Shown here one piece after another: positions 1 through 14,301 of a stretch of DNA of 14,301 bases (within the stretch, counting starts at the first letter, position 1; each line of letters starts with the position of its first letter). The DNA is from Terrimicrobiaceae bacterium (GTDB lineage Bacteria; Verrucomicrobiota; Verrucomicrobiia; Chthoniobacterales; Terrimicrobiaceae): positions 1-14,301 of the forward strand of contig JBIIPZ010000057.1 in NCBI GenBank assembly GCA_044342325.1, in the 5' to 3' direction. Under the pieces are notes generated by a model. The model had not been told where the DNA came from. It saw nothing but the letters and a program-made list of their open reading frames with translations, and made no database searches. Both the position numbers and the translations under genes were made by a program.

Positions 1-1
1 G

Positions 2-376
2 CCGCCACTGCCCCCGGAGACCAATGACGCCTCCGCGCGGCAATGGATCATCATCCTTCACCTGAGCGCACTTGCGGGACTTGTCATCGTGGGATTCGGC
101 CACATTCTTGGGCCGCTTATCATCTGGCTCCTCAAGAAAAACGAAGTGCCGGGTCTCGATGAGGCCGGCAAGAGCGTGCTGAATTATCAGATTTCCTGGA
201 GTATCTGGTTTTTCATCTCGGGCGTTGTGGCAGCAGTGGGATCATGCCTCGTTGTGCCGCTGGCACTGCCTGTGGGAACTTTCATCGCTTGGCTTGCGTT
301 TTTAATAAACGGCGCAATCAAGGCCAGCAACGGAGTGAATTATAACTTCCCGCTGACAATCCGATTCTTCAGCTGA
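2..376 (+). CDS. DUF4870 (Tic20-like) small membrane protein, 5'-truncated by the window edge
   Basis: Frame is open from base 2: PPLPPETNDASARQWIIILHLSALAGLVIVGFGHILGPLIIWLLKK...GKSVLNYQIS...GAIKASNGVNYNFPLTIRF. The HLS..GPLIIW, LNyQI and G..Y.yP pattern is typical of DUF4870. Confidence 0.85.
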   Translation, partial: PPLPPETNDASARQWIIILHLSALAGLVIVGFGHILGPLIIWLLKKNEVPGLDEAGKSVLNYQISWSIWFFISGVVAAVGSCLVVPLALPVGTFIAWLAFLINGAIKASNGVNYNFPLTIRFFS

Positions 377-404
377 TTGCTCTCAGAGAAAAATCGAACG
401 GTGA

Positions 405-1511
405 TTAAATGTGGAAATGCTCCACGCGGCGGCCGATGCCAGCGAGAATCTCCCACGAGATCGTTCCAGCTTGAGCGGCCAAGTCGGAGACATCGATTTT
501 TTCGGTGCCATCACAGCCAATCAGCGTGACCTCATCGCCAAGCGCCACTCCGCAAACTTGGGAAACATCGACTACGATCTGATCCATCGTCACCCGCCCG
601 AGCACTGCGCAGCGTATTCCACCCACAAGCACACTCGCCCCCCTGCCCGAAACCTGCCTCGGGAATCCATCCGCGTATCCGACAGCTACCAGCGCGGTGC
701 GAATCGGTTTTTCAGCAATAAACGAACGCCCGTAGCTCACACTGGAGCCTGCCGGCAAATCGCGCAGCAAGACCACACGAGACTTCCAGGAGAGCACTGG
801 CTCGATCTGACTGGAGTATTCAGGCAAAGGGGAGACGCCATAAAGGATAAGACCTGGTCTCACCAAGTCGTGCCGATGCTCGGGTCGAGTGAGGACACCC
901 GCGCTGTTGAGCACATGGAATTTGGCGTCGCCCACCAGCGACCGCAATTCGGCGGCAAGCGCATCAAATCCGTCCAGCTGTTCCAAAGTGAAAACCGCGT
1001 CCTCATCCGCCGAGGGAAGATGCGTTGAAATGCTGTGCAGGATGACCCCCCGCATCGCGAGCACGCGACGCACCTCATCCAACGCCGAGGCAAGCGCACA
1101 GCCGGCGCGCCCCATGCCCGTGTCAATTTTGAAATTCACACTCACCTGGCCATACTGTGAATAGGCCAAAGCCTCGTCAGCACCGGATACCGTGACGATA
1201 TAACCGCTCCGCACCGCCGTCTCATACTCTGCAGGCAGACAGGGACTGAGCAGCATGACCCCACGACCGCAAGCGGCGGAGGAAACTTCCACCGCCTCTT
1301 TGATATTGGCGACACCGAAGACTTCAGTGTCATCAGCAAGAGCCCCGACGATATCAGCCACTCCATGTCCATACCCATTGGCTTTCACCACGGCTAGAAT
1401 CCCAGGCCCTGAGCCGATTCGCTTCCTGACAAAAGCGAGATTCCGCCTCAATGCACCGAGGTCGATTTCAACCCAAGTGCGGAGATGGTCAGGAACTGGA
1501 AGTGCGGGCAT
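405..1511 (-). CDS. alr: Alanine racemase
   Basis: AVVKANGYGHG (PLP lysine motif), KIDTGMGRAG, STHLPSAD, NSAG, VRPGLILYG, VSYG, GYADG, GRVTMDQ, TISWEIL. Confidence 0.97.
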   Translation of the reverse strand: MPALPVPDHLRTWVEIDLGALRRNLAFVRKRIGSGPGILAVVKANGYGHGVADIVGALADDTEVFGVANIKEAVEVSSAACGRGVMLLSPCLPAEYETAVRSGYIVTVSGADEALAYSQYGQVSVNFKIDTGMGRAGCALASALDEVRRVLAMRGVILHSISTHLPSADEDAVFTLEQLDGFDALAAELRSLVGDAKFHVLNSAGVLTRPEHRHDLVRPGLILYGVSPLPEYSSQIEPVLSWKSRVVLLRDLPAGSSVSYGRSFIAEKPIRTALVAVGYADGFPRQVSGRGASVLVGGIRCAVLGRVTMDQIVVDVSQVCGVALGDEVTLIGCDGTEKIDVSDLAAQAGTISWEILAGIGRRVEHFHI

Positions 1512-1524
1512 ATAAAAAATGATT

Positions 1525-1597
1525 TGGAGGTAAGGGGATTCGAACCCCTGGCCTTCTCATTGCGAACGAGACGCTCTACCAACTGAGCTATACCCCC
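1525..1597 (-). tRNA. tRNA-Ala, anticodon CGC; 3' CCA not encoded
   Basis: Reverse complement GGGGGTATAGCTCAGTTGGTAGAGCGTCTCGTTCGCAATGAGAAGGCCAGGGGTTCGAATCCCCTTACCTCCA. Acceptor stem GGGGGTA/TACCTCC with the G3:U70 Ala identity pair, discriminator A, TTCGAAT T-loop, anticodon loop TT-CGC-AA. Confidence 0.97.
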
Positions 1598-1634
1598 AGG
1601 GAAAACTGCGTTTCTCGCACCGCGCCGAAGCCCT

Positions 1635-3017
1635 GTGCGACGATTCGCAATCAACCACCGCACCCAGCCAGCGGCAAGGAAAAATCCAGCCTCTATTTTT
1701 AAGCTCCCCAGCAGCCACTGGAGCTGTTTTTTTAGGGACATCGCAAAGCAACTCTTCAAAGTCCACGCCCCGTCCACCTCCTGGATCTGCGCGCAGATCG
1801 GAGCGCGGGAACATTATGCCATACCACGCGTGCTGCACCGCTCGGGGAAACTGGAGGCGCTTTTTACCGACTACTGGTCGCATGGACTTTGGCACAAACT
1901 CGCCCGGTCTCCCCGACTGACTAGCAGGTGGCATGAGGACTTGAGCGATGCCGAGGTTTATTCCTTCAATACAACTGCCGTGCTGGATGGCCTCCGCAAA
2001 CGCTTCCACCCTGCCACTGACCCCTACAGCGAGTTCCTCCGCATCGGCAGCCGATTCGGCAAACAGGTCCGCTCAAGCCTCGCACGCCGCCGCGAGCAAC
2101 ACTGGGAGAATACGATCTTTTTTGGCTACGACACCGGTTTTTTCGAAGCCGCCGCATGGGCCAAAGATCAAGGCGCCGTCTCCATAGTCGGCCAGATGGA
2201 CCCCTCGCGAACTGAGGTTGAAATGGTGCGCGATGAGGAAAAGCTTTGGCCCGGCTGGGCGAAGACGCCGATCCTTGTGCCAGAGGAATACTTCGCATGG
2301 CGCAAAGCGGAGTGGGCGCTCGCCGACGCCATCATGGTGAATTCCCAGTGGACACTCGACGCCCTCGTCCAGCAGGGCGTCCCAGCCGATAAGATGCATA
2401 TCATTCCCCTCGCCTACGAAGCCGAAGATTCCCCTGAAGACTCCTCACCTGCCTCGCTCAAGCCAGACTCCGAGCCGCTCCGCGTATTGTTTCTCGGACA
2501 AGTCAACCTCCGCAAAGGCATCCAATACCTCCTCGAAGCAGCAAAGCTTCTGAAGACTGAAAACATCCAGATCGACATAGCTGGCCCCATTGCCATCGCT
2601 GACCAGTTCGTCGTGAAATCCCCCCCGAATGTGCGTTTCCACGGCGCCGTGACCCGCGACCGCGTGCGCGAATTCTATAAACGCGCCGATGTTTTTGTCC
2701 TGCCAACGATCTCGGATGGCTTCGCGCTCACACAGCTCGAGGCCATGGCCCACGGCCTACCGGTTATCACCACTCCGAATTGCGGCCGCGTGGTCACCGA
2801 AGGCCTAGATGGCTTCATCGTCCCTCCGAGGGATGCCGCCGCTCTGGCGGATCGCCTGAGAACGCTGCTCGAAGATCCCGAACGCCTGCAGGCCATGCGC
2901 GAGGCCGCACAACTCGCCGTAGCCAAGTTCAATCTTGATCACTTGGATAAAAATCTCCGCGCCCTCGAAGCCTCGCTCAAAGGACCCGCCCCCAGCTCAC
3001 TGCCATCATTCGCCTGA
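1635..3017 (+). CDS. Glycosyltransferase family 4 (GT-B); start codon uncertain
   Basis: WICAQIGAREHY N-terminus, VLFLGQVNLRKG, ADVFVLPTISDGFALTQLEAMAHGLPVITT, EGLDGFIVPPRD. Confidence 0.9.
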   Translation: MRRFAINHRTQPAARKNPASIFKLPSSHWSCFFRDIAKQLFKVHAPSTSWICAQIGAREHYAIPRVLHRSGKLEALFTDYWSHGLWHKLARSPRLTSRWHEDLSDAEVYSFNTTAVLDGLRKRFHPATDPYSEFLRIGSRFGKQVRSSLARRREQHWENTIFFGYDTGFFEAAAWAKDQGAVSIVGQMDPSRTEVEMVRDEEKLWPGWAKTPILVPEEYFAWRKAEWALADAIMVNSQWTLDALVQQGVPADKMHIIPLAYEAEDSPEDSSPASLKPDSEPLRVLFLGQVNLRKGIQYLLEAAKLLKTENIQIDIAGPIAIADQFVVKSPPNVRFHGAVTRDRVREFYKRADVFVLPTISDGFALTQLEAMAHGLPVITTPNCGRVVTEGLDGFIVPPRDAAALADRLRTLLEDPERLQAMREAAQLAVAKFNLDHLDKNLRALEASLKGPAPSSLPSFA

Positions 3018-3029
3018 GGCTCCCGCAGC

Positions 3030-3365
3030 CTATTTCGCCGCTTGCTCCTCGCTCCATTTGATAAAGGCCGCCCGCATCGCCCGATACTCGTAGCGCAGCG
3101 TCATCGCCTGCCTGCGGAAAAGATCCGCCTGAGCCAAGTCCTCCTTCGCTTCTAGATCCTTGATGGCGGCATCGATTTTCACAAAGGATTTCTCGAGCTT
3201 CTCCAGCGTCGGCTGACTGGGAGCAGCTTTGAAGGCATCCAGATTCTTGCGGATTTCCCGAATCGTTCCACCTGGCGAATCACACCCCACAAGGCAGAAG
3301 GCCGCCGCGCCAGAAAGCAAAACCACAAGCAGCCTGAACCACACAAGAAGGGAAGATGTTGTCAT
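3030..3365 (-). CDS. Hypothetical helical lipoprotein
   Basis: Hydrophobic signal ending in the lipobox-like LVG-C, followed by an amphipathic helical region. Fills the gap between the GT stop (3017) and the tsaE start (3398). ATG at 3365 chosen; start uncertain. Confidence 0.65.
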   Translation of the reverse strand: MTTSSLLVWFRLLVVLLSGAAAFCLVGCDSPGGTIREIRKNLDAFKAAPSQPTLEKLEKSFVKIDAAIKDLEAKEDLAQADLFRRQAMTLRYEYRAMRAAFIKWSEEQAAK

Positions 3366-3397
3366 CCTGCAGACGAGCGAACTAAATTCCACCCCTC

Positions 3398-3847
3398 ATG
3401 GCAAACCCGCAAATCGAAAAAACCTTCCCTCGCGGGGAACGCCTTTGCGCGACCGAGGAGGACACCCGTCAAGCCGCGCACGATCTCGCTGCCTGCCTAG
3501 GAACTCACGCCGTCCTGAGCCTCGAAGGCCCCATGGGCGCAGGCAAAACCTGCTTCGTCAAAGGCCTCGCCGAGGCCCTCGGCTGCGACCCACGCGAGGT
3601 CTCCAGCCCCACATTCACCCTCATCCACGAATACCACGGAGGCCGCCTACCCCTTATCCACATGGACCTCTACCGTATCGAATCCTCAGCCGATCTTGCG
3701 CCGCTGGGCTTCGACGACTACCTCGCAGGCGATGGCATCGTCGCCATCGAGTGGGGCGGCAAGTTCGCGGAGGAACTCCCGCCACACACGCTGCGCCTTG
3801 TATTTTCCATCGAAGGCTCCGGCCGCCGCATCCAGATCCAGCCATGA
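3398..3847 (+). CDS. tsaE: tRNA threonylcarbamoyladenosine biosynthesis ATPase TsaE
   Basis: LEGPMGAGKT Walker A, VSSPTFTLIHEY, HMDLYRI, IEWG. Confidence 0.96.
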   Translation: MANPQIEKTFPRGERLCATEEDTRQAAHDLAACLGTHAVLSLEGPMGAGKTCFVKGLAEALGCDPREVSSPTFTLIHEYHGGRLPLIHMDLYRIESSADLAPLGFDDYLAGDGIVAIEWGGKFAEELPPHTLRLVFSIEGSGRRIQIQP

Positions 3848-4410
3848 CGATTCTCACCATCGAGTGCTCCAGCGCCACGGGCAGCATCGTGTTGACCCGC
3901 GATAGCGAAGTCCTCCACGAGTGTTCTTTTGAAAACCCGCGCGGTCGCGGCACGGCCTTTTTCGAATCCCTCGAAAAAACCAATCGTCACATCGACTCGC
4001 TGGACCTAGTGCTCGTCGGCACCGGCCCCGGAAGCTACAATTCCCTCCGCGCCTCCATCGCCGCCGCATGGGGACTCGCCCGCGCTCGCTCAGCGCCGTT
4101 CCAAGGCATCTGCTCCCTCCTCGGCTACGAACCCCAGGAATACCATGTCCTCGGCGATGCCCGTGCGAACCAATGGTTCCACGCACACATCCTTCACGGC
4201 CACCTCGCTTCTCCCCCCGCCCTGATTACGCCCGATGAAGCCAAGTCACGGCTCACGCCGGGCGTCCCTGTTTTTACCACATCCCCACTCATCGAGCACG
4301 CCCACTGCACCTCCCCACAAGCGATCCACCTCGCCCGCCGGGCCACTCAGGCAGGCCACGCCGAGCCCACCTACCTCAAGCCCCCGCACATCACCAAACC
4401 CGCCTGCTAA
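3844..4410 (+). CDS. tsaB: tRNA threonylcarbamoyladenosine biosynthesis protein TsaB (short, 188 aa)
   Basis: ATG 3844 overlaps the tsaE stop (ATGA). MTILTIECSS start, VGTGPGSYNSLR (variant of GPGSFTGLR), DAR motif, terminal EPTYLKPP. Confidence 0.88.
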   Translation: MTILTIECSSATGSIVLTRDSEVLHECSFENPRGRGTAFFESLEKTNRHIDSLDLVLVGTGPGSYNSLRASIAAAWGLARARSAPFQGICSLLGYEPQEYHVLGDARANQWFHAHILHGHLASPPALITPDEAKSRLTPGVPVFTTSPLIEHAHCTSPQAIHLARRATQAGHAEPTYLKPPHITKPAC

Positions 4411-4416
4411 AATAAA

Positions 4417-4734
4417 ATGACATCTCCACTCCAGCCCACAGCCATCCAAAAAATCGGAGCCGAACTCGCCATCGCGTGGAACGACAGCAGCGAGTCCTAC
4501 CTTCCCCTCGAATTCCTCCGCCGCCACTGCCCCTGCGCCGCATGTGGAGGCGAGCCAGATGTGCTCGGCCAAGTCGCCCTCCCAGCCGTGACCTACAACG
4601 ACCGCAGCTTCGACCTCACCTCCTGGCAGACCGTGGGCGGCTACGCCATCCAACCCCGCTGGGCCGACGGCCACTCGACCGGACTCTATTCCTACAAATA
4701 CCTCCGCCGCCTCGAGCCGATCGCCAAATCATAA
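4417..4734 (+). CDS. DUF971 / gamma-butyrobetaine hydroxylase N-terminal-like protein
   Basis: LAIAWND...LRRHCPCAACG, VGGYAIQPRWADGHSTGLYSYKYL. Confidence 0.92.
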   Translation: MTSPLQPTAIQKIGAELAIAWNDSSESYLPLEFLRRHCPCAACGGEPDVLGQVALPAVTYNDRSFDLTSWQTVGGYAIQPRWADGHSTGLYSYKYLRRLEPIAKS

Positions 4735-4740
4735 AGGCAC

Positions 4741-4774
4741 AAAAAAACCGCGCCGGTCATCGCCCAGCGCGGTT
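4741..4774 (-). terminator. Rho-independent terminator ending the minus-strand glycosyltransferase transcript (possibly bidirectional)
   Basis: Minus strand AACCGCGCTGG-GCGATGA-CCGGCGCGGTT followed by a T-run, between the convergent DUF971 and GT4 genes. Confidence 0.8.
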
Positions 4775-4800
4775 ACTCAAAAAAGCAGCCTCAGATCTCG

Positions 4801-6066
4801 CTATCTCCCCAGCACCTCCTCATACAGCCGACGCATCTGCGCCGCCACCTTGGACCAGGTGAACTTCTCCTCGACCAAGCGCCTCCCCCTCAATCCCATT
4901 GCCGCACGCTCTTGATCCGTCATTTCAATCAAGGTCCGCATTCCATTCTGAAAACTCCCCTCCCCGCTCCGAATTTCCAGCGCCGCACCAGAAGCAAATC
5001 CCTCCGGCAAATTACACTCCGGCGTCATCAACACCGGCAGCCCATATGCCCACGCCTCCAACACCGACATTGGCAACCCCTCACTAAAACTCGGTAAAAT
5101 AAAAGCCTCCGCACTCCGCAACAACACCTCTTTCTCCTCCCCAAAAGCCGACCCAAAAAACACAACATCGACATCCGGGAGGGGCATCCGGCTTGACCCA
5201 TTCTCGGGGCGCAGCCCCCCCTGTATATCCAGAGCGCGCTCAGTTTTAAGTTTGTAAGAATTAAGTTTTAAGTTTTCTGCCAATCCGCACGCAGCAATCC
5301 GCAATCCAAGATCGCCACAAAGCGCCTTCAACTCCCCCTCATGCCCTCCTTGATCCCACCCCGCGATGACGAACTGCCACTGCTTTGAATTTTGAATTTT
5401 GAATTTTGAATTGCGGATATCCGCCCAAGCCCGCAGCGCGCCCACGAGCCCCTTCTTCGGATGAATCCTCCCCAAAAACAAAAGCCTCCTTCTCTCCTCC
5501 GTGCTCTCCGTGTCCTCCGCGGTTAATTTTTCTGGCAACTCCACCCCATTCGGCACAACCTCGATCCGCTGCCGCAACCCATAAGCCCGAATCGCCTCCG
5601 CCTCCGCTGTGCAGAGCGCTCGAAAGCATGTCGCTCGCCGCAACTGCTCATCTTTGAAAAGCCAAGCCGCGACCCGCTTTTTCCACCGCGAATTGTTCAA
5701 TGCCCAGGCATCCAGCGAACCATGCGGAGCCACCACGACAGGTTTGCGTGTTTTTTTCTGCCAATTCAAAACCGCCCACGACGGATATTTCCAAAGAGTC
5801 GCCGCATAGGCCAGATCCACATCTGCATCGAGCAAGTTAGCCAATCCCGGCGCATACCCGAAGCCCACCGGCCCCCGCAGTGCGGCGACTCTTGGTCGCA
5901 AAGACCCCCACTTTGCCAGATCCACATCCGTGAACTCATCCCTCACGCCGACCACGCGCACATCCACACCCTCACCCTCAGCAAGAGCAGATTGCAAAGC
6001 CCGTTCAGCCTCAAAAATCCCGCCATCAGCACGGGATACCGACTCCAATACACACAGCGTCTTCAT
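4801..6066 (-). CDS. Glycosyltransferase family 4 with repeat-derived in-frame insertions
   Basis: VVAPHGSLD, VPNGV, LLFLGRIHPKKG, FILPSFSEGLPMSVLEAWAYGLPVLMT, FTWSKVA. ATG overlaps the upstream stop (ATGA at 6063-6066). Confidence 0.93.
   Translation of the reverse strand: MKTLCVLESVSRADGGIFEAERALQSALAEGEGVDVRVVGVRDEFTDVDLAKWGSLRPRVAALRGPVGFGYAPGLANLLDADVDLAYAATLWKYPSWAVLNWQKKTRKPVVVAPHGSLDAWALNNSRWKKRVAAWLFKDEQLRRATCFRALCTAEAEAIRAYGLRQRIEVVPNGVELPEKLTAEDTESTEERRRLLFLGRIHPKKGLVGALRAWADIRNSKFKIQNSKQWQFVIAGWDQGGHEGELKALCGDLGLRIAACGLAENLKLNSYKLKTERALDIQGGLRPENGSSRMPLPDVDVVFFGSAFGEEKEVLLRSAEAFILPSFSEGLPMSVLEAWAYGLPVLMTPECNLPEGFASGAALEIRSGEGSFQNGMRTLIEMTDQERAAMGLRGRRLVEEKFTWSKVAAQMRRLYEEVLGR
5242..5273 (+). 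repeat. 32-bp AT-rich repeat, copy 1 (inside GT4 CDS)
   Basis: AGTTTTAAGTTTGTAAGAATTAAGTTTTAAGT, identical to 6444..6475; encodes LKLNSYKLKT on the minus strand. Confidence 0.95.
5384..5411 (+). repeat. Perfect heptamer tandem repeat (TTTGAAT)x4 inside GT4 CDS
   Basis: Read directly. Encodes NSKFKIQNSK and is followed by the palindrome GCGGATATCCGC (5413..5424). Confidence 0.95.
5497..5526 (+). repeat. 9-nt periodic repeat CTCCGTGCT-CTCCGTGTC-CTCCGCGGT inside GT4 CDS
   Basis: Encodes LTAEDTESTE; similar to the intergenic ATCCGTGTAT-ATCCGAGCC-ATCCGTGGTT at 9686..9714. Confidence 0.8.
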
Positions 6067-7355
6067 GTCCCAAGCACCTTTGCCAACCCTTCGCCAAAAG
6101 CCCTGCTTGGCACCTTGCGCTCCAGCATTTCACGAGCTTCCACTCCCATTTTGTGCCGCTCAGCTTCAGACATCGAAAACATCTTAAAAAGAGATTCCGC
6201 AATCGAGTTTACATCCCCCGGATCAAATAAAAACCCAGTTTTGCCCTCCTGCACCAACTCCTCCGCCGCACCCACATTCCGGCTCGACAACACCGGCAAC
6301 CCACTTGCCATCGCCTCATTGATCACCAGCCCCCATGGCTCCTCCAGCGCCGGATGCACAAAAGCCCCAGCCCCGGCATAAAACGCCCGCAGCTCCCCGA
6401 TCTGCCGAAATCCCGCAAAAACAACGCACCCGCCTCCGGGTGAAGTTTTAAGTTTGTAAGAATTAAGTTTTAAGTCTTCGCGCCCTGCGCTGCTGAAAAC
6501 TGAATCCTGAATCCTGAAAACTTGAACCCCCAACTCCACGCATTGCGCTTCCAGTTCGCCACGCAATTCCCCATCCCCAAGCAAAACCAACGGCCACACG
6601 CACGTTTTTTCTGCCCCCTGAAGTCTGAAGACTGAATCCTGAAAAATCTTATACCCCTCCACCAAGCGTCCAAGATTTTTTCGCTCTACAAACCGATTCG
6701 ACGCCAAAAAATATGGACCAACAGGCAAGCCCGAGTCGAGCGCCAAGCGATCGGCGTCGAGAGCTTTCAGCTTGTCGGCATTTTCTCCACTTCCGTTGGC
6801 GGACGCAGGTCGTTCAGCGAAAAAATCATTATCCACCATATTATACCCTAAAGCCACCCGCTCCTCCGGCATCCCAAGCCGCACAAGATACCGTTTATGC
6901 GACTCCCCACCGCAGAGGGCCGCGTCAAACCTCCGCACGATCCGCGACTTCACCCACTCCTTCCACCACACACGCCTTCCATCCGCAGCCCGAGTCTCAC
7001 TCATCACGATCGCCTTCGCGTCATTCCTCTTACACCAATTCAAGCAAGCGCGCGCATCTACAGTCCCCCAGCCCGCAATCGCCACCGCATCCGGTCTCAG
7101 ACGATTCAGCTCCCTCTCGATCCCCCTCTTTATTTCGCCAGCCGGTATCTTTTCAAAAACCCCATTAGGAAAAACAGTTACCCTCTCCCATTCTCCACCC
7201 CCACCGGACTCCTGCTCCCACTCATAAGTCGCATCCGATCCCGCAATCTCCAACGCCACCACCCCCCACCCCATTGGCGCCAAAACCTCGCACGCCGAAC
7301 GCAACCGCGCCAGATGATACGGCCCAAGCCTTGCAAAATGAATAGCTAATAGCAT
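6063..7355 (-). CDS. Glycosyltransferase family 4 with repeat-derived in-frame insertions
   Basis: FARLGPYHLARL N-terminus, FLASNRFVERKN, LVLLGDG, FVHPALEEPWGLVINEAMASGLPVLSS, EGKTGFLFDP. Confidence 0.93.
   Translation of the reverse strand: MLLAIHFARLGPYHLARLRSACEVLAPMGWGVVALEIAGSDATYEWEQESGGGGEWERVTVFPNGVFEKIPAGEIKRGIERELNRLRPDAVAIAGWGTVDARACLNWCKRNDAKAIVMSETRAADGRRVWWKEWVKSRIVRRFDAALCGGESHKRYLVRLGMPEERVALGYNMVDNDFFAERPASANGSGENADKLKALDADRLALDSGLPVGPYFLASNRFVERKNLGRLVEGYKIFQDSVFRLQGAEKTCVWPLVLLGDGELRGELEAQCVELGVQVFRIQDSVFSSAGREDLKLNSYKLKTSPGGGCVVFAGFRQIGELRAFYAGAGAFVHPALEEPWGLVINEAMASGLPVLSSRNVGAAEELVQEGKTGFLFDPGDVNSIAESLFKMFSMSEAERHKMGVEAREMLERKVPSRAFGEGLAKVLGT
6444..6475 (+). repeat. 32-bp AT-rich repeat, copy 2 (inside second GT4 CDS)
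   Basis: Identical to 5242..5273. Confidence 0.95.
6493..6520 (+). repeat. Degenerate heptamer array CTGAANN x4
   Basis: CTGAAAA CTGAATC CTGAATC CTGAAAA; encodes FRIQDSVFS. Confidence 0.85.
6618..6645 (+). repeat. Degenerate heptamer array CTGAANN x4
   Basis: CTGAAGT CTGAAGA CTGAATC CTGAAAA; encodes FQDSVFRLQ. Confidence 0.85.
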
Positions 7356-7469
7356 TTTAAAAGTATATCAGCGAACCAGAAAAGAATTGCTACACACGGA
7401 CCAATCACTTCTCACGCAAACCTTAATTTCTTCAACAACTCCCCGCCACCAGTTACAAAGTCCCCCTCT

Positions 7470-7658
7470 CGCTCTGGAGAAAACGACAAGCATGATGAAT
7501 CCAAAGAGAAACGGATACAGAGTTATCAAGGTGGTGTCGCGGCCGAGGTTGAAGGTCAGGACCATGCCCACCATAGACAGCAGGAGACGGCCCGTTGTTT
7601 CCCCTTTCAAATACTGACGCACCAATAGAGCCCCTGTCATCATTAGGAAAGCCGCCGC
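7470..7658 (-). pseudogene. 3'-terminal remnant of a Wzy-like polymerase homologous to 12216..13604
   Basis: AAAFLM...LVRQYLKG..TGRLLL...VLTFNLGRDTTLITLYPFLFG aligns to AAALI...LARQDLLG..MGRMLL...VLTFNLGRDITLITLYPFLFG (20/21 identical in the core). The 5' ~400 codons are absent. Confidence 0.9.
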
Positions 7659-7671
7659 AGAATCATCCAAT

Positions 7672-9048
7672 TCATTTTTGATAGGCGTGCACACCGCTTT
7701 TTTCAACCTTCGCCAGTTTTGCAAATTGCTCCAAGAAATAAGTCGGCAAGTTTATTATCCTCGTCCCATTCGCTAAACAAGTTTCTCCAAAAGGCGCCAA
7801 ACTCACAACGACTCCTACACTTTGCTCGTATTGGGCCATGTATTCCAATACACCCTGCCAGTGACGCCTATCGCACTTCAAGGCCGCTTTGCATTCTACT
7901 GGAATGGTTCCAACTCCGATTTTCACTATAAAATCAATTTCCCCACCCGAGGGTGTTTTTTTCCAACCGGCAAGCTGCAGCCCCTGGCCTGCAAAGTCTA
8001 CTGCCACTTGATTTTCAATCACCCCGCCCAAGGACTTACGAACCAGCGCATCCACCGTTTCCAGCAAATGAATTGGCGGAATGGCAGATTCCCTCAACGA
8101 GCGCAAGAGTCCAGTATCAAACAAATAACGCTTGGGCAAATAATTATGCGAAGCCTCCATCCCCACTCCCCGCTGATCCGAACGCATGATCAAATGCCAA
8201 TCCTCCAGGCGCAAAAAAACCTCAGCTATCTTTGCATTCATTCGAGTTGTCGCATTTGGCCAGACCGAGGTGTTCTTCGATGCACCTCCGACAAAATTCG
8301 CCACACTTCGCAAGCACCCCTTCACCAGTGCTGCATCCCCCTCCCCGAAAATGCGAATAAAATCCCGCTCGTAATCGGCAAGAATTTGCCCAAGCATCTC
8401 AGCGCAATCACTACCCGAGGCGAAAGACAACACCACTGCGGGAAGACCGCCCGTTTTAAGAAACTCATCATACAACTCCAAAAGCCGCATGTGCCTCTGC
8501 GGCGAAATCTCTGGCACCGCCGACCGAATCACATCAGCCAAATGAGCCTCACCCACAGCCTCCAAGAATTCAGAAAAACAAAACGGACCCACAACGATCC
8601 GAGTCACCCTTCCCACTGGATATCTCTGATCCTCCCGAAACAACCGCGCCAGCGTCGATCCCGATAAGATCACCGAAGCCAGCGGCCAGTCCTCTTTCAT
8701 GAACCGCACAAACCCACCCAAGCGACGACTCTCCTGGGCCTCATCGATAAAAAGCACCTCCCCTTTCGTGGGATCAAACCCCAAGCGATCTCTTAACACC
8801 GCCTCGAAATCCTTGAAATCCCGACACTCATCCAGTAAAGAGCAAAGCCTCGCGTCCCGTTCCAGATTCAACGCATAAAACTTGCATTCCAGATTAAGCA
8901 ATGCATTGGATACCAACGAAGACTTGCCGACTTGCCTCGCCCCCTCCACCAACAAAACATTCTTGTTCAGCGAAGAATCCCGCAAAAAATCCGAAATCGC
9001 CTTGTCCCAGCGCCTCGGAATATATTTTTTCTGACTATTCTCACCCAT
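7672..9048 (-). CDS. AAA_14 family ATPase with C-terminal DUF4143 (PD-(D/E)xK-like) domain
   Basis: EGARQVGKS Walker A, LFIDEAQ Walker B, LSGS, GGLP, PKRYLFDTGL, GGVIENQV, EIDFI, PVECK. Confidence 0.9.
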   Translation of the reverse strand: MGENSQKKYIPRRWDKAISDFLRDSSLNKNVLLVEGARQVGKSSLVSNALLNLECKFYALNLERDARLCSLLDECRDFKDFEAVLRDRLGFDPTKGEVLFIDEAQESRRLGGFVRFMKEDWPLASVILSGSTLARLFREDQRYPVGRVTRIVVGPFCFSEFLEAVGEAHLADVIRSAVPEISPQRHMRLLELYDEFLKTGGLPAVVLSFASGSDCAEMLGQILADYERDFIRIFGEGDAALVKGCLRSVANFVGGASKNTSVWPNATTRMNAKIAEVFLRLEDWHLIMRSDQRGVGMEASHNYLPKRYLFDTGLLRSLRESAIPPIHLLETVDALVRKSLGGVIENQVAVDFAGQGLQLAGWKKTPSGGEIDFIVKIGVGTIPVECKAALKCDRRHWQGVLEYMAQYEQSVGVVVSLAPFGETCLANGTRIINLPTYFLEQFAKLAKVEKSGVHAYQK

Positions 9049-9103
9049 TTATGTTATAGAATAGTATGTTTCTGTAAACGCAAGGAAAATTTTGATAAAT
9101 CTA

Positions 9104-9127
9104 TGCCCCTCACCTCTCGACGCTGGT
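9104..9127 (+). repeat. 24-bp direct repeat, copy 1
   Basis: TGCCCCTCACCTCTCGACGCTGGT; 23/24 identical to 12125..12148. Confidence 0.85.
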
Positions 9128-9160
9128 TATTTTAAGAATCGATCGGGGGGGCAGGATTGA

Positions 9161-9358
9161 CTAAAGCGCTCTGGCGAGTGGAGGGGACACTGGTGGCATC
9201 AAGCGGACAAGCCGAAGATTTTCTGCCTGACGCAACTGCAAATTCGCGATCAACTTCTTCAAATCAAAGTCATTCTCCTCCGCGATCGCATCCTTGTTTC
9301 GATGAACTTCTGCCATCACTTCGTCGATACTTTGTTTTGCAATTTCAGTAGTTTTCAT
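9161..9358 (-). CDS. Small helical protein of the kind found downstream of PIN-domain genes (putative antitoxin/partner)
   Basis: IDEVMAEVHRNKDAIAEENDFDLKKLIANLQLRQ. The start overlaps the 3' end of a PIN-like remnant. Family call from pattern recognition only. Confidence 0.6.
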   Translation of the reverse strand: MKTTEIAKQSIDEVMAEVHRNKDAIAEENDFDLKKLIANLQLRQAENLRLVRLMPPVSPPLARAL

Positions 9359-9422
9359 CGTTTAAAAATTCCTCCGGCGTGCAGATAACAGGCAATACAA
9401 AACCCGAGTCCACTATTTTTGG
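9345..9422 (-). pseudogene. C-terminal remnant of a PIN-domain (VapC-like) protein
   Basis: Frame reads PKIVDSGFVLPVICTPEEFLNDENY*, with an in-frame TAA shortly upstream. G..lP.IcTPEE is a characteristic tail of a PIN subfamily. Confidence 0.65.
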
Positions 9423-9423
9423 G

Positions 9424-9640
9424 TCATCGCCTGCCTTGCAGCTTGAACCAAATTACCTGATCGAATCGCTCCCGCTCCTCATCATGGATGAGGCGAAGAC
9501 TGACGCAGGAAAGAAAACTTTCGGCGGCTTGCTGGATTTTCATCGCCTCTGCTCATGCAAAAGTGATTAAAAACGTTTAGCTGTTTTTCACTCGCCTCAT
9601 TTCCTGGGTGGACAATGCCTTTTCAGGTGAAACGGCTATG
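9424..9640 (-). mobile_element. Possible left-end remnant of an IS (ISAs1-like, DUF4338-type N-terminus)
   Basis: 39-aa ORF 9543..9424 (MKIQQAAESFLSCVSLRLIHDEERERFDQVIW...) resembles the start of DUF4338. CATAGCCGTTTCA at 9640..9628 resembles ISAs1-type termini. Both similarities are from memory. Confidence 0.35.
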
Positions 9641-9766
9641 AGTGCCAGCTTGGCTTGCCCAAGCGCAGCCTTGCGCCTCTGACTTATCCGTGTATATCCG
9701 AGCCATCCGTGGTTCCAATAATTCTGCCATCAATGATTTTGTCTATTTCTACGCTCCCTCGTCGGC

Positions 9767-9799
9767 TTCCTTGAATGTCAATAATTAATGCCTGAGCCC
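9767..9799 (+). repeat. 33-bp direct repeat, copy 1
   Basis: TTCCTTGAATGTCAATAATTAATGCCTGAGCCC; overlaps the last base of the ATPase TAG stop. Confidence 0.95.
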
Positions 9800-11121
9800 T
9801 AAGACGATCCTCGCAGAATCCACTCCCATACAGGCAATACAGCAACCCCCGCCGGCATTTCTGGATACGGCAACCGCGATTCTAATGTTAAAATAAAAGG
9901 CCGCGCATCCGAAAACTCCGTGCGGGCCTCCTGCAGCGCTCGCAACTCCCTCTCACGCGTCTCCGCATCATCCAGCGAAACACACACCTGGATCAACTCC
10001 CTCTCCCCAGTGGCCGTGGTCACCGCAAAATCCACCTCACGACCCTCTGCGGTTTTCCAATACCCGACAGAGTCCCCCCTGCGTTGCAATTCATGAAAAA
10101 CCGCCACCTCCAAGGCATGCCCTGCATTTGACTTGCCGCTCCGGTCAAAAACCGGAATCAACCCCGTATCCGCAGGATAAACTTTTCTCGGGTTCACCTG
10201 CCTTCGTTTCTCTGAATCCGTCGCCAATGGCAATGAAGCCACCAAAAAAGTATCCTCCAAATGCTCCAGAAATTGGTAAAGCATCTCACGACCCGCCGGA
10301 ATCCCTTGCGACTTCAAATCTGCAGCAAACTTCGTAATCGAAAAATGCCCTGCTGGATTGCCCAGGAGCCTCCGCACCATCCAGCGCAGCACGATCGGAT
10401 TTCCCACCCCATGGCGCTCGATGACATCTCGCAGCAATACGACATCCACATACCCTTGCAGGAGTTTACGCCGATCAGCAATTCCCATTCCCTGCGCCTC
10501 CGGAAAGCCCCCCACTTCGAGATAAACCGAAAATTGATGGTCCAGAAAAGCCCTCTCCCTCGCCACCAACCTTCCCGCATCCTCAGGAATCGCATATCCA
10601 TGATGCCGCAGAAACTCACCGAACCCAAATGGCTGGATCAAAATTTCCCAGGCCCGCCCCCGCATCGAAGTCGCAATCTCCCGGCTCAACAACTTCGCGG
10701 ATGAGCCCGAGACAAAAATCTCGTGAGTTCCAGAATCCAAGAGCCTCCTGCAAAATGGCTCCCACCCAGGCACCAACTGAATCTCATCAAAAAAGAACCC
10801 CACTTTTTCTTGCGTAGACGGCGGAAAAAGCCGCGCATGCACATCCACCACCTTGTGCAAATCCGCTACCTGCAATCCCCCCAACCGTTCATCCTCAAAA
10901 TTGAAATACACCAAATTCTTGGGATTCCTACCCTGCGCCATCAAATCCCCACGGCACTGATGTAAAAAACTCGTCTTCCCAGCACGCCTCATCCCGGTCA
11001 CTGCAAGCGCCTTGTTGGAAATTGCCGGCAACTCCACAGCACGCCTTGTCAACTCTGGAAGAGGCGACTCCACAGCCGAAAGAATTTTTTCTTTCAAGAT
11101 TTGATCAAGTTGACCTTCCAT
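9799..11121 (-). CDS. AAA_14 family ATPase with C-terminal DUF4143 domain
   Basis: TGMRRAGKT, YFNFEDERL, FFDEIQ, SGSS, GGFP, RDVIERH, KVYPADTG, EVDF, LIQV. ATG 11121 chosen (TTG 11130 is an alternative). Confidence 0.92.
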   Translation of the reverse strand: MEGQLDQILKEKILSAVESPLPELTRRAVELPAISNKALAVTGMRRAGKTSFLHQCRGDLMAQGRNPKNLVYFNFEDERLGGLQVADLHKVVDVHARLFPPSTQEKVGFFFDEIQLVPGWEPFCRRLLDSGTHEIFVSGSSAKLLSREIATSMRGRAWEILIQPFGFGEFLRHHGYAIPEDAGRLVARERAFLDHQFSVYLEVGGFPEAQGMGIADRRKLLQGYVDVVLLRDVIERHGVGNPIVLRWMVRRLLGNPAGHFSITKFAADLKSQGIPAGREMLYQFLEHLEDTFLVASLPLATDSEKRRQVNPRKVYPADTGLIPVFDRSGKSNAGHALEVAVFHELQRRGDSVGYWKTAEGREVDFAVTTATGERELIQVCVSLDDAETRERELRALQEARTEFSDARPFILTLESRLPYPEMPAGVAVLPVWEWILRGSS

Positions 11122-11222
11122 GCTATCCAATATTTATTTTATTTGGACTTTTTTCAAGTCTTTTTTTCGCCGCCAGTTCCAAGTCCTCAGGCATCTGTCT
11201 TCAGCCGAAGGCTTATCCTAGC

Positions 11223-11266
11223 TTTCAGCTCTTCCGAGTTTCAGCATTTCAGCTTTTCAGCTTTTC
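11223..11266 (+). repeat. Intergenic TTTCAGC-based 8-nt periodic repeat
   Basis: TTTCAGC at 11223, 11239, 11247 and 11255. Confidence 0.8.
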
Positions 11267-11292
11267 CAAAGCGGCCTTATCGTTCACAAAAA

Positions 11293-11325
11293 CCCCTTGA
11301 ATGTCAAGAATTAATGCCTTACCTC
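11293..11325 (+). repeat. 33-bp direct repeat, copy 2
   Basis: CCCCTTGAATGTCAAGAATTAATGCCTTACCTC; 27/33 identical to copies 1 and 3; supplies the TAA stop of the DUF2442 gene. Confidence 0.9.
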
Positions 11326-11574
11326 TATAGCGATTTGAATTTTATAAACTGAGTCTTCAAAGAGTGTATCGGGGCACAAATCCTGACCGTGAGGCCATTC
11401 TATCGAACCCATCGCAGCTTTGACTCTTGAAAAATAGTTAACATCTTTCAACTCTCGGAAAACTCCTTTGTCCAAATACGGCATCACATCGAACTCCCTT
11501 AACTCTGAATTCTCGAACTCGAGTTCCAGCTTATAGTTCGGGAGTGGCCTTACACTTCTTACCCTTGGGTTCAT
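11311..11574 (-). CDS. DUF2442 family protein (antitoxin-like partner of DUF4160)
   Basis: VRSVRPLPNYKLELEFEN, FDVMPYL, GVFRELKD..YF, SIEWPHGQDLCPDTL. Confidence 0.9.
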   Translation of the reverse strand: MNPRVRSVRPLPNYKLELEFENSELREFDVMPYLDKGVFRELKDVNYFSRVKAAMGSIEWPHGQDLCPDTLFEDSVYKIQIAIEVRH

Positions 11575-11575
11575 A

Positions 11576-11845
11576 TTACTTGAGCGGCTCTATTTTAAAA
11601 ACTTCTTGGCCATTAACAGCAAGGTCCGAATTTGCAAGGAGATCTTCTTTATGAATTTCAATCCATGCTTCAACCAATTTCATTTTATTGTTGGGAATAC
11701 TGCCTTCCATGATTTCACCATCAGGCAAGCCTAAAACAACCTCACTCCCAGCGTATTTTACATAAATATGTGGCTGATTATGCGCCTTATTATCAAAGAA
11801 GTAAATGTAAATTACAACTCCGTAGAACATTGATATTGCAGGCAT
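11576..11845 (-). CDS. DUF4160 family protein (toxin-like)
   Basis: MPAISMFYGVVIYIYF, HNQPHI, GEIMEGSIP, LVEAWIEIHKEDLLAN, FKIEPLK. Lies 1 nt upstream of DUF2442. Confidence 0.9.
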   Translation of the reverse strand: MPAISMFYGVVIYIYFFDNKAHNQPHIYVKYAGSEVVLGLPDGEIMEGSIPNNKMKLVEAWIEIHKEDLLANSDLAVNGQEVFKIEPLK

Positions 11846-12027
11846 GACTTTGTGTTGTTATTTATTTATTGTTATTCGAAAACTTGTCAAGTCCCACAGA
11901 ATCCGTGTTTATCCATCAAGGCAAGAAAAAAGTATTACCTAAGTCCTGACCGGGCCTCGCCACCAGTTACCATCGTCAAGCCGTAGTCGCGCAGCGCGAA
12001 GGAGGATCTCCTCCGCCGCTCCTCAAA

Positions 12028-12060
12028 TTCCTTAAATGTCAATAATTAATGCCTGACCCC
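12028..12060 (+). repeat. 33-bp direct repeat, copy 3
   Basis: TTCCTTAAATGTCAATAATTAATGCCTGACCCC; 31/33 identical to copy 1. Confidence 0.95.
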
Positions 12061-12124
12061 TCAGACCTCAGATTCACTCCGCCAGATCTGCGCCACCGCG
12101 CAGGCGTTCAGCTTTTTCTTCAGC

Positions 12125-12148
12125 TGCCCCTCGCCTCTCGACGCTGGT
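12125..12148 (+). repeat. 24-bp direct repeat, copy 2
   Basis: TGCCCCTCGCCTCTCGACGCTGGT; 23/24 identical to 9104..9127. Confidence 0.85.
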
Positions 12149-12215
12149 CTCTCGACTTGCTTTTCCGCCATCAGTCCTCCGCCGTCAGCCGTCAGTTTTC
12201 GACCGGCTTCGCCGC

Positions 12216-13604
12216 CTACTTCTCCCCATGGGTTTTCGCCCAAAATGCAAGCATGAAATACCCAAACAAAAACGGATACAAAGTGATGAGCGTTATATCC
12301 CTTCCCAGGTTAAAAGTCAGAACGCATCCGATAAAAAACAAAAGCATACGGCCCATTTTCACCCCCAGCAGGTCTTGCCTAGCAAGAATAACCACCCAGT
12401 AGGCAATTAGCGCTGCGGCCGCAATCGCACCAAAAAAACCTCCAAAATTCACCACCCCTTGCCCAATCATGCCGGTTGAGATCGTCGCTCCCACCCCACC
12501 TTGCGCATCTCCCGCGTCTCCATACAACTGCCCTCGGGCGATTGCGTAGTCGATACCGATCATCGGTTTACCCGGCCAGAGCGCGCGTGGAATCGGATTC
12601 ACCAACTCTGCAAAATACCTTGCCCCGTTATTAACCACATAGGTGCCCTTGTCGATAAAGGAATTCACCCAGGCCAACTCCTCAAACATATTGAGACCTA
12701 GATGCTTGGTATCGGTCGACTCCACCTTCTCTACGACGCCGCCAATGCCAAGCTGCTGGAAAGCCATCGCAACATTCGCGCCACTTCGCGTCTCGATGAC
12801 GAATTTCATCCAACCTTCTGTGACCAAAAACGCAGCAGCCAACACGGCTATTTTAAGAAAGATGCCGCCGCGAAAACGAACAAAAACCCAAGCGATCAAG
12901 CCCGGCAAAGCCACTGCAAGCATCGTATTCCGCGTGCGATCTAAGAGAAACCAAGGCAACGACAGAGCAGTCACGATGATTCCAATCCAGCGCGTGCGTG
13001 GATTTTTGGCCACAGCCGCCACGATGCCAAAAGACGCCGCGAGCATGATCTGAAGATAGTTTGCAAAAGAAATCAGGGCGTCAAACCCCGACCCCACTCT
13101 GCCTCGCCCCCAAGGATTCGCTTTGCCGGAAATGTAAGGCGCGAACAATCCCAACACATCAAAATTTGTTCGGATCAAAGCGATTAACATCAACAAACTC
13201 CAAACACCAAAAATAAGACCCGTCGCAATGTCCAAACGGCGCTGAAACTCCAAGTTATCAATACCACCCCGGTGCATGAGCGCCCAAAACTCGCTCTTTT
13301 GAGCCAATAACTTTCGATTTACCGTGCGATGGAGCAGCGGCACAAACACCAGAAACGCCCCAATAAAGAGAGCCACCTGCCACCAAGCCGACTCAAGATG
13401 CTGAAGACCAATCTCCCGAATATAGGAATCGTAATCATTGTAAATAGCATCTCCAAAATACCATACGCTGACAGTCACCAAAACAGCTGCCATCGGAATA
13501 CCCAAACCTGCTTCCCTCTTGCTCCAAGCGTAGGCAAAAGCCAATGCCAGCAACATCAACCCCACATAAAAACCCGCTGGAAATCCTATTGATTCTTCAA
13601 TCAT
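12216..13604 (-). CDS. Polytopic membrane protein, probable Wzy-type polysaccharide repeat-unit polymerase
   Basis: About 10 hydrophobic segments, DRTRN loop motif, large late periplasmic loop with NPIPRALWPGKP, and upstream of GT4 genes on the same strand. Confidence 0.75.
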   Translation of the reverse strand: MIEESIGFPAGFYVGLMLLALAFAYAWSKREAGLGIPMAAVLVTVSVWYFGDAIYNDYDSYIREIGLQHLESAWWQVALFIGAFLVFVPLLHRTVNRKLLAQKSEFWALMHRGGIDNLEFQRRLDIATGLIFGVWSLLMLIALIRTNFDVLGLFAPYISGKANPWGRGRVGSGFDALISFANYLQIMLAASFGIVAAVAKNPRTRWIGIIVTALSLPWFLLDRTRNTMLAVALPGLIAWVFVRFRGGIFLKIAVLAAAFLVTEGWMKFVIETRSGANVAMAFQQLGIGGVVEKVESTDTKHLGLNMFEELAWVNSFIDKGTYVVNNGARYFAELVNPIPRALWPGKPMIGIDYAIARGQLYGDAGDAQGGVGATISTGMIGQGVVNFGGFFGAIAAAALIAYWVVILARQDLLGVKMGRMLLFFIGCVLTFNLGRDITLITLYPFLFGYFMLAFWAKTHGEK

Positions 13605-13683
13605 TTTTAATGCTCATTGAAATACTCCGGCGAATCTACCCGATCGCGTGGCCCAAGAAGCGCCATTCTAGGCCAGCATTTTT

Positions 13684-14007
13684 TTAAATCACCAATCCAA
13701 GACGCTCCACAAGTTTCGCGGCGATCAAATTCCACTCCTCATGCGTCAAGGAACCAAGCCGTCGCATGAGCTTTGGCAGGCTGATTGATTGCACCTGCTG
13801 AATATGAAATGCGCCTTCCTTCAAAAATGGCTTTGGAATCGCAACTTCCCACTCGTTCCCGCGCAGAGCAGTTGTATGAGGAATCACAGTGACAAGAGCC
13901 AACTCGTCATTTGCAGGATAGTCCGTTAATAGCAAACAAGGCCGCACTTTTCCGGCAATCCCCGTGTCCACCTGCCAAATCTCAGCGCGAGAAGGCCGTG
14001 CGTTCAT
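13684..14007 (-). CDS. PemK/MazF family endoribonuclease toxin
   Basis: RAEIWQVD..GKVRPCLLL, VTVIPHTT, QVQSI...L.RRLG.L. ATG overlaps the upstream stop (ATGA). Confidence 0.9.
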   Translation of the reverse strand: MNARPSRAEIWQVDTGIAGKVRPCLLLTDYPANDELALVTVIPHTTALRGNEWEVAIPKPFLKEGAFHIQQVQSISLPKLMRRLGSLTHEEWNLIAAKLVERLGLVI

Positions 14008-14180
14008 TGGCCTTGTTTGGCTTCCATAAGGTCAAGCACTGCAAAGCCCTCGGAAGCCGCATGATCACAAATCGCCAAATCTTCTTCCTCCGACTCTAAA
14101 CTTAAAACCTGTAAGAAAAGCTCCCGCCTCTCGACAAGGGTCAGTTTTGGAATTTCCTCTAGAATTTCAGAAAAGCTCAT
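14004..14180 (-). CDS. Small acidic protein, putative antitoxin of the MazF-like toxin
   Basis: MSFSEILEEIPKLTLVERRELF...ESEEEDL. Translationally coupled upstream of the toxin. ATG 14180 chosen (TTG 14198 is an alternative). Confidence 0.7.
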   Translation of the reverse strand: MSFSEILEEIPKLTLVERRELFLQVLSLESEEEDLAICDHAASEGFAVLDLMEAKQGQ

Positions 14181-14301
14181 CGACTTAGTTTCTAACAATT
14201 TTATAAATGGTCAACCTAATTTTGACTTCCAGCCACCAGCTAATATTTCTTAAGCTGCTCTCGACTCTTTACCAGTTACCCGCCACCCATTACCTCATCA
14301 T

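Follow-up and report, generated by a model that had tools for sequence, protein, structure and literature searches.

In enterobacteria and in Neisseria, short intergenic repeats are assembled in variable order into mosaics (the BIMEs of the former and, in the latter, intergenic mosaic elements with 'minimal mobile elements'), and such mosaic spacers are hot spots at which different gene modules reside between the same conserved genes. Repeats in these mosaics are also targets of IS110-family elements. REP/RAYT systems, in turn, are said to have been described by Nunvar in 2010 and by Bertels and Rainey in 2011. In a more recent account, REP/REPIN-RAYT systems comprise a Y1 gene flanked by inverted short extragenic repeats that are dispersed in the genome (Bertels, 2017). 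The TIRtron, or TIRYT, which received its name in 2013, is characterized in two further papers: a RAYT-like Y1 gene lies between inverted repeats (Di Nocera, De Gregorio and Rocco, 2013, BMC Genomics 14:522, PMC3733652), and the published signature of these terminal inverted repeats (TIRs) is GGGGWSAS (PMC3733652; Quentin, 2018, PMC6006769). The protein exceeds RAYT in length and bears an HTH extension of Bac_DnaA_C-, HTH_23- or HTH_28-like type at its C-terminus, and subclass 2.1 of TnpA-Y1, which has a C-terminal DnaA-IV-like domain, probably corresponds to TIRYT (Quentin, 2018, PMC6006769).

The window considered here, the whole 14,301-nt stretch of Terrimicrobiaceae DNA that was analysed, contains three copies of a short repeat (Table 1). 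With a probability of about 80%, we read them as solo TIR copies of a TIRtron, forming a REP-like non-autonomous family, that are located at the seams of exchanged accessory modules. What has the appearance of a 'cassette site' belongs to an already described kind of transposon-end repeat, and the result is one of annotation. A sequence-only reading had reported the copies as 33-bp repeats, and their existence and non-random occurrence are confirmed: identity to copy 3 is 31/33 for copy 1 and 27/33 for copy 2, and the core AATGTCAAKAATTAATGCCT has three matches in the window against a mean of 0.01 in shuffled sequence, with three or more in 0 of 200 shuffles. Conservation reaches 6 nt further upstream than the 33-mer (GTCWRA), and the base directly 5′ of GGGG is A in 75 of 78 copies. 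The outer end is GGGGTCAG or GGGGTCGG in M3 and most copies, GGGCTCAG in M1 and GAGGTAAG in M2. A perfect TTGACA, also reported, is present in all three window copies; the accompanying GTCA-N12-TGAC dyad holds for copies 1 and 3 but not for copy 2, which has GTAA. When folded as 37-mer DNA, a single copy forms no stable hairpin and no common stem (0 to -2.7 kcal/mol). The motif lacks GTAG and is therefore not a classical REP.

Table 1. Repeat copies, companion repeats and genes at the locus, in window coordinates.
Feature	Position	Strand	Remarks
M1 (copy 1)	9767..9805	-	33-mer at 9767-9799 plus a conserved 6-nt 5′ extension, GTCTTA
M2 (copy 2)	11293..11331	-	33-mer at 11293-11325; most diverged copy (GAGGTAAGG...TTC...)
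M3 (copy 3)	12028..12066	-	33-mer at 12028-12060; agrees with the consensus (GTCTGA-GGGGTCAGGCATTAATTATTGACATTTAAGG)
T1	11958..12027	-	Second dispersed intergenic repeat, directly downstream of M3
D20r	12112..12172	-	Third dispersed repeat, between the 462-aa membrane gene and M3
Partial D20r copy, 24 nt	9104..9127	-	56 nt upstream of the second ATPase gene
AAA_14/DUF4143 ATPase, 443 aa	9799..11130	-	Pfam; accessory module between M2 and M1
DUF4160/DUF2442 pair	11311..11845	-	Pfam; DUF4160 at 11576-11845, DUF2442 at 11311-11574; accessory module between M3 and M2
Second AAA_14/DUF4143 ATPase, 458 aa	7672..9048	-	Pfam; flanks the variable segment
462-aa membrane-protein ORF	12216..13604	-	Flanks the variable segment on the other side
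3.0-kb segment with M1-M3, ATPase and DUF pair	9128..12124	-	Missing from the otherwise collinear contig G048:C79

The scan of the genome and its relatives that the sequence-only reading had proposed reveals a motif dispersed genome-wide and genus-wide. The source assembly (G000, 86% complete) contains about 27 copies of the 33-39-nt motif GTCWRA-GGGGTCAGGCATTAATTATTGAYATTT: a position weight matrix returns 27 at 23.5 bits or more (maximum for the reversed matrix, 17.6), 22 copies have no more than three mismatches to a 20-mer (reversed control, 0), and the motif is well conserved, with 18 copies within two mismatches of a 25-mer. Across the genus (genomes carry labels such as G001 here), 30 of 41 genomes have it, with 0 control matches; of 16 genomes from the order's other genera, 0 have it. 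Copies are scattered without a gene as singles, dimers and groups, and solo copies far outnumber doublets. The latter span about 110-130 nt (in G000, at C13:4951-5081 and on C56), their two copies facing one another 60-80 nt apart with nothing between them to transcribe, and the C13 doublet folds at -37 kcal/mol. Co-oriented arrays with a spacing of 0.25-1.9 kb occur in many genomes; on G001:C15, four motif-D20r junctions are arranged around three two-gene units of about 0.7 kb. There are also tandem repeats of the motif plus an insert (679 nt on G000:C60, 70 nt on G041:C59, 56 nt on G014:C60 and 89 nt on G048:C14), and IS110-family elements insert into the motif repeat. No pair of filled and empty sites for the motif alone was found among the genus genomes compared; the species are too divergent (the DnaE flank is about 85% identical and intergenic DNA is not alignable).

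In congeners, an element of about 1.1 kb has the motif as its terminal inverted repeat at either end, each end being about 30 nt long and beginning with GGGGTCAG, and encodes a 353-aa Y1/HUH transposase. This bears out the suggestion, made from sequence alone, that GGGGTCAG-type motifs resemble sequences near REP-associated HUH tyrosine transposases. Convergent copies about 1082 nt apart enclose an ORF of 349-355 aa in G017, G012, G004, G023 and G002, and both ends with the gene are also present in G043, G048, G050 and G045, giving at least nine congeners in all. Pfam Y1_Tnp is matched by 5 of 5 ORFs (E 2e-13 to 3e-11), the protein has NHYHLL as HUH motif and YIHLNPVRAG as Tyr motif, and the best NCBIfam model, REP_Tyr_transpos (NF047646), scores 61-66 bits, under its 80-bit cutoff. 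The C-terminal 220 aa have no Pfam match, even with the threshold relaxed to E 10. In the structural model, residues 263-353 (pLDDT 78-93) superpose on DnaA domain IV (1j1v_A and 3pvp_A; Z 12.9, rmsd 1.9 Å, 90 aligned of 94 residues), so that a C-terminal domain of this type is predicted with borderline strong support, helical matches under about Z 13 being capable of reflecting a common arrangement alone. No direct duplication flanks the five aligned elements or the C13 doublet. The gene or a fragment of it is present at 80% identity or more in 17 genomes, at full length in 11; all 17 are among the 30 motif-positive genomes, and it occurs in 0 of the 11 motif-negative ones, a co-occurrence that is partly circular because each element brings two motif copies. 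The other 13 motif-positive genomes are without the transposase gene in their assemblies. Some genomes have the gene more than once: it is found in two places in G048, and G015 has several fragments of it close to or at the ends of contigs. Searching the 86%-complete G000 assembly with the protein did not recover the cognate gene, the only hits being a 44%-identity paralog and a broken fragment of 50% identity; two classical RAYT-like genes are also present in this genome.

Comparison with the described classes places the motif among TIRtrons. The Y1 gene lies between inverted copies (in congeners only), GGGGWSAS occurs near the outer TIR end, the protein is longer and has a C-terminal HTH (353 aa, with the DnaA-IV-like model), and gene-less ends are dispersed as singles, dimers and groups. 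Moderately abundant families are a further likeness, as are several paralogous genes per genome, each with its own ends. As points of difference, solo ends are clustered and co-oriented here in toxin-antitoxin (TA)/accessory islands beside polysaccharide loci, at homology breakpoints, the cognate gene is missing from the G000 assembly, and there are IS110-family insertions in the repeat. Neither the clustering of solo ends in accessory islands nor their coincidence with homology breakpoints receives mention in the available portions of the TIRtron papers (Di Nocera et al., 2013; Quentin, 2018). With REP/REPIN-RAYT systems the family shares the inverted flanking repeat, dispersal, hairpin-forming doublets and a lineage-restricted distribution, but it has few copies (about 27), most of them solo, and in some genomes more than one copy of the gene. 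A classical REP/RAYT (REPtron) was rejected on the lack of a palindromic hairpin and of GTAG and on the NF047646 score of 61-66 bits against the cutoff of 80, and a MITE of a DDE transposon on the lack of a target-site duplication and the Y1 nature of the associated enzyme.

The window copies are solo ends in a BIME-like mosaic of intergenic repeats. T1 contains a GGAGGA-ga-TCCTCC hairpin and, on the opposite strand, a GTAG-tagged stretch; it ends in GGTAACTGGTGGCG and also follows the motif in G048:C47, G042:C435, G007:C107 and G008:C19. D20r stands directly after the motif in G001, G048:C47, G044 and G051, and the motif consistently heads conserved downstream modules (families A-F, D20r and T1). 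G000 also contains two classical GTAG-REP families that have RAYT-like genes of their own, exemplified by GTAGGAGCGCCGACGTCCCCGTCGGC beside the Y1 gene on C52. The mosaic is like those of the BIMEs and Neisseria in its mixed repeat families, module hot spots and IS110-family targeting, but it belongs to another phylum, consists of other repeat sequences and has one component tied to a TIRYT.

At the window locus, a hypervariable stretch separates a glycosyltransferase cluster from the membrane-protein gene, and the three copies lie at its seams. The earlier identification of the membrane-protein gene as wzy is unconfirmed, its sole Pfam match being sub-threshold (E 0.009). The units between copies behave, as had been supposed, as independent accessory modules that are absent, relocated or recontextualised in congeners and lake metagenomes. 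Orthologs of the ATPase are found in other contexts (86% in G015:C259, 79% in G042:C90), and homology to the G015 ortholog stops at window position 9806, the exact edge of M1. In metagenome contigs the 3′ end of the ATPase gene and the motif are joined to T1 or to D20r, and within one lake metagenome to three different downstream modules. The DUF pair has a 97%-identical counterpart in G051:C28, located across the membrane gene from where it is here, and its DUF2442 half recurs in G024:C136 at about 97% identity; in both genomes the module is followed by a motif copy, and the last 13 codons of the window DUF2442 differ from the native 3′ end of G051, G024 and metagenome run X12. The 3.0-kb indel is bracketed by 24-nt D20r repeats (9104-9127 and 12125-12148) and not by the motif: its ends are separated from copy 3 by 65 nt and from copy 1 by about 640 nt. 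A contig of run X12 likewise joins about position 9042 to position 12128.

The motif is a frequent boundary of homology blocks, at their starts or their ends, and the sequence-only reading, which was to fall if gene gain/loss boundaries did not coincide with the repeat, is not refuted on that count. One case is a 54-kb TA island on G043:C4 with 16 copies, 15 of them co-oriented, and with PIN, HicAB, BrnT and YoeB modules, in which 10 of 17 internal homology blocks of at least 120 nt end within 12 nt of a copy or inside one. One duplicated block (13586-14430 = 46184-47028) starts 8 nt ahead of one copy and stops 8 nt beyond the next, and three others begin 1-10 nt upstream of the GGGG of the motif; the right ends of duplicated blocks are inconsistent. 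Given the position of the motif at the head of conserved modules and these block starts, there is therefore more order than a passive remnant predicts. No integrase was seen in 76 of the 83 listed ORFs of the island, a set that comprised all but seven large, consecutive ORFs next to a glycosyltransferase gene, nor among the 16 window ORFs scanned against Pfam, in agreement with the sequence-only reading.

If the copies are solo TIRtron ends, they would have been spread by the transposase, with the outer GGGGTCAG as the probable catalytic or cleavage part. Accessory modules (the DUF pair and ATPase here, TA pairs in congeners) gather and are swapped at the copy-marked seams, and module shuffling may use the copies as recombination joints, either by homologous recombination between identities of 30-40 nt or by the transposase, two routes between which the data do not discriminate. 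A considerably less probable account gives the enzyme the larger role, as the driver of an integron-like cassette system in which Y1 nicks at A|GGGGTCAG, frees the DNA between co-oriented copies (for instance in the form of a single-strand circle, like those of IS200/IS605 and rolling-circle elements) and rejoins it at another copy. Motif-module-motif arrays would thereby be built and reshuffled next to the polysaccharide loci of freshwater Verrucomicrobiota, their modules being TA pairs, ATPases and further genes of defence type. As in integron cassettes, the genes are small, mostly co-oriented and accessory, with many TA pairs; the arrays vary between strains, and a conserved site that is able to overlap the stop codon lies behind each gene. 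The co-oriented arrays such as that of G001:C15, the G043 island with its 15 of 16 co-oriented copies, TA modules and motif-bounded duplicated units, the tandem motif-plus-insert units of G000, G041, G014 and G048, and the joining of one ATPase 3′ end to three modules in a single lake are all consistent with such a system. However, homologous recombination between repeats of 30-40 nt yields the same patterns, and alignments reach the motif edge wherever the crossover fell because the motif is common to every copy. The one clean indel at the window locus ends in D20r, the window DUF2442 module is broken 24 nt upstream of M2 and not at M2, the right ends of duplicated blocks disagree, and the cognate enzyme is absent from the G000 assembly. 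The single-repeat empty site or circular junction that had been proposed as a check has no unambiguous instance in metagenome contigs; joints that appear to go back have a short side of only 34-40 nt, mostly motif, and therefore need not be circles. The available portions of the TIRtron papers describe no biochemical or biological test of TIRtrons or TIRYTs (Di Nocera et al., 2013; Quentin, 2018). Cassette movement via the motif, like the dedicated insertion/excision site suggested earlier, is at most hypothetical: the motif also follows housekeeping genes (those for DnaE, an EAL/GGDEF protein and HsdR), and the indel ends in D20r.

The position of the copies at gene ends bears on the other alternatives. 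As described from the sequence, copy 1 overlaps the ATPase stop (9799-9801) by one base and M1 provides this TAG, copy 2 carries the TAA of DUF2442 (...IEVRH*), and copy 3 adjoins a 60-aa ORF (12061-12243). REPs lie close to stop codons in E. coli, and a role at the 3′ end has been proposed for them; a terminator or an mRNA-stabilising or translation-stop element selected at gene ends is, for the present motif, quite improbable. Same-sense ORFs of at least 80 codons end within -9 to +33 of the motif at 28 of 78 copies, well above the 11% at random positions, and a terminator-like call overlaps M3 (12066-12051, 6 pairs, then ATTAATTATT). Against this, ORFs from the opposite strand end there as frequently (30/78), and there is therefore no sense preference. 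As its sequence shows, each reading frame of the motif contains a stop (TAA, TGA, TAA), because of which neighbouring ORFs end in or beside it, and the placement at stop codons is less special than it appears. The motif has no stable hairpin, the 43 nt past it fold like shuffled sequence (mean -3.2 versus -2.5 kcal/mol, 97 copies), and the region has 4 terminator-like sites against 3.5 in shuffles. Scarcely more credible is a promoter or operator, with TTGACA after an AT-rich stretch as -35 box and UP element, or with the dyad as a repressor site. Nearly every copy has TTGACA or TTGATA, conserved leaders that are specific to each family lie 30-320 nt downstream, as do gene starts, and the modelled DNA-binding domain of the transposase would imply that the inner motif sequence is recognised by a protein. 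Yet no -10-like hexamer lies 16-18 nt past TTGACA at any of the three window copies, 0 of 6 promoter-like sites in 9000-12400 use the TTGACA of the motif, the sequence at the would-be -10 position differs between families, and the motif is inverted at both ends of the transposase gene and in doublets that enclose nothing to transcribe. Degenerate integron attC sites, as in an attC cluster without integrase, would likewise be found at the 3′ ends of co-oriented small genes with many TA pairs, but this idea is refuted for practical purposes. RYYYAAC/GTTRRRY has 0 matches from -20 to +150 of all three window copies, as the sequence-only reading had maintained; there is no palindromic single-strand fold, and the motif-D20r composite, like other motif-module composites, is not self-complementary. 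Nor is there an attC structure, a core site or, as far as Phage_integrase matches show, an IntI/attI/Pc platform: the five tyrosine-recombinase (Phage_integrase) matches in G000 are all on other contigs, one of them converging on a degenerate copy (C30), and the motif terminates a Y1 transposase element, so that the site belongs to an HUH element.

Solo TIRtron ends at this locus add a genus-wide family from uncultured freshwater Verrucomicrobiota (a Terrimicrobiaceae-type genus) and a viewpoint from the host genes, in which such ends reside at the seams of accessory islands where modules are gained, lost and duplicated. To our knowledge, TIRYTs have no known role; they would gain one, as cassette mobilisers, if the HUH enzyme drove such a system, and whether the ends act as mere recombination homology or the enzyme moves the genes between them is a testable question.

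Transposon ends and their genes also diverge together in the sequences compared. Homologs of the transposase at 56-58% identity carry the TIRs AAGGGTCAGTCAT..TTATTG and AAGGGGTCAGGCATGG..TATTGA, and it seems possible that the inner 17-20 nt, which are family-specific, are read by the HTH domain. The 44%-identity paralog of G000 (C70:84565-85542) lies between 35-nt TIRs, AAACTAGGGGTCAGKGTTCATTTTCTTTCA; that genome contains 10 matches to them, the two flanking copies among these.

The motif, a repeat of 33-39 nt, lies on the minus strand of the window at 9767-9799, 11293-11325 and 12028-12060 (copies M1, M2 and M3), where the sequence-only reading had placed it; the identities and stop-codon relations given there were also correct when checked on the window sequence. 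Three matches to its 20-nt core occur in the window, where shuffles predict 0.01. The window makes up one entire contig in an assembly of 2.93 Mb (78 contigs, 86% complete) that holds 22 copies at up to three mismatches and none of a reversed control. A position weight matrix built from those 22 retrieves 27 copies at or above 23.5 bits, the reversed control reaching at most 17.6. Conservation spans GTCWRA through GGGGTCRGGMATTAATTMTTGAYATTT, and an A directly precedes GGGG in 75 of 78 unique copies taken together from this genome and its congeners. The motif is polymorphic at positions 10 (C/A), 13 (T/A), 18 (A/C) and 24 (C/T). Of the 41 genomes of the genus, 30 contain a 25-mer of the motif, in 1-32 copies per genome and with no control matches; none of the 16 genomes searched from other genera of the order has it. 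Many of the copies are only tens of bases away from a contig end, as is expected for repeated DNA. At gathering thresholds, Rfam yields only a tRNA in the window and 15 loci (55,876 nt), with no family for the motif or its conserved downstream modules. The metagenome runs containing the locus come from lake or freshwater samples or are labelled only "metagenome".

In three congeners (G017, G012 and G004) two facing motif copies stand 1082 nt apart, and the same layout recurs in G023 and G002; the five elements can be aligned over their whole length and lie in unrelated flanking sequence. The enclosed ORF of 349-355 aa matches Pfam Y1_Tnp in all five (E 2e-13 to 3e-11) and carries HUH (NHYHLL) and YIHLNPVRAG motifs. 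Its best NCBIfam model is the REP-associated tyrosine transposase, at 61-66 bits, below the 80-bit cutoff, and a phmmer search of the 353-aa protein against the PDB gave no relevant match at E up to 1. In a structure model from a 12-sequence alignment (mean pLDDT 54 overall), DnaA domain IV can be superposed on the confidently modelled residues 263-353 (Z 12.9, rmsd 1.9 Å, 90 residues). The poorly modelled N-terminal half matches IS608 TnpA (Z 9.4) and the E. coli RAYT 4er8 (Z 8.3), both in the tool's middling range and given no weight beyond the Pfam match.

This element matches the described TIRtron/TIRYT class. Passages of Di Nocera et al. (2013; PMC3733652) describe TIRtrons, with their TIRYT genes, as RAYT-like genes flanked by terminal inverted repeats, give GGGGWSAS as common to many TIRtron ends, and report moderately abundant repeat families made up of some of these ends, as singles, dimers and groups. 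Passages of Quentin et al. (2018; PMC6006769) assign most TIRYTs to TnpA-Y1 subclass 2.1, whose C-terminal domain is Bac_DnaA_C-like or HTH. The outer GGGGTCAG of the motif agrees with the GGGGWSAS signature. Resemblances to dif/Xer sites and Tn3 ends, seen by eye only, were set aside once the Y1 gene had been found. We put at about 0.8 the probability that each window repeat is a solo TIRYT end, set in a BIME-like mosaic of intergenic repeats. An inverted partner, YTGACCCC, lies within 4 kb downstream of only 8 of the 27 copies in the source genome, six of them in the doublet clusters on contigs C13 and C56.

The transposase gene or a fragment of it, at 80% identity or more, is present in 17 genomes, all motif-positive, and in none of the 11 motif-negative genomes, a co-occurrence that is partly circular because each element brings two motif copies. 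The ends of homologs at 56-58% identity are built alike and have diverged. The cognate gene was not found in the source assembly, which does hold, outside the window, a complete paralogous TIRtron (C70:84477-85606) with a Y1 gene of 44% identity, lying between inverted 35-nt repeats of its own, AAACTAGGGGTCAGKGTTCATTTTCTTTCA; 10 matches to this sequence occur genome-wide, among them the two copies that border the gene and a doublet (C42:35548-35656). Two further Y1_Tnp genes (C52:26020-26722 and C9:58245-59076) stand between classical GTAG-tagged hairpin REPs, GTAGGAGCGCCGACGTCCCCGTCGGC and TGTAGCGGCGGTC..GACCGCCG, of which the genome has 29 and 48 copies when up to four mismatches are allowed. 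The genome thus has four Y1-associated repeat families. REP copies of the C52 type also occur within A and B, two conserved modules located after the motif at other places in this genome. The outer GGGGTCAG is common to both TIR-type families and the inner 17-20 nt are family-specific, from which we infer that the outer part would be used by the catalytic core and the inner part read by the HTH domain.

The motif is neither a classical REP nor an attC site, and is very unlikely to be a promoter or a terminator. A single copy is unfolded (0 to -2.7 kcal/mol; the C13 doublet, -37 kcal/mol), and the attC core sites are absent at the three window copies, as the sequence-only reading had stated. 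No -10 box follows the TTGACA of any window copy, and this hexamer is used by none of the six promoter-like sites in 9000-12400, and terminator-like sites in the region are at shuffle level. A short GC hairpin follows the motif in some subfamilies, but the 43 nt there fold no better than shuffles (97 unique copies). The proposed association with stop codons holds for the three window copies but is weaker than it looks: the motif carries a stop in each frame, and long ORFs end at it about equally on the opposite (30 of 78) and the same strand (28 of 78), against 11% at random positions that are mostly within genes.

Pfam bears out the neighbouring genes (Table), except for the wzy label of a 462-aa ORF, which has a sub-threshold match only. 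The locus is a hot spot of shuffling. In one congener (G048:C79) the sequence is collinear with the window, at 88-96% identity, from the glycosyltransferases through the second ATPase and then runs straight into the 462-aa gene; 9128-12124 is missing, and the joint falls within a 24-nt repeat, ACCAGCGTCGAGAGG[C/T]GAGGGGCA, that stands at both ends of this segment in the window. The repeat belongs to D20r, a dispersed intergenic module that directly follows the motif in G001, G048:C47, G044 and G051. At the same place G001:C15 has four [motif][D20r] junctions around three other two-gene units of ~0.7 kb. In G051 the glycosyltransferase and membrane genes are adjacent and the DUF pair lies on the other side, 97% identical to that of the window against 79% for the dnaE end of that genome; congener sequences downstream of dnaE diverge right after its stop codon, with synteny lost and no alignable empty site. 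The motif follows the native DUF2442 stop by 8-9 nt in G051, G024 and a contig of metagenome run X12; in the window the last 13 codons of DUF2442 are replaced and the stop lies inside M2. The ATPase and its G015 ortholog are homologous only as far as 9806, the edge of M1, and in X12 the ATPase 3′ end with the motif is also joined to T1, another dispersed module, and to D20r.

The motif copies mark the exchange of accessory modules, for which they probably serve as joints. That the Y1 enzyme itself moves DNA between co-oriented copies is improbable: the indel relative to G048 has its ends in D20r, DUF2442 is broken 24 nt upstream of M2, duplicated blocks have inconsistent right ends, and the enzyme is missing from the source assembly. 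A metagenome joint from 9805 to 11351 has a short side of only 40 nt, nearly all motif, and thus shows the native DUF2442 3′ end followed by the motif rather than precise loss of the ATPase; for a joint from 9795 to 12022 (depth 5, side 26) and for "goes back" joints, other loci or strains are an equally good explanation. All four runs consist of contigs, and gaps in their coverage therefore mean nothing; runs other than X12 contain only about 0.37-0.44 of the words sampled from the stretch. In G043 (20 contigs), 16 motif copies, 15 of them co-oriented, lie in a 54-kb stretch adjoining polysaccharide genes, together with PIN, PIN_3, HicAB, BrnT, YoeB/YefM and PemK modules, IS110 and IS3 elements and a group II intron. 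On self-comparison, 10 of 17 blocks of at least 120 nt have an end inside a copy or within 12 nt of one, far above chance given that windows around copies make up about 1.5% of the stretch; a single block spans the distance between two copies, and three begin 1-10 nt upstream of GGGG. This pattern fits homologous and site-specific recombination alike, because the shared motif carries alignments to its edge wherever the crossover fell.

The motif also appears to be a specific target of an IS110-family element (DEDD_Tnp_IS110 and Transposase_20), which is inserted within copies, directly after GGGGTCAG, at two places in G043; at the same position in a third copy (L107:5322-5346), a 13-nt stretch is identical to the IS end.

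Table. Genes of the window, and insertions and duplications at motif copies elsewhere
Feature	Location	Strand	Remark
tRNA gene	1525-1597	minus	Rfam RF00005, 72.8 bits; between alanine racemase gene and first glycosyltransferase gene
Glycosyltransferases	further down from second ATPase		Pfam
Second AAA_14/DUF4143 ATPase	7672-9048		Pfam
AAA_14/DUF4143 ATPase	9799-11130		Pfam
DUF2442	11311-11574		Pfam
DUF4160	11576-11845		Pfam
PemK/MazF-type toxin gene	13684-14007	minus	Pfam; contig end
Small ORF upstream of PemK toxin gene	14004-14198	minus	
IS110 insertions in motif copies	L107:18136-18160 and 19333-19350; L107:7880-7898 and 9460-9480		G043:C4
Head-to-tail motif duplications	G000:C60:456-1160; L111:158-252; L044:2848-2928; L112:1100-1213		Source genome; G041:C59; G014:C60; G048:C14

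Several smaller features were seen. The motif with 31 to 650 nt downstream is in places duplicated once, head to tail, with periods of 56, 70, 89 and 679 nt; in G048:C14 the duplicated piece takes in the 3′ end of the transposase gene. Downstream of the ATPase ortholog in G015:C259 (L077:about 290-330), ACAAGGGGT-TTGAATATAAGG resembles the motif minus its central 13 nt (CAGGCATTAATTA) and may be a decayed copy, a footprint or chance. As a second boundary motif at the far end of T1 and D20r, GGTAACTGGTGGCG was rejected: when up to two mismatches are allowed, it has 26 genome matches and the reversed control has 41. A long tandem array of the heptamer GAGTGGC in the source genome (C5:3694-3830) adjoins GGTAACTGGTGGCG-like sequence, and short words of this stretch also terminate T1 and D20r modules. 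The 720 nt between M1 and the second ATPase (9049-9766) are without a convincing gene; pieces of them (about 9200-9405, 9458-9641 and 9641-9714) recur in many congeners at 70-88% identity, sometimes several per contig, as in G015:C120. The PemK segment (13684-14198) is 92% identical in G044:C156, beside a motif copy and D20r. Finally, a 36-nt AT-rich direct repeat (5242-5277 and 6444-6479, 97% identical) sits in the 3′ parts of the minus-strand glycosyltransferase ORFs 4801-6066 and 6063-7355 and is kept at 97-100% in G048, G001, G047 and G024; the metagenome depth maximum is the bin 6277-6553, which contains its second copy.
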